64,000 nucleotides of DNA from assembly GCA_963800555.1 (NCBI GenBank), contig CAWDBH010000010.1, positions 104,603 through 168,602 of the forward strand, read 5' to 3'. Origin of the DNA: an uncultured Candidatus Micrarchaeota archaeon (lineage in GTDB: Archaea > Micrarchaeota > Micrarchaeia > Anstonellales > Bilamarchaeaceae). The notes beneath the pieces were generated by a model that saw only the letters and a list, made by a program, of their open reading frames with translations, was not told where the DNA came from and did not search any database. This document shows, piece after piece, positions 1 to 64,000 of this stretch. The translations under genes were made by a program, and so were the position numbers. Position 1 is the first letter of the stretch. Every line of letters begins with the position of its first letter.

Positions 1-2
1 TC

Positions 3-596
3 CTGGCGTTCGCATTCCTTTTCGGTTGCGCGAGCGTTCCAAGCAATACGATGAACGCGTCAGTCAACACCTCGGCCAATCTATCTGCCCATAGCGGGGA
101 AGTGGTCGTCCTTGAAACATCCAAAGGCGATATAGACATTGAGCTGAACCGTTCAGCCGCGCCTCTGACCGTGGCGAATTTCGAAAACTACGTGAATTCA
201 GGCTTCTATGACGGCACGATATTCCACAGGGTGATATCCGGATTCATGATACAAGGCGGCGGATTCACACCGGACGGGCAGCAGAAGGCGACGAATCCGC
301 CGATCAAGCTCGAATCCGATAATGGATTGAAGAATATAGCCGGTTCGATAGCAATGGCGAGGACGTCAGACCCTGACAGCGCTACCTCGCAGTTCTTCAT
401 CAACACGGTGGATAACCCACCGCTCGATTATGCACCCGGGAACCCTGGTTACACGGTGTTCGGGCAAGTGATATCCGGGATGGATGTCGTACATGAGATC
501 GAATCGGTCCAGACCGTGGACAACGGCGGTTACCAGGATTGGCCTCTTCAGCCGGTTACAATAGAGAAAGCGTACATGGAGAATGTGAGCGGATGA
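3..596 (+). CDS. Cyclophilin-type peptidyl-prolyl cis-trans isomerase, 5'-partial, probable lipoprotein
   Basis: FHRVISGFMIQGGGF and SQFFIN cyclophilin motifs. The frame stays open upstream of the track's Met back to the window edge and encodes LAFAFLFGC, a signal-peptide/lipobox-like end. Confidence 0.9.
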   Translation: MAFAFLFGCASVPSNTMNASVNTSANLSAHSGEVVVLETSKGDIDIELNRSAAPLTVANFENYVNSGFYDGTIFHRVISGFMIQGGGFTPDGQQKATNPPIKLESDNGLKNIAGSIAMARTSDPDSATSQFFINTVDNPPLDYAPGNPGYTVFGQVISGMDVVHEIESVQTVDNGGYQDWPLQPVTIEKAYMENVSG

Positions 597-1048
597 AGAA
601 ACTGTTCGGAGCCATATTGATATGCGAACTCGCCGGAGCTATCGGTTCCATATTCACACTGCAATCCATCCCTACGTGGTATGCCACTCTGATAAAACCC
701 GGTTTCTCCCCTCCTAATTGGCTGTTCGGACCGGTATGGATCTTGCTGTATGCCTTGATGGGCGTGGCCGCGTATTGGATCTACATCTCAAAGGATAAAA
801 GAACGAAAGCCGCGCTTTCCATATTCGGTTTCCAGCTCGTTCTGAACGTGCTCTGGTCCATCGCTTTCTTTGGGCTCCGATCCCCGTTATACGGGTTGGT
901 GGTAATCGTCCTTCTTTGGCTATCGATAGTGGCGACGATCCTGAAATTCCACGAGATAGACAAGAAGGCCGGGCTTGTCCTGATACCGTACATACTATGG
1001 GTCAGCTTCGCCTTGATACTGAACCTTTTCATCTGGAGATTGAACTGA
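593..1048 (+). CDS. tspO: TspO/MBR family tryptophan-rich sensory protein
   Basis: Five-TM protein with WYATLIKPGFSPPNWLFGPVW and W-rich C-terminus. ATG at 593 overlaps the upstream stop (ATGA). Confidence 0.88.
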   Translation: MKKLFGAILICELAGAIGSIFTLQSIPTWYATLIKPGFSPPNWLFGPVWILLYALMGVAAYWIYISKDKRTKAALSIFGFQLVLNVLWSIAFFGLRSPLYGLVVIVLLWLSIVATILKFHEIDKKAGLVLIPYILWVSFALILNLFIWRLN

Positions 1049-1152
1049 AAAGAGGCAAAAATGCCTGATTTTCCCCAATCCGCTCTATTTAAGAGGCGTG
1101 GCGGAAGTAACAATACAGAACAAAATGTCTAAATGAATAAAATGGTGTAAAT

Positions 1153-1296
1153 ATGGGATATGGAGATAACAGCGACAGGGAAATGTTTGACGCAACGTGC
1201 GCGAAATGCGGGCAGCCATGCCAGGTTCCTTTCAAACCAACCGAAGGAAGACCGGTATACTGCAGGAACTGCTACAAACCGAAACCACGATTCTGA
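1153..1296 (+). CDS. Small CxxC...CxxC zinc-ribbon protein
   Basis: My translation: MGYGDNSDREMFDATCAKCGQPCQVPFKPTEGRPVYCRNCYKPKPRF. This is a different frame from track ORF 1160..1348 and too short for the track. An alternative start lies at 1183. Confidence 0.55.
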   Translation: MGYGDNSDREMFDATCAKCGQPCQVPFKPTEGRPVYCRNCYKPKPRF

Positions 1297-1412
1297 AGTC
1301 AATCGATTCAGGGTTCGTTTTTTAATTTTTGATTACTTTTTCCAATAATCTATTTCTCGAAAGATGGAAGTTTTATAAGCCTCAATCCTGAAAGTTGAAG
1401 CGAGGGGATTGA

Positions 1413-1880
1413 ATGGCATTGAAAGAGAACGATGTAGCGCCGGATTTCAGTCTGCAGGACTCTTACGGCAAGGAAGTCTCATTGCACGATTTTCTAGGCA
1501 GATGGGTCGTGGTGTATTTCTACCCGAAGGACCTGACTGCCGGTTGCACGATCGAGGCGATGGATTTCACGAAGCTCGCTCCAGAGTTCGAGAAGGCGGG
1601 CGCTATGATCCTCGGGATAAGCAAGGACACCTGCGAATCACACATGAAGTTCGTAAAGGAGAAAAAGCTCGGGATAACATTGCTTGCCGATCCGGATGGA
1701 GCGGTGAACAAGATATACGGGGTATGGAGCGAGAGGAAATTCATGGGCAGGGTATTCATGGGAACCGAGCGCACCACATTCCTGGTCGATGCCAAGGGGA
1801 AGATAGCTAAGATATGGCATGATGTCAACCCGCTGGGGCATGCCTCGGCCGTCCTTGAAGAAGTTAAAAAGAGGAAATGA
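1413..1880 (+). CDS. bcp: Peroxiredoxin, Bcp/PrxQ type
   Basis: VVVYFYPKDLTAGCTIEA active-site motif; length typical of Bcp. Confidence 0.92.
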   Translation: MALKENDVAPDFSLQDSYGKEVSLHDFLGRWVVVYFYPKDLTAGCTIEAMDFTKLAPEFEKAGAMILGISKDTCESHMKFVKEKKLGITLLADPDGAVNKIYGVWSERKFMGRVFMGTERTTFLVDAKGKIAKIWHDVNPLGHASAVLEEVKKRK

Positions 1881-1886
1881 TAATTC

Positions 1887-2321
1887 ATGAGAGTCTCTAG
1901 CACTTTCAATGATGGGGAGACGATCCCATCGAAGTTCAGCTGCCAAGGCCAGAACGTCAATCCTAAGCTCGAGCTCTCGGAGATGCCCAAAGGAGCGAAG
2001 TGCCTGGCCTTGATAATGGACGATCCTGACGCTCCGATGGGGACTTTCGTGCACTGGGTCGTCTGGAACATCCCGGTCTCGAAGGAGATCAAGGAAAACG
2101 CCAAGAACCTAGGAGTGGACGGGGTAGGGACCGTGGGCTCTCCTGGTTATCATGGGCCTTGCCCTCCGCCGGGACATGGCCCCCACAGGTACTTCTTCAA
2201 GGTCTATGCCCTTGATATTCTTCTTGAGCTGAAGCCCGGTTCTGATAAGGATGGTTTGCTGAAGGCTATGGAAGGGCATGTCCTGGCTTCTGCGGAATTG
2301 ATGGGAAGATTCGAGAGATGA
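1887..2321 (+). CDS. YbhB/YbcL (PEBP/Raf kinase inhibitor-like) family protein
   Basis: DDPDAP...FVHWVVWNIP...GPCPPPGHGPHRYFFKVYALD motifs. Confidence 0.9.
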   Translation: MRVSSTFNDGETIPSKFSCQGQNVNPKLELSEMPKGAKCLALIMDDPDAPMGTFVHWVVWNIPVSKEIKENAKNLGVDGVGTVGSPGYHGPCPPPGHGPHRYFFKVYALDILLELKPGSDKDGLLKAMEGHVLASAELMGRFER

Positions 2322-2498
2322 TCACGCGATCGGTTTCCTGACCGCGAGTTTTGTTATCTCGGTCGAGCAGGCGCCCATCTTCCTGCAAAATTCCTCGCAC
2401 AAGAGCGCCTGGGCCAACTCGTTGTATCCGAAGCCGCATTCCTCGCAGATATAAACCGGTTTTCCTTTATGGGTTTCCTGCAAGACCATGCAGGGCAT
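2322..2498 (-). CDS. Small Cys-rich protein (58 aa), putative metal-binding
   Basis: My translation: MPCMVLQETHKGKPVYICEECGFGYNELAQALLCEEFCRKMGACSTEITKLAVRKPIA. Below the track cutoff; replaces implausible track ORFs 2351..2533 and 2354..2539. Confidence 0.4.
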   Translation of the reverse strand: MPCMVLQETHKGKPVYICEECGFGYNELAQALLCEEFCRKMGACSTEITKLAVRKPIA

Positions 2499-2535
2499 CC
2501 ACCGCTAATATTCTTACGCTTTTCGCCCGCTAATC

Positions 2536-3519
2536 TCATTCAAGCTGGGCTTTGGCCTGGGATTCCAGGAATTCCATTTTCGGGCAGAAGACCAATGCGC
2601 CGTTGTGTTCTACCTCGATCGTCTCGAATGCATCGCGCAGTCTCGATTCCAGCGTCTGGAAGACTGGCGCGAAACAGGTGTTCGCTCCCTCTACGCTCAA
2701 TCCGACCCCCGGGACTTCGTATGGGATCCGTTTCGGGATGTATGAGTTGAATGTCGTGGAATACCTTGCGTTCGGTTCGAGCCGGATGCTCAAATCTCCG
2801 ACATGAGCGTGTTGGAATCCCATCCCCATGATGTCTGTCCTCAGGATGGTCCCCTCGCTCAGATAAGACATGAATTCCTGGTAGCTCGAGAATTGCCTGC
2901 TATCAAGATAGATGCTGTAAGCAGGGATGTTGTCGATGAGTTCGTTGCTGTATCTCACGTGGTATGAGCTGCCGTGGACTTTGTTGTAAGCGGTCTGCCA
3001 GAACTCGATCGATAGATCGGATATCTTCTGGCAAAGCTCGTGATTATCCGGATGTTTGGCCAATTCCTTCACGATATCCTGGGCTTGCGCGCAGATCCTT
3101 TTCGCGTTTTCAACGCCCTCTTCAAATCCTTCGTCCCGGCGGTAAATCCATGCGAAATCGCCCGTAGTTTTCTCGATATATTCCTTATTCGCAGCCTCGA
3201 TCAACTCTGTGGATTTGGCTATCTTTCTCACGATGTCCACATTGGCGATAGCGAACATCAATGAGCAGATTGACTGATATACATGGGTGAAAAGCTTCCG
3301 GTGCGCGAGAGCCATCTTCTGTTCATCTGCTTTCGAGTATTTCCCTATCGTTTCCTGCGTCGCAGGGAAAAACACGTAATGCCTGTCGAAAGTAGAGCTT
3401 TTGCCAGCCAGCGATTCCATAAGCGGGAGGGCTCTGAAGGCCCCGTCCTTGCTGAGGCTCAAATGTCTGAAACCTCTGGAGATAACTTCATTTTGAGGGG
3501 TAATAGGACTCTGAACCAT
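2536..3519 (-). CDS. Hypothetical protein (327 aa)
   Basis: Long ORF with an AT-rich promoter-like region upstream (3520-3580). I recognise no family motif. Confidence 0.6.
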   Translation of the reverse strand: MVQSPITPQNEVISRGFRHLSLSKDGAFRALPLMESLAGKSSTFDRHYVFFPATQETIGKYSKADEQKMALAHRKLFTHVYQSICSLMFAIANVDIVRKIAKSTELIEAANKEYIEKTTGDFAWIYRRDEGFEEGVENAKRICAQAQDIVKELAKHPDNHELCQKISDLSIEFWQTAYNKVHGSSYHVRYSNELIDNIPAYSIYLDSRQFSSYQEFMSYLSEGTILRTDIMGMGFQHAHVGDLSIRLEPNARYSTTFNSYIPKRIPYEVPGVGLSVEGANTCFAPVFQTLESRLRDAFETIEVEHNGALVFCPKMEFLESQAKAQLE

Positions 3520-3625
3520 ACGATATTATGTGTTCGGAACCATTTATAATCATATGATTATACTTATTATAACTTAAAAAATGCGAATAATATACATTAA
3601 ATATCTAAATGAGGATATCAATTTC

Positions 3626-4459
3626 ATGTTCGAATCACTTTCAAGGTCACTGAGCATAGTGAAGAAAAGCTTCGGCGTCCTGATGGAGGAGAAGAAGCTC
3701 CTGTTGTTCCCCATCATAAGCGCCATCGCGATATTGGCGGTCCTCATCTCGTTCGTCATCCCGGTGCTCTTCATAAACAGCGGGATCCTGATGATCGCGC
3801 TGCTCTTCTGCTTCTATTTCGCCTCCTATTTCGTGGTGATATTCTTCAATAGCGCACTGATCCATGCCGTGAACGAGAAGCTCGAAGGCAGGCCGGTCTC
3901 GCTGACAGCGAGCATATCCTTCGCGTTCTCGAGGATAGTAAACATCGTCTTATGGACGATCGTCGCAGCCACCGTAGGGGTCATCCTCAGCATGCTGAGG
4001 AGCGCCGCACAACGCGGAAGGGGAGTTGGCGCCCTGATCGGTGGACTCGTCGTCTCAGTCATAGGCATGGCATGGTCATTCGCGACGTTCTTCGTGGTTC
4101 CCGTGATCGTGTTCGAGAACGTAGGTCCGTTCGCTGCCATCGCCCGCTCGATTGATATCGTGAAGAAGACCTGGAGCGAGGAAATGATCGGCGGTTTCGC
4201 GATAGGGATAATCTTTTTGGTAGCATATCTGATAGGCATAGCTCTCATAATCGGAGGGGTCTTCTTGCCTCCATTGGTGATAGTTCTCGTGCCTCTCGGC
4301 ATCTTCGTCTTGTTCCTGGCCTTCATCACCCATGGGGCCGTGGAAGGGGTATTCGTGGCCGAGCTCTACAGGTACTCCAAGAACGGCCAAGCCGTGGTAT
4401 TCAAGGATGAGATAGAACAGGCCCGCGGCGTGCAGATGAAACCGCCAGGGCAATTCTGA
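3626..4459 (+). CDS. Multi-pass membrane protein of unknown function
   Basis: Several long hydrophobic segments. Start moved to MFESLSRSL (ATG 3626). Confidence 0.65.
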   Translation: MFESLSRSLSIVKKSFGVLMEEKKLLLFPIISAIAILAVLISFVIPVLFINSGILMIALLFCFYFASYFVVIFFNSALIHAVNEKLEGRPVSLTASISFAFSRIVNIVLWTIVAATVGVILSMLRSAAQRGRGVGALIGGLVVSVIGMAWSFATFFVVPVIVFENVGPFAAIARSIDIVKKTWSEEMIGGFAIGIIFLVAYLIGIALIIGGVFLPPLVIVLVPLGIFVLFLAFITHGAVEGVFVAELYRYSKNGQAVVFKDEIEQARGVQMKPPGQF

Positions 4460-4481
4460 AATTGGCTTCGGAGGGATTATC

Positions 4482-5204
4482 ATGGATCCGAAAGGAAAAA
4501 TTGTTATAGTTACGGGCGCATCCTCAGGAATCGGGCTCGCAACCGCGAGGCTCGTATCAGCAAATGGGGCTAAAGTTGTGCTGGCTTCCCGTTCGAAAGA
4601 CAAGCTGGACAAGATATCCTCAGAATTATCAGGCTCTATAGCTATCAAATGCGACATGACGAAAGAATCGGACATCAAGAATCTCTTCAATCAGACGATG
4701 AAGCATTTCGGGCGGGTAGATATCCTGGTGAACAATGCCGGCCAAGGGTATGACGCTCCCGTGGAGAAGATCAATATCGAGACATTCCGCAAGATCTTCG
4801 AGCTCGACGTCGTCGGTCCGCTCATCGCGATGGAGGAAGTTATTCCGATAATGAGGAAGCAGGGCGGCGGGTCTATTGTGAATGTCAGTTCTGGGACGGC
4901 GCTCGCTTATTGGCCTAATATGGCGCCATATTCGTCCATGAAACGGGCTTTGGCAGGCATCAGTATCACAGCCGACGCCGAGCTTAAATCGGACAAGATC
5001 GCGGTCAGCGTTATCTATCCGTACGCCACGCTCACCGATTTCGAGAAGAATACCCTGAAGAACGATGTCCCTGATGAAGATGACGACCTGCCATTCAAGG
5101 CCGATACCGCAGAGCACGTCGCCGAGAAGATCCTCGAGGCCATCAAATCCGGCGATGCCGAGGTATTCGCACATGACTGGATGAAGAATATGGGGAAAAA
5201 ATAG
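4482..5204 (+). CDS. SDR family oxidoreductase
   Basis: TGASSGIG cofactor motif, NNAG, and the S...Y..MK catalytic region (YSSMK). Confidence 0.9.
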   Translation: MDPKGKIVIVTGASSGIGLATARLVSANGAKVVLASRSKDKLDKISSELSGSIAIKCDMTKESDIKNLFNQTMKHFGRVDILVNNAGQGYDAPVEKINIETFRKIFELDVVGPLIAMEEVIPIMRKQGGGSIVNVSSGTALAYWPNMAPYSSMKRALAGISITADAELKSDKIAVSVIYPYATLTDFEKNTLKNDVPDEDDDLPFKADTAEHVAEKILEAIKSGDAEVFAHDWMKNMGKK

Positions 5205-5241
5205 ATAAGCAAAAATTTCAGGCGTAACTATTGGCCATATG

Positions 5242-5568
5242 TCATAAGCCCCCTTCTTCTCTGATGGCTGCGTAGAGGTTTTCTCTTCTCATCTCCAGGC
5301 GATCAACAATACCTTCGATCCTCGCCCTCTCGATTGGTTTTTCGCCGCCGATGTTCTCAAACGCACGTTCGAGCAGTTGCAGAGTGTTCTGCGGGTTCGG
5401 ACTTCCTCTGACACCATAAGTATTCACGATGATGCCTTTCAGTCGATCCACGAGCGGGGGGTGGTCGACAAACCTGCTCAATCTCACGGGAATAGAATCG
5501 CCATGATTCATCTCCCATTTTCCAGCTTTCGTCCTATTTGCAAAGTAAATCCCTTTCCATACATTCAC
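5242..5568 (-). CDS. Hypothetical protein (108 aa)
   Basis: ORF only. Confidence 0.4.
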   Translation of the reverse strand: MNVWKGIYFANRTKAGKWEMNHGDSIPVRLSRFVDHPPLVDRLKGIIVNTYGVRGSPNPQNTLQLLERAFENIGGEKPIERARIEGIVDRLEMRRENLYAAIREEGGL

Positions 5569-5654
5569 CTTGGATTTTGAACGATTTCCTGGTTTTTTAA
5601 GGGTATGTAACGATAACGTAACTATAACCGTGTAAAACTCCCAAAGGTAGAAAT

Positions 5655-6569
5655 ATGAAAGGGATAAACTGCGAGAATATCTCCAAGAGCTATGATAACG
5701 GGAAGAAAGCCTTGGATAGCGTCAGCTTCAACTTCATCGACAGGGGCATAATATCGATAATAGGCAGGAACGGCGCCGGGAAAACAACCCTTACGCGGAT
5801 ACTCGCCACGGAGCTGATGCCGAGCGCAGGTAATGCCTCCATAGACGGCATAGACATACTCAAGGATCCGGGCAAGGTGCGGGAGCTGATAGCCATAGTC
5901 CCCCAGGAGTCGAGGCCCATCGGATGGCTGACCTGCAAGCAAGCGGTGACTACCTACCTTCTCTATCGCGGCTATAGCTATTCCGAAGCGTCAACGCGGG
6001 CATTGGATGCGCTCAAGAAGATAGGCATAGAGCAATATGCCAACAGCCTAGCCAGACGACTTTCCGGAGGCACCAAGAGGAAACTCACTATCGCGACCGT
6101 TCTTGCATCGGATGCGAAGATAATCTTCCTGGACGAGCCGACCACTGGCTTGGATCCGATATCGAGGAACGAGCTGTGGAACATGCTCGAGCTGCTCAAG
6201 AAGGACTACCTGATATTCCTGACGACACACTACCTAGAAGAAGCGGAGCGGCTCGCTGACAAGATAGGCATAATGGAGATGGGCAACCTCCTCGCTTTCG
6301 GAAGCATGGGTGACCTGAGGAAAAAGGTGGATTACGAATACTGCGTGAGGATAAACGACAAGAGGGGAAAATTCGAGCTCAAGGACGGCAAGTACATAAC
6401 CGGAAGGGACAACACGGAGCAGATATTCACGAGCAAAAGCGAGGCTTTCGAGATATCGAAGCAGCTGATGAAAGAAGGAGTGTCGTTCTCATCCAATCCT
6501 TTGAGCCTGGAAGATATATTCTATTACATCGTAAAAATGCGACTGAGTGAGGACTATGAAGAGAAGTAA
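5655..6569 (+). CDS. ABC transporter ATP-binding protein
   Basis: Walker A GRNGAGKTT, signature LSGGTKRK, Walker B IIFLDEPT. Confidence 0.93.
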   Translation: MKGINCENISKSYDNGKKALDSVSFNFIDRGIISIIGRNGAGKTTLTRILATELMPSAGNASIDGIDILKDPGKVRELIAIVPQESRPIGWLTCKQAVTTYLLYRGYSYSEASTRALDALKKIGIEQYANSLARRLSGGTKRKLTIATVLASDAKIIFLDEPTTGLDPISRNELWNMLELLKKDYLIFLTTHYLEEAERLADKIGIMEMGNLLAFGSMGDLRKKVDYEYCVRINDKRGKFELKDGKYITGRDNTEQIFTSKSEAFEISKQLMKEGVSFSSNPLSLEDIFYYIVKMRLSEDYEEK

Positions 6570-7299
6570 ATTCAGCCAGATCATCGCGTCGATACTGATC
6601 AATTCGCTGTACGCGCTGAAGAACTACCCAGTCACACTGGTGAATTCGCTCCTCGCGCCGATATCCATAATCATCGTGATATTCTTCGTGAGCAAGGGGA
6701 GCCTTGTCGGAGTCGCTATCGAAGGCGGCCTTCTGACGGCCATGATAGGGGCCGGGACATCGCTCCAGATGGACGTCTCGCATTTCAAGAACGATTTCAA
6801 GATCCAGGACATGGTGGTGAGTTCTCCGACGAGCCAGCTCACGTACATGGTAGGCATGGCGCTCTCCGAGATAGTGGATTCCCTCCCCGCATTGATAGTG
6901 CTCGGCGTGCTCGCCCTAGTGTTCATCAAGCCCACGATAATACAGGCGGCCACGATAGCATTCGTGATGCTGTTGATGTTCATTTTCTCATCTTCATTGG
7001 GATTTTTGTTCTCGACCTTCACCACCGACATAATCGAGAGCAGGGCGTATCTGGGCATATTCAGCCTGATTTTGACTACCATCCCGCCGATATACTACCC
7101 CATAACCTACATACCCATGCCGTTCCAGTATCTAGCGTATCTTTCCCCGACCACGTACGCGGCCGAAATCGTGCAGAACTCGATGGGCTACCTGCAGCTG
7201 ACCCCTCTGAACCTGGCCGTGGATTTCATCGTGGTGATAATCGCGGCGTTCGGACTATTGTTCATCTCCTATAAGCATGCGGTCTGGAGAGACAAATGA
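6547..7299 (+). CDS. ABC-2 type transporter permease
   Basis: Six hydrophobic segments. Overlaps the ATPase gene end, indicating an operon. Confidence 0.8.
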   Translation: MRTMKRSKFSQIIASILINSLYALKNYPVTLVNSLLAPISIIIVIFFVSKGSLVGVAIEGGLLTAMIGAGTSLQMDVSHFKNDFKIQDMVVSSPTSQLTYMVGMALSEIVDSLPALIVLGVLALVFIKPTIIQAATIAFVMLLMFIFSSSLGFLFSTFTTDIIESRAYLGIFSLILTTIPPIYYPITYIPMPFQYLAYLSPTTYAAEIVQNSMGYLQLTPLNLAVDFIVVIIAAFGLLFISYKHAVWRDK

Positions 7300-7339
7300 A
7301 TTATAAACCCATTATAACATATTATAATCAAGTGTTCAT

Positions 7340-7567
7340 ATGGGTGAAATATTCAAATCGACTATCCGGCCGCTGGGTTCTTCGGCGTGCGTTCTCATAC
7401 CGAAGGAGCAGTTAGTGGAACGGGGCCTGAAAATCGGGGATAAAGTGGAGATCGCTCTGCTGGTGCATCGGACGCCCGCCGACTTCGATAAACTGCTCGG
7501 AATAGCGAAAGGCGCTGGTCCATTCGTCCGTGATAAAAAAACCCGGCGATTCGATGATCCTGCTTGA
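7340..7567 (+). CDS. vapB: AbrB/SpoVT-type antitoxin (VapB-like)
   Basis: Small protein with the looped-hinge-helix pattern SACVLIPKEQLVERGLKIGDKVEI, directly upstream of a PIN gene. Confidence 0.75.
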   Translation: MGEIFKSTIRPLGSSACVLIPKEQLVERGLKIGDKVEIALLVHRTPADFDKLLGIAKGAGPFVRDKKTRRFDDPA

Positions 7568-7931
7568 CACCTCGGCTTGGATAGAGATATTCAGGGATAC
7601 CGACAAGGGCCGGAAAGCTCTGGAAACACTCAAATCAGAAGATGGAGCCTATGCATGCGTGATCAGCATCGCCGAAATCTCTTCATGGGCTGATAAGAAC
7701 AGGTTCGACCCCAGTATGCTGCTCCAGGAGCTCGGCAAAACAGCTGATTACGTAGATCTCGACCGCGGGATTCTCCAGCAATCCGGGCTCGATTATAATA
7801 AGCTAAGGAAGACAAAGGAGAAAATAAGCCTGATCGACGCGATTATCTATACGACGGCAGCCATCCACGGGCTGAAACTGCTCACATGCGACAGGGATTT
7901 TGAAGGGTTACCTGATGTTATATTGATTTGA
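7554..7931 (+). CDS. vapC: PIN-domain ribonuclease toxin VapC
   Basis: MILLDTSAWIE N-terminus and C-terminal LLTCDRDF. Start ATG at 7554 overlaps the antitoxin gene. Confidence 0.85.
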   Translation: MILLDTSAWIEIFRDTDKGRKALETLKSEDGAYACVISIAEISSWADKNRFDPSMLLQELGKTADYVDLDRGILQQSGLDYNKLRKTKEKISLIDAIIYTTAAIHGLKLLTCDRDFEGLPDVILI

Positions 7932-8089
7932 AAAACGGCGAATAAAATGGAAAAAGATGCCAAAACCAAGAAAGAAGAAATTGTTCGCGTAGATCCACAG
8001 TTAATCAGAGACATCATCGAGGCTAAAAAAGCAGTTCTGAAAGAGTTTGCATCTCGCTAGTTTATTAGATATCATGTTCCTTAAAGAGA

Positions 8090-8392
8090 TTGAGAAAAGG
8101 TGTATCTATGGTCATGGTAATGTCGATTTTGGAAGGGGATCTGCCGCCGGATAAAGCGGCCAAGCTCGAAGCGAACTTCGCGGAATATGTGAAAACACTT
8201 GAACCCGGGATTGTACAGACGTCCTTCATCAAGAACGGGGCCAAATGCAAGGTCATAACGCTCTGGGAGAGCAAGGAAGCGCTGACCGCGATGAAAGTCA
8301 AGGGGACCCCGAAGAGCGTGCTGCTGTTCAGATATGCTGGGGTAGAGCCGGCGTTATTGGCTTATGATGTCGTGAATTCAAAAGCGAAATGA
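8090..8392 (+). CDS. Small ABM/Dabb-like protein, function unknown
   Basis: About 95 aa with a ferredoxin-like pattern. Start uncertain (8090 or 8108). Confidence 0.45.
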   Translation: MRKGVSMVMVMSILEGDLPPDKAAKLEANFAEYVKTLEPGIVQTSFIKNGAKCKVITLWESKEALTAMKVKGTPKSVLLFRYAGVEPALLAYDVVNSKAK

Positions 8393-8402
8393 GGTGTTAC
8401 GC

Positions 8403-8783
8403 ATGGGGAACGTAGTGTATTTCGAGATACCGTCTGAAGATGTCGAGAGGGCGAAGAAATTCTATGCCAGCGTATTCGGCTGGGACATAAGGAAAAGCCC
8501 GATGCCTGAGATGCCGGATTATACGATGATCAACACCGGCAAGACGACCGTCGAGGATGGCATGGGTCAGCTGAACATGGGAGGCATCACGAAGAGGGTG
8601 TTCCCGGGGCAGCCGATAACCAACTACATCGAGGTCGAAAGCATCGACAAGACCCTCGAGCTCGTCAAGAAGATGGGCGGCAAGACGGTCGGCAAGAAGA
8701 TGAAGGTGGATACCGTCGGTTTCATGGCCTTCATCAAGGACACCGAAGGCAACGTGATCGGGCTTTGGGAACCGGAGAAATAA
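8403..8783 (+). CDS. VOC (glyoxalase/bleomycin resistance) family protein
   Basis: VVYFEIPSEDVERAKKFYASVFGW and the C-terminal FIKDTEGNVIGLWE pattern. Confidence 0.85.
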   Translation: MGNVVYFEIPSEDVERAKKFYASVFGWDIRKSPMPEMPDYTMINTGKTTVEDGMGQLNMGGITKRVFPGQPITNYIEVESIDKTLELVKKMGGKTVGKKMKVDTVGFMAFIKDTEGNVIGLWEPEK

Positions 8784-8817
8784 TGGAAAAGGATTAAAAA
8801 CATGAATTTCTAAAAGA

Positions 8818-9537
8818 ATGATTGAAAAGATAAAAGAGATTGAGAATATGGCTTGGGGGATTAAACAACACAACATATTCGAACCGAGTACTTTCTTCCA
8901 TCATCCATTTATGTCAGAGGAGCATATAAAAGAAAAATATCAAAAAACCCCAGCATTACCAGAATGGGAATCTGTAGCACCGATAAATTATCTTCAAGTT
9001 TCATATCTAACCGAAATTGAGAGTTTATATAATTCAACTCGTTTGCTCTATGCCCTGTCACCCGAAGTTATTCCATTTTTTCATTTTCAGGTTTTATCAG
9101 CATCGAGAACTATTCTAGAGTTATTAATCAGATTTCAACAAAATATCAGAGATGATGTGAAACTTGATCCAATCGGGCCTCGATTTGATGAAGTTACTTG
9201 GGATCCTAAAATTCGAGAACAAGCTAGAACATTATATGGGGAATTATCATTAGCAACACATGGAAGACATAATGATGTTTATAATAAATCATTATCCTAC
9301 CGGTTATGTCAAAATGATTTAACAGTTGTCGAAAAGAAACATCTTTCTACGTTAATTGAAAATCTTGGAGAAGATCAGGGTAAGCGAGTGTTCTCTGCAT
9401 ATAATGGCCCTATTTTAGATAAATTTTGTTTTGAGGTAATTGGTAAGATCAATATAATCATAATCGAGGTTATGAAAGAAAATCATTATGATAGTAAACC
9501 AAATTTAATTGAACCCCAACATAGTAAACCCAAATAA
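8818..9537 (+). CDS. Hypothetical protein (239 aa) in an AT-rich island
   Basis: ORF only; composition is visibly more AT-rich than the flanks. Confidence 0.55.
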   Translation: MIEKIKEIENMAWGIKQHNIFEPSTFFHHPFMSEEHIKEKYQKTPALPEWESVAPINYLQVSYLTEIESLYNSTRLLYALSPEVIPFFHFQVLSASRTILELLIRFQQNIRDDVKLDPIGPRFDEVTWDPKIREQARTLYGELSLATHGRHNDVYNKSLSYRLCQNDLTVVEKKHLSTLIENLGEDQGKRVFSAYNGPILDKFCFEVIGKINIIIIEVMKENHYDSKPNLIEPQHSKPK

Positions 9538-9718
9538 GCCTAATTTCCCCGTTTTCCATTCTTTTGGCCAGTATTGCCCGTGTAAGCCCTATTACATGGT
9601 CAGGTATCTTCCGGTCAATATCGATACAGTGAACCATATGGTTGAAATGGCTCAAAATACTTAGTATACGGTTTACTGATATGGTTTAGAATAAGAAAAA
9701 TGGTTTACCAAATAACGG

Positions 9719-10012
9719 TTATTCAAACCATTTATCACAGACTGGTCTGACAAACACAATTTGCTCAGTCACGATCAGACTGAATCTTCCAAGACTGATC
9801 GCGAACTCAACTGATTCGCTAGATTGGCCAGCTGGGATGAAGATGGTCCAGGATTTGCCATCGTGCTGCTCTACTAATAATGAACCGATTAATCTCTTCA
9901 TCTGCTCAGATGTCGGGTGAATTGAATTTAGATTATGTCCGGACAGTGCGCACACCTGTTTTCCTAATCCAGTTTCCCGTCGTTGCTGTAAAAGCTCCCT
10001 CATGCATACCAC
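9719..10012 (-). CDS. Hypothetical protein (97 aa), AT-rich island
   Basis: ORF only. Confidence 0.4.
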   Translation of the reverse strand: MVCMRELLQQRRETGLGKQVCALSGHNLNSIHPTSEQMKRLIGSLLVEQHDGKSWTIFIPAGQSSESVEFAISLGRFSLIVTEQIVFVRPVCDKWFE

Positions 10013-10153
10013 GCTGTACTATTATGTGATGGCAGGTATAAAAATATTTCACCAAAAAGCAGCGTTTAGGCCTACCTTCAGGTAAGAAACATATCTGAAA
10101 AATGAATTTAACGTCGATAGATTTATATGGAATGGAATGAAACTAAAACAGTA

Positions 10154-10166
10154 TTGGAAATTCTAA
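10154..10166. promoter_or_regulatory. Degenerate copy (TTGGAAATTCTAA) of the palindromic site TTAGAAATTCTAA
   Basis: Differs at one position from the two exact copies at 10678 and 10736. Lies between the 118-aa and 97-aa genes. Confidence 0.35.
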
Positions 10167-10200
10167 CATATACTCATCTAGTAATTTCCGGGCCTGGAAA

Positions 10201-10557
10201 TCACTCATGCAAATCCGAAGTGATCACATTAATCCCCCCGAATTCTTTCTTTTGTGAATCATCGCTATGTGCAGCTTGATATTTCTTTTCTGCACAGATG
10301 AAATCCACACTAGTAAGCCAGACACCTAGCTTCCTATCTTCCAGAGCCTTCTTTGCCTGCTGCTCACAGTCTGCCTTGAACTGATTGAATTCTTTCCTTT
10401 GCACTTCACTAATCAGTCTTTGAGGTGGAGGGAAATTGAATTTTATAACTCCCATAGCCCAAACGAATGCGAATCCTGTGATTGCTGTTTTTAAAAGTGG
10501 GTGTTTGATCTCTCTTGGAGCCTTGAACCTAGGATTCCGAACAGCCACATATTGCAT
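10201..10557 (-). CDS. Hypothetical protein (118 aa), one hydrophobic segment
   Basis: ORF only. Confidence 0.45.
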   Translation of the reverse strand: MQYVAVRNPRFKAPREIKHPLLKTAITGFAFVWAMGVIKFNFPPPQRLISEVQRKEFNQFKADCEQQAKKALEDRKLGVWLTSVDFICAEKKYQAAHSDDSQKKEFGGINVITSDLHE

Positions 10558-10677
10558 GATTAATTTGCGCTTCCATGATATTTAAATCTTCTCTTTATGT
10601 CGTCATCAACCACATAATTATCTTACCTACACAGTAAGCAGATCTATTAGTTCAAAATGATTGAATATAAGATATTA

Positions 10678-10748
10678 TTAGAAATTCTAAATCTATCTTA
10701 TTATGTATGCTCTGACCCATTATTCGAATTAAATATTAGAAATTCTAA
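10678..10748. promoter_or_regulatory. Two ~30-bp direct repeats, each containing the palindrome TTAGAA-A-TTCTAA (10678-10690 and 10736-10748)
   Basis: Read directly: ATTAGAAATTCTAAATCTATCTTATTATG and ATTAGAAATTCTAAGATTATCTATTATG. An inverted repeat overlaps them: TCTGACCCATTAT at 10711-10723 and ATTATGGGTCAGA at 10757-10769. Confidence 0.45.
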
Positions 10749-10779
10749 GATTATCTATTATGGGTCAGATCTAATCTGG

Positions 10780-12246
10780 TCATTCTTCCAGATTTACGAT
10801 GCTCTCCTTCTCATTATCCTTTGCTGTGTATAAAATGTAATCGAACGGTAGGCCGAGACCCACGTCTGGAAGGCTATCATGGTAACCAGAATTCCCGACG
10901 TGCAGGTGCTGGTGCGGTAATATCGCAAGCGAGTCGCTGACGCTATCGGGCATCTTCACGCGCGTACAGAATTCGCGAAGAGCAACTCTGATAACTCCTA
11001 ACGTGTTTTCAGCAGTATTTGTTTTCTGAGAATTGGTAACCTCTTCGTAAACTCTATTCACTACGTATGCGCGCGCCTTTCTCCACTTCTCCACCGTCAA
11101 TTGACTTTGCTTGGGGAGCGAGCGCACTATCTCTTCTGGTGCCGGTCTTCCTTCCATGGCATTCCTGACGATAGCGCAACCAAGGCTTAGAAGAAAGAGT
11201 GCTGAGTTGACAAGTGACGGTTTCCCCGTATCCTTTAGCGCCTTTGGCGTAAATATCTGCCAGGCCGGGATTTCTGGGAAATAGCATTTTGCGCAATCGA
11301 TGACCGAGGATTGGGTGCCATTCGAGAGTATTGAGATCAAAATGCCGCGTTCTATAGCAGCATCAACGATTCCCTTCTGCTCTGCGGTGAAGTACCAGGC
11401 TTCCGGCCTGCTCCCGGAAATCCTTTTCTGGACCTCCCGTCCCATGGCAATCAAACGTTTCGTGCCGAGTTTGATGTCATTATTACCGAGCTTCCTAATC
11501 ACGAGACCGACATGATCAGGATCCCCAACTATCAAATGTACGATGGTATAGTTGTTTGCCATGACCCAGCGCGGAGCCGGGTGTTGAAATATATCCGGCA
11601 TGCTTTCGAGAAGAGAATCAGCTCTCCGGTAATAAACTGTTGAAAGCGATGCTACTTGTTCCGCAGCATTCTCCCCAAAACAGCTATTCAGTATATCGAC
11701 AGTACTCGAGAATCCGTAATCTATCAGCACACTCTTGAAAGCCGAATACACCACGTCGTTTAACCCACCTCTGGGGAGCAAGAGAGTGGAATGCAGGTCG
11801 AAGCTAACGCTCCGGTATCGTAAGTCTTTAAGACGATCTATGACTTCTGATGCGCAGGAGTCCTCAGTTACATCGTGTTCATGGAGCGGCGGTTGCTCGA
11901 CCCTTTCAATATCTCCGTCACTTGATTGGTAATATGTTACCCCGAAAGCCAAGGGGTTCTGCCTGACCTCATTCTCGGTCTTCGGATCAGGGTTTTTAAG
12001 GATGCGGAATATCGAGATTGGCTGTATTTTGTCGATCAGCGGCTCAACAGCCCGCTCTAGTTCTGCTTCGCTGTCCCTGACCGCGACCACGCGCTCTCCT
12101 TTGATACCGATCCACTTGTTCGGGTACATCCCCCCGATATCTTCCATATGTCGTCTGGCCCAGTCATAGCTGCGCTTGGCCTCTCCGGCCTGGTCAACGT
12201 TAATAATCCGGCTTATCTGCTTACGTTTTTCGTGCAAATATATCAC
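10780..12246 (-). CDS. Two-part protein: N-terminal DUF5678-like domain plus HAD-like fold with non-canonical catalytic residues
   Basis: N-terminus YPNKWIGIKGERVVAVRDSEAELERAVE. HAD-like motifs appear in order: FDLHSTLL (DxH instead of DxD), ILSNGTQ, TGKPS, VGNSGYHD (GN instead of GD). Confidence 0.6.
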   Translation of the reverse strand: MIYLHEKRKQISRIINVDQAGEAKRSYDWARRHMEDIGGMYPNKWIGIKGERVVAVRDSEAELERAVEPLIDKIQPISIFRILKNPDPKTENEVRQNPLAFGVTYYQSSDGDIERVEQPPLHEHDVTEDSCASEVIDRLKDLRYRSVSFDLHSTLLLPRGGLNDVVYSAFKSVLIDYGFSSTVDILNSCFGENAAEQVASLSTVYYRRADSLLESMPDIFQHPAPRWVMANNYTIVHLIVGDPDHVGLVIRKLGNNDIKLGTKRLIAMGREVQKRISGSRPEAWYFTAEQKGIVDAAIERGILISILSNGTQSSVIDCAKCYFPEIPAWQIFTPKALKDTGKPSLVNSALFLLSLGCAIVRNAMEGRPAPEEIVRSLPKQSQLTVEKWRKARAYVVNRVYEEVTNSQKTNTAENTLGVIRVALREFCTRVKMPDSVSDSLAILPHQHLHVGNSGYHDSLPDVGLGLPFDYILYTAKDNEKESIVNLEE

Positions 12247-12285
12247 TCGTTATATTATGTGTAAATCATGATGCGATGCAACGAA

Positions 12286-13011
12286 TCATTGCCTTTCAAG
12301 CCGTGCAAGCATCACTTCTGCGGTTATCATCCTGATGTCGTGCTTCATCCCCCGATTATGATCTTCACCGAAATCCGATGAAATTAGTTGTAATGAGAAC
12401 CTCGCCATAGGCAGGTCTATCCCGGATATCCCTAATAAGTAAAGCGCATCAAGGACCTTTTTTAGTTCTAATACACTAGGATAAGTATGATTTTTTTTAT
12501 AGATATAGCCTTCCAGCGTATAATCAGGGAGAAGCGGGTTTCCAGCCGAAGGACCGATTGAAATACGTGCATTCTCAATTAGATAACTCACACGGGATCG
12601 GGCATTTTTGATTACTTTCGCATGTTCTGCTGAAATATCGGAAATAACTCCAGTATCCTGATTAAATTCGGCAAGCATCAACCTGGCAGCGAGGGCCCTT
12701 CTTTTAGGGACCGTTTTCCCAGAGGAAATAAGACAAAGAGCCTGTTTAATGACGTCACGGTGAGCTTCTTGGTCTGCCGCTTCCAGAAGATATATCTTGG
12801 GGAGCGAATATTCCAAACGATTGCCGAGCCTAGAGTCAGACAAATGGCGTTCTGTACGTTTCACCAATCTAGCCAGATTCTCAGCGCAAATTGTTATGCT
12901 CTCGCTGACATCCCGAGTAGCAAGAATCTCAGCCAAGGGCCTTGCTTTGATTGTGACGACCTTGTAAGTCCTCCTATCATAGTATGTTTGGGGCATCATT
13001 TGTTTCACCAT
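12286..13011 (-). CDS. Hypothetical protein (241 aa), middle gene of a three-gene operon
   Basis: ORF abuts the upstream gene with no gap (13012/13011). Confidence 0.55.
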   Translation of the reverse strand: MVKQMMPQTYYDRRTYKVVTIKARPLAEILATRDVSESITICAENLARLVKRTERHLSDSRLGNRLEYSLPKIYLLEAADQEAHRDVIKQALCLISSGKTVPKRRALAARLMLAEFNQDTGVISDISAEHAKVIKNARSRVSYLIENARISIGPSAGNPLLPDYTLEGYIYKKNHTYPSVLELKKVLDALYLLGISGIDLPMARFSLQLISSDFGEDHNRGMKHDIRMITAEVMLARLERQ

Positions 13012-13527
13012 TCACAAGCAGAATTTCTCAATCCCTGGATCAAGTTGGCCGCTTTCCACAAGCTCTTCGTAAGATACCTCGGTTACGCTCACTCTTTTAG
13101 GTATTCTCATGAGGGCCGGGGGGATTATCAGGGTACCATCGATCGAGGATACGAACTCACGAATCGATGAAAACGCCTGCCCGCAATTTCGAGCGACCGC
13201 TTCGATGATGCTGTTGAAAACCACCAGGAACTTGTTTCCAGGGTCCTTCTGCATCCTGCCGGCGATCGAGAATCCATGCTCCGATATGCATCGCCCTTCA
13301 AGGTCGATTTTCCTCACGATGCCAGTTGTCGTCACATGGCATCCTTTCCCTGAAACCGCGCACGGGAATTTGAATTCGGTCCTGCGACCGACCTCATCCG
13401 TTGATTTGAAAGACAATTCCAGTTCTCCAGCCTGGACGTGATCCGTCAGAGGTTTTTGAAGATGCAGTCTCCAGTTTATTGGTATTGCGCGGTATTGCGG
13501 ATTGGGAACGCATCTACTTTTATGCAT
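13012..13527 (-). CDS. Hypothetical protein (171 aa), first gene of a three-gene operon
   Basis: ORF preceded on the minus strand by TATA-like TTTATATT/TTATATA within about 35 nt. Confidence 0.55.
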   Translation of the reverse strand: MHKSRCVPNPQYRAIPINWRLHLQKPLTDHVQAGELELSFKSTDEVGRRTEFKFPCAVSGKGCHVTTTGIVRKIDLEGRCISEHGFSIAGRMQKDPGNKFLVVFNSIIEAVARNCGQAFSSIREFVSSIDGTLIIPPALMRIPKRVSVTEVSYEELVESGQLDPGIEKFCL

Positions 13528-13566
13528 ATGAAAATAGGTGTATATAAGAGAATATAAATGTATTAG

Positions 13567-13959
13567 TCATTTCTTTCGTGAGAGGAACTTCTTAATCTCC
13601 TCATCGACTATTGCCTCGGCTTTCTTCCCCCCCTCTATCTCGTCGTATCTCTTCAAGACCGCACGGAAGACCGCGAGCTTGTCGGGTAGTTCTTTGACCC
13701 GCTCATCGGACATTATGAGTTCATTCAGAGGCGGCGGGGGAGTGGATAATAAGACTGGTTCGGGGAAATCCACGGGAGGTTGTGGCTCATCTGGCGGGGG
13801 TTTCTGTTTTTTTGTTTCCGGTTCGATTTTCTCGGGCAACCTTTCTGATCTTTTAGCTGGTTCTTCAGCTTTCTTGGCTGGCTCTTCTTTTTTCGCCGCA
13901 GCTCCGCTCTTCTTCTTCGCAACAGCCTCTTTCAATTTGGACAATCCGCTACCTGCCAT
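13567..13959 (-). CDS. Lys/Glu/Pro-rich low-complexity protein with a short helical C-terminal domain
   Basis: KKKSGAAAKKEEPAKKAEEPAK...PPPDEPQPP, followed by ELPDKLAVFRAVLKRYDEIE. Confidence 0.5.
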   Translation of the reverse strand: MAGSGLSKLKEAVAKKKSGAAAKKEEPAKKAEEPAKRSERLPEKIEPETKKQKPPPDEPQPPVDFPEPVLLSTPPPPLNELIMSDERVKELPDKLAVFRAVLKRYDEIEGGKKAEAIVDEEIKKFLSRKK

Positions 13960-13971
13960 CGTTTCACCGGA

Positions 13972-14256
13972 TTACTTTCTCTTTTTTTCCGCGGGTTTCT
14001 TCTTCGTAACGCGCTTTTTCGCGCGGGTTTTTGGTGCTTTCATGATAGGCTCTGAACGTGCGGAGGCCAGCCTCTGTTTCAAAACGTCGGAGTGGAACTT
14101 GGAATCGAGTTCCGTGGCGACTTTCTCATAGTCGTCTGCCTTCACCTGTATGGTGCGGTCATTCCCGCACCTGGTGCAGATGAACCTGCCTTCGACAGTG
14201 TCTATGGAACGGGGCATCTTCCCACAACCAGAGCATATCTCGATTGCGTCATCCAT
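13972..14256 (-). CDS. Zinc-ribbon protein with a highly basic tail
   Basis: CSGCG...CTRCG ribbon and the C-terminal tail KTRAKKRVTKKKPAEKKRK. Confidence 0.55.
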   Translation of the reverse strand: MDDAIEICSGCGKMPRSIDTVEGRFICTRCGNDRTIQVKADDYEKVATELDSKFHSDVLKQRLASARSEPIMKAPKTRAKKRVTKKKPAEKKRK

Positions 14257-14298
14257 GAACGGCTATTCGGCTAGATAAATATAAAAGGATTCGGTTCC

Positions 14299-16266
14299 TC
14301 AGCGGACGCCCAGGAATTCTCTGTTCAGCAGCCATGGACCCGGAATGCCGATTTCCCCATGCAGGAGATTACCCTCAGGGGTCACGTATGTGCCCTTATA
14401 TGTGTTGGGCGAAGAGCTGCCCGTTGGTCCGGTGAATAGCTGTGACTCGAATGTGGGGGCTTTGTTGTACTGACCGAAAAGGCGGAGCATCGGATCGAAC
14501 TGGTTAGCAGGTCCGCTCCACATATCCCCCCAGCTGAGCAGATTCGTCTTTCCAGGTACATACGCTATGTCCACGACATGCATGCCCCCTCGGGTATTCG
14601 CAGTGGCCACAACAGTATGAATGCCATTCGCACGGTAGAAATCACCGACGAAATCAGCGGCGCCTGCGCACAATGTGACCCCTGGCTGTGGATATGGTGT
14701 ATTATGCGTGCTGTACCAAGTGGCAGCGCCCTGCAGGTATGCGAGTAGCTGATTGTTATCCACGGACGCGACCTTAATGACCGAGGGATCCAGGAAGTTT
14801 CCGGCCATGAGGGCGCTTTGCGCCCCTTGAGCGTATGCGACCTGTTGCATGAAAGCGAGCAGGAATCTGCCGGCGTTTATCACATCGTCGGTGGAAGCGC
14901 CTTTGTACTTGGCTGTGAAATCATCGAAGCTCTTCGCTCCGAGCAGCCTGCTCTTTGCGTTATTGTCCACGGTATCCCAATTTGCATCTCCGGATCGTCC
15001 GAATCCGTAAGGACCTGGATTCTGCGTCGTGGGGATATCAGTGGTCGCCTGCGGGACCCCTCCCGGACCCATACGCTCATATTGGGAGCTTATCACCGTG
15101 TTCATACGCGGTCCAGCGATGACCAGGTTAAGTCCAGCAATGATCATGACGTCATTGCCCGGATTTATGTCCGGGTTCCAGTGGGTGATGCCTCCTCTTA
15201 CAAATACGTCTCCGGTCGCCCAGTCGCCGAAATTCATGGTTCTCGAAATACTGCCGCCGTACATGGATTTTATCACACCGTAGTTTGCGAATGGCCCTAT
15301 GGAATAATTAGAGAACCTGAATTGAGCTCCCATAGAAACGCTCTCGAGCTGTGGAGCATAATATCCGATGTATGCTGTCCTTATCGGAGTGCTCGCAGCG
15401 AAATAGAAGTTAGGCGCCCCATAAACCAGAATCCTCTTGTTGTATTCAAGGGACGCGCCGCCTGCGATGTTGAGATAACTGTCGTCTCCCAACGGATAAG
15501 AGAATGCTCCGATTCCGAAGGCTCCCAACCTCAGTCGCCATTTATTGTCCGCGCCGAATGGTTGCGAATATCCCACACCTATCGCGTGCGAGGTGTAAAG
15601 ATAAGAAGGCAGATATCCTACCGCGCTGACACGACCGTAATACATGCCCGTAAAATGCCCCAGGTCCAGGCTCTCTTTCACGGACATGGTAGCGAATGGG
15701 GCCGATAGTGCTCCGAACCAGATATTCCCTCCATCGAACCTGAGCATGTTGTTACGGCTGAAATTATAAGCCATGAAAGCCGAAACGGCAGAACCCGCTT
15801 CGTTCGATAGGATGCCTCCGCCTCCGCTGACTTTATGATTGAGACTTATAGGCCGCTCATTTCCGTTCATATCGACTTTTTCAATGCCGCCAAGAGCCGG
15901 ATCACGGTAATCCGGTTTTGGAGGCGTACTCGAGATTGGAACGTCGGATGGCTTTTCGGTGTCAAATCTCATCTCTATCGTGCCTACGTCGACATCTACG
16001 GTAGAATTCCTTGGAGCCGCTTCTGTGGGAGAGGCTGGTTCTTCTGCTTTGGGGGACTCCTCAGCTGCTATTGGGACAGGCATCTGAGCCTCTTGCGCAT
16101 ACGCTCTCCTTTCACATAATGGGGTCGATATCATGATTGCCGCGGCGGCCACTGCGGCACTCAATCCGAATGCTCCTAGACGAGTGTTTGCTTTTTCTGC
16201 CGTCTCGGTTTGCTTCCTTGTCTCGCTTCCGTGCTTCGTAAATCGTAATTGCATTATATCTACCAC
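14299..16266 (-). CDS. Signal-anchored secreted protein: Pro/Glu linker, beta-strand-rich aromatic/Gly region, C-terminal transglutaminase-like Cys-His-Asp domain
   Basis: N-terminal hydrophobic segment LGAFGLSAAVAAAAIMI. Alternating patterns in the middle, for example WRLRLGAFGIGAFSY and SVSMGAQFRFSNY. C-terminus GVTLCAGAADFVGDFYRANGIH...GGMHVVD...WGD. Confidence 0.65.
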   Translation of the reverse strand: MVDIMQLRFTKHGSETRKQTETAEKANTRLGAFGLSAAVAAAAIMISTPLCERRAYAQEAQMPVPIAAEESPKAEEPASPTEAAPRNSTVDVDVGTIEMRFDTEKPSDVPISSTPPKPDYRDPALGGIEKVDMNGNERPISLNHKVSGGGGILSNEAGSAVSAFMAYNFSRNNMLRFDGGNIWFGALSAPFATMSVKESLDLGHFTGMYYGRVSAVGYLPSYLYTSHAIGVGYSQPFGADNKWRLRLGAFGIGAFSYPLGDDSYLNIAGGASLEYNKRILVYGAPNFYFAASTPIRTAYIGYYAPQLESVSMGAQFRFSNYSIGPFANYGVIKSMYGGSISRTMNFGDWATGDVFVRGGITHWNPDINPGNDVMIIAGLNLVIAGPRMNTVISSQYERMGPGGVPQATTDIPTTQNPGPYGFGRSGDANWDTVDNNAKSRLLGAKSFDDFTAKYKGASTDDVINAGRFLLAFMQQVAYAQGAQSALMAGNFLDPSVIKVASVDNNQLLAYLQGAATWYSTHNTPYPQPGVTLCAGAADFVGDFYRANGIHTVVATANTRGGMHVVDIAYVPGKTNLLSWGDMWSGPANQFDPMLRLFGQYNKAPTFESQLFTGPTGSSSPNTYKGTYVTPEGNLLHGEIGIPGPWLLNREFLGVR

Positions 16267-16322
16267 TAGTATATTGTAATAGAAGGTTATTTAAGGTTAC
16301 AGTTTAAGTATTAAAATGAGAT

Positions 16323-16469
16323 TTATTCCTTGGCCGCACCGGATTCCACCATATGCTTGAACATCGCTACCGGAACCATCACCGACACATTGGCGCCGCA
16401 TGCGGTGCACAGGAAGTCATCCTTGTGCTCTTTGGATATCTTCCCGCAATTGGCGCATATCTCGACCAT
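16323..16469 (-). CDS. Small zinc-ribbon protein (48 aa)
   Basis: My translation: MVEICANCGKISKEHKDDFLCTACGANVSVMVPVAMFKHMVESGAAKE. Sits 18 nt downstream of the aminotransferase gene; below the track cutoff. Confidence 0.45.
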   Translation of the reverse strand: MVEICANCGKISKEHKDDFLCTACGANVSVMVPVAMFKHMVESGAAKE

Positions 16470-16487
16470 GTTCTTCAGGGGTTCCAC

Positions 16488-17774
16488 CTACGAATGATGC
16501 TTTCCGCAATGCACGAATTCGCATATAGCTCCGTGGTGCGTGAAGCCTTGTGATGATACCGATTTCAATGACCTCTCCAATATACCGAGCGCTATGTCAG
16601 CTTCCTCCTCTTCGATCACATACGGTGGGACCAATCGGATACCCTTCTGTCCGCAGCCGAGCACCAGGAGTCCCCTTCTTGCGCATTCTGCGATGAGGTT
16701 GTCCCGCATCTTTGGATTCTTGACCTCGAATGCGAGCATGAGGCCTAAGCCCCTCTGGTTGAGCATGCCATCTATGCTGCGCAGCTTGTTGAGAATGTAA
16801 TGCCCCATCCGTTCATTCTTGCTAAGGAGTTTCCGCTTCTTTATTATCTCGATGGTTTTCATTCCTAAAGCGAGATCCAAGGAATGCCCGCCGCCCCATG
16901 TGGTGGATATGGCTCCATGCTCACCCGGGAACATCTTGTTGTTCGCTATGACCGCGCCTACCTGGAGCGCTTTGGCAGCTGAGAAGACGTCAGGCTTGAT
17001 ACCATAGTGCTCGAACGCCCACCATCGTCCGGTGCGCCCCATGCCGCTTTGCACCTCATCCGCGATATACGGTATCCCATGCGCTTTGGTGGTTTTGCGG
17101 AGCTCGTGCACCAGGTTCTTCGGTGCGATGTTGTATCCCCCTTCCCCTTGGACATGCTCGATGATTACGAACCCGATCTCTTCCGGCGACGCCTCGGTGC
17201 GTATTATCTTCTCGAGGCGCTCTCCGGCGCTTTCATCGAACGGGAGACGTATCACGGGGATGCGCATGTAGCCTCTCTTATGAACGTAATTCGTGTTCGT
17301 GAGCGAAAGCGCACCAAGCGTCCTTCCATGCCACCCTCTTTCCATCGAGATACCGATCTTGGTGCCCGGGCGCTTGCGCATGCAGATCTTTATCGCGTTC
17401 TCCACGGCTTCCGCGCCTGAATTTATCAAGAACGCGGAGTCGAAACCGCTGGGCGAAACGCTAGTGAGCGTCTCTATCATTCGCAGGTGCTCTTCGATCG
17501 CGAAATCCTGCCCTGCGAATTTTATCGGGAACCTGTTGGAATATTCTTTGATGACCTCGAGCATCTCAGGATGATTGTATCCTAAGGGGTTCGATGCTAT
17601 CTGACTGGCCATGTCAAGGAAGACGTTGCCATCTACATCTTCGCAATATGGTCCATAACCTTTCCCCGAGAAGACGAGCGGATAAGAAATTGACCAGCCG
17701 CCGTTTTTTGCCCTGAGGCCTTTCAGGATGCTCAATGATTTCGGGCCTGGAACTGAGGTCCTTATCCTTATCAT
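16488..17774 (-). CDS. Class III PLP-dependent aminotransferase (acetylornithine/4-aminobutyrate aminotransferase family)
   Basis: Family-typical GSGAEAVE, DEVQSGMGRTG and the SAAKAL lysine region. Confidence 0.9.
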   Translation of the reverse strand: MIRIRTSVPGPKSLSILKGLRAKNGGWSISYPLVFSGKGYGPYCEDVDGNVFLDMASQIASNPLGYNHPEMLEVIKEYSNRFPIKFAGQDFAIEEHLRMIETLTSVSPSGFDSAFLINSGAEAVENAIKICMRKRPGTKIGISMERGWHGRTLGALSLTNTNYVHKRGYMRIPVIRLPFDESAGERLEKIIRTEASPEEIGFVIIEHVQGEGGYNIAPKNLVHELRKTTKAHGIPYIADEVQSGMGRTGRWWAFEHYGIKPDVFSAAKALQVGAVIANNKMFPGEHGAISTTWGGGHSLDLALGMKTIEIIKKRKLLSKNERMGHYILNKLRSIDGMLNQRGLGLMLAFEVKNPKMRDNLIAECARRGLLVLGCGQKGIRLVPPYVIEEEEADIALGILERSLKSVSSQGFTHHGAICEFVHCGKHHS

Positions 17775-17909
17775 AGCCTAGAGAAGCCAACCAAAATTTA
17801 TATACTCGGCTGTCTGGATGCTCTTGTGGTGCGGCCTATCATTGCTATCAGGAATCATTATAAGGCGCAGACCCCAGAAACCCATCTTGAACTGAAATGA
17901 GGTGCCGAT

Positions 17910-18374
17910 ATGGAGAAATTGTTCCCATTGATCCTTCCGATGAGGGTAAGCCTGATCACAAGCAGATTTGAGGGTAAGGATAATGTCATGACCGCCTCCT
18001 GGGTTTTTCCCCTGTCCGGCGACCCCACGTTATTCGGAGTTTCTGTCTCACCAAAGAGAGCCAGTTTCGACTTGATAAATAATGGGAAAGCATTCGGCAT
18101 AAACATTCCTTCCCCGGACCTCGAGAAAGCCATCATCAAATGCGGCTCATTGAGCGGAAGGGATGTGGACAAATTCCGCGAAGCGAACCTCGTTAAGGAA
18201 GAGGGGAAGAAGGTTCCGTTGTTGAAAGATTGCTCCGCCAGCATCGAATGCGAAGTCGTGGACGGGATCAAGACCGGAGACCATACGATATTCATCGGGA
18301 AGGTAATCAACGTTGTGAAAAGGTTCGACTCCAAGGGCATCTATCAGAAGATGGGTGGATTCGTATCGATTTGA
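17910..18374 (+). CDS. Flavin reductase-like (FMN-binding split-barrel) protein
   Basis: NVMTASWVFPLS...FGVSV pattern and a GDHTIFIGKV C-terminal motif. Confidence 0.8.
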   Translation: MEKLFPLILPMRVSLITSRFEGKDNVMTASWVFPLSGDPTLFGVSVSPKRASFDLINNGKAFGINIPSPDLEKAIIKCGSLSGRDVDKFREANLVKEEGKKVPLLKDCSASIECEVVDGIKTGDHTIFIGKVINVVKRFDSKGIYQKMGGFVSI

Positions 18375-18411
18375 AAAAATTGAAAAAGGAGCGCTCTGAA
18401 AAAATGCGCTA

Positions 18412-19434
18412 TCAGAACATCTTCGCGAATTCATGCTTCTTCCTGGTCTTCCAGGCACCCTTATGGTAAGCGTAGCTCGCGATGAGCGGCAGGACCGATG
18501 TCGCCTCAGCGTACACCATCTGCTCGTATGTGGTGTCCACCTTGCCCCATGAAGAGGCTTCTTTCAATGTGGAGATCGAGCAGGCGCCGTCGCGGACATC
18601 CGCCACGGTTATCTGGATCGCGTATTTGTGCATCGGTACCTCTTTTCCGAGGACCTCGGCGCAAACGACGGTATCCTGCGCGAAATTCTTGGGTACGCCA
18701 CCACCTATCATCAGGAGACCACTGGTGGGGGATTCCATCTTTATTTTTGTTACTTCGTAGAAGTCCCTGACAGAATCTATCGAGACATGCTTGTCCGGAT
18801 GCTTGTGCTGGTGGAGCACCAGGCCGAAACCTGCGCTCGAGTCCGAGAACGCGGGGCAGAATATCGGCACGTTGTTCTCATATGCGGCCTGCACGAGCGA
18901 ATCCTTCTTCTTCGAGTTCTTTGTGAGCCAGCGGCCCATCTCCTTGATGAATTCCCGGGATGAGTATGGCCTAGGTTCGAGCGTATCAGCAATCTTCGTG
19001 ATAGTCTTGTCGCATTCCTGGAGCTGCTCTTCGTCGATGAAGGTATCATATATCCTGTCGATGTATCTGTCTCGCAGCTCGTGGTCGTTGACATACGGTG
19101 TGCCTTTGTAGTGCTTGAAGCCCAGCGCCTCGAAGAAATCCATGTCCACTATGCTCGCTCCTGTAGCTACGATGGCATCGACCATGTTGTTCTTGACGAG
19201 GTCAGTGTAAAGGTTCATGCACCCGCCTGCGCTGGTGCTCCCTGCGAGCGTGAGGATGATCGCGCAATCTTTCTCGCGCAGCATCATGTCGTATATGTCC
19301 GCGGCCCGCCCGAGGTCACGGGAGGTGAAGGACATCCTCTTCATCGCTTCGACGATATCTATCGTGTTTATCTTCTTGATGTCAATATGCTCTACCTGTG
19401 TTTTCAGATAATCCTTCTTCTCCAAAACAATCAC
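18412..19434 (-). CDS. dys: Deoxyhypusine synthase
   Basis: Full-length match to the DHS pattern (TLAGSTSAGG, GGGVPKNF, WGK near the C-terminus). Confidence 0.92.
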   Translation of the reverse strand: MIVLEKKDYLKTQVEHIDIKKINTIDIVEAMKRMSFTSRDLGRAADIYDMMLREKDCAIILTLAGSTSAGGCMNLYTDLVKNNMVDAIVATGASIVDMDFFEALGFKHYKGTPYVNDHELRDRYIDRIYDTFIDEEQLQECDKTITKIADTLEPRPYSSREFIKEMGRWLTKNSKKKDSLVQAAYENNVPIFCPAFSDSSAGFGLVLHQHKHPDKHVSIDSVRDFYEVTKIKMESPTSGLLMIGGGVPKNFAQDTVVCAEVLGKEVPMHKYAIQITVADVRDGACSISTLKEASSWGKVDTTYEQMVYAEATSVLPLIASYAYHKGAWKTRKKHEFAKMF

Positions 19435-19510
19435 CCGTTCCTCTTTTTGTAAAAAATAATATACTAGGATATTTTTTATCCCCTCCTTTAAGCAGGATAA
19501 AATTTTTATT

Positions 19511-19960
19511 CTAGATGAAACTCAACGCCAAACGCTTCGCTTTCGGCACCATGTTCTTGAGCGTCGTCCCTTTCAGGAGGGCGCAGCCAAGGTTATAATC
19601 GAGATACCTCACGAGCACATATCCATCCGATATGCCATCAATCTCGGTTTTCGATAGGATCATATCTGTCCCCATGACGAATTTCTTCGTCTGCTCTTTT
19701 GTAAGCGAGATGATGTTTTTCTCTACTTGTTTCCCGAATAGTTGGAAAAGGTTAGTGGAAGGTTTTATTGCGCTATCCGCTCGCGCGATCAATAGCCCAG
19801 GAGACACGATTCTGAGGTTGGGAGGCACCTTCGCTGGACCCAGATAAAGGCGACCTTTGGGGCCTAGATAGATTGAATAACCGTCGAAAATTGTTCTTGG
19901 AAGTCCGAAACGCTCTTCGAAATATTTGAGGGTGTTCTCTTTCACATCCGAAGCGTTCAT
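19511..19960 (-). CDS. Stand-alone RsmF/NSUN C-terminal PUA-like RNA-binding domain protein
   Basis: DGYVLVRYLDYNLGCALLKGTTLKNMVPKAKR resembles the methyltransferase-associated PUA-like domain. Start moved to MNASDV (ATG 19960); the track ORF extends into the upstream gene. Confidence 0.6.
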   Translation of the reverse strand: MNASDVKENTLKYFEERFGLPRTIFDGYSIYLGPKGRLYLGPAKVPPNLRIVSPGLLIARADSAIKPSTNLFQLFGKQVEKNIISLTKEQTKKFVMGTDMILSKTEIDGISDGYVLVRYLDYNLGCALLKGTTLKNMVPKAKRLALSFI

Positions 19961-20046
19961 CTGGGCGTCTTTATCCGGTCGATGGCCTCTGTCTTGAGAC
20001 CTGTTTTCAAGCCCTTCTCTTCGCAAGTGCATCCTCCCCTGTCGGT

Positions 20047-20955
20047 TCATTTCCTCACCTTCGCTAAAAAGAACCCGCCCGTATCGTTGTGGTGCGGCCA
20101 TACCCGGACGCATGATGAGACGCGAGGATCGAATTCCTTACCATCATATCCGGTGATGCCGTCGCAGGTCTTGAAGCCTTCGACGCTAACCCTCTCCAAT
20201 GAAGACCCTTCTCGGTTCTTCAGGAGGTGATCCACCACCAGCTCGTTTTCCTCTGGTGCGAACGTGCATGTGGAGTACACCATCACTCCGCCAGGCTTGA
20301 GAAGATCGTATGCCTTGAGGATGAGGACGCGCTGGTTGCCGGAGTAGGATGACACCGCCCTTGGGGACCAGCTGTCGAAGATATGGTCATGCTTGCGTAT
20401 GGTCCCTTCCGCGCTGCAGGGCGCATCCAGGATAACGACATCATATGATTGGTCCGGCAGATGCTGGAGATCGTAGTTCGTGATTATCGTATTGATGACA
20501 CCTGATTTCTCCAGATTGAACTTCAACGCGCGTATACGATCATAATCCAGATCATTCGCGATTATGGTGCCTTTGTTCCGCATGATAGCAGCCATTTGCG
20601 TAGTCTTGGACCCTGGTGCTGCGCATCCGTCGAGCACGATCCTGGCTTCCTCGAGCTTCTCCTTCACGATTACGGGGGGTAGCATGGAAGCGACCTCTTG
20701 GATGTATATCATGCCAGTAAAATGCTCCAACGTCGCTCCTATCCCCAGCGAATCGCTCACGAACGCATCAGAGCACCATCCCATCTGCCTGAGCCCGAAC
20801 CCATAGCTCTCCATGCGGGTTTTCACATCCTGGGCTGAAGCCTTCAGGGTGTTCACGCGAAATGATTTGGGCAGCGGCCGCTCGAGCGCTGCAAGAAAAG
20901 CGTCCGGATCGTCAACCAATTTGAGGTAACGATCCTTGAAAGGTTCTGGTATCAT
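20047..20955 (-). CDS. NOL1/NOP2/Sun family RNA cytosine-C5 methyltransferase
   Basis: VLDGCAAPGSKT SAM motif, DAPCS and TCT catalytic cysteine motifs. Confidence 0.9.
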   Translation of the reverse strand: MIPEPFKDRYLKLVDDPDAFLAALERPLPKSFRVNTLKASAQDVKTRMESYGFGLRQMGWCSDAFVSDSLGIGATLEHFTGMIYIQEVASMLPPVIVKEKLEEARIVLDGCAAPGSKTTQMAAIMRNKGTIIANDLDYDRIRALKFNLEKSGVINTIITNYDLQHLPDQSYDVVILDAPCSAEGTIRKHDHIFDSWSPRAVSSYSGNQRVLILKAYDLLKPGGVMVYSTCTFAPEENELVVDHLLKNREGSSLERVSVEGFKTCDGITGYDGKEFDPRVSSCVRVWPHHNDTGGFFLAKVRK

Positions 20956-20981
20956 TGCATGCTTGATGAAGGGGAAACGAT

Positions 20982-21512
20982 TTAACGGGTGGCCTTGGTC
21001 ATGACGAAACCTTGCCGCACGATGAACTTCTCTTTCATGTGGCTGAAAATTGCTTCCATGTCCTTCCTGCGTGATTCCGGCGCATTGTAGGAGATCGAGA
21101 AAACGACATTCCCTGTGTAGAACATCACCCCGCCTCCGAAATATGCCTTCCCCCCTGACTTGTATGTGAATTCCCGGGTGTAAGCCGGCAAACCATTGAA
21201 TTCGCTCTTTCGCGCCTTGGTATATATCCCAGAACTCGGGCCTTCGAGCTCGCGTTTTGCGTATTCGTTGAACTTGAATCCTTGGGGGAGATTCGCGTCC
21301 ACCGCCACGGTGAAGGTGCTTTGAGAATCGTGAGAGCAGAAGGATATGGTATACCTGGCGTCTTCTACCGCGATATCATGGTCGAAGTCCCAGCCCCTGG
21401 GGTAGACCAGTTCGAAATTGCCCGAAGAATCCATGAACCCGAGGAAATAAACCTGCTTTTTCTTGATGCCGAGCAAGTCCTTCAAGGAACTTATAAGTTC
21501 ATCGCTCCGCAA
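20982..21512 (-). CDS. Hypothetical protein (176 aa), PsbP/DUF1795-like pattern
   Basis: ORF in an operon position, overlapping the upstream methyltransferase gene end. Confidence 0.5.
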   Translation of the reverse strand: MRSDELISSLKDLLGIKKKQVYFLGFMDSSGNFELVYPRGWDFDHDIAVEDARYTISFCSHDSQSTFTVAVDANLPQGFKFNEYAKRELEGPSSGIYTKARKSEFNGLPAYTREFTYKSGGKAYFGGGVMFYTGNVVFSISYNAPESRRKDMEAIFSHMKEKFIVRQGFVMTKATR

Positions 21513-22248
21513 TCCACACTACCTCCGGGCAATCCTCCTTGGATTTTGAATAGTCGAAACCGCAGTATCTCTTTATGTTTTTGAGGCCGTGGCCAGCTAA
21601 GATCTTTTCCAAATCGTCATATCCGATGAAGAACTGCTCCATGGAATATTCATGCGAATTACCTGGCTCATCCGGGAATTGCAGGTCTATCCTATAGCGG
21701 CCGGAATCGGTTTTAGGGAAATACTGGAAGTACCATCCGATATTGTACTTTCTGCCGTCATTGGCGGTGCACTCCTCGTAATCTACCATATGAGGACCAC
21801 CAGTCATCCGGAGATACTCTTTGACGGGGCTATGCATGTGGAGGATCAATTTGCCTCCTTCGGCTAGATGCGATACGGTATTGCGGATGGCTTTCTTTTT
21901 ATCATCGTTCGGGAGGAGCAGGATGCTGCTGTAAGGGAGGATGATAAGCTTGAACTTCCGGCCCAGATGGAAATCACGCATGTCAGATAATATCACGTCG
22001 GGATCGAGGTTCCTCTCATTGGCCTTGCGTTTCAGAACCTCCAGCATATGCTGCGATGAATCGATGCCGGTCGCCTTGATCCCTGCGGAGAGGAGAATGA
22101 GCAGGATCCTTCCTGTCCCGCAGGCGACTTCCAGGACCGGTCCGTTCGCCTCCCTCGCTTCACGGAGGTAGAACTCGGCATCATAGGTTTCCGAGTAGAT
22201 GTAATCGTACTGCCCTGCCATATCATCGAAGATTCGCATCATTTGCAT
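21499..22248 (-). CDS. Class I SAM-dependent methyltransferase
   Basis: VLEVACGTGRILL motif I. Confidence 0.85.
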   Translation of the reverse strand: MQMMRIFDDMAGQYDYIYSETYDAEFYLREAREANGPVLEVACGTGRILLILLSAGIKATGIDSSQHMLEVLKRKANERNLDPDVILSDMRDFHLGRKFKLIILPYSSILLLPNDDKKKAIRNTVSHLAEGGKLILHMHSPVKEYLRMTGGPHMVDYEECTANDGRKYNIGWYFQYFPKTDSGRYRIDLQFPDEPGNSHEYSMEQFFIGYDDLEKILAGHGLKNIKRYCGFDYSKSKEDCPEVVWIAER

Positions 22249-22282
22249 CGCGTAACGAAACTAAATAAATGCTTATGGGGGA

Positions 22283-23338
22283 ATGCTGATTGTGTACCTC
22301 CACATAGATATGGACTATTTCTTCGCTCAGATTGAGGAGAAGCGCCATCCAATGTCGAAGGGGAAGATCATCATTGTCTGCGTCTATAGCGGTAGGACCC
22401 CGGATTCCGGGGTCGTAAGCACGGTGAACTATGACGGCAGGCGCCTCGGCATCCACTCCGGCATGCCGATAATGCAGGCCAAGAGGCTGGCGCCACCTGC
22501 GGATACAGTCTTCATCCCGGTGGATAAGGAATATTACTCCCAGATATCCGGATACATCGACGCTGTCATACGTTCCTACTGCAAGAAGGTCGTCCAAGCG
22601 AGCATCGATGAATGGAATGCGGAGGATGACAACGCCGCCGGGATTGCGATAACCATCAAGGATGCGATAAAGAAGGAGACTGGTCTCGTATGCAGCATCG
22701 GTGTGTCGCCATCCCTCCTAGGAGCGAAGATGGCCGCATCAAAATCCAAACCAGATGGATTGCTCGTCCTAGATAGGGATAAAGAAGTCGATATGATCAG
22801 CGGTTCCGATGTAGAGAAGGTGCCGGGCATCGGCGCGAAAACGGCCGAAGCCATCCACGCTCTCGGAGCCACTTGGGTCAAGGATATCGCGAAGATTTCC
22901 CCACTAGTCCTGGTCGAGACCTTCGGCAGGAAAACTGGCGCATGGCTAAATGGCCTAGGGAAAGGGGATTACGATGGTGGTCTGGGCGAGGAGAAAGAGC
23001 AGGTCGAGGTGAGCCGGATAGGCACCCTCAAGGAGAAGACCCGGGACCCGTACATGATCCTGGGGAAACTGGACGAACTGGAGAGCGAAGCAAAGGAATG
23101 GCTCATGGGAATGAAGAAATCGTACAAGACGATCGGCATCATATTCGTGACCGAGAACCTGAAGACCCACACGAAATCCTTATCCTTCAAGAACCCGAAG
23201 GGGTGGAACGAGGATATCTCAAAGGAGAAGAATGCATTAGTGGTTGAGTTCCTGGCTGAGAATCCGTTGGATATACGCCGGGTCGGTATCCGGTTCGGCA
23301 ACTTCATGGATTTAGGCGGCCAGACGACGCTATTCTGA
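22283..23338 (+). CDS. dinB: Y-family DNA polymerase IV (Dbh/Dpo4-like)
   Basis: HIDMDYFFAQIE N-terminus, SIDE motif, little-finger-length C-terminus. Confidence 0.9.
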   Translation: MLIVYLHIDMDYFFAQIEEKRHPMSKGKIIIVCVYSGRTPDSGVVSTVNYDGRRLGIHSGMPIMQAKRLAPPADTVFIPVDKEYYSQISGYIDAVIRSYCKKVVQASIDEWNAEDDNAAGIAITIKDAIKKETGLVCSIGVSPSLLGAKMAASKSKPDGLLVLDRDKEVDMISGSDVEKVPGIGAKTAEAIHALGATWVKDIAKISPLVLVETFGRKTGAWLNGLGKGDYDGGLGEEKEQVEVSRIGTLKEKTRDPYMILGKLDELESEAKEWLMGMKKSYKTIGIIFVTENLKTHTKSLSFKNPKGWNEDISKEKNALVVEFLAENPLDIRRVGIRFGNFMDLGGQTTLF

Positions 23339-23417
23339 ATTTGTGTATTTAAGTGGTTTAAAGGGAAGCATTATAATTAGTGCGAGCGATAATTAAAACT
23401 GAGATTATGGTGGCTTC

Positions 23418-23792
23418 ATGAAAACCTCGGCATGCAAAATCGTCGCCGTATCCCTGGCCGTGTCAAGCCTATACGGGTTCGGCTGCAAGAAACCTGAACC
23501 TGAAAGGGTCTGCCACGAAAAAACAGGCCAGACAGTAGTCTGTCCGGCTGCAATCGATCGATTCAAGGAGGGGATGGGTTGCGTTCTCCCGGATAAATCG
23601 CTTATGGGGTTCAGAGGGAAAATCGACCATCCGGATAGATATGGCCTGTCGCGCATCAAGGTGACCGAGGCCAAGGACTCCTTCGATCTATTCGAGGTCG
23701 AACTCGAGACACCTGCGGGGCTGAAAGGTTCGGCTATAGCGTTTAGATGCCAGAGCCCGATGGAAGCTATGGCACCTCTTTGGCGATATTGA
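23418..23792 (+). CDS. Putative lipoprotein, function unknown
   Basis: Signal peptide ending in the lipobox-like LYGFGC. Confidence 0.55.
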   Translation: MKTSACKIVAVSLAVSSLYGFGCKKPEPERVCHEKTGQTVVCPAAIDRFKEGMGCVLPDKSLMGFRGKIDHPDRYGLSRIKVTEAKDSFDLFEVELETPAGLKGSAIAFRCQSPMEAMAPLWRY

Positions 23793-23952
23793 ACTTGCCG
23801 TTGACGATCCAGGTTTCCCTCCAAGTGAGGCTCGATACCTGCTTATCATGTGCTTTTTTTTGTCTAAATATGCTCAAAAACATAGCTTTAAATACTGTTT
23901 ATGCCATCAATAATAACATATACTACCTCCAGCGGGAGGTAGGAGGGATAAA

Positions 23953-24084
23953 ATGATTGGAACCATAAACAGCTTCGTCACGAAAGTCGTAGATAAGGTG
24001 AGCGGTCCGCTCCACACATGGGGAAGGATGCCCGTGAAGAGGGTCGTCTCAAGGAAATCGAAGAAAGTCTCAAAGCGCAAGTGA
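23953..24084 (+). CDS. Possible small basic protein (43 aa)
   Basis: My translation: MIGTINSFVTKVVDKVSGPLHTWGRMPVKRVVSRKSKKVSKRK. Preceded by GGAGGTAGGAGGG; overlaps the dphB 3' end convergently. Confidence 0.3.
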   Translation: MIGTINSFVTKVVDKVSGPLHTWGRMPVKRVVSRKSKKVSKRK

Positions 24085-24780
24085 TTCCAGGTATTCCGCT
24101 TCGACGGGATGGAGTTTCGCCGGCACGATGACCGTGAACGGCGGTTTCCCCAACCGCGCTTTCTCCAGATCCTTTATTTTTCCATAGGTTATTTTCTCAT
24201 CCTCGTGCCCTACTCTTGATAGTATAATCGCCGAATCGAACTCCGAGAGCATGCCTAGAGCCGATTTTGCCTCCATCGGCTGCGGTTCTGTATCCAGCAG
24301 GACCAGCGTGTGCAGGTTCCGGGCTAGATTCTCACGGATCACATCCAAGGACGAGGTGGGCTTGTAGTTCGGCCTCGGGTTTACCAGGCTCGCGGTCTTT
24401 CCGAACCTGTACATCTGCAGCCCGGCTCTTCCAGGTGCCACCGAATGAATCGAAGAATTGTGTATCACGTGCACCGGGATGCCCCGTTTCTTCGCCTCTA
24501 TAACGAGCGTAATGTGCGTTGTGGCTGTCAAAGGATCACCTGAAGCCAAGATGCAGACATCCGCGGATTCCGCCTTATCGACCAGGTAGGAGCTTTCCAG
24601 GAGGCTCCTGTCTAAGAGTACGATGCTTTTCCCGACAATCGCACCGAGTTCCTGGATCATTTCATCAGAGATGGGATTGGTGTATGTCTCGATGTACGCT
24701 TCCTTGCATCTTTTTAGCGCTTCGACACCGCCAAGGGTGACATCGAATGCCACTCCGGTTCCGATAAGGAATAGGGCCAT
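24070..24780 (-). CDS. dphB: Diphthine synthase
   Basis: MALFLIGTG...YIETYT and the SGDPLTATTH tetrapyrrole-methylase-fold motifs. Confidence 0.92.
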   Translation of the reverse strand: MALFLIGTGVAFDVTLGGVEALKRCKEAYIETYTNPISDEMIQELGAIVGKSIVLLDRSLLESSYLVDKAESADVCILASGDPLTATTHITLVIEAKKRGIPVHVIHNSSIHSVAPGRAGLQMYRFGKTASLVNPRPNYKPTSSLDVIRENLARNLHTLVLLDTEPQPMEAKSALGMLSEFDSAIILSRVGHEDEKITYGKIKDLEKARLGKPPFTVIVPAKLHPVEAEYLESLAL

Positions 24781-24938
24781 ACCTTACATGATTTGGCGAA
24801 CATTTAAAAATTGGATTCGACAGAGAAATTACAAGAACCTCAGCTTTAGTCATAGCTGGGATTGCAATCCTTTCTTCAGTGAAAGGATACGCTATGGGTC
24901 TAATATAACCATCCCCCTACCCATAGCGTTCTCCTATT

Positions 24939-25403
24939 TCATGAAAAATCAGAGACGTCCGCCTTGCTTATCCCGATCTTTATGCCATGGTCGTCAGAGA
25001 ACCCCTCATTGACTTCGAGGACATATTGCGCCTCCGCGGCCGGTGTGTACACCCTGCATTTGGTGATATTGATGCCGCAGGGCTGCATCTGGATGATGTC
25101 GACTACGGTGCCTTTCGAATCCATATAAATCGCATCGAGCGGGATGGTGGTGTTCAGCATCCAGAACGGGTATATGTCTGATTTATTGAACACGAATAGC
25201 ATGCCATACCCATCCCCGAGTTCGCTCCTGCCCATCAGGCCTTTAGCTCTTGTAACCGGGTTATCCGCCACTTCGACCGCGACCGAAATGTCCGGGGAAC
25301 TGAAAGTCAACCTCTGCTCCTTGCCTTTCGCTTGCACGAAATATATCGCGAACAGAACAACCACTATGAAGAAAACGATGATTACGATCTCGATCTCTTT
25401 CAT
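24939..25403 (-). CDS. DUF192 domain protein with N-terminal membrane anchor
   Basis: RAKGLMGR...GMLFVF...FWMLNTTIPLD pattern. Confidence 0.8.
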   Translation of the reverse strand: MKEIEIVIIVFFIVVVLFAIYFVQAKGKEQRLTFSSPDISVAVEVADNPVTRAKGLMGRSELGDGYGMLFVFNKSDIYPFWMLNTTIPLDAIYMDSKGTVVDIIQMQPCGINITKCRVYTPAAEAQYVLEVNEGFSDDHGIKIGISKADVSDFS

Positions 25404-26524
25404 GCAGCCACCTTAGAGTCTTCGAGAACCTGCTCTTGAACTTCTCCTGGAGTTTCGGTAGGTTCGTGTATTCGAGTATCCTCTTCGGGGAGGCGGTGGG
25501 GCTCGAATGGGCCGTGCCTCCGCATGTATTCCGCGATCTCGTTCGCCTGCTTCCGGGTGTAATCGTAAGAGACATCCCTGAATATGTCCTCTGGTCCGAT
25601 GAGCATCCCGTTGGCGAGCTGGAAACCTAGCGCCACCACGCGCGGAGGGCCGTCTAGGCGGGTCGGTATGGCCTGAGGCATGGCGCAGGGCATCATCGGT
25701 CCCTGGTGGGATCCTCTCATCCATCCTGAGACCAGATGCGGGAAGCTGAACGGCTCGAGGACCTCCCCCACGGAGGGCAGACCCGCCTGGCAGCGGACTA
25801 TCGCGACAGGGTCGTCTTTTCCTACGTAAGTCCCCGCAACCTGGGAGAGCTTGTCTGTGGATACGCAGCAGACCGCCTCCTTCTCGCTCACCTTGTTCCC
25901 AGGCCCAGGGTAAATGCGTTTGATCACATACCTGGACCGCGAGCCTATGAACGCGAGCATGGAATACATCTCCTCGGGCGTCTTGAAAATGATCTTCCTC
26001 CCTTCGATGGTGTCGTAGACCTCGAAATGGAAGCCCCCCACCATGTTAGGATCGATGACGAGGCCCGGCGTGTTGAACGGGTCCGCGAACATCCTATAGA
26101 CCGGCAGGTTGAACGCACCCGGGTCCGTCTTGTCCATCATGAACACGAGCACTGGCTCGCTCGTCCTTTCCTCGAATTCCAGTTCTGCCACGCCAGGGCC
26201 CATGCCACGGATGTTACCCGAGAAGGCATCCTTGAGCAGGTCCTGTCCTGCCCCATAGAGCTTGAGCTTCTTGGCGACGACCGTCCCTGCTGTGAAGGCG
26301 TCCCACGCGAGCTGGTGGATATCCTTGCTGTCCACGCCCTTCTGGTGCGTCATAATGATGCTGATGTCGTCTCCGCACCAACCGATGTAATAATCGATGA
26401 GCAATCCTTTCTTCTTGGCTTCAGCGACTTTGGATTTCACTTCCGCGACCACATCCTGATGGACAGTCTGATGGCCAGGGATGCCTCCGATATCCGCCTT
26501 GATTACACTGAGCGTCATTTTCAT
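25400..26524 (-). CDS. fbp: Bifunctional fructose-1,6-bisphosphate aldolase/phosphatase (class V FBPase)
   Basis: MKMTLSVIKADIGG N-terminus and full-length family pattern. Start placed at MKM (26524). Confidence 0.93.
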   Translation of the reverse strand: MKMTLSVIKADIGGIPGHQTVHQDVVAEVKSKVAEAKKKGLLIDYYIGWCGDDISIIMTHQKGVDSKDIHQLAWDAFTAGTVVAKKLKLYGAGQDLLKDAFSGNIRGMGPGVAELEFEERTSEPVLVFMMDKTDPGAFNLPVYRMFADPFNTPGLVIDPNMVGGFHFEVYDTIEGRKIIFKTPEEMYSMLAFIGSRSRYVIKRIYPGPGNKVSEKEAVCCVSTDKLSQVAGTYVGKDDPVAIVRCQAGLPSVGEVLEPFSFPHLVSGWMRGSHQGPMMPCAMPQAIPTRLDGPPRVVALGFQLANGMLIGPEDIFRDVSYDYTRKQANEIAEYMRRHGPFEPHRLPEEDTRIHEPTETPGEVQEQVLEDSKVAA

Positions 26525-26587
26525 GGATACACCTTCGCACATATTATTGATTAGAATCTTAGACAGAGAATAAAAATATAGCGGAAA

Positions 26588-28696
26588 TCAAGCCTTGGCT
26601 TCCGCGACCTGGAGCCGGGTCACCTTGTCCTCTTCGATTCCCTTCGTCTTCGCGATCTTGCCTATATGGAGAACCTGCTCGCTCCTCGAGCTGTCGCGAT
26701 AGATCGTGATGCCCTTGCAACCGAGCTTCCATGCCATGAGATAGACCTTCTCCACGTCCTCAACAGTGGCTTCCGCGGGCATGTTGATGGTCTTGCTCAC
26801 CGCGAGTTCGACGTTCTTCTGGAATGCGGCCTGCATCTTCACATGGGATTCGGATTGGATGTCGTGGGATACCCTGAAGACGTTCTTCACATCCTCCGGA
26901 ATGCCTTCCATATGCTGGATTGTCCCCTGCTCCATGACATTGTTTATCAGGTCCTCGCTGTACAATCCGCGGACCTTCAGCACCTGCTCGAAGATCGGGT
27001 CTAGATAGTAGTATTGCCCTGCACGGACGGTCTTGAGGAACGAGAGCGCGAAAACCGGCTCGATGCTGCTGCTAGTGTCCCCAATCATGGATATCGTCCC
27101 TGTCGGCGCGATGGATGTGCATGTCGCATTGCGCATGGAATCGTATTTGGCCGAGAGCGGGCTGTTCTTGAAGTTCGGGAACGAACCGCGCGCTCGGCCG
27201 AGCTCGTGGCTCATCTTCCGCGCTTCGTCGTTTATGAATTTCATGATCTGCTCTCCGACCTCGTAACCCTGGTCGGAATCATAGCGGATGCCCATCTTGA
27301 AGAGCATCTTCGCGAATCCCATTATGCCGAGGCCGATCCTCCGGTTCTTCATGGTCTGATCCCGGATCTGGGGTATCGGATACTTGTTCAGGTCTATAAC
27401 ATTGTCGAGGAACTGGAACGAGAGCCGGACTACGTATCTCAGCCGGTTCCAGTTGACCTTCTTCTTCCAGTCTGTCTTGCTCCAGTCCAGATCGACGAAT
27501 TTCGACATGTTGATGCTGCCGAGGTTGCAGGATTCGAAATCCGGCATCGGGACCTCTCCGCACGGATTGGTCGCGTGGATCGGATCATCCGGGGTCGGAT
27601 TCAGCCGATTAATGGTGTCTATGAAGAGCATGCCAGGCTCCGCGGATTTCCAGGCGCTGTACGCGATGAGCTTGAAGATGCTGCGTGCGCTCACCTTGCG
27701 CACGATGACGTTGTTCCTCGGGTTTATGAGATCGTATTCGCCGTTCTCCTCGACCGCCTGCATGAATTTGTCGTCCGCCATGACGCTGACGTTGAAATTC
27801 TCCATCACGCCAGGGGTCTGCTTCATGGTTATGAACTCCTCGATATCTGGGTGCCAGGTGTGCATCGTGGCCATGTTAGCCCCGCGGCGTTTCCCGCCCT
27901 GCTTTATGACGCTGGTGGCGTTGTCGAACGCGCTCATGAACGAGAGTGGGCCCGACGCGACCCCCGCCGTGCTCTTGACGTAATCGCCTTTGGGCCGCAG
28001 GTATGAGAAGCAGAATCCGGTTCCGCCCCCGGTCTTGTGGATTATGGCTTGGTATTTGACAGATTCGAAAATCTGCTCTATGTTGTCCTTGACCGGCAGG
28101 ATGAAGCATGCCGCTAGCTGGCCTAGATCGGTGCCCGCGTTCATCAAGGTCGGAGAGTTCGGAAGGAACTCGAAGTTCGTCATGATCTGGTAGAATGCGT
28201 CTTCGTAGCGCTTCACAGTCGCATCATCAGCACCATAAGCGGATTCGTTGGATGCGAGATAATGCGCGACCCTCCTGAAAAGCTGGCTCGGCGTCTCTAT
28301 GACCTTGCCGTTCTCATCCCTCATGAGATATCTGCGCTCGAGCACCTGCACGGAATTGATCGGCAGCTTCAGGTCATCTTCGACACCCATGGCGCGTTTT
28401 ATCTCGCGCTCCACGCTCTTCTTGTGCCTGTAGACTATGTATGCCTTGGCTGTCGTCGCATGGCCCGTCTCTATCAGAGCTTTCTCCACGACATCCTGGA
28501 CCTCTTCGACTCCAGGGACGTATTCGGGCTTGAACTTGTCATTGAGTATCTTGATCGCGAGGTCAGCTATACGGCCGGCCTCTTCATGATCGCTTCCGCC
28601 GACAGACTGCGCCGCCTTGAACACGGCTTCTACGACCTTGTCCCTGTTGAAATCGACTATCGACCCGTCCCGCTTCCTCACTTTTGTAATCGTCAT
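26588..28696 (-). CDS. nrdJ: Adenosylcobalamin-dependent (class II) ribonucleotide reductase with N-terminal ATP-cone
   Basis: ATP-cone VRKRDGSIVDF and catalytic NPCGE. Single-subunit length, with no radical-generating partner gene adjacent. Confidence 0.9.
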   Translation of the reverse strand: MTITKVRKRDGSIVDFNRDKVVEAVFKAAQSVGGSDHEEAGRIADLAIKILNDKFKPEYVPGVEEVQDVVEKALIETGHATTAKAYIVYRHKKSVEREIKRAMGVEDDLKLPINSVQVLERRYLMRDENGKVIETPSQLFRRVAHYLASNESAYGADDATVKRYEDAFYQIMTNFEFLPNSPTLMNAGTDLGQLAACFILPVKDNIEQIFESVKYQAIIHKTGGGTGFCFSYLRPKGDYVKSTAGVASGPLSFMSAFDNATSVIKQGGKRRGANMATMHTWHPDIEEFITMKQTPGVMENFNVSVMADDKFMQAVEENGEYDLINPRNNVIVRKVSARSIFKLIAYSAWKSAEPGMLFIDTINRLNPTPDDPIHATNPCGEVPMPDFESCNLGSINMSKFVDLDWSKTDWKKKVNWNRLRYVVRLSFQFLDNVIDLNKYPIPQIRDQTMKNRRIGLGIMGFAKMLFKMGIRYDSDQGYEVGEQIMKFINDEARKMSHELGRARGSFPNFKNSPLSAKYDSMRNATCTSIAPTGTISMIGDTSSSIEPVFALSFLKTVRAGQYYYLDPIFEQVLKVRGLYSEDLINNVMEQGTIQHMEGIPEDVKNVFRVSHDIQSESHVKMQAAFQKNVELAVSKTINMPAEATVEDVEKVYLMAWKLGCKGITIYRDSSRSEQVLHIGKIAKTKGIEEDKVTRLQVAEAKA

Positions 28697-28837
28697 TCTC
28701 CCACCAACGGGCGGCGAATTCCCTCACCAAGAGGAATGCACGGTCCGCCAACCGAGCATCAGACTTTCTTGCATAATTAATTTAAAGGCGTCCAAAAACG
28801 TCGAAAAATGGTTGACATTTCAATATATCTATGAAAA

Positions 28838-29359
28838 CTAATTACCATCCCTGCTGAGCGCGAATAAGCCGCCTAATCCGCCCACAACGAAATTTATCAC
28901 CATGCCGTATACCAGGATTCCTACGCCGCAGATGGACGAAATCCCGACACCCGCCATATCAGTGGTGTTCGGGAAAAGGGCCCCTGCCAACACGGATTCC
29001 GGTGTTGCGAATGCGGTGCCGCTTGCGAATCTGCTTATTATGACGATGCTCAGTACGATGACTACGCAGAGCTGGAACGCGCCGATTACGAAACATGAGA
29101 ACGCGGCCACAAACCCGGCACCGATGGCATCGAATTTATATTTTTTCACCGCACGGTAGCCTGCCCAAAAGAAAAGGCAGAACATCAGTGGGTATAGCAT
29201 GAACTCATAGATCGTGTCGATCTGATTTATGAGATGTGTTGTCTCTGAGGTGATGAGCAGGGACGCGAGCTGGAGTATCAATGAAATCACAACTAGCAGG
29301 ATCCCTACGGCGCTTATGAGTGCCGATGCGAAAACGATTTTTTTAAGATCTAAAGGCAT
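28838..29359 (-). CDS. Membrane protein of unknown function
   Basis: Five hydrophobic segments. Start moved to MPLDLKK (29359) to avoid overlap with gltX. Confidence 0.6.
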   Translation of the reverse strand: MPLDLKKIVFASALISAVGILLVVISLILQLASLLITSETTHLINQIDTIYEFMLYPLMFCLFFWAGYRAVKKYKFDAIGAGFVAAFSCFVIGAFQLCVVIVLSIVIISRFASGTAFATPESVLAGALFPNTTDMAGVGISSICGVGILVYGMVINFVVGGLGGLFALSRDGN

Positions 29360-29405
29360 CCTTTCACCATAGAAGCAGAAATAGAATGGAAAATTTATAA
29401 AGGAC

Positions 29406-31085
29406 TCAGCATGTAAAGATGAACGTGAGCCTTCCCACATCTTTCTTGTCCAGCCTGCAGAACCCGAACCGTTCGAACTGGATTATGTCCCCGACATCGA
29501 GTTTCGCGCATGCCGGTTCGCAATAACCCTTGATAATCTCGAGGCTTTTGGGGTCGAACTCGCCGTCAGGACCTAAGAGGTCTTTCGGGACTAGAACGGT
29601 GCAATCAAGCTTTCCATCGCTGACCCATTGGATCTTCTTTTCCGGCATATCGCCTGCTTGGACGAGCTCCGCTTTGCCCCTTTTGATGAGTTTGAGGTTG
29701 CACAAGTCCTTTAGCCTGAACGGTTCGCCTTCTTTCAATTGCGATGCATCGCTTTTAGATATGAAAACCTTGCCCGATACATTGAGATCCCTGCTTCCGA
29801 CGTCTTTCTTCGGATTGAGCTTCAGCTGGATATTTCGTTTCTCGAATCTGTTGATATCCACTTCGACCGGATCAGAAACAAAGAAGAAGTGCTTAGCTTC
29901 AGGATCCAGGAGCTTCCTGTTGAATGAGAGGAGTGATTCGAGGTCGGGCTCGCTCTCGACTTTGGATATGCCGAAAGAGAGGACAAACTCCTTGATAGCT
30001 TCTGGCAGGATACCCCTGCGCCGCATGCCAGCGAGCGTCGGCATCCGAGGGTCATCCCATCCCATCAGCTTCCCGCTCTCCACAAGAGGCCTAAGTAAGC
30101 GTTTGGAGATCGGTGCGTTCTTTATCGCGAGCCTGGAGATGGAAATCATCTGCGGGACCGGAAGGCCGAGTTTCTTCAGTAAATATACGTAAGCCTCGTT
30201 CCGGAGCTCGTATTCCTTGGAGCGTATCGGATGCGTTATGCCGAGGACGGAGTCCATGACAGCGCCCTGGAAATCGTATGTGGGCCAGACCCTGTATTTT
30301 TTGCCCTGGCGGTAATGCGGTGTCGTGATTATCCTGAACAATGTCGGGTCCCGCATCACCGTGTTCTGGGACTCCATATCGCCCCTTAGCCTGATTATGA
30401 CGCTCCCTTCCTCCGCTTTCCCGAGCATCTCTTTCCATAAGGCGACGTTCTCTGTCGTTTTCCTAGAGCCGCATGCGCAGCGTTTCATCCCTTCCCTGCC
30501 CTTGCTGATATCCTCCTGCTTACACGTGCATGCATACGCATCGCCGCTCTCTAGGAGTTTCCCGCAAAGCTCGTACATCCTGGGCATGTAGTCGCTGCAA
30601 TATTTTTCCTCGTCCCATTGGATGCCGAGCCAGGTTATACCATCGCGGATCGCATCAAGGAATTCGGGTTTCTCGGCTTCCGGATTGGTGTCGTCCCACC
30701 TGAGAAGTATCTTTCCGTGGTATTTCTTCGCTATCGTGTATGAGAGGCAGAACGCCTTTGCATGGCCGATATGCGGCCAGCCGTTGGGTTCCGGAGGATA
30801 TCGGACGACCACTTTCCCATCCACCGCATTCGGAACATCGATGCCTTTCTCCTCCTCTTTCTTCTGGGCATATTCGAATTTCGACATCTCGGATTCTATC
30901 TGCTCTTTGGTGAGTTTCGATACCCTGGCGACCTCAGCGTTGATCTTGGCCATCGTCGCCTTCATATCCTTTTTGCAGTCAGGATCCTCTCCTATGACCT
31001 TTCCGACTATGGAACCCGCGTTCGGTTTGCCGTAGTCGAACGCATTCTTCAACACGTGCTTCGTGATGATTGAATCAAGAGACAT
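29406..31085 (-). CDS. gltX: Glutamate--tRNA ligase, archaeal type
   Basis: PEPNGWPHIGHAKA (HIGH motif) and a long archaeal/eukaryotic-type C-terminal anticodon-binding region. Confidence 0.93.
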   Translation of the reverse strand: MSLDSIITKHVLKNAFDYGKPNAGSIVGKVIGEDPDCKKDMKATMAKINAEVARVSKLTKEQIESEMSKFEYAQKKEEEKGIDVPNAVDGKVVVRYPPEPNGWPHIGHAKAFCLSYTIAKKYHGKILLRWDDTNPEAEKPEFLDAIRDGITWLGIQWDEEKYCSDYMPRMYELCGKLLESGDAYACTCKQEDISKGREGMKRCACGSRKTTENVALWKEMLGKAEEGSVIIRLRGDMESQNTVMRDPTLFRIITTPHYRQGKKYRVWPTYDFQGAVMDSVLGITHPIRSKEYELRNEAYVYLLKKLGLPVPQMISISRLAIKNAPISKRLLRPLVESGKLMGWDDPRMPTLAGMRRRGILPEAIKEFVLSFGISKVESEPDLESLLSFNRKLLDPEAKHFFFVSDPVEVDINRFEKRNIQLKLNPKKDVGSRDLNVSGKVFISKSDASQLKEGEPFRLKDLCNLKLIKRGKAELVQAGDMPEKKIQWVSDGKLDCTVLVPKDLLGPDGEFDPKSLEIIKGYCEPACAKLDVGDIIQFERFGFCRLDKKDVGRLTFIFTC

Positions 31086-31174
31086 GAAGATTAGATATGA
31101 CGTGAGATTTAAGAAACAGGAGGCGGCCGTCTACCCATGTCTAGCTCATGCCACGCGATGATCCTGATGGGAAA

Positions 31175-31606
31175 TCACGAATAAAGATCGGTTATGTCCT
31201 TTCCGGATCCACCCTTCAGCCTCATCTTCATCGCAACCAGGGGCGGGAAAGGTTCGCGGCGGTCCAGTCGGTTGGAAAGGGCTTCGTAGACATCGTGCAT
31301 GCAGAGTCGGTCGTCATCCGTCTGCACGAGGGGTTTCATCTCGGGATGCTCACGGATTATGTCCGCATATGAATCCTTGAAGAGGGAGAATTTGACCACA
31401 TCGTAAAGGGCGTTGGCCTTCTTATCGTCCATCATGGATAATGTCCCCGTGAACGCATCCTCGCCCAGATTCCATGCGGCGCGTATCCTGAGCCAGTTCT
31501 TCCGCACATCCGGAGTTATCACTGCTTTTGCCGGAGCGCGTTTAAGCGCTGCTTTAGTATCGGGATTTTTTGACTTATTCGATTTTTCTTGCGCCAAGAT
31601 CGTCAC
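31175..31606 (-). CDS. Hypothetical protein (143 aa)
   Basis: ORF only. Confidence 0.5.
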   Translation of the reverse strand: MTILAQEKSNKSKNPDTKAALKRAPAKAVITPDVRKNWLRIRAAWNLGEDAFTGTLSMMDDKKANALYDVVKFSLFKDSYADIIREHPEMKPLVQTDDDRLCMHDVYEALSNRLDRREPFPPLVAMKMRLKGGSGKDITDLYS

Positions 31607-32055
31607 CTTCTTTCATGTTCTCAAGCATCATGATTAAAACATTTTTCTCTGTAAGAGAAACGTTTCTGATACAAAGATATATAAATGACTTCTTCGCGAA
31701 GACTATCAAACAATAGGAAAAAGGAGGTGTAGCAAATGGAAAACAAAAACAAATCGAATATGCCGTGTTCTGCTCATTTTACGCGCCTTTGCTACACCGT
31801 CATCGCAAAGTGGCGTGCGAATTAGTAGGAGCTAAGGGACCTGAAAAAAGGTGTGACGCCCGAAACTCCTGCGCCCGGAAAAAACGCGGACAGCCTTGCG
31901 GCTGAACGCGTTCAGGGATTTAGCGATAACATCATAATCGGTATTTGCCGTCGGGTTCTTCCTGGCGGAAAATACCGTTATGGTTTCCACAGCGGTTGAC
32001 TGACAGGGAATCCTGCGGTCATATCCCTTGCATTAAGGGAAAACCGGTGATTTAA

Positions 32056-32319
32056 GTGGTTGAATTCGAGGTTCCCGATGGGCCTGAGGCTCCGGAACCA
32101 GGAGAGGAGAGAGTAGTCGTAGACGACGAGGATATGGAGTTCGTGGCCCACAAACGCGGGCGGCCGAGAAAGCTCCAGGGCCCGGAGGTTCTGGAGAAGC
32201 TCGTCCAGATGTATTTCGTGGAGCGGATGTCCATGAGGGAAGTCGCTGACAATCTCGGCGTCTCGCACATGAGCGTCTACCGTATGCTCAATGACCCGGC
32301 TATCGAGCTGCTCATCTGA
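32056..32319 (+). CDS. Small helix-turn-helix protein (resolvase/Hin-type HTH)
   Basis: MSMREVADNLGVSHMSVYRML. GTG start as given in the track. Confidence 0.6.
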   Translation: MVEFEVPDGPEAPEPGEERVVVDDEDMEFVAHKRGRPRKLQGPEVLEKLVQMYFVERMSMREVADNLGVSHMSVYRMLNDPAIELLI

Positions 32320-32340
32320 CTTAGCCGGTCTTTTTTCTTT

Positions 32341-35300
32341 TTATCCCATTTTTTCTGAGAAATGGCTGGCTTTGGCCCATTCAAGGGCCTCAGCATTGAA
32401 TCTCTGCAATCGATTCTCTTCGAATTTTGTGCAGGTGTGTTCAATGAGGGCGATGCATCTTTCATCCTTGACCGCGGCCTTCATCGCAGCGAGGTTAGCT
32501 TTAGGATTCGCTGCATAATCCTGGTAGGCGTTCACAAGGAATTGGAACTTCTGTTCTACTTCCTCCGGTTCGGGGGCGCCGGTCGCTGATTCATCCGTGG
32601 CAAGCCGGATGGCGGCGGAATTGAAATCAACTTTTTTTGATTCTGGTAGATCCAGCCTTCCATTCCAGTACCTCCTGATAAGGAAGATATCCCTGGGTGT
32701 CAGTCCCATCCCTGTCATCTGAGCTTCCGCTTCCTGCGCGCTCCCTGAAGAGGAATATAGTGCATAAGCCTCGGTCATAACGCGGAATCTCTGCTTGATG
32801 GCACCTGTGATGGTGAGGATATTCAATTCCGGCATGGGCTTGTCCGAGACCGCTGATTTCCCAGTTCCCTGATCTACACGGGCCTTGGCCTGCGCGATAT
32901 TGCCTGCCCTTACCATGTAGATGAGCGGGGAGACCCCGTTCAACAAAGGAGTTAGCGGGCTGCCCGTCTCATGGAGCCTTCGGATTCGCTCGCGTCCCTG
33001 AGAGCCCGTGACTATGGTTTTTCGGCGCGCGATTTTCGGCTGCTCATGCGCAATTTGGGCAGTCTGGACATCATACTCTATTATCGGAGTCATGAGCGAG
33101 TCGGTTTTTGCCGAAAGCTGAGGTATCTGGGTCGGGGAGCCGAATCTTGATATCTGGCCCGTGCCGACAGATTGGATGAATTTCAGGAACATGCCGTCTT
33201 CTGTCACGGCGACGCAATAATCGGTTTTGCCGTCTGCCGAGCGGACGACGACGTTCAGGTATTTTCCGTAAACGCCCTCGTCCCATCCAGTGACCCACGA
33301 ACGGACGAACGTGGATGGGAGCTGGTTCTTGTCGGAGATGTCCCATACCGGGGCACCGCGCGTGATCTCGTCCTGTATCATCTGTTCCCCACCTCTGACC
33401 ATACTCACAGTAGTAGCCACGGTCTTCTCCATATTCGGTTTTAGCCCCAATGACGGGAGGTCGATATGCGCCATACGCATGGGCGTGCCGGCTGCAAGGA
33501 GGGAATCCAGATGTTCCTGGACTGCGAGGTCATAGGCCTGGTAATGCTCGGCGAATACAGTGTTGCCTTTATTGTAATGCCCCTCGAGGTTGTCGCATCC
33601 CGCGAACCTTCTCCACACGCCTTGCGACTGTGACAGGTATGCAACCGAGAATTGCGTGTTTCCGTCCGTGGTCACATAGACCGGAACGACGTAGTCCAGC
33701 CTGCTGTGCACCCCATCACCGACAAGCATCGGCTTGCCGAAAGCCACGCTCTGATGCTCGTTTATGACAAGTGAGGGGCCCGGAACGAACGCGGCTTCGT
33801 TATCAAGCATTATCTTGTGCAGTCCTGCCGCGAAATCCTGCGCGATGGCGTTCACTTCAGATCCGGACTGAGCAGGATCAAATGGGAAAAGATGGGCATC
33901 AAGCATCGCTTTCCGGGCTTCTGCGGCCGCGCTGCTGGAGTGAGGGGCTTCAGACTGCGCTTGAGGAGGCATTTGACCCTTCTCCGAGGCTTGCGGCTGC
34001 TGGGGAGCCGCCGCTTCCGCGTCTTCCTCGGCTTGCCACGGCGCCAAAGGCGCTTCCTCGTCTTTGTCCGCATGCCACTCCTGGAACGAGGCGGGTTTGC
34101 CATTTTCAGCCTCGGTGGACTGCTGAGGGGGAGTCCCCGCCGCCTCTTCATCGTAAATAGGCGCTTCTTCGCCTTGCTCCGCATGCCATGCCTGAAGTGG
34201 AACTTTTCGCTGGGCAGATGCGTCTGCATGGACGTTTGGAGTTGGGGTTGATGGGGAAGCCTTTTTCCAGCCTCCTGCATTTGGCTGGCTGGCACTGGGA
34301 GCCGCCGCCTCTTCATCGTAAATAGGCGCTTCTTCGCCTTCCTTTGCCTGCCATACCTGCAAGGGAGTTTCCTGTGCCGCGGCTGCAGGACCATGGTTTC
34401 TCGTACGAACCCATGCCAAGGCCGCGGTTTCAAACTTACCCATGCGGCTGCTCTCCGAAGCCTCGAAAATCTTCGGTATGGCGGCGACACTGCCCGCGTC
34501 TTTTATGTGCTCCCTCAGCCTTATTATGGACCGGGTTGCGGCGAATTCCTGGTATGCCTGCCGGATGGATTCGAATTTTGCCTGGATTTCCCCAGCACTC
34601 GGATCCGACCTGAGCTTCTTGATAGGGCTTAGCGTGAACGTATCCCTTAGAGCCAGGGATGCCCTGGCCTCGCCCATCAGAGCACGGTCAGTTTCCTCAG
34701 ATATCTCGGTTGGAGCCTCGCGACAAAGGGCGGCCTCCCGGGCGTCAAGGCCATATGCTTTCATCCGCCGCTCGGCTTCTGCCGGATTAGTTTGATAGAG
34801 CGCATTTACAGCCTGGAGAAGGGATACCCTGTTGTGGATATTATTTGCCTTGGTACCTTGCCTTGCAACAGCCTCAAACCGCTGCTTGCGCTCGGAATCA
34901 GTCGTCAACTTCCCGGTGCATCCCTTCAGCACGGCAACTTCCGCTGGGGAAAGGCGGTAGGTATCGATAAGCCGGGATAATTCAGCTTCTGAAGGGTTAT
35001 TCTGATAATGGAAATAAGCGGTATTCAGCTGATTCACCCTTTTCTCGACGCTCGCCTCATCGGCCCAGCTGGTGGCCCTTGCATGGAATGCTTGCTTCCG
35101 TTCCACTTCAAAAGCCGTTAATATTCCCTGGACGCCTTTAACGAAAAACTCTTGGTCGGAAAACAGATCAGTTCCTTCGAACTTACTGGTAAAAATTTCG
35201 TGGAGCTTGGCTGAAACGCCCGGCTGACCTGAGATGATGAAAGCTAAGGCTTCCTCCAACTTCTCTGCCCGGTGAGATTCCAAAGCCATCGTTTCCGGTT

Positions 35301-36273
35301 TGCGCCCCCCCGGCCCTTTTGCAAGTTCCTCGATGCCGGGGATGACATCCCCCGGAACGCCTCCGCGGAGGCTATACTGCCTGATAACTGCGATATCCTC
35401 CGGCTGGAAACCCAATCCCTTCATCATCCCCACGGCTCGATCCGGATTCGATTCATACATAGCGTAAGCCGCATCAAGTAGGAAAAACCTGTTCCTTATA
35501 TCAGCATCCAGGATGATGGCACGCGTGGCGGGCCCGACTGAACCCGCTGCTCCAGATGAAGCGGACGGAGGCGGCTCTGGCGGGGTCGACCCGCTGGGTG
35601 GTGGAGGAACCTCAACCGGGGCTTCGGTTGGCGAACCCGAAGCCTGCGAAGGCATCGCAGGTGCCTTGACTGGGGATTTCTGAGCAGGCGTTGCCGGGAG
35701 AGGCCTTTTCGAGGCAGCCGGTCCTTTGGTCTGTGAAGCGATATCCACTTTTCCTTTATCCTTTTGTAGTGCAGACGCACCAGCTGAAGGTTTCTGAGTA
35801 AGCGGTTTGGTCTCGGTTTTGCCTGCGGCAGTTGTTTGGGCTGGAGGCGGTGGAAGCGGTCTTGTGGATGGTTTGGTCTCGGTTTTGCCTGCGGCAGTTG
35901 TTTGGGCTGGAGGCGGTGGAAGCGGTCTTGTGGATGGTTTGGTCTCGGTTTTGCCTGCGGCAGTTGTTTGGGCTGGAGGCGGTGGAAGCGGTCTTGTGGA
36001 TGGTTTGGTCTCGGTTTTGCCTGCGGCAGTTGTTTGGGAAGATGAAGCGGCGGCTTTGATTCCTGGTAACGCCCTTGCAATCGTGCCCGCCACATTCGTA
36101 CCGCTATCGACCTGAGCATGAGCCGCGTTCACCGCGGTGGACACTTTCGCATGGTCGCTTTGTTTCGGTTCATGAGGGATCGCCGGTTGTCTTTCCGTAT
36201 GCATCTGGTGCTCTTGCGACTCGCCTTCTGTCGTTTTTTTCTTAAGTGCCACTGGTGTCTCTTGAGGTGTCAT
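32341..36273 (-). CDS. Giant repeat-containing protein (1310 aa), function unknown
   Basis: Uninterrupted 3.9-kb ORF. Contains perfect 22-aa Pro-rich repeats, three Trp-acidic repeats, six ~40-aa helical modules of the form (R/K)F..L..AY..Y..NP..A...M...GL, and two beta-rich globular regions. Confidence 0.85.
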   Translation of the reverse strand: MTPQETPVALKKKTTEGESQEHQMHTERQPAIPHEPKQSDHAKVSTAVNAAHAQVDSGTNVAGTIARALPGIKAAASSSQTTAAGKTETKPSTRPLPPPPAQTTAAGKTETKPSTRPLPPPPAQTTAAGKTETKPSTRPLPPPPAQTTAAGKTETKPLTQKPSAGASALQKDKGKVDIASQTKGPAASKRPLPATPAQKSPVKAPAMPSQASGSPTEAPVEVPPPPSGSTPPEPPPSASSGAAGSVGPATRAIILDADIRNRFFLLDAAYAMYESNPDRAVGMMKGLGFQPEDIAVIRQYSLRGGVPGDVIPGIEELAKGPGGRKPETMALESHRAEKLEEALAFIISGQPGVSAKLHEIFTSKFEGTDLFSDQEFFVKGVQGILTAFEVERKQAFHARATSWADEASVEKRVNQLNTAYFHYQNNPSEAELSRLIDTYRLSPAEVAVLKGCTGKLTTDSERKQRFEAVARQGTKANNIHNRVSLLQAVNALYQTNPAEAERRMKAYGLDAREAALCREAPTEISEETDRALMGEARASLALRDTFTLSPIKKLRSDPSAGEIQAKFESIRQAYQEFAATRSIIRLREHIKDAGSVAAIPKIFEASESSRMGKFETAALAWVRTRNHGPAAAAQETPLQVWQAKEGEEAPIYDEEAAAPSASQPNAGGWKKASPSTPTPNVHADASAQRKVPLQAWHAEQGEEAPIYDEEAAGTPPQQSTEAENGKPASFQEWHADKDEEAPLAPWQAEEDAEAAAPQQPQASEKGQMPPQAQSEAPHSSSAAAEARKAMLDAHLFPFDPAQSGSEVNAIAQDFAAGLHKIMLDNEAAFVPGPSLVINEHQSVAFGKPMLVGDGVHSRLDYVVPVYVTTDGNTQFSVAYLSQSQGVWRRFAGCDNLEGHYNKGNTVFAEHYQAYDLAVQEHLDSLLAAGTPMRMAHIDLPSLGLKPNMEKTVATTVSMVRGGEQMIQDEITRGAPVWDISDKNQLPSTFVRSWVTGWDEGVYGKYLNVVVRSADGKTDYCVAVTEDGMFLKFIQSVGTGQISRFGSPTQIPQLSAKTDSLMTPIIEYDVQTAQIAHEQPKIARRKTIVTGSQGRERIRRLHETGSPLTPLLNGVSPLIYMVRAGNIAQAKARVDQGTGKSAVSDKPMPELNILTITGAIKQRFRVMTEAYALYSSSGSAQEAEAQMTGMGLTPRDIFLIRRYWNGRLDLPESKKVDFNSAAIRLATDESATGAPEPEEVEQKFQFLVNAYQDYAANPKANLAAMKAAVKDERCIALIEHTCTKFEENRLQRFNAEALEWAKASHFSEKMG
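35804..36038. repeat. Perfect 66-bp tandem repeat, about 3.5 copies, in frame inside the giant gene
   Basis: Unit GGTTTGGTCTCGGTTTTGCCTGCGGCAGTTGTTTGGGCTGGAGGCGGTGGAAGCGGTCTTGTGGAT starts at 35804, 35870, 35936 and 36002. It encodes QTTAAGKTETKPSTRPLPPPPA on the minus strand. Confidence 0.95.
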
Positions 36274-36575
36274 ATCATCACCTCTATTTCGTTGAATATT
36301 GCGCTGAACTGCTCCAAGAGATGTATCCGGTCATGCAAGTCAGCCCGTCCCATGGATTTGAGCATCTTTATCTCCCATTCGCATAGTTTGCCGTGGACAT
36401 TCTTGAGCCTAAGGATATCGGGTTCCAGCTCGAACGGTTTCTCTCCTGCGGCATCCCAGGTGGCGACCGCATTCTCGATGCTGGATATCGTCCGATTTGA
36501 CGTCTGGAGGGCGAGCTTCTCGAGCTCATTTATCTTCTGGACATGAAATGAATATATCTCCCCCGTATTTTCCAT
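36270..36575 (-). CDS. Small helical protein (101 aa) translationally coupled to the giant gene
   Basis: Start placed at MENTGEIY (36575). Its stop overlaps the giant gene's ATG by 4 nt. Confidence 0.6.
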   Translation of the reverse strand: MENTGEIYSFHVQKINELEKLALQTSNRTISSIENAVATWDAAGEKPFELEPDILRLKNVHGKLCEWEIKMLKSMGRADLHDRIHLLEQFSAIFNEIEVMI

Positions 36576-36731
36576 ATGAATCAAGGAGAAAATTAGATAA
36601 GAGAAATTTAAAAACAATGCCAGTCTAGTCACATTGACACAAGATGCCAAGTAGATTACGCAACCCGAGTCCGGTCGATTCGGGCAAGGCGACCATATTC
36701 CTTTTATATTTTCCCTTATTGCTTATTACTT

Positions 36732-37091
36732 ATGTTCGACACGCCGACTCCTGTCCCTAAACCAATATTCAATGGGAGAGCGTGGACTAGTCCTATGCGA
36801 GGAAAACCTTTGTTGGGGCAAAACAATAACGAGGTCCAAGAGATAGTAGCCAGGTGCTTGAAACAAGGTGTTATCGATACCGGCACAAATATGCGTTACA
36901 GGGTATCTTTGGCTGATAACGTGCCGGAGGCAGCGTTAATGGATTTTGTCCGAAGGATCAGGATCGGAGGCGAATCCGATTATGATTTGATGAGGGATGC
37001 ATTAGGCAGAAGAATGATCTCCATGGTCTGCGTTCCGAATCCCAAACAGCCTGAACCCGAAGTGACGCATTTCAGGCATGGCAGGAAATGA
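36732..37091 (+). CDS. Hypothetical protein (119 aa)
   Basis: ORF only. Confidence 0.45.
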   Translation: MFDTPTPVPKPIFNGRAWTSPMRGKPLLGQNNNEVQEIVARCLKQGVIDTGTNMRYRVSLADNVPEAALMDFVRRIRIGGESDYDLMRDALGRRMISMVCVPNPKQPEPEVTHFRHGRK

Positions 37092-37094
37092 GAT

Positions 37095-37673
37095 TCAGCG
37101 GTTTTGGTGCCTGTAATCGGCTCCTCCTTGGATGGAAGCTACCGCGAGTGCGTCCCTTATCTTCCCGTTGAGGTTGCCGGCGCACTCACTGTCGGAACCG
37201 ATTATCCGGCGCATGGGAATCGATTTCGTGATCACTAAACTTGAGGAATCCACCTTGAAATCTACTGGCACGAGTTGTTTACCATCCACAGCGAACCTGA
37301 TTATGCCGTGATTGTAGCCTTCGGCAAATTTGGAATCGTATATGAATCCGATAGAGAAACCCAGCTGAGCTTCCAGCTCGGCATGTTTCGGAGTGGTGCG
37401 GAGCAGTGTCGTCGCGAACGTAATCATGTCCTGAGACTGGTCGACAAGCTCGAGACCGCTATCCGCGGAGCAGAGACGGTCTATGTTGCGCTCGGTCTGG
37501 CCGGAGCCAATCTTGGCTGATAAGATGCCTAAGCCGACGAGAGCCGCGACGCCGACACCTAAATAGGTCGGAAATCTGGATTTAGGACCATCGACCATCG
37601 GTGAAAGCGCCTTCAGCTCGTTTTTCCTCCTCCGCTCTTCTCTCGCCGTCTGGCTGAAATATTTGAGATTCAT
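37095..37673 (-). CDS. Hypothetical membrane-anchored protein (192 aa)
   Basis: Single hydrophobic segment YLGVGVAALVGLGILSA after a basic N-terminus. Confidence 0.5.
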   Translation of the reverse strand: MNLKYFSQTAREERRRKNELKALSPMVDGPKSRFPTYLGVGVAALVGLGILSAKIGSGQTERNIDRLCSADSGLELVDQSQDMITFATTLLRTTPKHAELEAQLGFSIGFIYDSKFAEGYNHGIIRFAVDGKQLVPVDFKVDSSSLVITKSIPMRRIIGSDSECAGNLNGKIRDALAVASIQGGADYRHQNR

Positions 37674-37776
37674 TATGATATACTATATCAAACTATTTAT
37701 AAATATACTTGCTTTTCTATATTTTACCACATAAATGCCAAACAGAATGCAGCGCTCACGCTAGTAAAAATGAGAA

Positions 37777-37806
37777 GACTCACGCTTCAATTAGAGTTGA
37801 TCCGAT
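37777..37806 (-). other. 3' half of the 16S pre-rRNA processing stem
   Basis: Complementary to 39425-39454: 14 bp plus 10 bp helices around a central 6x6 region that folds as a 3-nt bulge, a 4-bp helix and a 3-nt bulge. Confidence 0.75.
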
Positions 37807-37861
37807 ATTCTCGTACCTCGCACACTGCTTCCTCGATCTCCGACGTGTGAGTCAGAAATTT

Positions 37862-39353
<1,492 letters not shown>

Positions 39354-39424
39354 TGTGGTTTTATGTATTATCCACGACTAATTGGTACGATCAATTCCTT
39401 TAAGGAACTGACTTATCTTCTTGC

Positions 39425-39454
39425 ATCGGATCAATAGCTCTTGAAGCGTGAGTC
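39425..39454 (-). other. 5' half of the 16S pre-rRNA processing stem
   Basis: See 37777-37806. Confidence 0.75.
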
Positions 39455-39672
39455 AAACCTATGAGGAATAGGTTTCCATTCGAGATGACGCATCGTGGCA
39501 TGTGTGCCACACGCGCATCGATATATAACGATACACGTATTTATAAAGGTTCCGTGCATCCGACGATGAAAACGACGATAATTATGTGCATGAGATTGAC
39601 CGACGCATCCGTGTTTCGCCCGCGGCCGAAAGATAAGGCAGGCTATATATTCATAGCCTTCCGAATCCTACC

Positions 39673-40293
39673 ATGGAAGAAGAGAAGGTCGTGCTCGATC
39701 GCAAGAGCTTCGAGGCCCTCGCGGTCGATACCCGGGTCCGCATCCTCAAATCCCTCAAACAGCGGAGGAAAACCCTCTCGGAGATCGCGCAGGAGATGAA
39801 GATGTCCGTTTCAGGAGTCAAAGAGCACCTCGAGACCTTGGAAGGTGCTGACCTAGTAAAGAAGATGGATGACGGCCACAAATGGAAATACTATGAATTG
39901 ACTAAGAAAGGCTCGGACCTCGTGGCTCCTAAGGAGCTTCGCGTGTGGGTGATCCTCTCCGTCGCGATGATAGCCTTGATAGTTTCTATGCTTTCGATAA
40001 TACCCACCCCTTCGATTTTGGCGCAGAACGGTCCTGTATCTGGCGTAGAAGCTCCGGTGGCAGCAGAACCGGTTAGCCCTCCCATCCAAGCTCAAAACAT
40101 CCAGGTAGCTCCTACGGTCATGAGCGCTGGTTTTTCATCCAATTCGTCACAGAGCGGAGCGGATACCCGGATGAACGGGAACTCTGGTATGGAACCGCCG
40201 CAGGACGATGGCGTTCCGATGCTCGTCGGCGGGATAAGCATCCTCACGATACTCGCGTGCCTGGGGATCCTAGCCATGAACCGGATTAAATGA
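39673..40293 (+). CDS. ArsR-family winged-helix regulator fused to a C-terminal membrane-spanning region
   Basis: FEALAVDTRVRILKSL...LSEIAQEMKMSVSGVKEHLETLEGADLV, followed by two hydrophobic segments. Confidence 0.8.
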   Translation: MEEEKVVLDRKSFEALAVDTRVRILKSLKQRRKTLSEIAQEMKMSVSGVKEHLETLEGADLVKKMDDGHKWKYYELTKKGSDLVAPKELRVWVILSVAMIALIVSMLSIIPTPSILAQNGPVSGVEAPVAAEPVSPPIQAQNIQVAPTVMSAGFSSNSSQSGADTRMNGNSGMEPPQDDGVPMLVGGISILTILACLGILAMNRIK

Positions 40294-40326
40294 GCATTTA
40301 TAATATTTCACCGCCACGCTTAGCAT

Positions 40327-41217
40327 ATGGACGAGCTCAAGGTGGCGGCTCCGGAATTCGAAGGGATCAAGGCGTGGATAAATTCCAAACCCCTGACGAT
40401 GGAAGGGCTGAAGGGGAAAGTGGTACTGATAGATTTCTGGACGTATACCTGCATAAATTGCATCAGGACGCTGCCGTATCTAAAAAAATGGCATGAGAAA
40501 TACGCGAAATCCGGCCTGGTGATAATCGGCGTTCATTCCCCTGAATTCGAATTCGAGAAAGATGTCGGGAATGTCCGTGAAGCCGTCAAGGACCTCAAGA
40601 TACCTTATGCGGTCGCGGTAGACAGCGACCAGAAGACATGGGATGCTTACACCAACAAGTACTGGCCAGCGAAGTACCTTGTCGATAAGAAGGGTTATGT
40701 GACGCTGGTGCATAATGGCGAGGGCGATTATTCGAGGATAGAAAAGGAGATCCAGGATGCTCTAGGCGTCAAAGGCAAGGCTGAAAACGATACTTATAAG
40801 ACATATTTGAACGACCAGAGCCCTGAGACATACGCCGGTGTGCGCATGAACTTCGGCCTTGGCTCAGGACTCGCATGCGACAAGGACGGATGCGACGTAT
40901 ATGTAGATCCTGGCGAGCATGAGCGCGACGTGATATACCCTAACGGGCAATGGGAGCAGGAAGCCGAGTTCCTCGAGCTCAAGAAAGCGCCCGGCCAGCT
41001 GACATATCAATTCAGCGCACGTCAAGTGAACGTGGTGATGGGCCCCGTAGGAGATACTGTTTCAGCCGAGATAATAATCGACGGGAAGAAGGCCAGCTCG
41101 ATAAAATTGGATGGCTACCGCATGTACACGGTATTTGATGAGAAGGACTATTCCGAGCATGAACTCACGATACTGTTCGATGGGCTCGTGAAGGTGTATG
41201 CTTATACTTTCGGCTGA
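40327..41217 (+). CDS. Thioredoxin-like redoxin (DipZ C-terminal-like)
   Basis: VLIDFWTYTCINCIRTLPYL CxxC motif with a beta-rich C-terminal extension. Confidence 0.8.
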   Translation: MDELKVAAPEFEGIKAWINSKPLTMEGLKGKVVLIDFWTYTCINCIRTLPYLKKWHEKYAKSGLVIIGVHSPEFEFEKDVGNVREAVKDLKIPYAVAVDSDQKTWDAYTNKYWPAKYLVDKKGYVTLVHNGEGDYSRIEKEIQDALGVKGKAENDTYKTYLNDQSPETYAGVRMNFGLGSGLACDKDGCDVYVDPGEHERDVIYPNGQWEQEAEFLELKKAPGQLTYQFSARQVNVVMGPVGDTVSAEIIIDGKKASSIKLDGYRMYTVFDEKDYSEHELTILFDGLVKVYAYTFG

Positions 41218-41819
41218 GCCCATTCCGCGATGGCCAAGAGCCTTTGTATTATCGTCACCAAAGAGAGCGCGGACGCGAGTATGATAGCGTAGACGAAATA
41301 CTGCATCGAGAAAATGATGCCTATCACGAGCCCGATGATTATCAGACCAATCCGCTCGCTCCGTTCGAACACACCTCCGAGAGCGAGAGCCTTGTCGCTC
41401 TTGATGATCCTTTTATGGTCAGCATAGGCCCGGATGAAAGACGGCATGCAGGTCCCCAGGAATACGAGGGATGCGAGCCAGATCCTCGAGTCCATCAATA
41501 TGGTGGGGAGCGGGACGAACATGAAAGAGAACAAGAAAATCGCTTCTACGAATCGGTCCACTACGCCGTCTATGAACCCGCCGAGCGCGCTCACCTCGCC
41601 TCTCGCCCTTGCGACCGCACCATCGATCAAATCCATGATGCCGGCGGCTGCGAAAAGCGCCAGGCCGAACGGGAGGTTGCCGTAAGCTATCGCCGCCCCA
41701 GCTGCCAGAGCGACGAATAGGGATAGAATAGTCCACTGGTTCGGGGTGAGCGGTATGATCGCCAGCGCCTTGCCTATGGACGATTGCAGCCCGCGGGCGT
41801 TCGCATCCTGTTTGAGCAT
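41202..41819 (-). CDS. CDP-alcohol phosphatidyltransferase family protein
   Basis: DLIDGAVARARGEVSALGGFIDGVVDR matches D-G-x2-A-R-x8-G-x3-D-x3-D. Confidence 0.88.
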   Translation of the reverse strand: MLKQDANARGLQSSIGKALAIIPLTPNQWTILSLFVALAAGAAIAYGNLPFGLALFAAAGIMDLIDGAVARARGEVSALGGFIDGVVDRFVEAIFLFSFMFVPLPTILMDSRIWLASLVFLGTCMPSFIRAYADHKRIIKSDKALALGGVFERSERIGLIIIGLVIGIIFSMQYFVYAIILASALSLVTIIQRLLAIAEWAQPKV

Positions 41820-41849
41820 TGTTGGATATTCTTGGGATAATATTAAAAA

Positions 41850-42194
41850 TCAGAGAAGTTCCCCGATTATTGATGCGACTTCCTTCACGATCAGCCGCGC
41901 ATCATGATTCTCAGGCACGGCTATGACCTTCACGGAATCTATCGAAGAGAGATTCTTGAGAATGCGCAGCATAGACACAGCATGGGAAGCGTCATGGAGA
42001 TAACCGCTGTCCAGGCTATCCAATAGTATCGTCCTCTTCACCGAAGGGATTGTGTCTATGACAATCAAGCGACGGCCTTCGTCCTCGATATCTTCATCAG
42101 CCCTGCATTTGCGGAATCCGATGGCGGGGAAAGATTTCCTGAGGCTGGCCAGGACGACGTCCTCCTCATCAAGACGGAAAACCAGCACCCGCAT
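41850..42194 (-). CDS. Hypothetical protein (114 aa)
   Basis: ORF only. Confidence 0.45.
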   Translation of the reverse strand: MRVLVFRLDEEDVVLASLRKSFPAIGFRKCRADEDIEDEGRRLIVIDTIPSVKRTILLDSLDSGYLHDASHAVSMLRILKNLSSIDSVKVIAVPENHDARLIVKEVASIIGELL

Positions 42195-42219
42195 GCGTAT
42201 ATATTAGATGAAAAAGTTA

Positions 42220-42462
42220 TTATTTCAGATTGAGGAGGGCTTTCAGCTTCACATCATCGAATCCTATCACGATGTCCTTGCCAACGAGGATGACCGGTAT
42301 CCCGCTCTGCCCGCTTTTCTCTATAGCCTCTTGGGCATAGACTGGGTCATCCACATCGCGCTTCTCGAATTTCACTTTCTTCTCTGTAAGGAACTCCATC
42401 GCCTTGTGGCACCAGGGACACCAGTCAGCCGTATAGACGATAACCTTCTTTCTTGTTGCCAT
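42220..42462 (-). CDS. Glutaredoxin-like protein (CPWC)
   Basis: VIVYTADWCPWCHKAMEFL. Confidence 0.85.
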   Translation of the reverse strand: MATRKKVIVYTADWCPWCHKAMEFLTEKKVKFEKRDVDDPVYAQEAIEKSGQSGIPVILVGKDIVIGFDDVKLKALLNLK

Positions 42463-42525
42463 GGCAAATAAAAACAGCTAAACATTATATATTATTCCAT
42501 CCCCATAAAATCTAGTCTGATTCAA

Positions 42526-44277
42526 ATGGTCGTACGCGTAGCGGTTATAGACAGGGACGTCTGCACGAATATTAAATGCGGATACGTCTGCGAGAAGGTC
42601 TGCCCACCGAACAGGATGGGCGAGGAATGCATCGTTACTGAGAAGGAGACCGTTTTCCCGGTTATTTCCGAACCCCTCTGCATCGGCTGCGGGCTCTGCG
42701 TGAAGAAATGCCCTGTATCATGCATATCCATCGTGAACCTGGCGCAGGAACTGGCAGAACCTATCTACCAGTACGGCACCAACACATTCAGGCTCTACGG
42801 CCTCCCGCTTCCCATGGACGGAGCGGTGTCTCTCGTCGGCAAGAACGGCATCGGAAAGACGACCGCCATAAAGCTGCTCACCCGGCAGGTCAGGCCTAAT
42901 TTCGGCACCAGCAGGATGAAGCTCACTGATGAAGACATAGACCAGCGGCTGACCATGGATGTCAAACGCTATTTCGCGAAGACTCGTGAAGGGCTGAAAG
43001 TCAGCGTGAAACCGCAGCATATAGACAAGGTGCGTGATGCCTTCTATGGCACCGTGGGCGATCTGCTCTCGAAAGTCGCTGGCAAAGGCAAGGTCGCGCA
43101 GACCGCGAAGCTCTTCAAGCTCGAGGAGACGCTTGAGAGGAGAGTGTCGCAGCTCTCCGGAGGCGAGCTCCAGAAGGTCTCCATCGCCGCGTCGTACATG
43201 AAGAACGCGGACATCTACTATTTCGACGAGGTCACGAACTACCTGGATATAGAAGAGAGATTGCGCGTCGCGGTCATCCTCAAGGACCTTGCCGAAGAGA
43301 AAAACGTGATGATGGCCGAGCACGACCTCACCATACTCGATTATGTCAGCAGCTATGTCCACGTGCTCTATGGGGACGAGAACGTATACGGCGTGGTCTC
43401 CGGAGTGAAGAACGTGCGCGGCGGCATCAACGAATACATATCCGGATATCTGAAGGATGAGAACGTGCGCTTCAGATCGTACGAGATCGCGTTCAGCAAG
43501 CATAGCGAAGGCGAGATAAAGACGCCGACCCTGGTGAAATACGAGGCCCTGAAGAGGGCGTACACGGGATTCACGTTCACGAGCGAACCGGGCGAGATAA
43601 AGAAGGGCGAGATACTCGGGCTGGTCGGGAAGAACGCGCTCGGGAAATCCACGTTCGTGAAGATGCTCGTGGGCGTAGAGAAAACCGACGAAGGCGAGCA
43701 GCTTCCGCTCAGAGTCTCCTACAAGCCGCAGTATATCACGGCCGAGGATGTCGAAGTATCCGAACTGTTCGCCGGGAAAAGCTTGAATGGCATGATATTC
43801 GAGGATTGCAAACGTAGGCTAGGGGTCGGGAAATTCATGGACAAGAAGCTCACTGAATTATCTGGCGGCGAATTGCAACGGGTCGCCCTCACGCTCGCGA
43901 TATCGCAGGACGCCGATATCTACCTGTTCGACGAACCGAGCGCATTCCTGGACATAGAGCAGAGGTTCGAATTCGCGGGATTGCTGAGGAAAGTGATAAG
44001 CGAGAGCGACAAGGCCGCGTTCGTCGTGGACCACGACATAGTCTTCATAGACGCGATAGCTAACAGGCTGATAGTGTTCGACGGGAAAAGCTCGGTCAAC
44101 GGCCACGCGTCCGCTCCGCTTAACAAGAGGAACGGGATGAACGGATTCCTGAAAGTCGCCGGGATAACGATGAGGCGCGACAAGGATACGAACAGACCCA
44201 GGATAAACAAACCCGGAAGCCAACTGGATACTGAGCAGAAGGCGAGCGGGGAATACTTCTATCATGATATCAGATGA
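42526..44277 (+). CDS. ABCE1 (RNase L inhibitor) ribosome-recycling ATPase
   Basis: N-terminal 2x[4Fe-4S] Cys clusters (CEKVCPPN, CIGCGLCVKKCP) and two ABC cassettes (GKNGIGKTT, GKNALGKST). Confidence 0.95.
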   Translation: MVVRVAVIDRDVCTNIKCGYVCEKVCPPNRMGEECIVTEKETVFPVISEPLCIGCGLCVKKCPVSCISIVNLAQELAEPIYQYGTNTFRLYGLPLPMDGAVSLVGKNGIGKTTAIKLLTRQVRPNFGTSRMKLTDEDIDQRLTMDVKRYFAKTREGLKVSVKPQHIDKVRDAFYGTVGDLLSKVAGKGKVAQTAKLFKLEETLERRVSQLSGGELQKVSIAASYMKNADIYYFDEVTNYLDIEERLRVAVILKDLAEEKNVMMAEHDLTILDYVSSYVHVLYGDENVYGVVSGVKNVRGGINEYISGYLKDENVRFRSYEIAFSKHSEGEIKTPTLVKYEALKRAYTGFTFTSEPGEIKKGEILGLVGKNALGKSTFVKMLVGVEKTDEGEQLPLRVSYKPQYITAEDVEVSELFAGKSLNGMIFEDCKRRLGVGKFMDKKLTELSGGELQRVALTLAISQDADIYLFDEPSAFLDIEQRFEFAGLLRKVISESDKAAFVVDHDIVFIDAIANRLIVFDGKSSVNGHASAPLNKRNGMNGFLKVAGITMRRDKDTNRPRINKPGSQLDTEQKASGEYFYHDIR

Positions 44278-44506
44278 TCTTCAATACCTCTTTCATCGTC
44301 TTGACATTGAATCCTATCATTATTTTTCCGTCAATATCCACGACCGGTAAGGCGTATCCGCCGCTCTTCTTGAACACCTCGTCTGCGTAAGCGCGGTTCA
44401 GATCAGCGTTGCGCTCCTCGAACTGGATGTCGTTCTGCTTCAGGAAATCCTTGACCTTGACGCACCAGGGGCAGTCGTTCTTCGAATAGACGATGACATT
44501 TGGCAT
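44270..44506 (-). CDS. Glutaredoxin-like protein (CPWC), paralog of 42220..42462
   Basis: VIVYSKNDCPWCVKVKDFL. Overlaps the ABCE1 3' end convergently by 8 nt. Confidence 0.85.
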   Translation of the reverse strand: MPNVIVYSKNDCPWCVKVKDFLKQNDIQFEERNADLNRAYADEVFKKSGGYALPVVDIDGKIMIGFNVKTMKEVLKII

Positions 44507-44559
44507 GGAATCAATGAGCGCGACAAAACTTAAAAGCCAATACGGAGAAGCCTTTCTTC

Positions 44560-45474
44560 ATGAAAGAGCTCAGCAAGATCTGGATGCACGGGAAGTTCGT
44601 CGACTGGAAAGATGCCAAGATACACGTCCTCACGCACGGCCTCCATTACGGCACTGCTATTTTCGAGGGGATGCGATGCTACGACACCCCGAACGGGCCT
44701 GCTATATTCAGGATGGACGACCACTTCACGAGATTCTTCCAGGGTGTGAAATCATACCAGTTCGAAGTCAAATACACGAAGGAGCATCTCAAGGAGGTCA
44801 CCCGGGAGCTTGTACGGAAGAACAAGGTGAGAAGCTGCTACATCCGTCCGATCGGATATGTCGGATATTCCTCTATAGGCATAACTACTGTGGACAAACC
44901 GTTCGATGTCTCGATCATCCCGGTCGATATGGGGAAGTATTTCGGCCCGAAGGCTGAGCAGGGGATCTCGTGCTGCGTATCGAGCTGGAGAAGGATAAGC
45001 GCGAACATACTATCCCCTCATGTCAAAGCGAGCGCGAATTACATGAACTCGGTCCTGGCCAAGCACGAGGCGACGAATTCCGGCTATGACGAGGCCGTGA
45101 TGCTGACGCAGGAGGGTCACGTCTCCGAAGGGACCGGCGAGAATGTCTTCATCGTCCAGAACGGAGTCCTGGTGACGCCGCCGCTCTACGATGGCGTGCT
45201 CGCGGGCATAACCAGGCAGACGATCATGGAGCTGGCTTATGAGATGGGCATCCCGGTCCGCGAGAGGCCGATACTGCGCGATGAGCTCTACTCAGCGGAA
45301 GAGATGTTCCTCTGCGGCACCGCGGCCGAGATAACCCCGGTCCTGGAAGTGGACCGTAGGAAGATAAGCGAGGGTCCAGGTCCGATAACTAAGATGATGA
45401 GGGAAACATTCTTCGATGTCGCGAGAGGCAAGGACGAGCGGTTCATACGCTGGCTGGATTTCGTGAAGCCATAA
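44560..45474 (+). CDS. ilvE: Branched-chain amino acid aminotransferase
   Basis: HGLHYGTAIFEGMR, EGTGENVFIV, and the class IV PLP fold throughout. Confidence 0.92.
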   Translation: MKELSKIWMHGKFVDWKDAKIHVLTHGLHYGTAIFEGMRCYDTPNGPAIFRMDDHFTRFFQGVKSYQFEVKYTKEHLKEVTRELVRKNKVRSCYIRPIGYVGYSSIGITTVDKPFDVSIIPVDMGKYFGPKAEQGISCCVSSWRRISANILSPHVKASANYMNSVLAKHEATNSGYDEAVMLTQEGHVSEGTGENVFIVQNGVLVTPPLYDGVLAGITRQTIMELAYEMGIPVRERPILRDELYSAEEMFLCGTAAEITPVLEVDRRKISEGPGPITKMMRETFFDVARGKDERFIRWLDFVKP

Positions 45475-45569
45475 CGTTTTTCATGATTACGAAGGTACTC
45501 TGGTGATTTCTGAGATTCGGAGTCGTTTGAATAGTGGAAATGTGTTAAAATTGTTCGTTCTATACTCAA

Positions 45570-45776
45570 GTGCGAGAAACTATGACAGATGATTCGCCAA
45601 AGATTGTTACAAATAAAAATGACCCTGATACGGTTGAAGAATCTACTAGTAAAGAGCGTAATACAATTCAAGATAGCAAGAAGACACGACCAATGGTGTC
45701 GATGAACAAAATCATAACGATAATTACAATATACTTCAGTTTTTTAGCGATAAATCTACTTCAATACTTGCAATAG
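45570..45776 (+). CDS. Hypothetical small protein with hydrophobic C-terminus (AT-rich island)
   Basis: ORF only. May be the 5' part of a frame-disrupted gene together with 45791..46297. Confidence 0.35.
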   Translation: MRETMTDDSPKIVTNKNDPDTVEESTSKERNTIQDSKKTRPMVSMNKIITIITIYFSFLAINLLQYLQ

Positions 45777-45790
45777 CAACATTAGGACTT

Positions 45791-46297
45791 GTGTTTGCAA
45801 CAGTTATGCTGTATCTGGCAACTCAATCATATACTTTTCAGACAGAAAGACTAGCTAACGTAACCGAATTTAATGTCGACCTTACTTCACGCCCATACCT
45901 GTCTATAAGAAATCCTAGAATCAATTTTGTCGGGCAATCTCCCGAATGTTATCTTTACCAGTTAACAATTGATTTGGCCAATGCAGGTTCTGTTCCGTTA
46001 GATTTCAATATTACTGCTAACAATTCAGCTAATGGAATTTTAGAAAATAGTGAAGTTAGCATAAATAAATTTGTACTATTTCCTACAGAGAGCACTACAA
46101 TTTTCTTCCCACCTACTTGCACCAAATTACAAACTTTAGACAATAATACGGTTCTTGGTATTTGGGATAAAGAAGTACTAGTAGATGTTAAAGTAGATTA
46201 CAACAGAATAAATGATTCTATAGCGTACTATAGAACTCTAGTAGTTCAATTTTATAACCCTGACGCGTACTATTTAATCAACCAATCTGCTAATTGA
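45791..46297 (+). CDS. Hypothetical secreted/membrane protein (AT-rich island)
   Basis: The frame is open from 45677 and encodes the TM-like STSILAIATLGLVFATVMLYLA, but it has no ATG before 45806. Confidence 0.45.
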   Translation: MFATVMLYLATQSYTFQTERLANVTEFNVDLTSRPYLSIRNPRINFVGQSPECYLYQLTIDLANAGSVPLDFNITANNSANGILENSEVSINKFVLFPTESTTIFFPPTCTKLQTLDNNTVLGIWDKEVLVDVKVDYNRINDSIAYYRTLVVQFYNPDAYYLINQSAN

Positions 46298-46498
46298 GAG
46301 ATAAGAGACGTACAAGAACAGATAGCGAATAACTGACATAAGATATGCCAGAAGTGAAACGGGCAATTCTCCAGGATTATCTAGACGAATCATCGTGGAT
46401 TGGAAAATATTTTGTCGAATTCCTTAATCTTCTCTAGAGGATCACCGCCACGGTCTGAATTTAAAAACATATCCGACATGAAACTGGTATAACCTTAC

Positions 46499-46609
46499 GG
46501 GGTCGTGGGCTAACCTGGTAGACTGGAGCCTTCGGGTGAATCTTGCGACATCTAAATGTTCAAGCTTCAGTAAAAGGCTTTGATCTGTGTTCAAATCACG
46601 GCGACCCCA
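46499..46609 (+). tRNA. tRNA-Pro(CGG) with a ~38-nt intron at or next to position 37/38 (alternative register reads Arg-UCG)
   Basis: GGGGTCG...CGACCCC-A acceptor stem, CTGTG-TTCAAAT-CACGG T-arm, and anticodon stem GAGCC/GGCTT around TTCGGG-[intron]-A. The 5' half resembles the archaeal Pro pattern GGGGyCGTGGGGTAGCCTGG. Confidence 0.8.
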
Positions 46610-46665
46610 ATTCTTACTTCTGCGCAATAGCAATATTTCTAATCCTTATCAGCATATTCAGAAGC

Positions 46666-46863
46666 ATGGATATCATAAGCGATCTGGGCCCCCAGGATAA
46701 ACATTTCAGGATGGTCGCGAGAACACAGGATATATCGGAAGCAAACCGTATCTCCGACCAATATGCCATGCAGGGATTCGATGTCAGGATAGTCAAGAAA
46801 GCGCAGGGCAATCTAGCGATATATGAGGTCTGGATCGCCAAAGCCCCCGATATATTATCGTAG
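46666..46863 (+). CDS. Hypothetical small protein (65 aa)
   Basis: Start moved downstream of the tRNA to MDIISDLG; the track ORF runs through the tRNA gene. Confidence 0.4.
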   Translation: MDIISDLGPQDKHFRMVARTQDISEANRISDQYAMQGFDVRIVKKAQGNLAIYEVWIAKAPDILS

Positions 46864-47027
46864 TTACAGATAGACCCTCTTTCTAGGATATGATATGTGA
46901 TTTTACACAATAATAATGCCATACTCTTATGATAAATGATACGTAAAAACATAATCTATATAAATAGTTCCAATTCTATTCTATATTGACTGAGGATTGG
47001 TTGGGAAGCATAAGAGGGAGGGATTGA

Positions 47028-47687
47028 ATGTCATATTCATGCGGATCGACAGGTGTCATCTCCGAGTCATTCATGCACGAATTCGACTCGGCTCTCCACG
47101 AGGGAATATCTAGGTTGACCGAGCTGAGCGGAGATACGCTGGCGTTCATAGAAGCGCAAAGGATACTGGATGTGAAGTTCACAGAAATCATAAGAAGATG
47201 GGACCCGCCGAGGGCCGAAAAGGAGGAAGCCAGAAAGAAGGCGATAACGCTCATCGGGGATGTCATCGTTCAAAATGGCGTGCATGTCGTCATCGAATCC
47301 GACCCACGGAATCTGTGCATTAACCTCATGAGGGCTAGCGGTGGTTATCCCGATGATGGGGTACACGTTATCAGATTGGATCATTTAGTCGAAGATACGC
47401 TGATACATCTGGAACACCACGGATTCTCGCCCAAGGAAGCCGAGGCCCTCGTCCATTGCCTTATAGGCTTTGGGACGACGGATATCGGAAAGATAATCGA
47501 TACGATGGGCGAGGAGAACAGCATCAAATATGTTTCGTTCCTCAGGTTCCTCAAAGAGAACGGCCATGCAGCAATATCGAATAGGGCATCCAATATCCTA
47601 GAGAACACGCTTTCTGTGCAATCAATAGCCAAACCTGACACGCCGAGAAGTCCATCGAGACCATTGCGGAGCCTCAGGCACAGCTAA
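47028..47687 (+). CDS. Hypothetical protein (219 aa)
   Basis: ORF only. Confidence 0.5.
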   Translation: MSYSCGSTGVISESFMHEFDSALHEGISRLTELSGDTLAFIEAQRILDVKFTEIIRRWDPPRAEKEEARKKAITLIGDVIVQNGVHVVIESDPRNLCINLMRASGGYPDDGVHVIRLDHLVEDTLIHLEHHGFSPKEAEALVHCLIGFGTTDIGKIIDTMGEENSIKYVSFLRFLKENGHAAISNRASNILENTLSVQSIAKPDTPRSPSRPLRSLRHS

Positions 47688-47705
47688 AAATATTCCAATC
47701 GTATT

Positions 47706-48575
47706 ATGCCCATGGGCAAAGTCCGCATCAGATATGCACGGAACGAGAACACAGAACGCATCGAAAGCATGGAATTGCATTCGGTCTGCCAAAGCGCCCA
47801 TTGCCCTAATAGGAGCGAGTGCTGGTCCTCAGGGACCGCGACATTCATGGTCCTAGGCGAATATTGCACACGTGCCTGCAGATTCTGCGCGATCAAGACA
47901 TCTGCGAATCCGCCGCCTCCTGATCCGGACGAACCGCGCAGGCTCGCGGACGCGGTTTTCTCGCTCGGACTGAGATATTGCGTCATCACATCTGTCACGA
48001 GGGATGATCTTCCTGATGGCGGCTCAGGACATATAGCCGATTGCATACGGGCCCTCCGTACGAAGATGCCTGGATTGATAATAGAGGTCCTCGTGCCGGA
48101 TTTCAAGGCTGATAAGAAAGCCATCATGAACATCTTAGATGCTAAACCAGAAGTGGTATCGCATAATATCGAGACGGTCGAGAGATTGACGCCGCGGATC
48201 AGGGATCGAAGAGCGGGTTACGAGCAATCGCTCGAAACGCTGCGGCTCTATCGCGAGCTGTCAAAAAATACCATAACGAAATCCGGATTGATGGTCGGTT
48301 TCGGCGAGAGCGATATCGAAGTTGAGAAAACCATGGCAGATCTGCGTTCGGCAGGGGTCGAGATACTGACGATCGGCCAATACCTGCAGCCATCCTCGAG
48401 AAATGCTCCTGTGGAAGAGTACGTGGAAGAGAACAGATTCAAATCCTACGAGCAGAAAGCGTATCAATCAGGATTCAGATACGTCGCGTCAGGGCCCCTT
48501 GTGAGGAGCTCTTACCGCGCAGCAGAACCTTTCATCAAAGGAACGCTCTCCAGAGCGAATGGTAATCTTATTTAA
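47706..48575 (+). CDS. lipA: Lipoyl synthase
   Basis: CPNRSECW auxiliary cluster motif and the radical-SAM CTRACRFC motif. Confidence 0.93.
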   Translation: MPMGKVRIRYARNENTERIESMELHSVCQSAHCPNRSECWSSGTATFMVLGEYCTRACRFCAIKTSANPPPPDPDEPRRLADAVFSLGLRYCVITSVTRDDLPDGGSGHIADCIRALRTKMPGLIIEVLVPDFKADKKAIMNILDAKPEVVSHNIETVERLTPRIRDRRAGYEQSLETLRLYRELSKNTITKSGLMVGFGESDIEVEKTMADLRSAGVEILTIGQYLQPSSRNAPVEEYVEENRFKSYEQKAYQSGFRYVASGPLVRSSYRAAEPFIKGTLSRANGNLI

Positions 48576-48597
48576 ATTTCTCTGGCTTACTGGAGGT

Positions 48598-49665
48598 ATG
48601 CCAATCACACGCGTATTCGAAGGCAGCGTAGATTTTCTGCAGATTCTCGACAAAGATGGCAACGTGGACAAGTCCCTTGAACCGAAGATCGATGATGCGA
48701 CCCTCAAGGCGATGTACACGGGGATGGTGCTCGCGCGGATCTGGGACCACAAGTACATGGCGCTCCAGCGGACCGGAAGGATGTACACTTATCCGCCGCT
48801 AGAAGGTCAGGAAGCCATAGCAATCGGGGTGACACTCGCCTGCAGAAAAGAAGATTGGCTGTTCCCCACATACAGGGAAGCATCCATAGTCTATCACCTC
48901 CGCGGCCATCCCGCTTATCAAAACATACTCATATGGATGGGTCTCGAAGAAGGCCTACGGCTGGACAAGAGCATCCGCTGTTTCCCTTACGCAACTCCTA
49001 TAGCTACGCAGCTCCCTCACGCTGTAGGTGCAGCATACGCGCTCCGCAGCAAGGGCGAGAAGAGCGCGACGATCGTCTTCTGCGGCGATGGCGCGACAAG
49101 CGAGGGGGATTTCCACGACGCGATGAACTTCGCCGGGGTGTGGAACGCCGGGACCGTGTTCGTCATTTCGAACAACCAGTACGCGATATCCGTCCCGAGG
49201 AAGGCTCAGACCAAATCCGAGACCCTGGCCCAGAAAGCGCTCGCTTATGGCTTCAAGGGGATGCAGGTAGATGGCAACGACGTACTCGCGGTCTATCGCG
49301 CGATTAACGAGGCTGCTGACAGCGCCCGGTCCGGCAAGGGACCTATCGCACTCGAGTTCATAACCTACCGGATGGGACCCCATACGACTTCGGACGATCC
49401 GAAAAAATACCGCAACGATGAAGAGGTAACGTACTGGCGCGACCGGGACCCTATCAAGCGTTTCCAGCTATACCTTAAATCGAAGGGGATATGGAACGAG
49501 CAATTCGAGAAGGCTGTGAATGACGAGTCAGTGAAAATCGTGGAGGAGGCGGTCGTGAAGGCTGAGGCATACAAGCCGGACCCGAAGGACCTTTTCACGT
49601 ACAACCTGGCTTCGATGTCCAAGGATGTCAAGGGACAGATGGAGGAGTGCCTCGGCAAAGGGTGA
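48598..49665 (+). CDS. 2-oxoacid dehydrogenase E1 component, alpha subunit (TPP-dependent)
   Basis: GDGATSEGDFHDAMNFA TPP-binding motif. Start at ATG 48598, after GGAGG. Confidence 0.9.
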   Translation: MPITRVFEGSVDFLQILDKDGNVDKSLEPKIDDATLKAMYTGMVLARIWDHKYMALQRTGRMYTYPPLEGQEAIAIGVTLACRKEDWLFPTYREASIVYHLRGHPAYQNILIWMGLEEGLRLDKSIRCFPYATPIATQLPHAVGAAYALRSKGEKSATIVFCGDGATSEGDFHDAMNFAGVWNAGTVFVISNNQYAISVPRKAQTKSETLAQKALAYGFKGMQVDGNDVLAVYRAINEAADSARSGKGPIALEFITYRMGPHTTSDDPKKYRNDEEVTYWRDRDPIKRFQLYLKSKGIWNEQFEKAVNDESVKIVEEAVVKAEAYKPDPKDLFTYNLASMSKDVKGQMEECLGKG

Positions 49666-49670
49666 TTCTC

Positions 49671-50645
49671 ATGAAGATGACCATGGTGGATGCTATCAAC
49701 GCATGCCTGAAGCAGGAGATGGAAAGGGACAGCAGCATAATCGTGCTGGGCGAGGATGTCGGGGTCGACGGCGGGGTCTTCCGTGTCACCGAAGGACTCC
49801 TGCAGAGATTCGGTAAGGAACGCGTGATAGACACCCCGCTCTCGGAATCGGGGATAATCGGGGTCGCGATCGGCATGGCTTGTTTCGGCCTGAGACCTGT
49901 CCCAGAGATACAGTTCCAGGGCTTCGAATACAACGCTTATCATCAGATAATACAGCATATGAGCAGGCTCAGGAACAGGACGCGGGGGAAATTCACGGTA
50001 CCGATGGTCACCCGCCTTCCATACAGCGGGGGGATAAGGGCCCTTGAGCACCATGGAGAAAGCATGGAGACGATATACATCCATATCCCAGGGCTAACAG
50101 TGGTCTGCCCGTCATCGCCATACGACGCGAAAGGGCTTCTCGCCTCGGCGCTATCATACCCCGATCCGGTGCTTTACTTCGAACCGAAAAGACTCTATCG
50201 TGCTTACAAGGAGGACGTGCCGGAGGAGCGGTACACCATAGACATCGGAAAAGCGAATATCGTCAAGGAGGGCAAGGACTTGACCCTGGTCTCATGGGGC
50301 GCGATGACGTATGTCAGCAAGGATGCGATCGCGGATGCCGAGAAGCAGGGGGTCTCGGTGGAGCATATAGACCTGCGCACATTATCCCCGTGCGATTACG
50401 ATACCATACTGGAATCCGTGAGGAAGACTGGCCGGCTCGTCATAGTCCAGGAAGCGGTCAAGACGCTCGGTTTCGCGGCCGAGATATCCGCCCGTGTATG
50501 CGAAGAGGCGTTGCTCAGCCTGGAAGCGCCCGTAAAACGGGTGACGGGCTGGGACATAAACATCCCCTACCCGAAGATGGAGGATTACTATTTCCCTGAT
50601 GAGAAGAGGATACTGAAGGGCATAATGGAGACGGCGAAATTCTGA
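49671..50645 (+). CDS. 2-oxoacid dehydrogenase E1 component, beta subunit
   Basis: MKMTMVDAINA...VLGEDVG...DTPLSESGIIG pattern. Confidence 0.9.
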   Translation: MKMTMVDAINACLKQEMERDSSIIVLGEDVGVDGGVFRVTEGLLQRFGKERVIDTPLSESGIIGVAIGMACFGLRPVPEIQFQGFEYNAYHQIIQHMSRLRNRTRGKFTVPMVTRLPYSGGIRALEHHGESMETIYIHIPGLTVVCPSSPYDAKGLLASALSYPDPVLYFEPKRLYRAYKEDVPEERYTIDIGKANIVKEGKDLTLVSWGAMTYVSKDAIADAEKQGVSVEHIDLRTLSPCDYDTILESVRKTGRLVIVQEAVKTLGFAAEISARVCEEALLSLEAPVKRVTGWDINIPYPKMEDYYFPDEKRILKGIMETAKF

Positions 50646-50655
50646 GGTGTCATGC

Positions 50656-51873
50656 ATGAAGGAATTCAAGTTCCCGGATGTCGGCGAAGGGATCCATGAA
50701 GGAAAGATAGTGAAATGGCGCGTGACTGAAGGCGAAGCTGTCAAAGCGGACCAGACTATCGTCGATGTCGAGACAGACAAGGCTATCGTCGAATTGCCAT
50801 CCCCGGTCGCAGGGAAGATCAGCAAGATAAATTTCCATGAGGGCACGACAGTCAAGGTCGGAGAGACCCTCGTCACGATAGCTGATGAAGGAGAGCCGGT
50901 CCAAGCTGCGAAACCCGCTCCGGAGGTCCCTAAACAGCCATCGGCTCCCGCGATAATCCCGTCGCAGCCGCAGACAGCGATCTCCCCCGCATTACCCGTG
51001 ATGGCGACCCCATCCACAAGGAAGCTCGCCAGGGAGCTAGGAGTGGATATCAATACCGTGCGTGGTTCGGGCCCGGGGGGAAGGATCATCGATGAGGACG
51101 TGAAGGGAACGAACGCACCGCAAAGCATCGGACCGAAACCAGAGAAGCGGATGCCGCCGCCCGCACTGGACAGCGATACGCGGATACCTCTCAGCGGCCT
51201 GCGCAAGACGATCGCGGAACGTATGTCATATTCGAAGACGCACATACCCCACGCATGCGGAATGGATTTCGTTGACGTGACCGATTTAGTCGCGATACGG
51301 GAGAAGGAGAAGGCGGCCCTGGCCCAACGCGGCATCAAGCTGACCTACCTGCCTTTCATAATCAAATCCTGCACGATCGCGCTCCGGAAATATCCGAGCT
51401 TCAATGCGCATTTCGATGACGTCCGGAACGAGCTGATCGCCAGGAAGGACATCAACATCGGGATAGCGGTGGATACGCCTGATGGCCTGATGGTCGTGGT
51501 GATCAAGGAAGCGGACAAGAAGACCATCAGCGACATAGCCAAGGAGATAGAGGTGCTTGCAGAGCTCGCTAGGACGAGGAAGGTATCTTTGGAGGATATC
51601 AGAGGCAGCACTTTCACGATAACGAATGTCGGCAGCGTGGGCGGCACATTCTCAACGCCGATAATCAATCCTCCTGAAGTCGCGATAATGGGCATCCATA
51701 GGATACAGGACATGCCATGGGTCGTTGGCGGCCAGGTGAAGCCCAGGAAGATCATGGGCGTATCATTATGCTTCGATCATAGGGTGAGCGATGGGGCCAT
51801 TGCCACGGAATTCACGAACCTCGTGAAGCAGCACCTCGAAGATCCGTACTTGCTGCTCATGGACATGATTTGA
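50656..51873 (+). CDS. 2-oxoacid dehydrogenase E2 dihydrolipoamide acyltransferase
   Basis: Lipoyl domain VETDKA, peripheral subunit-binding domain PSTRKLARELGVD, and catalytic DHRVSDG. Confidence 0.92.
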   Translation: MKEFKFPDVGEGIHEGKIVKWRVTEGEAVKADQTIVDVETDKAIVELPSPVAGKISKINFHEGTTVKVGETLVTIADEGEPVQAAKPAPEVPKQPSAPAIIPSQPQTAISPALPVMATPSTRKLARELGVDINTVRGSGPGGRIIDEDVKGTNAPQSIGPKPEKRMPPPALDSDTRIPLSGLRKTIAERMSYSKTHIPHACGMDFVDVTDLVAIREKEKAALAQRGIKLTYLPFIIKSCTIALRKYPSFNAHFDDVRNELIARKDINIGIAVDTPDGLMVVVIKEADKKTISDIAKEIEVLAELARTRKVSLEDIRGSTFTITNVGSVGGTFSTPIINPPEVAIMGIHRIQDMPWVVGGQVKPRKIMGVSLCFDHRVSDGAIATEFTNLVKQHLEDPYLLLMDMI

Positions 51874-51892
51874 ATCGGTGATTACTATCGTA

Positions 51893-53299
51893 ATGGGACA
51901 ACTGACGACCAAGGTGGATGTGGCTGTGATAGGTGCGGGACCTGGCGGCTACACCGCTGCCATAAGGGCCGCGCAGCTCGGATTGGAGATCGCGCTCATA
52001 GAGAAGGACAAGCTGGGCGGCGTATGCACCAATGTGGGCTGCATCCCTTCCAAGGCGCTCATCCACGTGGCGAACATCAAGCACGATGCGGAATGCGATG
52101 ACGCGAAAGCCATGGGCTTGGACGCCGATGTGAAACTGGATTTCAAGAAGATGCAAGGCTGGAAGGACGGCGTTGTCGAAAGCCTGCGCCAAGGGATATC
52201 CACTCTCTGCAGCCTGAACGGTGTCGAAGTGATAGATGGCAGGGCTTTCTTCACTTCATCCAACACGCTTTCGGTCGAGACCGAAGCCGGACTGCGGACC
52301 ATAGAGTTCAAGAAGGCGATAATAGCCACTGGGACAAAAGTGAAAGAGTTGCCGGACATCAAGGCCGATCATAAGACTATCCTGACATCGGACGATGTTT
52401 TCTCCCTTGCCGAGATGCCGAAGCGTATCCTGATCATAGGCGGAGGGTATATCGCTGTGGAGATGGCATGCTTGTTCTCCAAGCTCGGATCTTCCGTCAC
52501 GGTATCCTACCGGGGCGAACGGCTCCTCAAGACCATGGAACCCGAACTCACCGAAGTGCTCACGAAAAAGATGGAGAAGGATGGCATAGAGCTTCTTTTC
52601 AAGAGCGATGTCACCGCCGTTCTCGGCAATGTCGCGACGGTCAGGACGCCTGATGGCGAAAAGAAGGTAGGGTTCGACAAGCTGCTAGTGGCCGCGGGTA
52701 GGATGACCGACCTGGAAGGGCTAGGACTGGATAAGACCGGAGTACGGCTCAACGAGGAAGGGTTGATCATCATCGATGAGACCTGCAAGACCTTGGACGA
52801 AAGCATCTACGCCATAGGGGATGTCACGCCCGGACCGCAGCTCGCGCATAAAGCCTTCAGACAGGGGAAAGTGGCCGCCGAATGCATAGCAGGCCTGAAA
52901 AGCGCATTCGACAACCGCGTGATCCCCATGGCGGTGTTCTCTGATCCGGAAATCGCATCGGTCGGCCTCACCGAGGAGCAAGCGATATCCAATGGCTATA
53001 AGGTGATTATCGGGAAGATGCCTCTCACAGCGACTGGAAGGGCCAAATCATTGGGCAGGACCGAAGGCTTCGTGAAGATAGTCGCCGACCAGAACGGCTT
53101 CGTCCTGGGCGCGCATATGGTCGGTGTCGAAGCGGATGACATAATAGCCGAAGCCGCCCTCGCGATGGAGATGGCAGGTACCCTGGAGGATATCGCTTCC
53201 ACGATACATACCCACCCCACGATGCCGGAAGCGCTCATGGAAGCGGCAGAGGATGCCATGGGAAAGTCCATCCATTTGTTTAGAGGTAAGAAAAAATAG
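51893..53299 (+). CDS. lpdA: Dihydrolipoyl dehydrogenase (E3)
   Basis: GAGPGGY FAD motif, redox-active CTNVGCIPSK, C-terminal HTHPTMPE. Confidence 0.93.
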   Translation: MGQLTTKVDVAVIGAGPGGYTAAIRAAQLGLEIALIEKDKLGGVCTNVGCIPSKALIHVANIKHDAECDDAKAMGLDADVKLDFKKMQGWKDGVVESLRQGISTLCSLNGVEVIDGRAFFTSSNTLSVETEAGLRTIEFKKAIIATGTKVKELPDIKADHKTILTSDDVFSLAEMPKRILIIGGGYIAVEMACLFSKLGSSVTVSYRGERLLKTMEPELTEVLTKKMEKDGIELLFKSDVTAVLGNVATVRTPDGEKKVGFDKLLVAAGRMTDLEGLGLDKTGVRLNEEGLIIIDETCKTLDESIYAIGDVTPGPQLAHKAFRQGKVAAECIAGLKSAFDNRVIPMAVFSDPEIASVGLTEEQAISNGYKVIIGKMPLTATGRAKSLGRTEGFVKIVADQNGFVLGAHMVGVEADDIIAEAALAMEMAGTLEDIASTIHTHPTMPEALMEAAEDAMGKSIHLFRGKKK

Positions 53300-53748
53300 C
53301 GGGTAAAGGGATTGGCAACCGCAATCTGACGGAGGATTATCCATATCGTGCGGCTGCCTAACCCCAGTCCCATACACTATCAGTATCGGATGATAGTGTT
53401 TGGAGCGTGATTTGATTTTTCGGTTCCGACCATGTCTTTTTCCACAACCATCTATCTGCACCAAAATATATAAAAAGTATATTATTATATATAATTATCA
53501 AGGCGGGAAGCCCATACATAGGTTGCACCCTGTGGCTTATAAGCGCTTCCCGTCCTATTTTCTCTCTCCTTTTAGCTCGCACCGGATCTCAGACGCTTAA
53601 CACCACGGCGTGCAGGATTTTCATGGGATCAACAGTATTACTCTTGTCTCAGTGTTAAAATTTATAATAATACGATATAAAATATAGAGAATTCGTATAA
53701 ATCTATATAAACCTTACATAATATATATAAAAGTTATAAGTGATTTGG

Positions 53749-54930
53749 ATGACAACGCACCTTTTCGCATCGCTCGACCTGGAAAAGTTCATGCCGCTCC
53801 TGAATATGGGCATCTCTCCGTTTTCAGCCTCGATCCATTACGGCCATGCGGTTTTCGAAGGGATGAGCATAATCAAGAACGGAAATCGTCTTTCGGTTTT
53901 CCACCCCTGGCTCAATCTGGAGCGTCTGCGCGAGAGCGCTTCGGCTGTGGGGATGGAAACCGAATTCGCTGACGACGCGGTGGTTGAGAACATCTTCCGT
54001 CTGGCATCCATGTGCGGCCTCCACCGGAAAAACGCCCACATCCCGAGGATAAAAAGAGCCGGGAAATCTGTGGGGCGGTTTTATGTCCGACCCTTGCTTT
54101 TCTCTGAATCGGCGGGTTTGGGATTGAGCGCACCTTCGCGGACGCGCCTCGCGACCATGATACAACCGATGGGAGAGTATGTGGGCGATGGAGAAGGCAT
54201 CGATACGATGATATACCCGAATCCGCGGGTGCTCCCGTTCCCAGGAGCCAAAGTATCATCGAATTACCAATTCTCGATCCAGGCGAAGAAGAAACTGATG
54301 CTCTTCAATATCATCAACGGCTCCGAATGCTCCGAAGTCCTCTTTACGAACGAACGAGGATTCCTCGTTGAAGGCAGCGGGGAGAACGTCATACTCGTCA
54401 AGGATGACGAATTCATAACGCCGCCGCCATCAGAGGGCGTCGTACCGGGAATCTCATTGCGCTTCATTTCATTGGCCGCGCGCGAGCATGGCTTCCGGTT
54501 CCGTTTCGGGACATTCACATCTGACGAGCTGGCTGACGCTGACGAAGTGCTCCTCAGTGGGAACGCCTCCGGACTGGTGCCGGTCAGGAGGGTCTATGAG
54601 ACCGGCGCGGATTTCCGGGCAAAAACGGTTTACGAGATCTCATCCCGGCCAGGTAGCACCATCCGTTCGGTCAAAGACGAATACGAGAGGATGGAGATAG
54701 GGGAGGGTTCGCATTCAGCCTTCCATGCGGTGATTGATGACTGGATCGATGATACAATGCAGGAAACGTTATATCTCCGTGCAACGGACCTGTTGCGGAA
54801 AAAGAAGCATACGGTGCTCACTATTTCTCCTGAAGTCAATGAGACTGCGGCCGCCAACGGCCTTTGCGGGAAGCTTAGCACATCCCGGCTGCGCTCGGAA
54901 TGCTTCTTCGGAGAGACGTCGGGTGATTGA
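53749..54930 (+). CDS. Divergent class IV PLP-dependent enzyme (BCAT/ADC-lyase fold) with C-terminal extension
   Basis: IHYGHAVFEGM and EGSGENVILV motifs. About 90 extra C-terminal residues relative to ilvE at 44560. Confidence 0.75.
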   Translation: MTTHLFASLDLEKFMPLLNMGISPFSASIHYGHAVFEGMSIIKNGNRLSVFHPWLNLERLRESASAVGMETEFADDAVVENIFRLASMCGLHRKNAHIPRIKRAGKSVGRFYVRPLLFSESAGLGLSAPSRTRLATMIQPMGEYVGDGEGIDTMIYPNPRVLPFPGAKVSSNYQFSIQAKKKLMLFNIINGSECSEVLFTNERGFLVEGSGENVILVKDDEFITPPPSEGVVPGISLRFISLAAREHGFRFRFGTFTSDELADADEVLLSGNASGLVPVRRVYETGADFRAKTVYEISSRPGSTIRSVKDEYERMEIGEGSHSAFHAVIDDWIDDTMQETLYLRATDLLRKKKHTVLTISPEVNETAAANGLCGKLSTSRLRSECFFGETSGD

Positions 54931-54931
54931 T

Positions 54932-55693
54932 ATGGCAAAGACAAAGAGCTCCGTGGATTGGGCGGATTTGGACACCGGCACATTGTATGTGCGGGATAGG
55001 AAGCTTCTTAGCATGATAACTGAGTGCGATTTCATCGATGCCATATTCCACACATGGCTGCACAAGAAAGCCGCTCCGAACGAGAAACGGATGTTGAATT
55101 CCGTGATGGTCAGTTTCTGCGGCGGATGGAGCATCATCCCTCCAGTCGTGTTCTCGGCGCGCCTGGCCGCGACTACCGGCGCCCCCATGGCCCAGTGCCT
55201 CGCCGCGGGGTTCTGCGCCGGAGGGCCCGCGCACACGTCCGCGATCCAACGTACCATGGACGTCTATATGTCGATTCCGCTCGGCCGGATAGACAGATAC
55301 GTGGAAAATACGCTCAAGAAGGGGGAGAAGATTCCCGGGTTCGGGCATCCGGTCGTGGACAAGGATCCAAGGCCCCAGGTGCTGCGCAAGCTATTCGAAG
55401 AATCAGGCATCAAAGGGGATGCGGTCAGGAAGTTCGACAGGATAGAAGCCATCTTGTCTGAACGTAAAGGCATCTATGGCAACATCGATGGAATCAGCGG
55501 CGCGATACTCATAGACCTCGGTTTCAAGGACCCGTCATTCGGACCGGCGTTTTTCCTCATCGGAAGATCCCTGTCTATGACTGCCCATATCATAGAGGAG
55601 TACAAGAACAAGCCTTTCAGCGCACTGGATATGGTCTACCCCGGATTCAGGGAGGTCGATTACGAGTATAGCGGCCGCCTCGAGGGGGATTGA
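54932..55693 (+). CDS. Short citrate synthase family protein (citryl-CoA lyase-like, 253 aa)
   Basis: GFGHPVVDKDPR and GNIDGISGAIL motifs. Lacks the N-terminal ~120 aa of full citrate synthases. Sits 1 nt after the upstream stop. Confidence 0.75.
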   Translation: MAKTKSSVDWADLDTGTLYVRDRKLLSMITECDFIDAIFHTWLHKKAAPNEKRMLNSVMVSFCGGWSIIPPVVFSARLAATTGAPMAQCLAAGFCAGGPAHTSAIQRTMDVYMSIPLGRIDRYVENTLKKGEKIPGFGHPVVDKDPRPQVLRKLFEESGIKGDAVRKFDRIEAILSERKGIYGNIDGISGAILIDLGFKDPSFGPAFFLIGRSLSMTAHIIEEYKNKPFSALDMVYPGFREVDYEYSGRLEGD

Positions 55694-55694
55694 T

Positions 55695-56534
55695 ATGGCT
55701 AAAGGAGGCGTCATCGCGGATATCCTCGCGATCATGATGCCCAATCGATCGTTCACGGCCTGCCTTGCGCTCGTCGCTGGCATGCTGATGAGCGGGCATT
55801 TCGACATCGTATTCATTATCTTCGGGGTCCTTACCTGCATCTGCGTCTATTGCACGTATGCGGTGTTCAACAATATCTGCGATGTGGAAGGGGACAAGAT
55901 CAACGACCCCGAGCGGCCGCTCGCGCGAGGCTCGCTAAGCATTCGGTTCGCATGGATCCTGATGTTCTCGCTCGCGATAGCCGGCATCGCTTTCTCGCTC
56001 GTAGTATCATGGATTTTCGCTTTGAGCAATCTGCTGTATGTCTTCTTCGGAGTATTGTATTCCAAGGTCACGAAATCCATGGGTATGCTTTCATATATGA
56101 CCCTCGTCACGACGCATATAGTGACTCCCATGGTGATAGGTTATCTCCTGTTCCACCCATTAGACGAGAAGATAATATTCGCAGCGACATTCATGTTCGT
56201 GACCGAGATATTCGCTTTTTCCATCAAGGATTACAAGGATGTGGAAGGCGACAGGAAGACCGGGATGAAAACCCTTCCGGTCCAGATCGGGGTGGAAGAA
56301 GCATCCAGGATAACGTTCGTGGGCCTCTGCCTTCCCATAGCGGTCGTCTGGCTCCCATGGAAGATGCTCGGATTATCCAATGCTTTTCTCGTAATCTACC
56401 TGGTAGCGATAGCGATACGGATATCATTCGGGACCAAGCTGCTAATGAATCCGAGCGCGGACACCGCAAAGGTCATCCTTAAAAACTTTAGAATCGTCCT
56501 TCTGATGCAAATGATTGCGTGGTGTTTCTGTTGA
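55695..56534 (+). CDS. UbiA family prenyltransferase
   Basis: NNICDVEGD and DYKDVEGD Asp-rich motifs with multiple TM segments. Sits 1 nt after the upstream stop. Confidence 0.88.
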   Translation: MAKGGVIADILAIMMPNRSFTACLALVAGMLMSGHFDIVFIIFGVLTCICVYCTYAVFNNICDVEGDKINDPERPLARGSLSIRFAWILMFSLAIAGIAFSLVVSWIFALSNLLYVFFGVLYSKVTKSMGMLSYMTLVTTHIVTPMVIGYLLFHPLDEKIIFAATFMFVTEIFAFSIKDYKDVEGDRKTGMKTLPVQIGVEEASRITFVGLCLPIAVVWLPWKMLGLSNAFLVIYLVAIAIRISFGTKLLMNPSADTAKVILKNFRIVLLMQMIAWCFC

Positions 56535-56554
56535 GCGGGGATCTTATTTCAAAA

Positions 56555-57118
56555 ATGATAGCTCTGAGCATCGTCAAGTTCGATAAGGGTACGGTACGAG
56601 TGAGGGGAAGGCTGATAACCATGATCTCCACCGACACCCTGCTCTATATGGAACGGCATCTTTCAGAGAGGATTGGTGAGAGGGAAACCGAGCAATTCAT
56701 CTATGAATGCGGTCTCCACCAGACGAAGATCGGCGCAAAAAGATATCTCCAGAAAAAGGGAGAACTCTCCAGGCTTTACCAAAGGGTCCCCGTGACCGGT
56801 GACGCGTCCATGGAGATGGGTTGGGAAGTCTTGAAGCTGGCTGGTTGGGGGGACACGCGCCTTGATGAGTTCATCGGAAAAGGAGAGAAGGCGATCGCAA
56901 GGACGAAGAATTCACCGACTGCTGAGGCGTATCTCGTCGAATACGGGAAGAGCGATAAACCGGTTTGCCATTACCTGCGCGGGCTGCTCGCCGGTGTGGC
57001 GGAAAGCGTATCCGGGCATAGGTATTCTGCTGTGGAAACGAGCTGCAAGGCTATGGGCATGACACAGGAATGCGTTTTTGAGCTGAAACAATTGAAATCG
57101 AAAAAGGCAACTCAGTGA
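56555..57118 (+). CDS. V4R (4-vinyl reductase) domain protein
   Basis: PVCHYLRGLLAGVAESVSG pattern. An alternative GTG start at 56519 overlaps the ubiA-family gene. Confidence 0.7.
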   Translation: MIALSIVKFDKGTVRVRGRLITMISTDTLLYMERHLSERIGERETEQFIYECGLHQTKIGAKRYLQKKGELSRLYQRVPVTGDASMEMGWEVLKLAGWGDTRLDEFIGKGEKAIARTKNSPTAEAYLVEYGKSDKPVCHYLRGLLAGVAESVSGHRYSAVETSCKAMGMTQECVFELKQLKSKKATQ

Positions 57119-57840
57119 AGTTTTATTCCTTTCACTCCTATGGATATCTCGTGCATACCCCCATTATAAGCGCATCGGCGCATCTTCACTATGGATAATG
57201 TCCTCGTGACCCCTGCAGTCCCTAGGAGATTATAATCCAGGATGATCAAACCATCGCAGGCGAACTCGCTGATCGTATCCCGGGAGTAGAATTTCGACGA
57301 CTTCGCGAGTTCGGATATCAGGATCGTGGTGCATTTGAGGCGGCGTATCTCGGAGAGGACATGATAGAGCATCTGCTTTTTCACCTGCTCACCGATCGCG
57401 ATCGGCGGCCGGTGGGGGGTCTTCTCCATGAATGCTATCAGGTCTTCCGGAAGATTCCGGTATGACCCGCAGTACACCGCAAGGACGGATAGCGAATCGA
57501 GCACGATCCGCTTAGCGCCCAGTTTCTTCACCCGCTCCCCCATCTCGTCGAGAAGCACGTAGACGTCGTTCGGCTGGAGTTCGACTATCTCGAGGTGCCC
57601 GTCCGAAATCGCTTTCTTCACTTCCAACCCTATCCCTTCCATCTGGTCGATGAGGAATTCGGGCCTATTTTCAAGGGTGAAGAATATTCCATGCTCCCCG
57701 GCTTTCACGCCTTCCATCAGGAATTGCATCGCCATGATGCTTTTCCCCGAACCGGGCGGACCTGAGATGAGGATCTGGTCCCCTTCAGGTATGCCGTCCT
57801 GCAGAATACCGCGAAACGAATGGAAAGACGCGAATTTCAT
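57112..57840 (-). CDS. KaiC/RecA-superfamily ATPase
   Basis: Walker A GPPGSGKS, Walker B IVLDS. Start moved to MKFASF (57840). Confidence 0.85.
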   Translation of the reverse strand: MKFASFHSFRGILQDGIPEGDQILISGPPGSGKSIMAMQFLMEGVKAGEHGIFFTLENRPEFLIDQMEGIGLEVKKAISDGHLEIVELQPNDVYVLLDEMGERVKKLGAKRIVLDSLSVLAVYCGSYRNLPEDLIAFMEKTPHRPPIAIGEQVKKQMLYHVLSEIRRLKCTTILISELAKSSKFYSRDTISEFACDGLIILDYNLLGTAGVTRTLSIVKMRRCAYNGGMHEISIGVKGIKLH

Positions 57841-57950
57841 AATACCACAGATAACAATCGATAAAATGTTTATAAATAATATACTTATATAGATATGATA
57901 ATATAAAAAAAGAGCAGTAATATAAAAAATATTCAACAAAAAGGTGTCAC

Positions 57951-58364
57951 ATGGACGATCTCGATAAACGTATCATTGAAATCCTTCAAAAAGACGCGAG
58001 CACGCCGCTATCGAAAGTAGCGGATACCATCGGGGTCCCCAGGCCTACGGTTTACCTGAGATTCAACCGGATGAAAGAGGAAGGCGTGATCCGGGGCTTC
58101 AACGTGGTTTTGGGCAGCTCCAAAAGAGGTCCCATGAAAGCCGCGAACCTGAAGGTCAAGGATTACCTTCTGTCAGAACTCGGACCTAGGCTCGTATCCA
58201 ACCTGGGCAAGAAGATCTCCGAACGCAGCGAGATCCTAGTCGCTGTGCGGGTCTCGAGGAACACTATCCTGGTGGTCTGGGAAGGGACATCGTTCGACCC
58301 TAGGGAGTACAGCGAGGTCGTCGGGATAGAGGCCGTGGATGCCGAGATATTCAAACCGATCTGA
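57951..58364 (+). CDS. Lrp/AsnC family transcriptional regulator
   Basis: LDKRIIEILQKDASTPLSKVADTIGVPRPTVYLRFNRMKEEGVI. Confidence 0.88.
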   Translation: MDDLDKRIIEILQKDASTPLSKVADTIGVPRPTVYLRFNRMKEEGVIRGFNVVLGSSKRGPMKAANLKVKDYLLSELGPRLVSNLGKKISERSEILVAVRVSRNTILVVWEGTSFDPREYSEVVGIEAVDAEIFKPI

Positions 58365-58400
58365 AGCAAGGCATAATAATGTTCCTGGCTTGCTATACGC

Positions 58401-58766
58401 ATGAAAAAACTCATGATATTGCTGGTTCTGGCGATTCTGCTCTTTGGCTGCACGCAGCAGCATGGGAGCATTACTACGAACACCACGAGCGGGAGTAACC
58501 AGAGCAACTTATCGGGTTCGGTGATCCCCGTAGAGATAAAAGGGTTCGCTTTCAATCCGGCCGAGATCACAGTTAAAAGGGGCCAGACCGTTCGCTGGAC
58601 GAACGATGACAGCGTACCTCATTCCGTCAAATTCGACTCCTTCCAATCCCCGACCCTTAGCAACGGGGACAGCTACGAGCACACGTTCACAGAAGCGCCC
58701 GGCGAGTATAATTATTCCTGCGCCATACACCCGTACATGACGGGCCAGATCATAGTCACACAGTGA
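58401..58766 (+). CDS. Cupredoxin (plastocyanin/amicyanin-like blue copper protein), probable lipoprotein
   Basis: Signal peptide plus lipobox LLFGC. Copper ligand pattern H...C..H....M (PHSV, YSCAIHPYM). Confidence 0.88.
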   Translation: MKKLMILLVLAILLFGCTQQHGSITTNTTSGSNQSNLSGSVIPVEIKGFAFNPAEITVKRGQTVRWTNDDSVPHSVKFDSFQSPTLSNGDSYEHTFTEAPGEYNYSCAIHPYMTGQIIVTQ

Positions 58767-58770
58767 TAAG

Positions 58771-58995
58771 ATGCTGCGCGACTTTGCATATTCTCTCCAG
58801 TTCGGGTTGCCAATCGTTGTATGGCTGGGGTTGATTGCCTTCGCATTATTCCTGGCAGCGGGGTTGGTAATCGCACTCAACAGTTACACCAGAATCAGGA
58901 TACCGATAAAGTGGCATATGCGCCTCGCGATAGCGGGCGTTACGGTGGCGTTGATTCACGCGATACTTGCGATATCGGCGTACATCAACATCTGA
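58771..58995 (+). CDS. Small two-TM membrane protein
   Basis: Two hydrophobic segments, 4 nt after the cupredoxin gene. Confidence 0.5.
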   Translation: MLRDFAYSLQFGLPIVVWLGLIAFALFLAAGLVIALNSYTRIRIPIKWHMRLAIAGVTVALIHAILAISAYINI

Positions 58996-59003
58996 GGGAT
59001 TGC

Positions 59004-59216
59004 ATGGATACTACGGACCTTAAGGCGAAGTGCGTTTGCGCCAGATGCCCCACATATGCCGAATGCATGCGTAAAGGCGGCGAGCTGCTCTTCTGCTTAG
59101 AGGACAAATCTTCATGCGAACTGGAGCGATATGGGTGCATATGCGAAGGGTGCCCGGTTGAGAAGCTGAATGGATTCAATGGCAGATATTTCTGCGTAAG
59201 CGGGAAGAAATCATAA
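59004..59216 (+). CDS. Small Cys-rich protein (DUF2769-like pattern)
   Basis: MDTTDLKAKCVCARCPTYAECM...CLEDKSSCELERYGCICEGCPV. Start at ATG 59004. Confidence 0.6.
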   Translation: MDTTDLKAKCVCARCPTYAECMRKGGELLFCLEDKSSCELERYGCICEGCPVEKLNGFNGRYFCVSGKKS

Positions 59217-59951
59217 TCTCATCAGGTTCCATTCATCTGCCGCGTATCGCGTTTTCGCCAGATCCCTCGCCCGAGTCATCTCAGAATCCGAAAGGCTCCC
59301 AAGATAAAACTCCTTCCCTCTGGTGAATCCAGAGACCATGGCTCCGTACGATTCATCCCATGAGACCATGCGCTGCTGCGAGATCGAAGTGACCCTTTCC
59401 TTCGCGATCTTGATCATTTTGTCCCTGATTTTCTCGTCCGATACTTTAAGAGCCGAGAACATGCGCTCGACATCAACCGCGTATAAGATGGTGCCGTGCT
59501 GGAGCAATACCCCGTTCCGCCTTGTCTGCGCATTCCCCGAGATCTTCTTCCCATTCACGATGATGTCGTTGATGGGCTTGAATTCGGAGTTAATACCGAT
59601 AAGTGCAAGGGAATCGATTATACAGCCGCATATCTGTCGATAGGATTCGAGTATATCCTTGGAGAACATGCTTTCCTTGGCGATGACGCTGTAGGTTATC
59701 TCGCCATCATGATAGACCGCGCCGCCGCCGGTCCTCCTTCTGACGACATCTATCCCCAACTCAGCGCAGTTCTTCCGATCCACTTCCTTATCCAGGCATT
59801 GGAAATACCCTATTGATACTGCGACGGGATCCCATCCGTAGAACCGTATCGTCGGTGACGCTCCGAGCGCAACTGCTTCGCTGATAGCCTCGTCTATGGC
59901 CATGTTCATGAAAGCATCGTTCTGCGAGTATTCGATGACACGCCACATCAT
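59211..59951 (-). CDS. lplA: Lipoate-protein ligase A, catalytic (N-terminal domain) subunit
   Basis: RRRTGGGAVYHD and the GKKISGNAQ lysine motif. Start at MMWRVIEY (59951). Confidence 0.88.
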   Translation of the reverse strand: MMWRVIEYSQNDAFMNMAIDEAISEAVALGASPTIRFYGWDPVAVSIGYFQCLDKEVDRKNCAELGIDVVRRRTGGGAVYHDGEITYSVIAKESMFSKDILESYRQICGCIIDSLALIGINSEFKPINDIIVNGKKISGNAQTRRNGVLLQHGTILYAVDVERMFSALKVSDEKIRDKMIKIAKERVTSISQQRMVSWDESYGAMVSGFTRGKEFYLGSLSDSEMTRARDLAKTRYAADEWNLMRL

Positions 59952-60232
59952 TTCGATACCGCCTTGGCGAATAACCTCGCTATGTCCTTGGCAGACACCC
60001 CGATCAGAGACGCGTCGCGTTTCTGGAGGCATTGCGCTACCCTAGATTCTATAGCAATCTCAGCAGAATCAAGCGGCAAACCTATGAGAGAATCTTCGAT
60101 ATCCTCTATAGAATCCTCTGGGTGGAGGAAGAAGTCGCCGCTTATCCTCACCCGATCGGCAGTGGTGCTATCGGTCGACCAGATCTCTATGCAGACCAGC
60201 TTGCCGCCAGCGATTTTTTCCTCGCACTGCAT
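59948..60232 (-). CDS. lplB: Lipoate-protein ligase C-terminal domain protein (LplB-like)
   Basis: GGKLVCIEI...ISGDFFLHPED pattern. Its stop overlaps the lplA start by 4 nt. This is the only credible part of track ORF 59948..60760. Confidence 0.7.
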   Translation of the reverse strand: MQCEEKIAGGKLVCIEIWSTDSTTADRVRISGDFFLHPEDSIEDIEDSLIGLPLDSAEIAIESRVAQCLQKRDASLIGVSAKDIARLFAKAVSK

Positions 60233-60311
60233 GATATGGATATCCGAGCGAATTCTATTAATAATTACCTCGCCAGCGGCGGGAGAGTTAAAAAAACATC
60301 GTCTCAGAACA

Positions 60312-61121
60312 ATGATAGTGGATGCTTTCGAGGTCAATGGCCGAACCTTCAAGGTGGTACGTGAAGCCAGCGGGAACAGGAACGCCTGGGCGCGCTTGCG
60401 AGACGATGTCCTCACGATTAGCATTCCTTCCCGATGGCCAGAATCCGAGAAAAAGCGCCTTGGAAATGAGCTTCTCTCGAAATCGATCAAGGCAATAGAG
60501 AAGGGGAAATGGACCGGAGAGACCACGAAAAAGGTCGAACTCCGCGATGGCCAGAGGGTCCAAGCGCTGGGGAGATGGATAAGCATCTCTTTCATATCCG
60601 GCAAAAGGTTCTGCGGGAAGACCAGGGGGGACCTGATCGAAATCATCATGGATGATACCCATCCTAGGAAGAACGAGAAGGCATCCGCGATCGCCAAGGA
60701 GCGCATAATCAAGATGCTGATGCCGGAAGTGCGAGAGAGGGTCGGACGGATAAACGCCATGCATTTTCAGTCATCCATCAAGCGCATCGTCGTGAGGGAT
60801 AACCTCAGCAGATGGGGGAGCTGCTCGCGCGACGGCTCTATAAGCCTCAATCTGCGGCTCCTTTTCATGCCCGAAGGCATCCTCGATTACGTGATAGTCC
60901 ATGAGCTCGCCCATACCAAATATCGGAGCCATGGCCCCCGTTTCTGGGCTCTGGTCGAAAAGGTCATGCCGGACCATGTGGAGAGAAGAAAATGGCTGAA
61001 GGAAAATGGATGGTCATATCCGAAAAACGATGAGATCGATGGTGTGGGCAAAGAGATGCTCGCAGCGAAGAGAGACGGCCAGCTTCGTATAGACGATTTC
61101 GTATACGAGGAGCCGTATTGA
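60312..61121 (+). CDS. M48-family (YgjP/DUF45-like) zinc metallopeptidase
   Basis: RWGSCS...YVIVHELAHTKYRSHG HExxH region. Start moved to MIVDAFEV (60312). Confidence 0.82.
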   Translation: MIVDAFEVNGRTFKVVREASGNRNAWARLRDDVLTISIPSRWPESEKKRLGNELLSKSIKAIEKGKWTGETTKKVELRDGQRVQALGRWISISFISGKRFCGKTRGDLIEIIMDDTHPRKNEKASAIAKERIIKMLMPEVRERVGRINAMHFQSSIKRIVVRDNLSRWGSCSRDGSISLNLRLLFMPEGILDYVIVHELAHTKYRSHGPRFWALVEKVMPDHVERRKWLKENGWSYPKNDEIDGVGKEMLAAKRDGQLRIDDFVYEEPY

Positions 61122-61130
61122 GGTGTGGGG

Positions 61131-61421
61131 ATGGATTATCCTGAAGAAACGATGACAACAGGAGCTAAGGGAAAGAAAGAAGCGCGGATCCTCAAGCGCG
61201 GCGGAAAAGATTTCATAATCTACGGATATTTCGATATCGGATCGGGCAGGATGCTGGAAAAATATTCCATCCTGATGAAACTTGAGGATAATGAGATAGA
61301 ACACTTGTTCATCATCCAGACGGCAGGCGGCAAGGAACTCGTCGTGAAACATGAGATAGAGAAAGGGCCTAAGAAGAGAGGCGTATTCAATGAGAAAACG
61401 GGCGCCATCGTCTATTTCTGA
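61131..61421 (+). CDS. Hypothetical protein (96 aa)
   Basis: ORF only. Confidence 0.45.
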   Translation: MDYPEETMTTGAKGKKEARILKRGGKDFIIYGYFDIGSGRMLEKYSILMKLEDNEIEHLFIIQTAGGKELVVKHEIEKGPKKRGVFNEKTGAIVYF

Positions 61422-61835
61422 TCACTCGCCGATTATCTTGATGAGCACCCGTTTGCTCCGCTGGCCGTCGAACTCGAAATAGAATATCTGCTCCCATGTG
61501 CCGAGATCGAGTTTGCCGTCCGTTATCGCCATGACGACCTGATGCCCGATCAATTGACGCCAGATATGCGCTGCCGCGTTGTCTTCGCCGCTGTCGTTAT
61601 GCCTATAATCAGCGCCATAGGGCACGAGCTTCTCGAGTATTCTGAGGTAGTCGCTATGGAGGCCGGATTCATTATCGTTCACGACAACCGCTGCCGTGAT
61701 GTGCATCGGGTTTATCAGAACCAGTCCTTCTTTCACTCCGCTTTCCCTGACCGCGTCAGCGACTTCATCCGTGATACGTTCTATCTGTATCTTCTTCCCG
61801 GTGTTCATCTTGAGATATCTTGTGAGCGATTTCAT
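61422..61835 (-). CDS. yjbQ: YjbQ/UPF0047 family (secondary thiamine-phosphate synthase) protein
   Basis: [15 protein letters not shown]...NAAAHI...[16 protein letters not shown]. Confidence 0.88.
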
Positions 61836-61867
61836 TATTGGGTTTGGAATCGGAAGGATAAAAAAGA

Positions 61868-62017
61868 AGCCAGGTAAGGGAGATGTCCTCCCTCACAAGG
61901 GAATCGCGATTCCCTGGGATTTGAACCCCTCTACTCCGCTTTATGCTCGATCATCGACTTTTTTAGTCTCAGAAAAGCGAACTGCAGGCGGATGCATAGC
62001 CGATCTGCCAACCTGGC
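61868..62017 (-). tRNA. tRNA-Cys(GCA) interrupted by two introns (41 nt at 37/38; 38 nt at the T-loop/T-stem junction)
   Basis: Minus strand: GCCAGGT-TG-GCAG-ATCGGCT-ATGC-A-TCCGC-CTGCAG-[41]-A-GCGGA-GTAG-AGGGG-TTCAAAT-[38]-CCCTT-ACCTGGC-T. All stems pair after removal of the two insertions; U33, G37 and U73 are present. Confidence 0.85.
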
Positions 62018-62053
62018 TTCTTGGAAAAATAAAAGGATGAAAGGGTTTAAAAC

Positions 62054-63595
62054 TTAGAGCAGGTACCTGACGGCTTTGAGGTAAGCTTCAACGCTCGTGG
62101 TCACGATGTCATTGCCTTTGGCTGATGAACGGAGAGATTTGCCGTTCATATCCACAGTGACATCCACCCTGATGGGCGCATCGCTTCCACCGGTGATTGC
62201 ATCGACATGATATTTTATCAGTTTCGCCTGCTGATTCCCCAATGCGTTGTTCACGGCTTTTATCGCAGCATCCACAGGTCCGTCGCCTTCGGCAGACCCG
62301 CTTCTACGTTCCGCTCCATTGATCTTGAGCCAAACGAAAGCGGTTGGTGTGTTCTTGTTTCCGGTCGTTGCCTGAAGCTCATCGAGCACCAGCTTATCAT
62401 GGATGCCGGTGCCTTTGGCTTTCTCGACAAGCAGGAGGAAATCGGCATCGCTGACAACGTACCCGTCTTCTTCTTCCATCTGCCGCACGGCCTGAAGGAC
62501 TTCCGGGATTTTATCCTCGTCAAGCTCCACGCCGAGCTCTATGAGCTTCATCTTAATGCTTCCCTTGCCGGATAGTTTGCCGAGCGAAAGCCGGTGTTTT
62601 TGGCCAACAAGTGCCGGGTCATAAGGCGAATACATATCCCATCCTTTGTTCAGGCCGTCGTGGTGTATGCCCGCATCATGCAGGAACGCGAACTCCCCGA
62701 CTATCGGCATGTTCTTGGCTGGTTGTATCCTAGATGCTGCCGCAACAATCGCGGATATCTCCAGGATACTTTTGAGGTTGACTGTGTATATTCCATATTT
62801 CTCCTGGAGCGTGAGCGCGACCTGCTCTATGGGGCAGTTGCCAGTACGCTCCCCTAAGCCATTTATCGTGCCATGGAATCGGTCAGCCCCTGCACGGAGC
62901 GCCTCCAATGTGTTGGCTGTCGCAAGCCCCCGGTCGTTGTGGCCGTGGAACGAGAGATGATCTGGGCCGCCATCCTTGAGATAATTGAAGAGCGCGTATG
63001 TCTCAGCTGGAGTGAACACTCCGAGCGTATCGCAAACGCAGAAGCATTCCACACCAATCTTATGTGCTTCCAGGGAAACGAGTTTGAGGAAATCCGGGTC
63101 GGCTCTGCTGGCATCTTCTGCAAGGAGCTCGACCGTGAGTCTTCGGCTGAGCGCATATTCAACGGATTTGAGTATAGTTGCCAAGGCTTTCTGGTGGAAC
63201 TCGGTATCGCCAGACCTCAGCTTCAGTTTTTTCTCTATGTGGAGATCCGAAGCTGGGAAAACAAGGCTTACCCTTCCTGCTCCGGCTTCGATGACTGCGT
63301 CCACATCCTCGTTCCTGATCCTCGCGAAAGACGAGACGTCCTTGTTCGAACTGAGCGCCTCGCACACGAGGCCTATGGCATCCTTCTCAGACTTGCCGTT
63401 TATCGCGCTGCCGGCTTCTATGATATCTGCGCCGAACCGTTTGAGCTCCTTTGCGAGCGCGGCTTTCACAGCTGGCTTGAAGACCACGCCCGGGGTCTGT
63501 TCGCCATCGCGCAAAGTCGTATCCAATACTTGAATCTTCTTTACAAAATGAGTCTCTACTTTCAACGCATTCACTTTTTCCTTACTGGATTTCAA
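62054..63595 (-). CDS. 2-isopropylmalate synthase / (R)-citramalate synthase family
   Basis: LDTTLRDGEQ, HGHNDRGLATANTL, and the C-terminal LeuA-type regulatory domain. Confidence 0.9.
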   Translation of the reverse strand: MKSSKEKVNALKVETHFVKKIQVLDTTLRDGEQTPGVVFKPAVKAALAKELKRFGADIIEAGSAINGKSEKDAIGLVCEALSSNKDVSSFARIRNEDVDAVIEAGAGRVSLVFPASDLHIEKKLKLRSGDTEFHQKALATILKSVEYALSRRLTVELLAEDASRADPDFLKLVSLEAHKIGVECFCVCDTLGVFTPAETYALFNYLKDGGPDHLSFHGHNDRGLATANTLEALRAGADRFHGTINGLGERTGNCPIEQVALTLQEKYGIYTVNLKSILEISAIVAAASRIQPAKNMPIVGEFAFLHDAGIHHDGLNKGWDMYSPYDPALVGQKHRLSLGKLSGKGSIKMKLIELGVELDEDKIPEVLQAVRQMEEEDGYVVSDADFLLLVEKAKGTGIHDKLVLDELQATTGNKNTPTAFVWLKINGAERRSGSAEGDGPVDAAIKAVNNALGNQQAKLIKYHVDAITGGSDAPIRVDVTVDMNGKSLRSSAKGNDIVTTSVEAYLKAVRYLL

Positions 63596-63712
63596 AACAC
63601 CCGGTCATATTTTTCACCCCATACGCTGCGGTCCATCCGAAGCGTGTGTATGTTCGGAGTTAAATGAGTAAGGAAAGGTTTTAAATCGCTATCGCAGGTT
63701 TATTACTCACAA

Positions 63713-63839
63713 GGGCCTGTAGCTCAGTTTCTTTTTGCTATTTTTTGCCTTATAGGGCAAAAACGCAAAATATAGAGCAACTTGGTAGAGCGTCGGACTT
63801 TTAATCCGCAGGCCGAGGGTTCAAATCCCTCCAGGCCCG
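63713..63839 (+). tRNA. tRNA-Lys(UUU) with a ~54-nt intron in the D-loop
   Basis: GGGCCTG-TA-GCTC-AG-[54]-TTGGTA-GAGC-G-TCGGA-CTTTTAA-TCCGC-AGGCC-GAGGG-TTCAAAT-CCCTC-CAGGCCC-G. Confidence 0.85.
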
Positions 63840-63901
63840 TTTTCCCTTTTTCATCGCCCGGACATAACTAATTTTAATCGCTTTCAGGCATATCATTATC
63901 C

Positions 63902-64000
63902 ATGCTGACGACAAAACTTTCCAAACTGAGCCCGGAATTGCTGGAAGAATTCATCGAGCTGGGCAAAGCGCTCGACATGGAGGTCACGACCGATACCCGG
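63902..64000 (+). CDS. Hypothetical protein, 3'-truncated by the window edge
   Basis: ATG at 63902; the frame is open to the end of the window (MLTTKLSKLSPELLEEFIELGKALDMEVTTDT). Confidence 0.35.
   Translation, partial: MLTTKLSKLSPELLEEFIELGKALDMEVTTDTR

Follow-up and report, generated by a model that had tools for sequence, protein, structure and literature searches.

Three genes, here called A, B and C, follow one another on the minus strand of the window, the 64,000-nt stretch of archaeal DNA that was analysed (Table 1). The original prediction had singled them out as a set of minus-strand genes encoding 171, 241 and 488 aa, separated by 0 and 39 nt, with TATA-like elements 5' of the first gene. 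The ORFs are confirmed, the start codon of gene B abutting the stop codon of gene A, and two TATA-like elements can be seen in the AT-rich spacer that precedes gene A. The three genes do not form an isolated block; they make up the tail of a co-directional array of nine genes that extends from position 17774 down to position 10201. Comparison with a related genome (L004, see below) indicates that the true start of gene C is probably a TTG codon at position 12237, which would give a product of 485 aa. The window also holds an archaeal 16S rRNA gene. A scan for bacterial sigma-70 promoters and terminators was set aside as not applicable to an archaeon.

Table 1. Coordinates of the genes, protein domains, motifs and intergenic elements at the A-B-C locus (window numbering).
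Feature	Position	Strand	Basis or remark
Gene A (171 aa, ATG start)	13012..13527	minus	ORF list
Gene B (241 aa, ATG start)	12286..13011	minus	ORF list
Gene C (488 aa, GTG start)	10780..12246	minus	ORF list
AT-rich spacer upstream of gene A, two TATA-like elements	13528..13566	minus	Sequence CTAATACATTTATATTCTCTTATATACACCTATTTTCAT, 39 nt
Spacer 5' of gene C, with the element TTACACATAATATAAC	12247..12285	minus	Sequence
DUF5678-like domain of gene C, about residues 13-85	11992..12210	minus	Profile and structure matches
HAD-fold domain of gene C, about residues 128-478	10813..11865	minus	AlphaFold2 model and Foldseek
Motif I, DLHST	11785..11799	minus	D150 putative nucleophile; H152 at the Asp+2 acid/base position
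Motif II (S308-N309) through motif III (K342-P343)	11218..11325	minus	Translation
Motif IV, HVGNSGYHD	10876..10902	minus	Translation
Two tandem hairpins directly 3' of the gene C stop codon	10667..10769	minus	Inverted repeats I5 and I14

The region on the 3' side of gene C has an unusual composition. GC content is 0.37-0.39 across positions 9001-11000, as against about 0.51 elsewhere, and the palindrome TTAGAAATTCTAA is present in three copies, all confined to this flank, where 0.09 would be expected by chance. Each of the two tandem hairpins that follow the gene C stop codon carries the palindrome TTAGAA(A/T)TTCTAA at its tip (RNA fold z -3.04). The hairpin palindrome is conserved in the related genomes L004, L006 and L007, and the hairpins may act as a terminator or as an operator. 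The AT-rich, palindromic surroundings had been taken as a setting typical of accessory or defence cargo. Both features are indeed present, but the palindromes go with a different gene: they sit in the intergenic regions around a downstream 118-aa gene and are retained in relatives that have no gene C. A PIN toxin gene at positions 7530-7931 is also near the locus, and HicB/PIN modules lie nearby in relatives.

Genes A and B have very few relatives. Neither matched any entry in Pfam, NCBIfam, PADLOC or PHROGs, in scans that also took in six neighbouring genes, nor did PDB sequence searches give a match. Each has a single relative among 5.8 billion protein clusters, and the two come from one contig: the sole relative of gene A, 78-81% identical, is in L006/L007, and the single relative of gene B (P0008, 44% identical) comes directly after it. 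Scanning JGI metagenomes with gene A brought up nothing beyond this already known contig. The dN/dS ratio is 0.18-0.21 for gene A and 0.39 for gene B, whose dN is 0.52; with 44% amino acid identity, against 73-96% for the neighbouring genes, gene B is fast evolving. By these sequence measures A and B are both genuine coding genes subject to purifying selection; they form a lineage-restricted orphan pair sharing a conserved TATA-like promoter region. The spacer upstream of gene A is nearly identical in L007 and is likely to be the promoter of the pair. The A-B pair adds to the stock of lineage-specific genes in DPANN archaea.

Sampling of the locus is thin, with only three related genomes spanning it. 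L004 shows synteny to either side (window positions 13567-15923 correspond to 9923-7562 in L004, and 9548-12265 to 12626-9973). It carries gene C at the syntenic spot and has 49 nt where the window has 1301 nt holding genes A and B. In L006 and L007, the gene order 130-A-B is followed by a CM_2 (chorismate-mutase-like) gene and there is no gene C. Gene C occurs without the A-B pair in L004, L001-L003, L008, L009 and L011. Its homologues lie between the genes for SHMT and ThiI, beside TYW3 or after an aminotransferase gene, and most of them are found among housekeeping genes, such as those for SHMT, ThiI, FtsZ and ribosomal proteins. An all-against-all BLASTP comparison of neighbouring genes revealed no conserved partner; nor is any neighbour shared by the distant relatives of gene C, which lie on short contigs or among many unknown genes. 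Judged from these neighbourhoods, gene C is a stand-alone gene whose genomic context changes from one related genome to another. The TTACACATAATATAAC element upstream of gene C is kept 5' of the homologue in L004, where A and B are absent, as it is in the window, where they are present. Its conservation with or without the A-B pair before gene C suggests that gene C is driven by a promoter of its own, separate from that of A and B.

These comparisons bear directly on the reading put forward in the original prediction, in which the trio was a candidate for an undescribed multi-gene, defence-type system, to be abandoned should the three genes fail to be conserved as a unit. Among the relatives compared, A, B and C were found as neighbours in no other genome, and that reading is not supported. 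A genuine genome-specific module, serving for example in defence or in some accessory function, with A and B acting alongside the HAD-like enzyme, could still be imagined, since the shared strand and the spacers of 0 and 39 nt would allow co-transcription by read-through. It would also accord with the variability of the locus between close relatives, with the nearby AT-rich segment and PIN toxin gene and the HicB/PIN modules of relatives, and with the fast evolution of gene B. Against these points, each part of the trio occurs without the other, gene C keeps its upstream element in L004 and most of its homologues sit in housekeeping surroundings. PADLOC-DB gave no match for A, B or C at E-values up to 1, PHROGs gave none, and no relative of any of the three turned up when phage and plasmid records were searched with tblastn or when IMG/VR was scanned. 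A genome-specific module is therefore quite improbable. It is likely, instead, that the locus is a small variable spot in the chromosome of a Micrarchaeota-type (DPANN) archaeon, at which two independent units, the A-B pair and gene C (a rare HAD-type gene for which a mechanism is proposed below), have become adjacent by chance. The apparent three-gene system would then be a juxtaposition at a variable locus, and a false lead is removed.

Gene C belongs to a small family. Five close homologues are 51-62% identical to it, and a profile search of 1.84 billion representative proteins added about ten distant ones. The subfamily numbers about 16 known members among billions of proteins, in Micrarchaeota and in at least one bacterial metagenome-assembled genome. 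The dN/dS ratio relative to L004, 0.17, is that of a gene under purifying selection. From profile searches and the predicted structure, the gene C product is a DUF5678-like domain fused to an atypical HAD-fold domain, the latter representing, on the sequence comparisons, a very rare subfamily that lies outside every curated model. Searches of PDB sequences with the gene C profile and with the distant relative P0017 returned no meaningful match. Matches of the profile to TAL effectors (E 1e-17) were rejected as homology: many repeats align with the 'ILSNG...TP' segment at about 10 bits apiece (per-stretch E above 1), and the overall value is an artefact of adding up these scores.

A resemblance of the start of the gene C product to DUF5678 had been pointed out previously and is borne out by profile retrieval and by structural matches, although the direct score against PF18929 stays below the Pfam gathering cut-off of 23.2 (17.6 bits, E 0.0035, residues 40-73), as does that of the homologue P0013 (21.7 bits). 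The gene C family profile retrieves genuine DUF5678 proteins, including P0018 (109.8 bits to PF18929), P0022, P0027 and others, and the two families find each other reciprocally in profile searches. In a structure search, the N-terminal domain of the gene C model matched Pandoravirus proteins annotated as 'DUF5678 domain-containing' with probabilities of 0.97-0.98. The usual partners of DUF5678 were sought in plasmid records, which gave no match, and in a literature search, which produced no relevant paper. We infer that the domain serves in partner binding or oligomerisation.

The HAD assignment draws mainly on structure. An AlphaFold2 model built from an alignment of 16 sequences (pLDDT 81.6, pTM 0.68) was used, an earlier model from six sequences (pLDDT 52.5) having been discarded. 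The model has a five-stranded Rossmann-like core, whose strands (146-149, 303-307, approximately 331-332, 447-451 and 469-473) lead up to the motifs; strand ends fall at D150, S308, K342 and N452, the arrangement known from HAD enzymes. All of the best 50 Foldseek matches in the PDB are HAD enzymes. HDHD3 (3k1z) comes first; two CESH[L] and several L-2-haloacid dehalogenases rank high, and the list includes many phosphoglycolate phosphatases and beta-phosphoglucomutases. E-values are modest, the best being 6.6e-4, and TM-scores on the target stay low, at 0.37-0.56, owing to two large insertions. One is the cap, previously noted as oversized at about 150 aa. It is all-helical and occupies about 120-150 aa of the 153 residues that separate motifs I and II. 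The other, also helical and about 85 aa long, lies between motifs III and IV and had been missed. Sequence models give fainter signals. Gene C itself has no HAD match in Pfam; P0017 scores 24.7 bits against PF00702, under the cut-off of 26.4, and another distant relative, P0026, likewise has a sub-threshold match to this model. Across the family there are weak matches to PF00702, TIGR01428, TIGR02253 and TIGR01691, those to NCBIfam models all being below cut-off and that to TIGR01428 reaching E 0.15 only, in two of the 16 members. Models for enolase-phosphatase, CTE7 and BT2127-type diphosphatase were also matched weakly.

The motifs were examined in the 16-sequence alignment, which includes relatives down to 21% identity. 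DLHxT, SN, KP and HxGNSxxHD occur in the canonical HAD order and are invariant in all 16 sequences. Translation, alignment and model together uphold the earlier description of HAD motifs in that order, with a His at Asp+2 and a motif IV reading GNSGYHD. In motif I, D150, L151, H152 and T154 are invariant (16/16), and the sequence departs from the canonical DxDx(T/V) at Asp+2. A non-acidic residue at this position is known in dehalogenases, phosphonatase and P-type ATPases. S308, N309, T333, P334, K342 and P343 are invariant in the segment from motif II to motif III, which provides the expected Ser/Thr and Lys/Arg. Motif IV has N452 in place of the first acidic residue and H456 in place of the second, leaving D457 as the sole acidic residue retained; H449, G451, N452, S453, H456 and D457 are all invariant (16/16). 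In the cap, R226 is nearly invariant. Taken with the non-acidic Asp+2, SN and KP, it gives a pattern compatible with that of L-2-haloacid dehalogenases and CESH[L] (HAD type II), whose Mg-independent chemistry has an Asp nucleophile that attacks carbon, an Arg in the cap domain and a water activator in motif IV.

We propose that gene C uses the standard HAD covalent mechanism, in which D150 would attack the substrate while S308, N309 and K342 hold its anionic group. The aspartyl-ester intermediate would be resolved by a water molecule activated by a histidine (H152 or H456, polarised by D457). Having neither the acid/base at Asp+2 nor the main Asp that ligates Mg2+, the enzyme would most likely work without Mg2+. 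As with L-2-haloacid dehalogenases and cis-epoxysuccinate hydrolases, the site of attack would probably be a carbon centre or an ester. Read from the motif substitutions alone, then, gene C probably encodes a Mg-independent covalent-Asp hydrolase.

It could be argued that gene C is an ordinary Mg2+-dependent HAD phosphatase of subfamily IA, with His152 as the acid/base and Asn452 and Asp457 holding the metal. A His is capable of general acid/base catalysis, and a metal could still be bound by Asn and D457; the nucleophile Asp, the Thr of motif I, the Ser of motif II, the Lys of motif III and one Asp of motif IV are all invariant. HDHD3, which heads the structural matches, is a member of the phosphatase group, many phosphoglycolate phosphatases and beta-phosphoglucomutases appear in the list, and the enolase-phosphatase, CTE7 and BT2127-type diphosphatase models are weakly matched. 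None of the phosphatase models reaches its cut-off, though, and Asp+2 and the first Asp of motif IV are replaced in 16 of 16 sequences. In accounts of the superfamily (Burroughs et al. 2006; Allen and Dunaway-Mariano 2004), the characterised HAD enzymes known to be without the metal-binding Asp are the non-phosphotransferases. On balance, a phosphatase is unlikely, while still a serious contender. Substitution of three of the usual acidic catalytic residues, and the extreme rarity of the family (about ten relatives of the C domain among the 1.84 billion representative proteins), might alternatively be signs that the HAD-like domain is a catalytically dead binding module. Such a pseudoenzyme is very improbable: the nucleophile Asp, the core motif residues and the substituting His and Asn residues stay invariant down to 21% identity, which is the pattern of an active site, and dN/dS is 0.17.

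A bolder idea, which we regard as rather unlikely, is that the DLHxT/HxGNSxxHD clade constitutes a new catalytic class of HAD proteins, in which H152, H449 and H456, with D150 and D457, would make up a His acid/base system or a transition-metal site, a chemistry undescribed for this fold, and the DUF5678 domain would have a regulatory or partner-binding role. If this were true, DUF5678 would gain its first functional anchor. The strict conservation of the substitutions makes this subfamily a clean, testable case of re-tooling of the HAD scaffold on loss of the Mg2+ and acid/base aspartates.

The N-terminal region of gene C shares with DUF5678 (PF18929) the pattern W...YPxKW(I/V)A(I/V)xxxxVVAVxD. 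DUF5678 proteins are mostly stand-alone, of 80-100 aa, or made of tandem repeats, whereas gene C joins the domain to an enzyme, the first such context for this uncharacterised domain. The HAD domain has the fold and cap type of HAD-IA phosphatases (HDHD3, HDHD4/NANP, phosphoglycolate phosphatase, beta-phosphoglucomutase), along with their hhhhSNG motif II and KPxxxxF motif III; where those phosphatases bind Mg2+ and carry out acid/base catalysis through the acidic residues of DxDxT and GDxxxD, gene C has DLHxT and GNSxxHD. With L-2-haloacid dehalogenases and CESH[L] it has in common the five-stranded Rossmann-like core, the helical cap after motif I, the Asp nucleophile that ends strand 1, a non-acidic residue at Asp+2, the Ser-Asn of motif II, the Lys-Pro of motif III and an Asn/Ser-rich motif IV with one Asp. 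It differs from them in the nature of the Asp+2 residue (His in gene C, Tyr or Gln in these enzymes), in the two invariant His residues of its HxGNSxxHD motif IV, in a cap about twice the usual size, and in carrying both the extra stretch of about 85 aa that separates motif III from motif IV and the N-terminal DUF5678-like domain. CESH[L], a HAD-fold hydrolase without Asp+2, combines an Asp nucleophile with a His-based activator of the hydrolytic water (PMC10869282), and the motif pattern of gene C is compatible with such an arrangement.

Genes A, B and C, three adjacent minus-strand ORFs, have the lengths and tight spacing (0 nt between A and B and 39 nt between B and C, from the ORF coordinates) on which the original prediction of a three-gene operon was built, and the TATA-like elements noted ahead of the first gene are also present, two of them within the 39-nt spacer upstream of A. 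All three belong to a longer co-directional array, which starts with genes for a class-III aminotransferase, a 54-aa zinc ribbon, a 655-aa protein, a 94-aa zinc ribbon and a 130-aa protein, continues with A, B and C, and ends with a gene for a 118-aa protein. The four genes between the aminotransferase and A (window 13567-16487, minus strand) have no family matches and are kept in all three related genomes; the 655-aa protein has an N-terminal hydrophobic segment, the 94-aa zinc ribbon a Lys-rich tail, and the 130-aa protein is rich in Lys, Glu and Pro. Judged from codon-level comparisons with relatives, A, B and C are all protein-coding and under purifying selection (dN/dS 0.18-0.21 for A, 0.39 for B, with dN = 0.52, and 0.17 for C; 0.05-0.27 in neighbouring genes, given as the same range as that of A, B and C). 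Gene B evolves by far the fastest, with 44% amino acid identity versus 73-96% in its neighbours. Comparison of the window with a related contig, L004, suggests that gene C probably starts at a TTG codon at 12237.

Features of the window (window positions)
Feature	Position	Strand	Remark
PIN-domain gene	7530-7931	plus	PF01850, E 7e-16; between ABC-2 transporter and ABM/glyoxalase genes
Orphan ORF, 239 aa	8818-9537	plus	AT-rich segment
Orphan ORF, 97 aa	9719-10012	minus	AT-rich segment
Palindrome, copy 1	10154-10166		TTAGAA(A/T)TTCTAA
118-aa protein gene	10201-10557		last in co-directional array
Palindrome, copy 2	10678-10690		TTAGAA(A/T)TTCTAA
Palindrome, copy 3	10736-10748		TTAGAA(A/T)TTCTAA
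Gene C, 488 aa	10780-12246	minus	ORF
Gene B, 241 aa	12286-13011	minus	ORF
Gene A, 171 aa	13012-13527	minus	ORF
Class-III aminotransferase gene	16488-17774		first in co-directional array
16S rRNA gene, archaeal	37862-39353	minus
tRNA	63776-63831	plus	Rfam

The proposal that the three genes form an undescribed multi-gene system is refuted by their distribution, as the trio is not conserved as a unit in any other genome. Close homologues of gene C number only five in a set of 5.8 billion protein clusters, where A and B each have a single relative, both on the same contig; JGI metagenomes yielded no relative of A except on that known contig. Syntenic contigs, deposited as Candidatus Micrarchaeota MAGs, are 74-94% identical to the window at the nucleotide level; with the archaeal 16S rRNA gene of the window, they point to a DPANN archaeon of this group as the most likely source. 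On L004, where synteny with the window extends to both sides, the order is aminotransferase, 70, 640, 96, 126, C, 118 (numbers being protein lengths), and A and B are missing. DNA alignment (window 13567-15923 with L004 9923-7562; window 9548-12265 with L004 12626-9973) places its breakpoints around 1301 nt carrying A and B in the window versus 49 nt in L004. The converse arrangement is found in contigs L006 and L007, where upstream synteny runs through the 130-aa gene, A and B to a chorismate-mutase-like CM_2 gene in place of C (L006 6091-6420 versus window 10318-12265), and the 118-aa gene is mostly deleted (window-equivalent 10318-10629), leaving a 3' remnant. Elsewhere gene C lies between SHMT and ThiI, with FtsZ, Spt5 and ribosomal protein genes nearby (L001-L003 and the contigs of homologue P0004), adjoins TYW3 (L008) or follows an aminotransferase gene (L009), with no A-B recorded beside it. 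When the genes around all C homologues were compared with one another by BLASTP, all against all, no gene other than the syntenic ones recurred as a partner, and these contexts offered no conserved neighbour hinting at a pathway. Since the window and L004 share a conserved sequence (TTACACATAATATAAC...) immediately ahead of C, with a different preceding gene in each, and the window and L007 likewise share the spacer ahead of A, A-B and C each appear to carry their own promoter. By these comparisons, A, B and C are not a unit.

Accessory or defence-type cargo had also been suggested from the surroundings. The AT-rich island beside the genes is real (GC 0.37-0.39 across 9001-11000 versus about 0.51 elsewhere in the window), its segment at 8800-10700 bearing two orphan ORFs. 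From the glyoxalase gene to the 118-aa gene the content differs in every relative (orphan AT-rich ORFs in the window, HicB/PIN in L004, Lactamase_B/PIN/DJ-1 in L006), and this, together with the nearby PIN-domain gene, identifies the neighbourhood by its gene content as plastic, a variable spot. Such plasticity does not link A, B and C to one another. The defence-type reading itself found no backing: PADLOC and PHROGs gave no matches for A, B or C, and phage records, plasmid records and IMG/VR contigs held no relatives of them. The palindromic repeats exist as described, a 13-nt palindrome (TTAGAAATTCTAA) having three copies in the 64-kb window, all in this micro-region, where 0.09 would be expected by chance. 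Two copies are the tips of tandem hairpins directly past the gene C stop codon (z -3.0), and the third lies past that of the 118-aa gene. Their tie to the trio did not hold, since the palindrome occupies equivalent positions in L004 and also in L006/L007, where C is absent; by position it is a feature of the intergenic sequence on either side of the 118-aa gene, a possible terminator or operator there.

Elsewhere in the 64-kb window the 16S rRNA gene is present and no match to 23S rRNA was found, so that the rRNA genes appear to be unlinked. ARAGORN found no tRNA, unlike Rfam, which reported one.

Genes A and B, already unrecognised in the original prediction, gave no family, structure or literature match. 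Only two lineages have them, side by side and following the 130-aa gene in each, with A well conserved and B fast-diverging; this distribution allows no description beyond that of a lineage-specific accessory pair.

Gene C proved more informative. Its DUF5678-like start, sub-threshold in a direct Pfam match (17.6 bits versus 23.2), is borne out by a profile of six close homologues, which, searched against 1.84 billion representatives, recovers small, clear DUF5678 members (P0018, 109.8 bits; P0022, 66 bits; P0027, 40 bits) sharing with it the pattern W...YPxKW(I/V)A(I/V)...VVAVxD. The N-terminal part of the structural model likewise matches proteins of Pandoravirus annotated as "DUF5678 domain-containing" (prob 0.97-0.98). 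A literature search on DUF5678 found no relevant paper.

For the remainder of the protein, the profile search returned about ten distant relatives (21-43% identity), some without the DUF5678 domain. One (L012 9845-11530; 32% identity) has a DUF5678-like N-terminus and DLHGT / HVGNSKYHD motifs, with RelA/SpoT, ParB and ParA genes nearby, and its GC-rich contig comes from a MAG that carries the label Gammaproteobacteria; from this homologue the subfamily would extend beyond archaea, unless the contig is mis-binned. Another, P0012 (34% identity), lies with nine other genes on L014 (1-9129); these nine have no Pfam matches and a sole, marginal PHROGs match, and L014 may derive from a mobile element or from a highly divergent genome.

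An AlphaFold2 model of gene C from 16 sequences (pLDDT 81.6, pTM 0.68; C-domain mostly >90), used instead of one from 6 sequences (pLDDT 52.5), shows a predicted HAD fold with the motifs in canonical order, strands ending exactly at D150, S308 and N452 and close to K342. All 50 top Foldseek matches in the PDB are HAD-superfamily C1-cap enzymes; they include HDHD3 (E 6.6e-4), two cis-epoxysuccinate hydrolases and many L-2-haloacid dehalogenases, phosphoglycolate phosphatases and beta-phosphoglucomutases. Sequence models back HAD weakly (homologue P0017, 24.7 bits versus the PF00702 cut-off of 26.4; scattered NCBIfam HAD matches, all sub-threshold). The oversized cap noted originally, helical in the model, measures 153 residues from T154 to S308 between motifs I and II, and a further helical insertion, about 85 aa long, lies between motifs III and IV. 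TAL-effector homology was rejected as an artefact of summing over repeats: segment LISILSNGTQSSVIDCAKCYFPEIPAWQIFTP (gene C residues about 303-336; window 11239-11340) gives a weak alignment to every 34-aa repeat VAIASNGGGKQALETVQRLLPVLCQAHGLTP, reaching E about 1e-17 only when summed over repeats (single repeat E > 1).

Invariant in the 16-sequence alignment are D150, L151, H152, T154, W284, S308, N309, T333, P334, K342, P343, W388, H449, G451, N452, S453, H456 and D457. Kept throughout are the nucleophile Asp, the Thr of motif I, the Ser(-Asn) of motif II, the Lys of motif III and a single Asp in motif IV. The alignment confirms as family-wide swaps the His at Asp+2 (the second motif I position after the nucleophile) and a motif IV of the form GNSxxHD (GNSGYHD in gene C), with Asn and His standing in for the two usual motif-IV aspartates. 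Gene C belongs to a very rare HAD variant that lies outside all curated models and is marked by invariant DLHxT and HxGNSxxHD motifs, a pair of large insertions and a DUF5678 fusion that some members have.

In the HAD superfamily (Burroughs et al. 2006; Allen and Dunaway-Mariano 2004), Asp+2 is the general acid/base of the phosphotransferases and the first motif-IV Asp a main Mg2+ ligand; known members without these residues attack carbon, not phosphorus, and work without Mg2+. We tentatively lean towards a non-phosphoryl chemistry for gene C, at an ester or carbon centre. An unusual phosphatase, the activity of some of its structural matches, seems only slightly less likely, and the remaining probability falls to something else or to an inactive protein. 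The gene C enzyme is predicted to form a covalent aspartyl intermediate on D150, is probably Mg-independent and would use one invariant histidine, H152 or H456, with D457, as acid/base. Structures of CESH[L], a cis-epoxysuccinate hydrolase of the HAD superfamily, represent an enzyme of the carbon-attacking kind, in which the nucleophile is Asp, Gln takes the Asp+2 position, motif II has Thr-Asn, motif III has Lys, and a His-Glu dyad activates the hydrolytic water (PMC10869282).

Follow-up and report, generated by a model that had tools for sequence, protein, structure and literature searches.

A protein predicted to join an outer-membrane-type beta-barrel to a Cys-His enzyme domain is encoded in a 64,000-nucleotide stretch of DNA (the window) from an uncultured Candidatus Micrarchaeota archaeon. 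Its gene (14299..16254, minus strand) specifies 651 amino acids. With modest confidence, the protein is read as a Sec-exported, barrel-anchored surface thiol protease that has an autotransporter-like layout and is specific to Micrarchaeota and related archaea. An archaeal fusion of this kind is notable because Micrarchaeota are thought to have one membrane only. Membrane proteins of the beta-barrel type are taken to be a hallmark of the outer membranes of bacteria, mitochondria, and plastids. Archaea are not known to make such proteins, no barrel-insertion machinery is known in archaea, and neither an outer membrane nor BAM machinery is known for this organism. No description of a protein like this one was found in the literature on beta-barrels, porins, and transglutaminases of Micrarchaeota and DPANN.

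The Gene and Its Start Codon

The mechanical ORF extends from 14299 to 16266 on the minus strand and is 655 aa in length from a GTG at 16266. A sequence-only reading of this DNA had given the gene the same extent, and all of the peptides quoted in that reading are present in the translation. The ORF stands, and its start is probably 12 nucleotides downstream. Translation probably begins at the ATG at 16254 (Met5), since this Met is invariant across the aligned family and a database protein of identical sequence, P0001, has 651 aa. Residue numbers used here are counted from the GTG. A candidate TATA box, TTAAATAA (16287..16294, minus strand), is located in an AT-rich stretch approximately 35 nucleotides upstream of the ATG and is proposed from sequence only.

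The ORF is not due to chance, because it has 23 homologs with E-values of 1e-67 to 0 and 110 representatives. The latter are the approximately 110 representative clusters of the family identified among 1.84 billion proteins. No paralog of the gene was found nearby or elsewhere in the 64-kb window.

Genomic Setting and Family Distribution

The gene lies between two small paralogous zinc-ribbon genes, a slot that is kept in approximately 20 Micrarchaeota MAGs at 30-73% identity. The upstream gene (16323..16469, minus strand) encodes 48 aa with a CxxC...CxxC pattern and has the same position in 19 related loci. The downstream gene (13972..14256, minus strand), its paralog, encodes 94 aa with a basic tail, has its own TATA-like sequence, TTTATATT, and keeps its position in 20 of 26 loci. 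The same syntenic slot at this level of identity points to long vertical inheritance and indicates that the family is truly archaeal. The family is restricted to archaea, and its genome loci belong to Micrarchaeota MAGs in 23 of 23 cases. Viral contigs yielded no relatives. The barrel without the enzyme domain was seen in truncated entries alone.

An operon with the downstream ORFs at 10780-13959 was considered and dropped. These ORFs have no Pfam matches. Those of 488 and 130 aa are present in the closest relative only, and those of 241 and 171 aa are present in 0 of 26 loci; they are therefore placed outside the unit.

The archaeal origin proposed from the letters alone holds, since the window contains an archaeal SSU rRNA (37862-39353), 21.6 kb from the gene, together with archaeal-type genes near it (FBPase_3 and ABCE1/RLI among them). 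It is very improbable that the gene comes from bacterial contamination, or was recently acquired from bacteria, and has no real archaeal role. Apart from this family, the outer-membrane barrel fold belongs to bacteria and organelles, and the enzyme core has some distant relatives on bacterial-looking contigs or in Omnitrophota, both of which would suit such an origin. The archaeal window with its 16S rRNA, the slot shared by diverged Micrarchaeota MAGs, and a GC content of 0.53, close to that of the surroundings, all argue against it. Contamination was rejected as effectively refuted by synteny and archaeal context.

Distant relatives with the reverse order (the enzyme first, and after it a C-terminal region with K-F/Y at its end) are present on other archaeal contigs, which are likely DPANN. 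One further contig with a relative looks bacterial. The reverse-order archaeal subfamily has invariant C181/H212/D227, and its enzyme core is homologous to that of the barrel-first proteins (hhalign 98.7%). Homology between the barrel of the query protein and the reverse-order C-terminal region was also considered and is unsupported (hhalign probability 11%). The two-module logic of an enzyme and a barrel-like region recurs in reverse order on these contigs.

N-Terminus and Spacer

The N-terminus (residues 5-57; 16096..16254, minus strand) is signal-peptide-like by alignment and hydrophobicity and is modelled with low confidence. It is composed of a long basic n-region and an Ala-rich hydrophobic core at residues 30-48, which is the sole strongly hydrophobic stretch of the protein. 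A55-x-A57 followed by Gln/Glu is nearly invariant in the family. The basic n-region, the hydrophobic core, and the A-x-A are all conserved, and distant members have textbook signal peptides. A single N-terminal hydrophobic anchor had been proposed earlier. The stretch is single, as described, but it is more likely to be a cleavable signal peptide than a permanent anchor because of the nearly invariant A-x-A and Gln/Glu. A Tat signal, considered for the long basic n-region and Ala-rich core, was dropped; the query protein has a single Arg, and a twin-arginine is not conserved. A lipoprotein was also dropped, as Cys51 of the 'PLC' sequence is not conserved.

The signal-peptide-like segment is followed by a disordered spacer rich in Pro, Glu, and Ala (residues 58-119; 15910..16095, minus strand), with pLDDT <50 at residues 1-114. 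Spacer length ranges from approximately 60 to 200 aa across the family. The Pro/Glu-rich linker noted previously is apparent in the composition of residues 61-150 (14% Pro and 10% Glu). A conserved pre-barrel segment (residues 120-145; 15832..15909, minus strand) has a pLDDT of approximately 90 and is not a regular strand. Residues D122 and R138 of this segment are invariant in the family alignment.

The Predicted Beta-Barrel Domain

The outer-membrane-protein-like domain (residues 146-398; 15073..15831, minus strand) was defined using AlphaFold2, DSSP, and Foldseek. The full-length AlphaFold2 model has pLDDT >90 over residues 120-655 and a pTM of 0.76. DSSP assigns 15 strands to the domain, each 10-16 residues long and separated by turns of 2-13 residues (pLDDT >90). 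The strands are long, antiparallel, and hairpin-connected, and they form a next-neighbour meander. The sequence-only reading had placed barrel-like strands at 15069-15819 (residues 150-400), in close agreement with the modelled span. The five peptides that it offered as strands correspond to strands 243-257, 264-275, 279-290, 304-318, and 350-363.

The best 50 Foldseek matches in the PDB are all closed transmembrane beta-barrels with the exception of one low-probability match at rank 49. That match aside, they include no soluble barrel, sandwich, or beta-helix, and the earlier barrel assignment is thereby upheld by structure prediction. LptD, VDAC1, BtuB, BamA, TamA, KdgM, and a T9SS barrel are matched at a probability of approximately 1. 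The TM-scores against known barrels are low (0.17-0.50), with a best E-value of 2e-4. As modelled, the beta-rich domain belongs to the transmembrane outer-membrane-type barrel fold class. The DSSP strings and Foldseek lists are the basis for predicting whether the barrel closes, how many strands it has, how thick its belt is, and where the enzyme sits.

Most strands have one face that is 60-86% hydrophobic family-wide and an opposite face that is rich in Gly, Ser, Asn, and Arg with very few Lys, Glu, or Asp. Charged residues make up 18 of the 191 strand residues. In two strands, 205-216 and 279-290, both faces are hydrophobic. The composition of the barrel is rich in Gly and aromatics. Turns on the side of the barrel N-terminus are 2-5 residues long and those on the opposite side are 2-13 residues long, an asymmetry that is also found in outer-membrane proteins. 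A C-terminal beta-signal with a terminal aromatic is absent; the barrel lies within the chain, which terminates in ...EFLGVR.

Searches of Pfam and NCBIfam, and of the PDB with phmmer, gave zero matches for the whole protein, and neither domain reaches threshold. Profile searches of the PDB (23 and 48 sequences) returned nothing but a spurious poly-Ala match. Sequence homology of this protein to any OMP or peptidase family was not found in Pfam, NCBIfam, or the PDB.

The face pattern and the fold suggest that the barrel may be embedded in lipid. It is rather unlikely that the beta-rich domain is instead a soluble or lattice barrel (for example one set within the S-layer, one that oligomerises by way of its hydrophobic face, or one with lipid inside), with the AlphaFold and Foldseek results reflecting a generic meander topology. 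The low TM-scores, the missing sequence link to OMP families, the two strands that are hydrophobic on both faces, and cultivated relatives that have no known archaeal outer membrane would fit such a domain. The near-exclusive transmembrane barrels among the best 50 matches do not, and a Gly/Ser/Asn-rich polar face with few Lys, Glu, and Asp is typical of an OMP lumen rather than a solvent-exposed sheet. In addition, 15 strands of 10-16 residues appear to exceed a soluble barrel with a hydrophobic core.

The Linker and C-Terminal Domain

The barrel is joined to the C-terminal domain by the most conserved motif in the protein, NPGPYGFGRSGD (residues 416-427; 14986..15021, minus strand), in which G418, Y420, G423, and G426 are invariant in the family alignment. 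The C-terminal alpha/beta domain (residues 428-655; 14302..14985, minus strand) is composed of an extra helical sub-domain (residues 428-520) and a transglutaminase/papain-like core. Modelled in isolation, it has a pLDDT of 88.6. The leading Foldseek matches, with probabilities of 0.9-1.0, are TGase 4xz7, VASH1/2, CPR-C4, arylamine N-acetyltransferases, and AvrPphB, and an amide synthase is also among the structural matches. These matches are marginal (E of approximately 1e-3 and TM of 0.27-0.39). No Pfam match to the query protein was found at E<=10. Sub-threshold matches to Transglut_core (PF01841) are present in 10 of 23 relatives (best E of 8e-4), and weak PF01841 matches are found in distant relatives too. 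The predicted fold class is transglutaminase/papain-like, and the transglutaminase-like domain read from the letters is supported by both the structural matches and the sub-threshold matches in relatives.

Cys533, the predicted nucleophile, is encoded at 14668..14670 (minus strand), where the sequence-only reading had located it. In the AlphaFold2 model it is at the N-terminus of helix 533-546. His563 (14578..14580, minus strand) is 30 residues past Cys533 on strand 561-570, in the sheet after the helix. Both residues are invariant in 48 of 48 relatives and are two of only four invariant columns in an alignment with identity down to 19%. The candidate third catalytic position is within Ser578-Asp581 (14524..14535, minus strand). 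Column 578 is Asp in 42 of the 48 relatives and Ser in this protein, and column 581 is variable (N21/D14/K3...). Of the Cys-His-Asp triad proposed earlier, the Cys and His are thus fully conserved, but the Asp of WGD (D581) is variable and the conserved Asp column is occupied here by Ser578.

Invariance of Cys533 and His563 argues for catalysis, and the domain would most readily be a protease; its substrates may be surface proteins. An alternative, considered rather unlikely, is that the domain is a protein-crosslinking transglutaminase, an acyltransferase, or a catalytically dead binding module. The best structural match carries a TGase annotation, the matches also include arylamine N-acetyltransferases and an amide synthase, and Ser replaces the family's third-residue Asp in this protein. 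Set against this are the invariant Cys and His and the fact that most of the matches are peptidases (vasohibins, CPR-C4, and AvrPphB). Prokaryotic transglutaminase-like proteins are, moreover, mostly thought to be proteases. Vasohibin-type enzymes function without an acidic third residue (PMC9108980).

The tail of the domain (residues 640-655) is confident in the full-length model only and not in the isolated C-domain model, which suggests that it docks on the barrel. As it appears to dock, the barrel and enzyme are predicted to form a rigid two-domain assembly.

Proposed Function and Membrane Location

In the preferred reading of a barrel-anchored surface thiol protease, the protein would be exported by Sec and then probably cleaved at the conserved A-x-A site. 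The flexible Pro/Glu-rich spacer would lead into a single-chain barrel of approximately 15 strands of the outer-membrane-protein type, the hydrophobic outer face of which would embed in a lipid layer beyond the cytoplasmic membrane. This layer may be the symbiont's own outer layer or the host membrane at a contact site. The transglutaminase/papain-fold domain, with its Cys533-His563 pair, would be rigidly docked on one barrel mouth and would act on surface proteins, most likely as a thiol protease and less likely as a transamidase. The layout would resemble that of an inverse autotransporter, with the barrel acting both as an anchor and as a means of export, and with the enzyme as the passenger. 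Counting against this reading are the S-layers of cultivated relatives, the low TM-scores of the barrel, the marginal C-domain matches, the lack of a sequence link to OMPs or peptidases, the missing C-terminal aromatic signal, the fact that archaea have no known machinery for barrel insertion, and the Ser at the third position. A role in surface or inter-cell remodelling, as had been suggested from the sequence, is plausible.

Two membranes were suggested in Micrarchaeota by early cryo-EM and TEM (Comolli 2009; Baker 2010; Sakai 2022), whereas in later work cultivated Micrarchaeota have an S-layer and no lipid outer membrane. Micrarchaeota are obligate episymbionts. It is possible, but unlikely, that the barrel is inserted in the host membrane and acts there as a pore or translocator upon contact, displaying the thiol protease or delivering it to the host, comparable to predator and toxin barrels rather than to a resident envelope protein. 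The episymbiotic lifestyle and the S-layered cultivated members, which have no outer membrane of their own, favour this location. With its variable length of 60-200 aa, the Pro/Glu spacer could span tens of nanometres, enzyme and barrel-like modules are found in both orders on other archaeal contigs, and Bdellovibrio PopA has been reported to enter the prey membrane (PMC12228718). A single-chain barrel with a hydrophobic exterior would, however, have no obvious soluble route across two S-layers, and the conserved A-x-A suggests release from the symbiont membrane, which would leave the spacer with no evident role.

A broader proposal is put forward tentatively: the family may be the first transmembrane beta-barrel family native to Archaea and a DPANN counterpart of type V secretion. 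The barrel would insert itself into either a genuine Micrarchaeota outer lipid layer or the host membrane, and the thiol protease would be displayed or delivered where the two cells meet.

If the barrel is lipid-embedded, a conserved and vertically inherited Micrarchaeota family would challenge the view that beta-barrels are bacterial and organellar only. The family offers a molecular handle on the old dispute over two membranes versus an S-layer in Micrarchaeota, and it is a candidate for the means by which DPANN symbionts with reduced genomes contact their hosts, remodel them, or tap them. It is defined here as an unannotated protein family without a Pfam or NCBIfam model, and its clear predicted catalytic signature is open to biochemical test.

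Comparison with Known Systems

The enzyme domain shares with transglutaminase-like/papain-like peptidases (PF01841, VASH1/2, and CPR-C4) an alpha/beta core, a nucleophilic Cys that begins a helix, and a His that lies approximately 30 residues on in a beta-strand. The C61/H93 spacing of CPR-C4 is 32, compared to 30 for Cys533/His563, and CPR-C4, from Candidate Phyla Radiation bacteria, is likewise from ultra-small episymbionts. None of these enzymes is fused to a barrel, and the extra helical sub-domain is a further difference. In relation to PF01841, the protein falls below the Pfam threshold, and the candidates for its third catalytic residue are Ser578 or Asp581.

With LptD, BamA/TamA, BtuB, KdgM/NanC, and VDAC, the barrel shares antiparallel next-neighbour strands, a dyad hydrophobic pattern, Gly and aromatics, and short turns. 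Its apparent strand count of 15 is odd, as is the 19 of VDAC. Bacterial OMPs have a C-terminal aromatic signal, whereas the barrel described here is internal to a protein ending in ...FLGVR, and diderm and organellar OMPs have no sequence homology to it.

Like this protein, Bdellovibrio PopA is a barrel protein whose producer lives on other cells. PopA differs in that it assembles into a pentamer with an open wall and has no enzyme domain, and no similarity between the two was detected. The PopA authors noted a possible distant relative of the PopA porin-like superfamily in DPANN Altiarchaeales (PMC12228718).

The inverse autotransporters (intimin/invasin, type Ve) have 12 strands, with the linker inside the pore, in contrast to approximately 15 strands here, and the protein has no Pfam autotransporter match. 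The order of parts is the same in both: a signal peptide, a periplasm-side segment, a barrel, a short conserved linker, and a folded passenger. The reverse-order relatives, with the enzyme first and the region ending in K-F/Y second, mirror the classical autotransporters (type Va).

Gene, Start Site, and Neighborhood

The target ORF of 655 codons proposed by the sequence-only reading is present at 14299..16266 on the minus strand. Its translation holds every peptide quoted in that reading, and the Cys codon lies at 14668-14670 as described there. The true start is probably the ATG at 16254 rather than the GTG at 16266, because the Met it encodes (Met5 when residues are counted from the GTG, as they are here) is invariant among homologs and an identical protein in the database is 651 aa long. 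A TATA-like sequence, TTAAATAA, is located approximately 35 nucleotides upstream of this ATG in an AT-rich stretch.

The window is archaeal, since it contains a complete archaeal 16S rRNA (37862..39353, minus strand) and typical archaeal genes, including bifunctional FBP aldolase/phosphatase and ABCE1. The GC content near the target gene is 0.53, similar to the remaining window. The 23S and 5S rRNA genes are absent from the 64-kb window despite the complete 16S, and the rRNA genes are therefore unlinked. A tRNA match at 63776..63831 (plus strand; Rfam 33.4 bits, model positions 9-63) was not called by ARAGORN and may represent an atypical, split, or intron-containing tRNA.

The local gene order is stable and consists of a class-III aminotransferase, a 48-aa zinc-ribbon gene (16323..16469, minus strand), the target, and a 94-aa zinc-ribbon gene (13972..14256, minus strand). 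The position of the 48-aa gene is kept in 19 Micrarchaeota loci and that of the 94-aa gene in 20 of 26 loci. Both encode a CxxC...CxxC pattern, and their products, which are 35% identical over 34 residues, are paralogous. The longer product also carries a tail rich in Lys and Arg and matches DUF5816 weakly. Because each zinc-ribbon gene has its own TATA-like element, co-transcription with the target is not claimed. Further upstream, synteny extends to housekeeping genes, among them deoxyhypusine synthase and RsmB-type methyltransferases.

Further downstream, the minus-strand ORFs at 10780-13959 (488, 241, 171, and 130 aa) gave no matches in family searches. The 488- and 130-aa ORFs recur only in the locus of the nearest relative, and the 241- and 171-aa ORFs in none of the 26 loci. 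GC content drops to 0.42-0.44 at 8001..13959 versus approximately 0.51 elsewhere in the window, and this may be a variable or acquired segment. Elsewhere, near the N-terminus of a 1,310-aa ORF (32341..36273, minus strand), a 22-aa unit, AQTTAAGKTETKPSTRPLPPPP, is repeated in tandem about four times; the ORF lacks both a Pfam match and an obvious signal peptide.

Conservation and Distribution

The target is a real, conserved gene. A word-indexed search of 5.8 billion proteins returned 23 relatives with E values of 1e-67 to 0. No functional name is attached to any of them, and the two with any source name are both entered under Candidatus Micrarchaeota as hypothetical proteins. When 1.84 billion cluster representatives were searched exhaustively with a profile, only 110 proteins reached E<=1e-3. 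One genome per prokaryotic species was scanned, giving 23 loci; the titles of 22 are those of Micrarchaeota-type MAGs (including Ca. Bilamarchaeum), and the title of the other reads simply 'archaeon'. No relatives were found in viral contigs.

The Beta-Rich Domain

AlphaFold2, run with a 23-sequence alignment, modeled the full-length protein with pLDDT >90 over essentially all of residues 120-655 and a pTM of 0.76. Fifteen strands of 10-16 residues each are predicted within residues 146-398, joined as consecutive hairpins. When 350,542 PDB chains were searched with Foldseek, the top 50 matches were transmembrane beta-barrels with the exception of JAGN1 (rank 49, probability 0.09). The barrels include LptD, VDAC1, BtuB and other TonB-dependent receptors, BamA, TamA, KdgM, NanC, and a type-9-secretion barrel, with probability near 1. 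Their E values are modest (2e-4 and up) and TM-scores low (0.17-0.50), as expected for barrels that differ in strand number and share no specific kinship. The earlier likening of this segment to outer-membrane barrel strands is thus supported by the predicted fold and its matches.

Hydrophobic residues make up 60-86% of one face of most strands across the family, and the opposite face is mainly Gly, Ser, Asn, Thr, and Arg. Charged residues occupy just 18 of the 191 strand positions. In the model, this pattern fits a lipid-facing exterior and a small or polar lumen better than a soluble sheet. Predicted turns on the side of the putative barrel's N-terminus are short (5, 2, 5, 3, 2, 3, and 4 residues), while those on the opposite side are longer (2, 2, 6, 6, 13, 2, and 7 residues), an asymmetry also seen in outer-membrane proteins.

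The Predicted C-Terminal Enzyme Domain

Residues 405-655 modeled alone gave a pLDDT of 88.6 and a pTM of 0.86. The PDB structures that this model resembles most are bacterial TGase 4xz7, many vasohibin structures, the CPR-C4 protease, arylamine N-acetyltransferases, and AvrPphB, each with a transglutaminase/papain-type Cys-His fold. Match probabilities are 0.9-1.0, yet E is about 1e-3 and TM-scores are 0.27-0.39. In the model, helix 533-546 begins at Cys533, and His563 is on the next sheet. These two residues are among only four invariant columns in a 48-sequence alignment extending down to 19% identity. Weak Pfam Transglut_core matches were found in 10 of the 23 relatives (best E 8e-4) and in several distant relatives, but not in a Pfam search of the query itself.

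The transglutaminase-like assignment made from sequence is supported, with the exception of its catalytic Asp. The column of D581 is variable (N in 21, D in 14, K in 3, and M in 3, among others), and the Asp conserved in the family (42 of 48) aligns with Ser578 of the query. The missing acidic residue is no argument against catalysis, because vasohibin-type enzymes operate via Cys, His, and a backbone carbonyl (PMC9108980). The domain constitutes a new family of the transglutaminase-like superfamily.

N-Terminus, Spacer, and Domain Coupling

Residues 1-57 comprise a long basic stretch and, after it, residues 30-48, the only part of the protein that is strongly hydrophobic. The N-terminal segment closes with A55-x-A57 and a following Gln/Glu, nearly invariant in the family, and the equivalent position in distant members is occupied by textbook signal peptides (for example, MRRHALAALLLLLFFVAVTSAHA). 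Residues 1-57 are therefore better read as a putative cleavable Sec signal peptide than as a permanent anchor.

The spacer (residues 58-119) is modeled as disordered, with 14% Pro and 10% Glu over residues 61-150; among relatives its length ranges from about 60 to 200 residues. Some relatives (P0007, P0015, P0017, and also P0028) carry an extra conserved, folded-looking insert in the Pro/Glu spacer (…SVLSLLNSERVL…FRVNFDG…; columns ~150-290 of family alignment A1), suggestive of a further binding domain on the N-terminal side of the barrel.

No motif in the protein is more strongly conserved than NPGPYGFGRSGD (residues 416-427), which lies in the inter-domain linker. The barrel was never seen without the enzyme domain, truncated entries excepted. 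The last 15 residues, with their conserved ...FLGVR end, reach pLDDT >90 when the whole protein is modeled, versus <50 in the isolated domain. Since the tail is confident only at full length, it must contact the barrel in the predicted structure. Together with the full-length pTM of 0.76, this suggests a rigid cap-on-barrel assembly.

Two Domain Orders in the Wider Family

Local HMMs separated two classes. Class A has the barrel followed by the enzyme, as in the query, and reaches distant proteins in which the barrel HMM still finds a match; the contig of one also encodes archaeal GatD, AglB/STT3, and FtsZ. Class B has the enzyme core first, followed by a C-terminal region of 250-300 residues. 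This region usually ends in ...[IV]-K-[FY], with the terminal aromatic residue that is classical for bacterial outer-membrane proteins. In one class B subfamily, C181/H212/D227 are invariant and the contigs are clearly archaeal: one has L24e/S28e/L7Ae adjoining a gene of >4,500 aa, and another has proteasome, aCPSF, and OapB/C genes. Reverse-order relatives on archaeal contigs (L027 10001-11716 and L034 10001-11623) combine a signal peptide, the Cys-His-Asp core, a strand-rich C-terminal region, and a ...K-F/Y end that resembles the beta-signal of bacterial outer-membrane proteins; the L027 gene neighbors a giant gene of >4,500 aa. Other class B proteins are on bacterial-looking contigs or in Omnitrophota. 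The enzyme cores of the two classes are homologous (hhalign probability 98.7%), while homology of the barrel regions was not demonstrable (11%).

Proposed Cell Envelope Model

On the best-supported reading, the protein would act in the cell envelope as an exported thiol enzyme anchored by its barrel. Two membranes were reportedly proposed for Micrarchaeota in early studies, and TEM of strain ARM-1 is said to have been so interpreted; cultured strains reportedly have an S-layer instead, by proteomics and cryo-ET. Because these reports conflict, the barrel may lie in an outer lipid layer of this uncultured, non-acidophilic lineage, in a host membrane at a contact site, or not in lipid. A predator barrel reported to enter the prey membrane offers a precedent, and the same source points to a possible barrel relative in diderm Altiarchaeales (PMC12228718).

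Both folds are of known kinds, and no described family is linked to the barrel by sequence. What appears to be new, on evidence that is computational throughout, is the fusion of barrel and enzyme, its archaeal home, and its conservation, for which no description was found in the searchable literature. An odd strand count would place the spacer and the enzyme on opposite membrane faces, with the enzyme, judging from the turn lengths, on the long-loop side. The order of parts (signal, spacer, barrel, linker, and passenger) mirrors that of inverse autotransporters.

Follow-up and report, generated by a model that had tools for sequence, protein, structure and literature searches.

Several bacterial secretion pathways pair a protein with a dedicated partner: the class I chaperone–effector pairs of type III secretion, and the LXG toxins of type VII secretion with their small helical Lap/WXG100-like partners. 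Other bacterial effectors carry repeated short linear motifs, namely EPIYA-type Tyr motifs (CagA, Tir) and PxxP ligands. The SPEARE proteins of Nanohaloarchaeota are very large, lineage-specific DPANN proteins suspected to act in host interaction. Micrarchaeota form cell–cell contacts with Thermoplasmatales hosts; their known hosts are archaea, unlike the eukaryotic hosts of EPIYA/PxxP effectors.

The locus described here lies in a 64,000-nt stretch of DNA (the window) and consists of a large gene and a small gene overlapping its start. Together they form a real, conserved two-gene unit that occurs only in Micrarchaeota, is vertically inherited, and evolves fast. The two products are tentatively regarded as a 1:1 partner–client complex, the large subunit of which would be a soluble multivalent scaffold or cargo—a function that we infer.

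Two-gene unit and family

The window belongs to DPANN Micrarchaeota, as judged by a 16S rRNA gene sharing 96–97% identity with that of a named Micrarchaeota MAG, in line with the small-genome archaeon assumed in the earlier note. The coordinates of the unit are given in Table 1. The frame of the large gene is uninterrupted for 3933 nt, and an identical copy of its product (P0001) is recorded in NCBI/ENA on a 186-kb contig. The ATGA stop–start overlap and the Shine-Dalgarno sequence support coupled translation of partner and large gene, in line with the co-translation proposed earlier from the overlap of the 101-aa gene. The TATA-like box is a candidate promoter of a two-gene operon, going by typical archaeal promoter geometry.

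Table 1. Features of the two-gene unit and its convergent neighbor (window positions)
Feature	Position	Strand	Basis or remark
HTH_7-like gene, 87 aa, convergent	32056..32319	(+)	Pfam HTH_7, E 5e-5, slightly below curated cut-off
Large gene	32341..36273	(-)	ORF, 1310 aa, ATG start
Residues 1146–1310, helical arm	32344..32838	(-)	Family-wide module, one extra module, and terminal helix RFNAEALEWAKA
Residues 791–1145, conserved α/β domain	32839..33903	(-)	Alignments A1, A2, A4
Residues 626–790, acidic low-complexity region, pI 4.4	33904..34398	(-)	Three Trp-acidic repeats, two with GEEAPIYDEEAA
Residues 248–625, extra copy of family helical arm	34399..35532	(-)	Internal similarity and module HMM
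Residues 1–245, basic low-complexity region, pI 9.9	35539..36273	(-)	Composition and pI
66-nt perfect tandem repeat, 3.6 copies	35804..36038	(-)	Tandem Repeats Finder, 100% matches, score 470
Residues 39–69, short conserved segment SDHAKVSTAVNAAHAQVDSGTNVAGTIARAL	36067..36159	(-)	Alignments; common to all orthologs
Partner gene	36270..36575	(-)	ORF, 101 aa, ATG at 36575
Stop–start overlap ATGA (partner TGA stop, large-gene ATG)	36270-36273	(-)	Sequence read
Shine-Dalgarno GAGGTGA	36278..36284	(-)	Within partner-gene end, 4 nt upstream of large-gene ATG
TATA-like box TTTTTAAAT	36606..36614	(-)	Sequence read; ~35 nt upstream of partner ATG

The family comprises 46 clusters at 50% identity, and all named members come from Micrarchaeota; 45 clusters are related to the large protein of the window, the best with an E-value of 8e-122. 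Members reach lengths of more than 4000–5800 aa. The window copy is a syntenic, fast-evolving ortholog of proteins of ~770 aa in related genomes. Its gene order (AhpC, ArsR, 16S rRNA, a variable slot, partner, large gene, convergent HTH_7, GluRS) recurs in two other Micrarchaeota genomes. The 16S rRNA gene is unlinked, and the large gene follows just 3′ on the same strand in the window and in L002. The HTH_7-like neighbor is also present in L002 and L004 (53–56% identity) and was not found beside the giant paralogs; as a conserved syntenic neighbor of the orthologs only, it is best read as context of the unit rather than a demonstrated member. Identity to the orthologs is 41–45% in the alignable core and ~50% in the partner, compared with 60–85% for the neighboring housekeeping genes, and the N-terminal third of the large protein cannot be aligned to them; the pair evolves fastest within the syntenic block. 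In paralogs, the core is joined to FHA, HD_5, Ank, and Metallophos domains (Pfam) or attached to thousands of residues of unassigned sequence.

Partner protein

The window partner is acidic (pI 5.1) and features the motif SNRxIxSIE..A.W(D/E)AA..KP ... RL..VH..L..WE..MLK ... R..LL.QF..IF. It has no match in Pfam, NCBIfam, PADLOC, or PHROGs and probably represents a family of helical proteins of about 95–100 aa. The earlier note had suggested looking for its co-occurrence with homologs in related genomes, and partner homologs indeed lie immediately 5′ of family genes at loci L002, L004, L009, L008, L010, L011, and L012; in all, nine members have such a neighbor, some of them paralogs of 2280–5846 aa. 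They adjoin or overlap the starts of the orthologs P0003, P0004, and P0008; for P0005, a 95-aa partner (P0047) is likewise located at the gene start on the same 3.7-kb contig. Among the giants, partner homologs precede P0010 (E 2e-17), P0022 (4e-16), P0035 (1e-31), and, weakly, P0021 (5e-6). Paralogs within one genome have diverged partners, and the divergence of partner and core is correlated (r 0.45, Mantel p 0.006). P0048 is an in-frame partner–large fusion on a single contig; this contig is short (3.6 kb) and shows a 3-residue microhomology at the join, so the fusion may be a quirk of assembly or the result of a deletion. No partner was detected beside several paralogs, namely the P0012-type genes next to SecDF as well as P0027, P0028, P0039, and P0046, and the core is therefore not strictly dependent on it. 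Taken as a whole, the sequence comparisons support the small upstream gene as a genuine, conserved partner of the large gene.

Conserved core

The family core consists of the α/β domain and the helical arm, about 480–530 aa in total. The α/β domain features the motifs AYxSxSQxxWRRFAG, YxKG, EHxQxxDxxIQ, YGxH, YxIAxTxDGMF, GSP, TPIIEY, and RxRxxGxHxxxxSP. AF2 models were obtained at a pLDDT of 92.4 and a pTM of 0.91 for this domain and at 87.9 and 0.83 for residues 781–1310; in the latter model, the C-terminal helical modules and the α/β domain are predicted to form one compact unit. The two separate β-rich globular segments described in the earlier note are, according to alignments and model, halves of one conserved domain.

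No described sequence family includes the core, and no solved fold matches it. It has no match in Pfam, NCBIfam, PADLOC, PHROGs, or PDB sequences, and none of 26 members matched Pfam with the α/β domain. Foldseek searches of the core models against PDB and BFVD (viral) folds returned no match (best E 0.07–0.23, TM ≤0.32), and the model including the helical arm (residues 781–1310) has no fold match in the PDB. The large gene had been placed in no recognized family beforehand, and the empty sequence and fold searches bear this out. Across 26 diverse members, the invariant or near-invariant positions are mainly Tyr, Ser, Arg, Lys, Gln, and His: two Ser, two Arg, two Tyr, and one Gln are invariant, and a Lys, a His, a third Arg, and, as the sole acidic residue, one Glu are near-invariant.

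Arms and repeats

The 1310-aa ORF had been described as a multi-repeat protein, and its Pro-rich, Trp-acidic, and helical repeats were all found again. Residues 1–245 are rich in Pro, Thr, Ala, and Lys, end in a PPPP..PPEPPP motif, and are read as a disordered arm from this composition. The orthologs carry an equivalent basic tail (pI 9.6–11.5), which cannot be aligned by BLAST. Within this arm, SDHAKVSTAVNAAHAQVDSGTNVAGTIARAL is a candidate partner-binding helix, both helix and binding role being suggested by sequence; its significance is limited to orthologs, and the alignment search gave no significant detection of the motif in the partner-bearing giant paralogs. The perfect Pro-rich repeats reported near the N-terminus correspond to 22-aa units (TTAAGKTETKPSTRPLPPPPAQ) containing RPLPPPP, encoded in a 235-nt array whose copy number is that of the assembly. 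Since the unit length is a multiple of three, any copy number leaves the frame intact.

The six degenerate helical modules noted earlier start at residues 256, 406, 476, 560, 1156, and 1236, and an HMM built from these window modules alone also recognizes the module in other members, where it would be expected to lie (e.g., P0002, 9e-12; P0003, 1.5e-10). Residues 248–625 contain four modules followed by the family terminal helix (KFETAALAWVR), with internal similarity between residues 248–300 and 1148–1202 and between 558–623 and 1234–1301. This arm is missing from the orthologs, the alignments of which begin after the region. The duplication is old, as the copies are ~50% identical in DNA. 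Of the Trp-acidic repeats, also recovered here, residues 627–657 match 682–712 at an E-value of 3e-13 and the third copy is degenerate; 38 nt of the GEEAPIYDEEAA core are identical between copies 1 and 2, and the flanks are ~60% identical. The window protein carries a lineage-specific insertion of ~540 aa; it has acquired another helical arm in expanded form, a set of three acidic Trp/Tyr repeats, and a Pro-rich unit amplified in tandem. The orthologs are of ordinary size, and most of the window repeats are a lineage-specific addition and not the essence of the family.

Mechanism and alternative explanations

Coupled translation would yield roughly equal amounts of both proteins. The partner would serve as a chaperone, adaptor, or subunit dedicated to the large protein and would bind it, probably at the conserved segment near the N-terminus or along the extended unfolded region there. 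In the cytoplasm, the large protein would then work as a multivalent platform: the conserved Tyr/Ser/Arg/Lys/His positions of its folded core may bind a ligand that is anionic and probably carries phosphate, as the residue types suggest, and the disordered arms would display repeated short motifs to which other proteins are recruited. Paralogs combine the core with FHA, HD, metallophosphoesterase, or ankyrin modules or with very long other sequence. A surface role in cell–cell interaction, as the earlier note had supposed for a giant repeat protein, is unsupported: a hydrophobic 19-residue segment (signal peptide or membrane) is absent in 48 of 48 family proteins, the large protein included, whose N-terminus had already been read as lacking a signal peptide, and no member scanned against Pfam carries adhesion-type domains. 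Host interaction would be possible only by an unconventional export route.

Such a route is assumed if the large protein is a cargo exported without a Sec/Tat signal, e.g., across the Micrarchaeota–Thermoplasmatales contact, with the partner acting as its chaperone for secretion or its adaptor for targeting, and with repeats that serve as fast-changing host-binding motifs. This is conceivable, if rather unlikely. It would account for a small, acidic, probably helical partner that lies directly 5′, is coupled, and stays constant for cargo of 712 to 5846 aa; for the long, low-complexity N-terminal region; for the variable extra modules of paralogs, including ankyrin repeats; for the fast evolution of the pair within its block; and for repeats that were recently amplified or homogenized. 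The Micrarchaeota lineage is, in addition, made up of obligate symbionts (PMC8975820). However, no secretion apparatus is linked to the locus in the neighborhoods examined, and the ortholog resides in a stable housekeeping neighborhood instead of a variable island. We know of no archaeal secretion apparatus for such cargo.

It is improbable that the core is an enzyme of new fold, e.g., on phosphorylated substrates, with the small upstream protein as inhibitor, immunity protein, or antitoxin. The many invariant polar residues, the paralog fusions to phosphoesterase-type domains (HD, Metallophos) and FHA, and the antitoxin-like placement of the acidic partner are consistent with it, but there is a single near-invariant acidic residue and no recognizable catalytic motif, the PADLOC search gave no match, the partnerless paralogs fit poorly with a toxic activity, and a natural partner–large fusion (P0048) exists. 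The place downstream of the 16S rRNA gene, the basic N-terminal tail (pI ~10 in all orthologs), and the conserved Arg, Lys, and Tyr of the core would fit a nucleic-acid-associated structural protein of the nucleoid or related to ribosome and rRNA. This is very unlikely given the unrelated neighborhoods around paralogs, an evolution much faster than that of information-processing genes, the strongly acidic insert of the window copy, and giant paralogs atypical of such a role. There is hardly any chance that the gene length is an artefact of mis-assembled repeats or two merged genes: the perfect array could collapse or expand in short-read assembly, and the insertion occurs in this sequence alone, but the frame stays open at any repeat number, both ends align with orthologs in the correct order, and, at only ~50% DNA identity to the C-terminal arm, the inserted helical arm is too diverged to be a recent duplication made by the assembly.

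Comparison with known systems

The large protein resembles effectors with EPIYA or PxxP motifs in its low-complexity arms with repeated RPLPPPP and EEAPIYDEEAA, amplified or homogenized in DNA, a likeness judged by eye that may be due to chance; the motifs do not occur in the orthologs. With the type III and type VII pairs the two-gene unit shares a small acidic partner directly 5′ of a far larger, translationally coupled client, a constant partner family with varying client size and added domains, and a client with a long, probably unstructured N-terminal region. However, there is no sequence similarity, and Pfam matches neither protein even when E-values as high as 1 are allowed; in the partner, the conserved Trp belongs to W(D/E)xAxx(K/R)P and not to WxG; the organism is an archaeon without a known equivalent secretion machine; and what is conserved in the client is a folded core at the C-terminus instead of an N-terminal targeting domain. 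Like the SPEARE proteins, the family is found in reduced-genome symbiotic archaea, and its members can exceed 4000–5800 aa. Unlike them, the members scanned against Pfam, a set without the overlong P0022, carry no protease, adhesion, or restriction-endonuclease domain, all 48 lack a signal peptide or membrane anchor, and the defining element is a new ~500-aa core together with a small partner gene.

Gene locus and neighborhood

The large gene encodes a protein of 1310 aa and is preceded on the same strand by the 101-aa gene of its partner (see the table of features). As read from the sequence, the TGA stop of the partner overlaps the ATG of the large gene as ATGA, which bears out the overlap of the two genes claimed in the earlier note, and a Shine–Dalgarno sequence, GAGGTGA, lies 4 nt before this ATG. 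Approximately 35 nt upstream of the partner ATG, the TATA-like sequence TTTTTAAAT is found, a candidate promoter of the partner/large-gene operon. Because of this box and the stop/start overlap with its Shine–Dalgarno sequence, the two genes look like one operon with a short leader. An inverted repeat (GACCGGCTA ... TAGCCGGGTC) adjoins the 21-nt gap between the convergent stops of the large gene and an HTH_7 gene and overlaps the 3′ end of the latter; it may act as a bidirectional terminator.

The neighbors are housekeeping genes: GluRS, ribonucleotide reductase, class V FBPase, the 2-oxoacid dehydrogenase complex, deoxyhypusine synthase, and others. No 23S rRNA gene accompanies the archaeal 16S rRNA gene within the 64-kb window, and the 16S gene is 96 to 97% identical to the 16S of the MAG "Candidatus Micrarchaeota archaeon PMV_4.13." A lone 16S rRNA gene with the pair just downstream on the same strand also occurs in a related Micrarchaeota MAG (locus L002). 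Two other genomes share the gene order of the window: AhpC/Trx, ArsR, 16S rRNA, a variable slot, a 92- to 94-aa gene, the large gene, the convergent HTH_7 gene, and GluRS. The slot between 16S and the partner gene varies even among closely related genomes: the window carries a 192-aa protein with an apparent hydrophobic helix, as judged by eye; L002 (6350–7640), a 224-aa and a 136-aa protein; and the related locus L004 (700–1700), an ankyrin-repeat protein. No similarity is detectable among these slot proteins.

A further difference is seen at the related locus L010 (1–26100, contig SRR20818758_17437), where an insertion of approximately 18 to 20 kb separates GluRS from ribonucleotide reductase. 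It contains an AAA_lid_2 gene, approximately 14 tandem genes (139–621 aa, no Pfam match), a partner homolog, and the gene of the 5846-aa family member P0022; at this site, the window holds only a 200-aa hydrophobic protein, probably a membrane protein. Elsewhere in the window, two more sizeable ORFs lack a Pfam match; the longer one encodes a possible surface protein, as its translation, inspected by eye, begins with an Ala-rich hydrophobic segment. A partial Rfam match to tRNA (33.4 bits, model positions 9–63 of 71) may come from a tRNA that is truncated, split, or unusual in some other way; ARAGORN predicts no tRNA gene anywhere in the 64 kb.

Features of the window and composition-based regions of the large protein
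Feature	Position	Strand	Description
Large gene	32341..36273	-	ORF, 1310 aa, ATG start
Partner gene	ATG at 36575, end at 36270	-	Next ORF upstream, 101 aa
Tandem array in large gene	35804-36038		66-nt units
Inverted repeat	32290-32335		Candidate bidirectional terminator
Slot between 16S and partner	36650-37860		192-aa protein
16S rRNA gene	37862-39353	-	Archaeal
Site compared with L010 insertion	28700-29440		200-aa hydrophobic protein
ORF without Pfam match	14299-16266	-	655 aa
ORF without Pfam match	10780-12246	-	488 aa
Partial tRNA match (Rfam)	63776-63831	+	Possibly atypical tRNA
N-terminus	residues 1-245		Basic, Pro/Thr/Ala-rich, pI 9.9
First helical region	residues 248-625
Acidic region	residues 626-790		pI 4.4
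Mixed alpha/beta region	residues 791-1145
Second helical region	residues 1146-1310

Architecture of the large protein

The large protein was divided into five regions by composition, and the repeat systems described in the earlier note are recovered within it. Tandem Repeats Finder detects one array, 3.6 copies of a 66-nt unit that are 100% identical and encode the Pro-rich repeat of 22 aa. Chunk-against-chunk BLAST recovers the Trp-acidic repeats (residues 627–657 against 682–712, E 3e-13, with a degenerate third copy) and six helical modules of about 45 aa, together with a larger 70-aa periodicity (380–431 against 451–501, E 1e-7). Two copies of the Trp-acidic core GEEAPIYDEEAA are identical over 38 nt, whereas their flanks are only about 60% identical, suggesting gene conversion or a very recent copying event. 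With a DNA identity of about 50% between them, the helical modules are old.

The window protein has gained approximately 540 aa (residues ∼245–785), sitting between a conserved PPPP motif and the α/β domain. This stretch derives from a duplicate of the C-terminal helical unit—248 to 300 matching 1148 to 1202 and 558 to 623 matching 1234 to 1301—that includes the terminal "...AALAWVR" helix and was enlarged by two further modules, followed by the acidic repeats. These repeat expansions are lineage-specific. Except in the number of perfect repeat copies, the unusual length is unlikely to be an assembly artefact. The segment LSPREIFLLRRY was considered as the start of a sigma-70 region 4 and rejected, as no HTH follows it and Pfam gives no match. 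By eye, RPLPPPP resembles SH3 ligands and EEAPIYDEEAA resembles EPIYA or Tir-type phosphotyrosine motifs, which may be chance; both motifs are absent from the orthologs, and the known hosts of Micrarchaeota are archaea.

The conserved core

The alignments reveal a family-wide unit of three parts: an α/β domain, one helical module (R..L..AY..Y..G.LDP...RD..LF.RY), and a terminal helix (RL...A.QWA.D). AlphaFold2 models residues 781 to 1150 with a pLDDT of 92.4 and a pTM of 0.91; for residues 781 to 1310, the values of 87.9 and 0.83 indicate that helical arm and domain are modelled as one compact body. As judged by these models, the core is folded.

The core is without detectable relatives in sequence libraries and among PDB or BFVD folds. 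Pfam-A, NCBIfam, PADLOC, and PHROGs yield no match for the window large protein, the core, or the partner; PDB sequences yield none by phmmer or profile search; and no Pfam family is common to the 26 diverse core sequences even at E up to 1. The earlier statement that the large protein matches no family, hence, stands. The suggested Foldseek comparison of AlphaFold models likewise returned nothing credible: in the PDB, the best E values of the two confident models are 0.07 and 0.23 at a TM of at most 0.26, and among the viral folds of BFVD, the best E value of 0.009 comes with a TM of 0.14, no match exceeding a TM of 0.32. The core is rated as new in kind as a protein family, and its fold is probably new as well, the comparison covering PDB and BFVD. 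The sole Pfam-type matches in the family are domains added in paralogs, namely FHA, HD (HD_5), Ank, and Metallophos. Most invariant or nearly invariant core positions hold Tyr, Ser, Arg, Lys, Gln, or His, and a single Glu is the only acidic residue nearly invariant across the diverse set; these residue types hint at binding of an anionic ligand. Conserved positions include Y879, S881, S883, W887, R888, R889, K902, Q919, S1012, Y1019, R1094, and H1101.

Distribution and evolution of the family

An exhaustive HMMER scan of residues 265 to 1310 against 1.84 billion cluster representatives recovers 46 clusters if that of the query is counted; 42 of these lie below E 1e-10, and the conserved stretch spans residues ∼809 to 1204. 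The closest relatives, P0002 to P0009, measure 712 to 782 aa and have one common layout: a basic low-complexity N-terminus of approximately 230 aa, the α/β domain, and a helical C-terminus. For locus finding, the alignment of the 26 diverse cores was too diverse, and a narrower one was used instead.

All family members with a named taxon are labelled Micrarchaeota. Five matches occur among 185,579 species-representative genomes, four labelled Micrarchaeota and the fifth an "uncultured archaeon" MAG. The family is rare, the JGI metagenome scan giving one locus, of the partner-less paralog type. A viral or plasmid origin was rejected: the family is absent from IMG/VR viral contigs, from phage records and plasmids searched by tblastn, and from PHROGs. 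Full-text literature searches and papers on cultivated DPANN archaea, covering a Micrarchaeum and a Microcaldus ARM-1 co-culture, yielded nothing identifiable as this family. The two-gene unit is real, conserved, and, judging from public data, restricted to Micrarchaeota.

Between the three syntenic genomes, housekeeping neighbors are 60 to 85% identical, the partner about 50%, and the alignable part of the large protein 41 to 45%; its N-terminal third is unalignable. The window protein is a fast-evolving ortholog since gene order is shared but identity falls well below that of the housekeeping neighbors. The family includes some of the largest genes in the tiny Micrarchaeota genomes and can be tracked by the signature AYxSxSQxxWRRFAG ... 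TPIIEY.

Linkage of the partner to the large gene

Genes of the partner family show tight linkage with the large gene. Homologs found by the partner profile lie directly upstream of the orthologs in L002, L004, and L009, their stop abutting or overlapping the start of the large gene, and the short contig of P0005, a close relative, carries a 95-aa partner (P0047). The giant paralogs P0010 (4349 aa, E 2e-17), P0022 (E 4e-16), and P0035 (4855 aa, E 1e-31) also have an upstream partner homolog, as does, with a weak match, P0021 (2280 aa, E 5e-6). The co-occurrence check proposed earlier, hence, finds the arrangement kept at nine loci in related genomes. Over nine pairs, the divergences of partner and core are correlated (r 0.45, Mantel p 0.006), and the partners differ between the two pairs that come from one genome (L004 and L010), which indicates that the pair was duplicated as a unit. 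In P0048 (829 aa), the partner is fused in frame to a large protein of the P0005 type; compared with P0047 and P0005, the junction falls at a common "LQK" microhomology on an NCBI contig of 3.6 kb, and the fusion arose either through a deletion in nature or as a quirk of the assembly.

Members without a partner comprise a SecDF-linked group of approximately 590 aa (L006, L007, and L017) as well as FHA-, HD-, and Ank-fused members and one of 3126 aa. A few kilobases from the SecDF-linked genes, two Ser/Thr protein kinase-like genes with GxGGMG motifs were recognized by eye (L006 1–2520, L007 1–2535, L017 1–540); together with the FHA-fused P0028, they may point to a connection with phospho-signalling. 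In the giant paralogs, no significant match is obtained with an HMM of the conserved N-terminal segment; as a guess, this segment is a putative partner-binding site.

Possible function

None of the 48 family proteins contains a stretch hydrophobic enough for a signal peptide or membrane helix (Kyte–Doolittle, 19-residue window, threshold 1.8), in agreement with the earlier observation on the N-terminus, and Pfam detects no adhesion-type repeats (Ig-like, cadherin, laminin-G, β-helix, and similar) in the window protein and 11 large paralogs. With neither export signal nor adhesion domains, the large protein lacks the features of a DPANN surface adhesin or giant surface protein, and the earlier suspicion of a role in cell–cell interaction is not supported. 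The large protein would be a soluble platform whose core binds a ligand and whose arms bear motifs. The partner probably binds it in a 1:1 ratio, as suggested by their coupling, linkage, and co-divergence and by one fusion, and probably acts as a chaperone, adaptor, or subunit.

The main rival is that the large protein could be a chaperoned cargo that is exported in some unconventional way and acts on the host, which fits the fast evolution, the variable added domains, and the symbiotic lifestyle. The most elaborate form of this idea, which is rather improbable, would be a so far unrecognized Micrarchaeota cargo-delivery system. Here, the partner family would be a targeting chaperone and the core the common "handle" of effectors of approximately 700 to 5800 aa delivered into a Thermoplasmatales host via cell–cell contact; in the window copy, the Pro-rich and acidic Tyr/Trp motifs that have been amplified would mimic host proteins and change rapidly. 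An enzyme with its inhibitor and a nucleic-acid-binding protein are weaker readings.

Little is known of the ways in which DPANN archaea attach to their hosts, feed on them, and manipulate them, because a third or more of their genes are unannotated. The present unit is conserved, lineage-specific, and fast-evolving, combining a confidently modelled core without known relatives with a dedicated small partner—a defined pair for experimenters. Should the core prove to have a new fold for ligand binding or catalysis, or to serve as the handle of effectors that are exported, it would offer a concrete route into Micrarchaeota–host biology; even as a cytoplasmic scaffold and nothing more, it would represent a new protein family whose fold is probably new.

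Comparison with known systems

A known toxin–antitoxin or defence system was rejected as PADLOC matches neither core nor partner; Cas3 and Cas10 matches arise only via the HD domain of the HD-fused P0027. A type VII pair of the WXG100/LXG type was likewise rejected: the partner has no WxG motif, expected at the hairpin turn of such a roughly 100-aa protein, and no Pfam match at E up to 1, its alignment conserving W/F-(D/E/K)-x-(A/S)-x-x-(K/R)-P but not the Gly. An LXG toxin carries its LXG domain at the N-terminus and the toxin at the C-terminus, with an immunity gene downstream, whereas the large protein has no Pfam domain, its conserved part is the C-terminal core common to the whole family, and the downstream gene is a convergent HTH gene.

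Type III secretion pairs place a small acidic chaperone beside the effector, and the partner is alike (pI 5.1, overlapping the start of the large gene, nine loci); the feature is not specific to that family. Neither the window (64 kb of genome) nor the related loci show an injectisome or another secretion apparatus, and injectisomes are not known from archaea. Since adhesin features are absent, as are the specific chaperone/LXG ones—WxG, LXG, profile match, and apparatus—the unit is filed under no known family, and what it does share with bacterial chaperone/adaptor–cargo pairs is a similar layout of partner and large gene.
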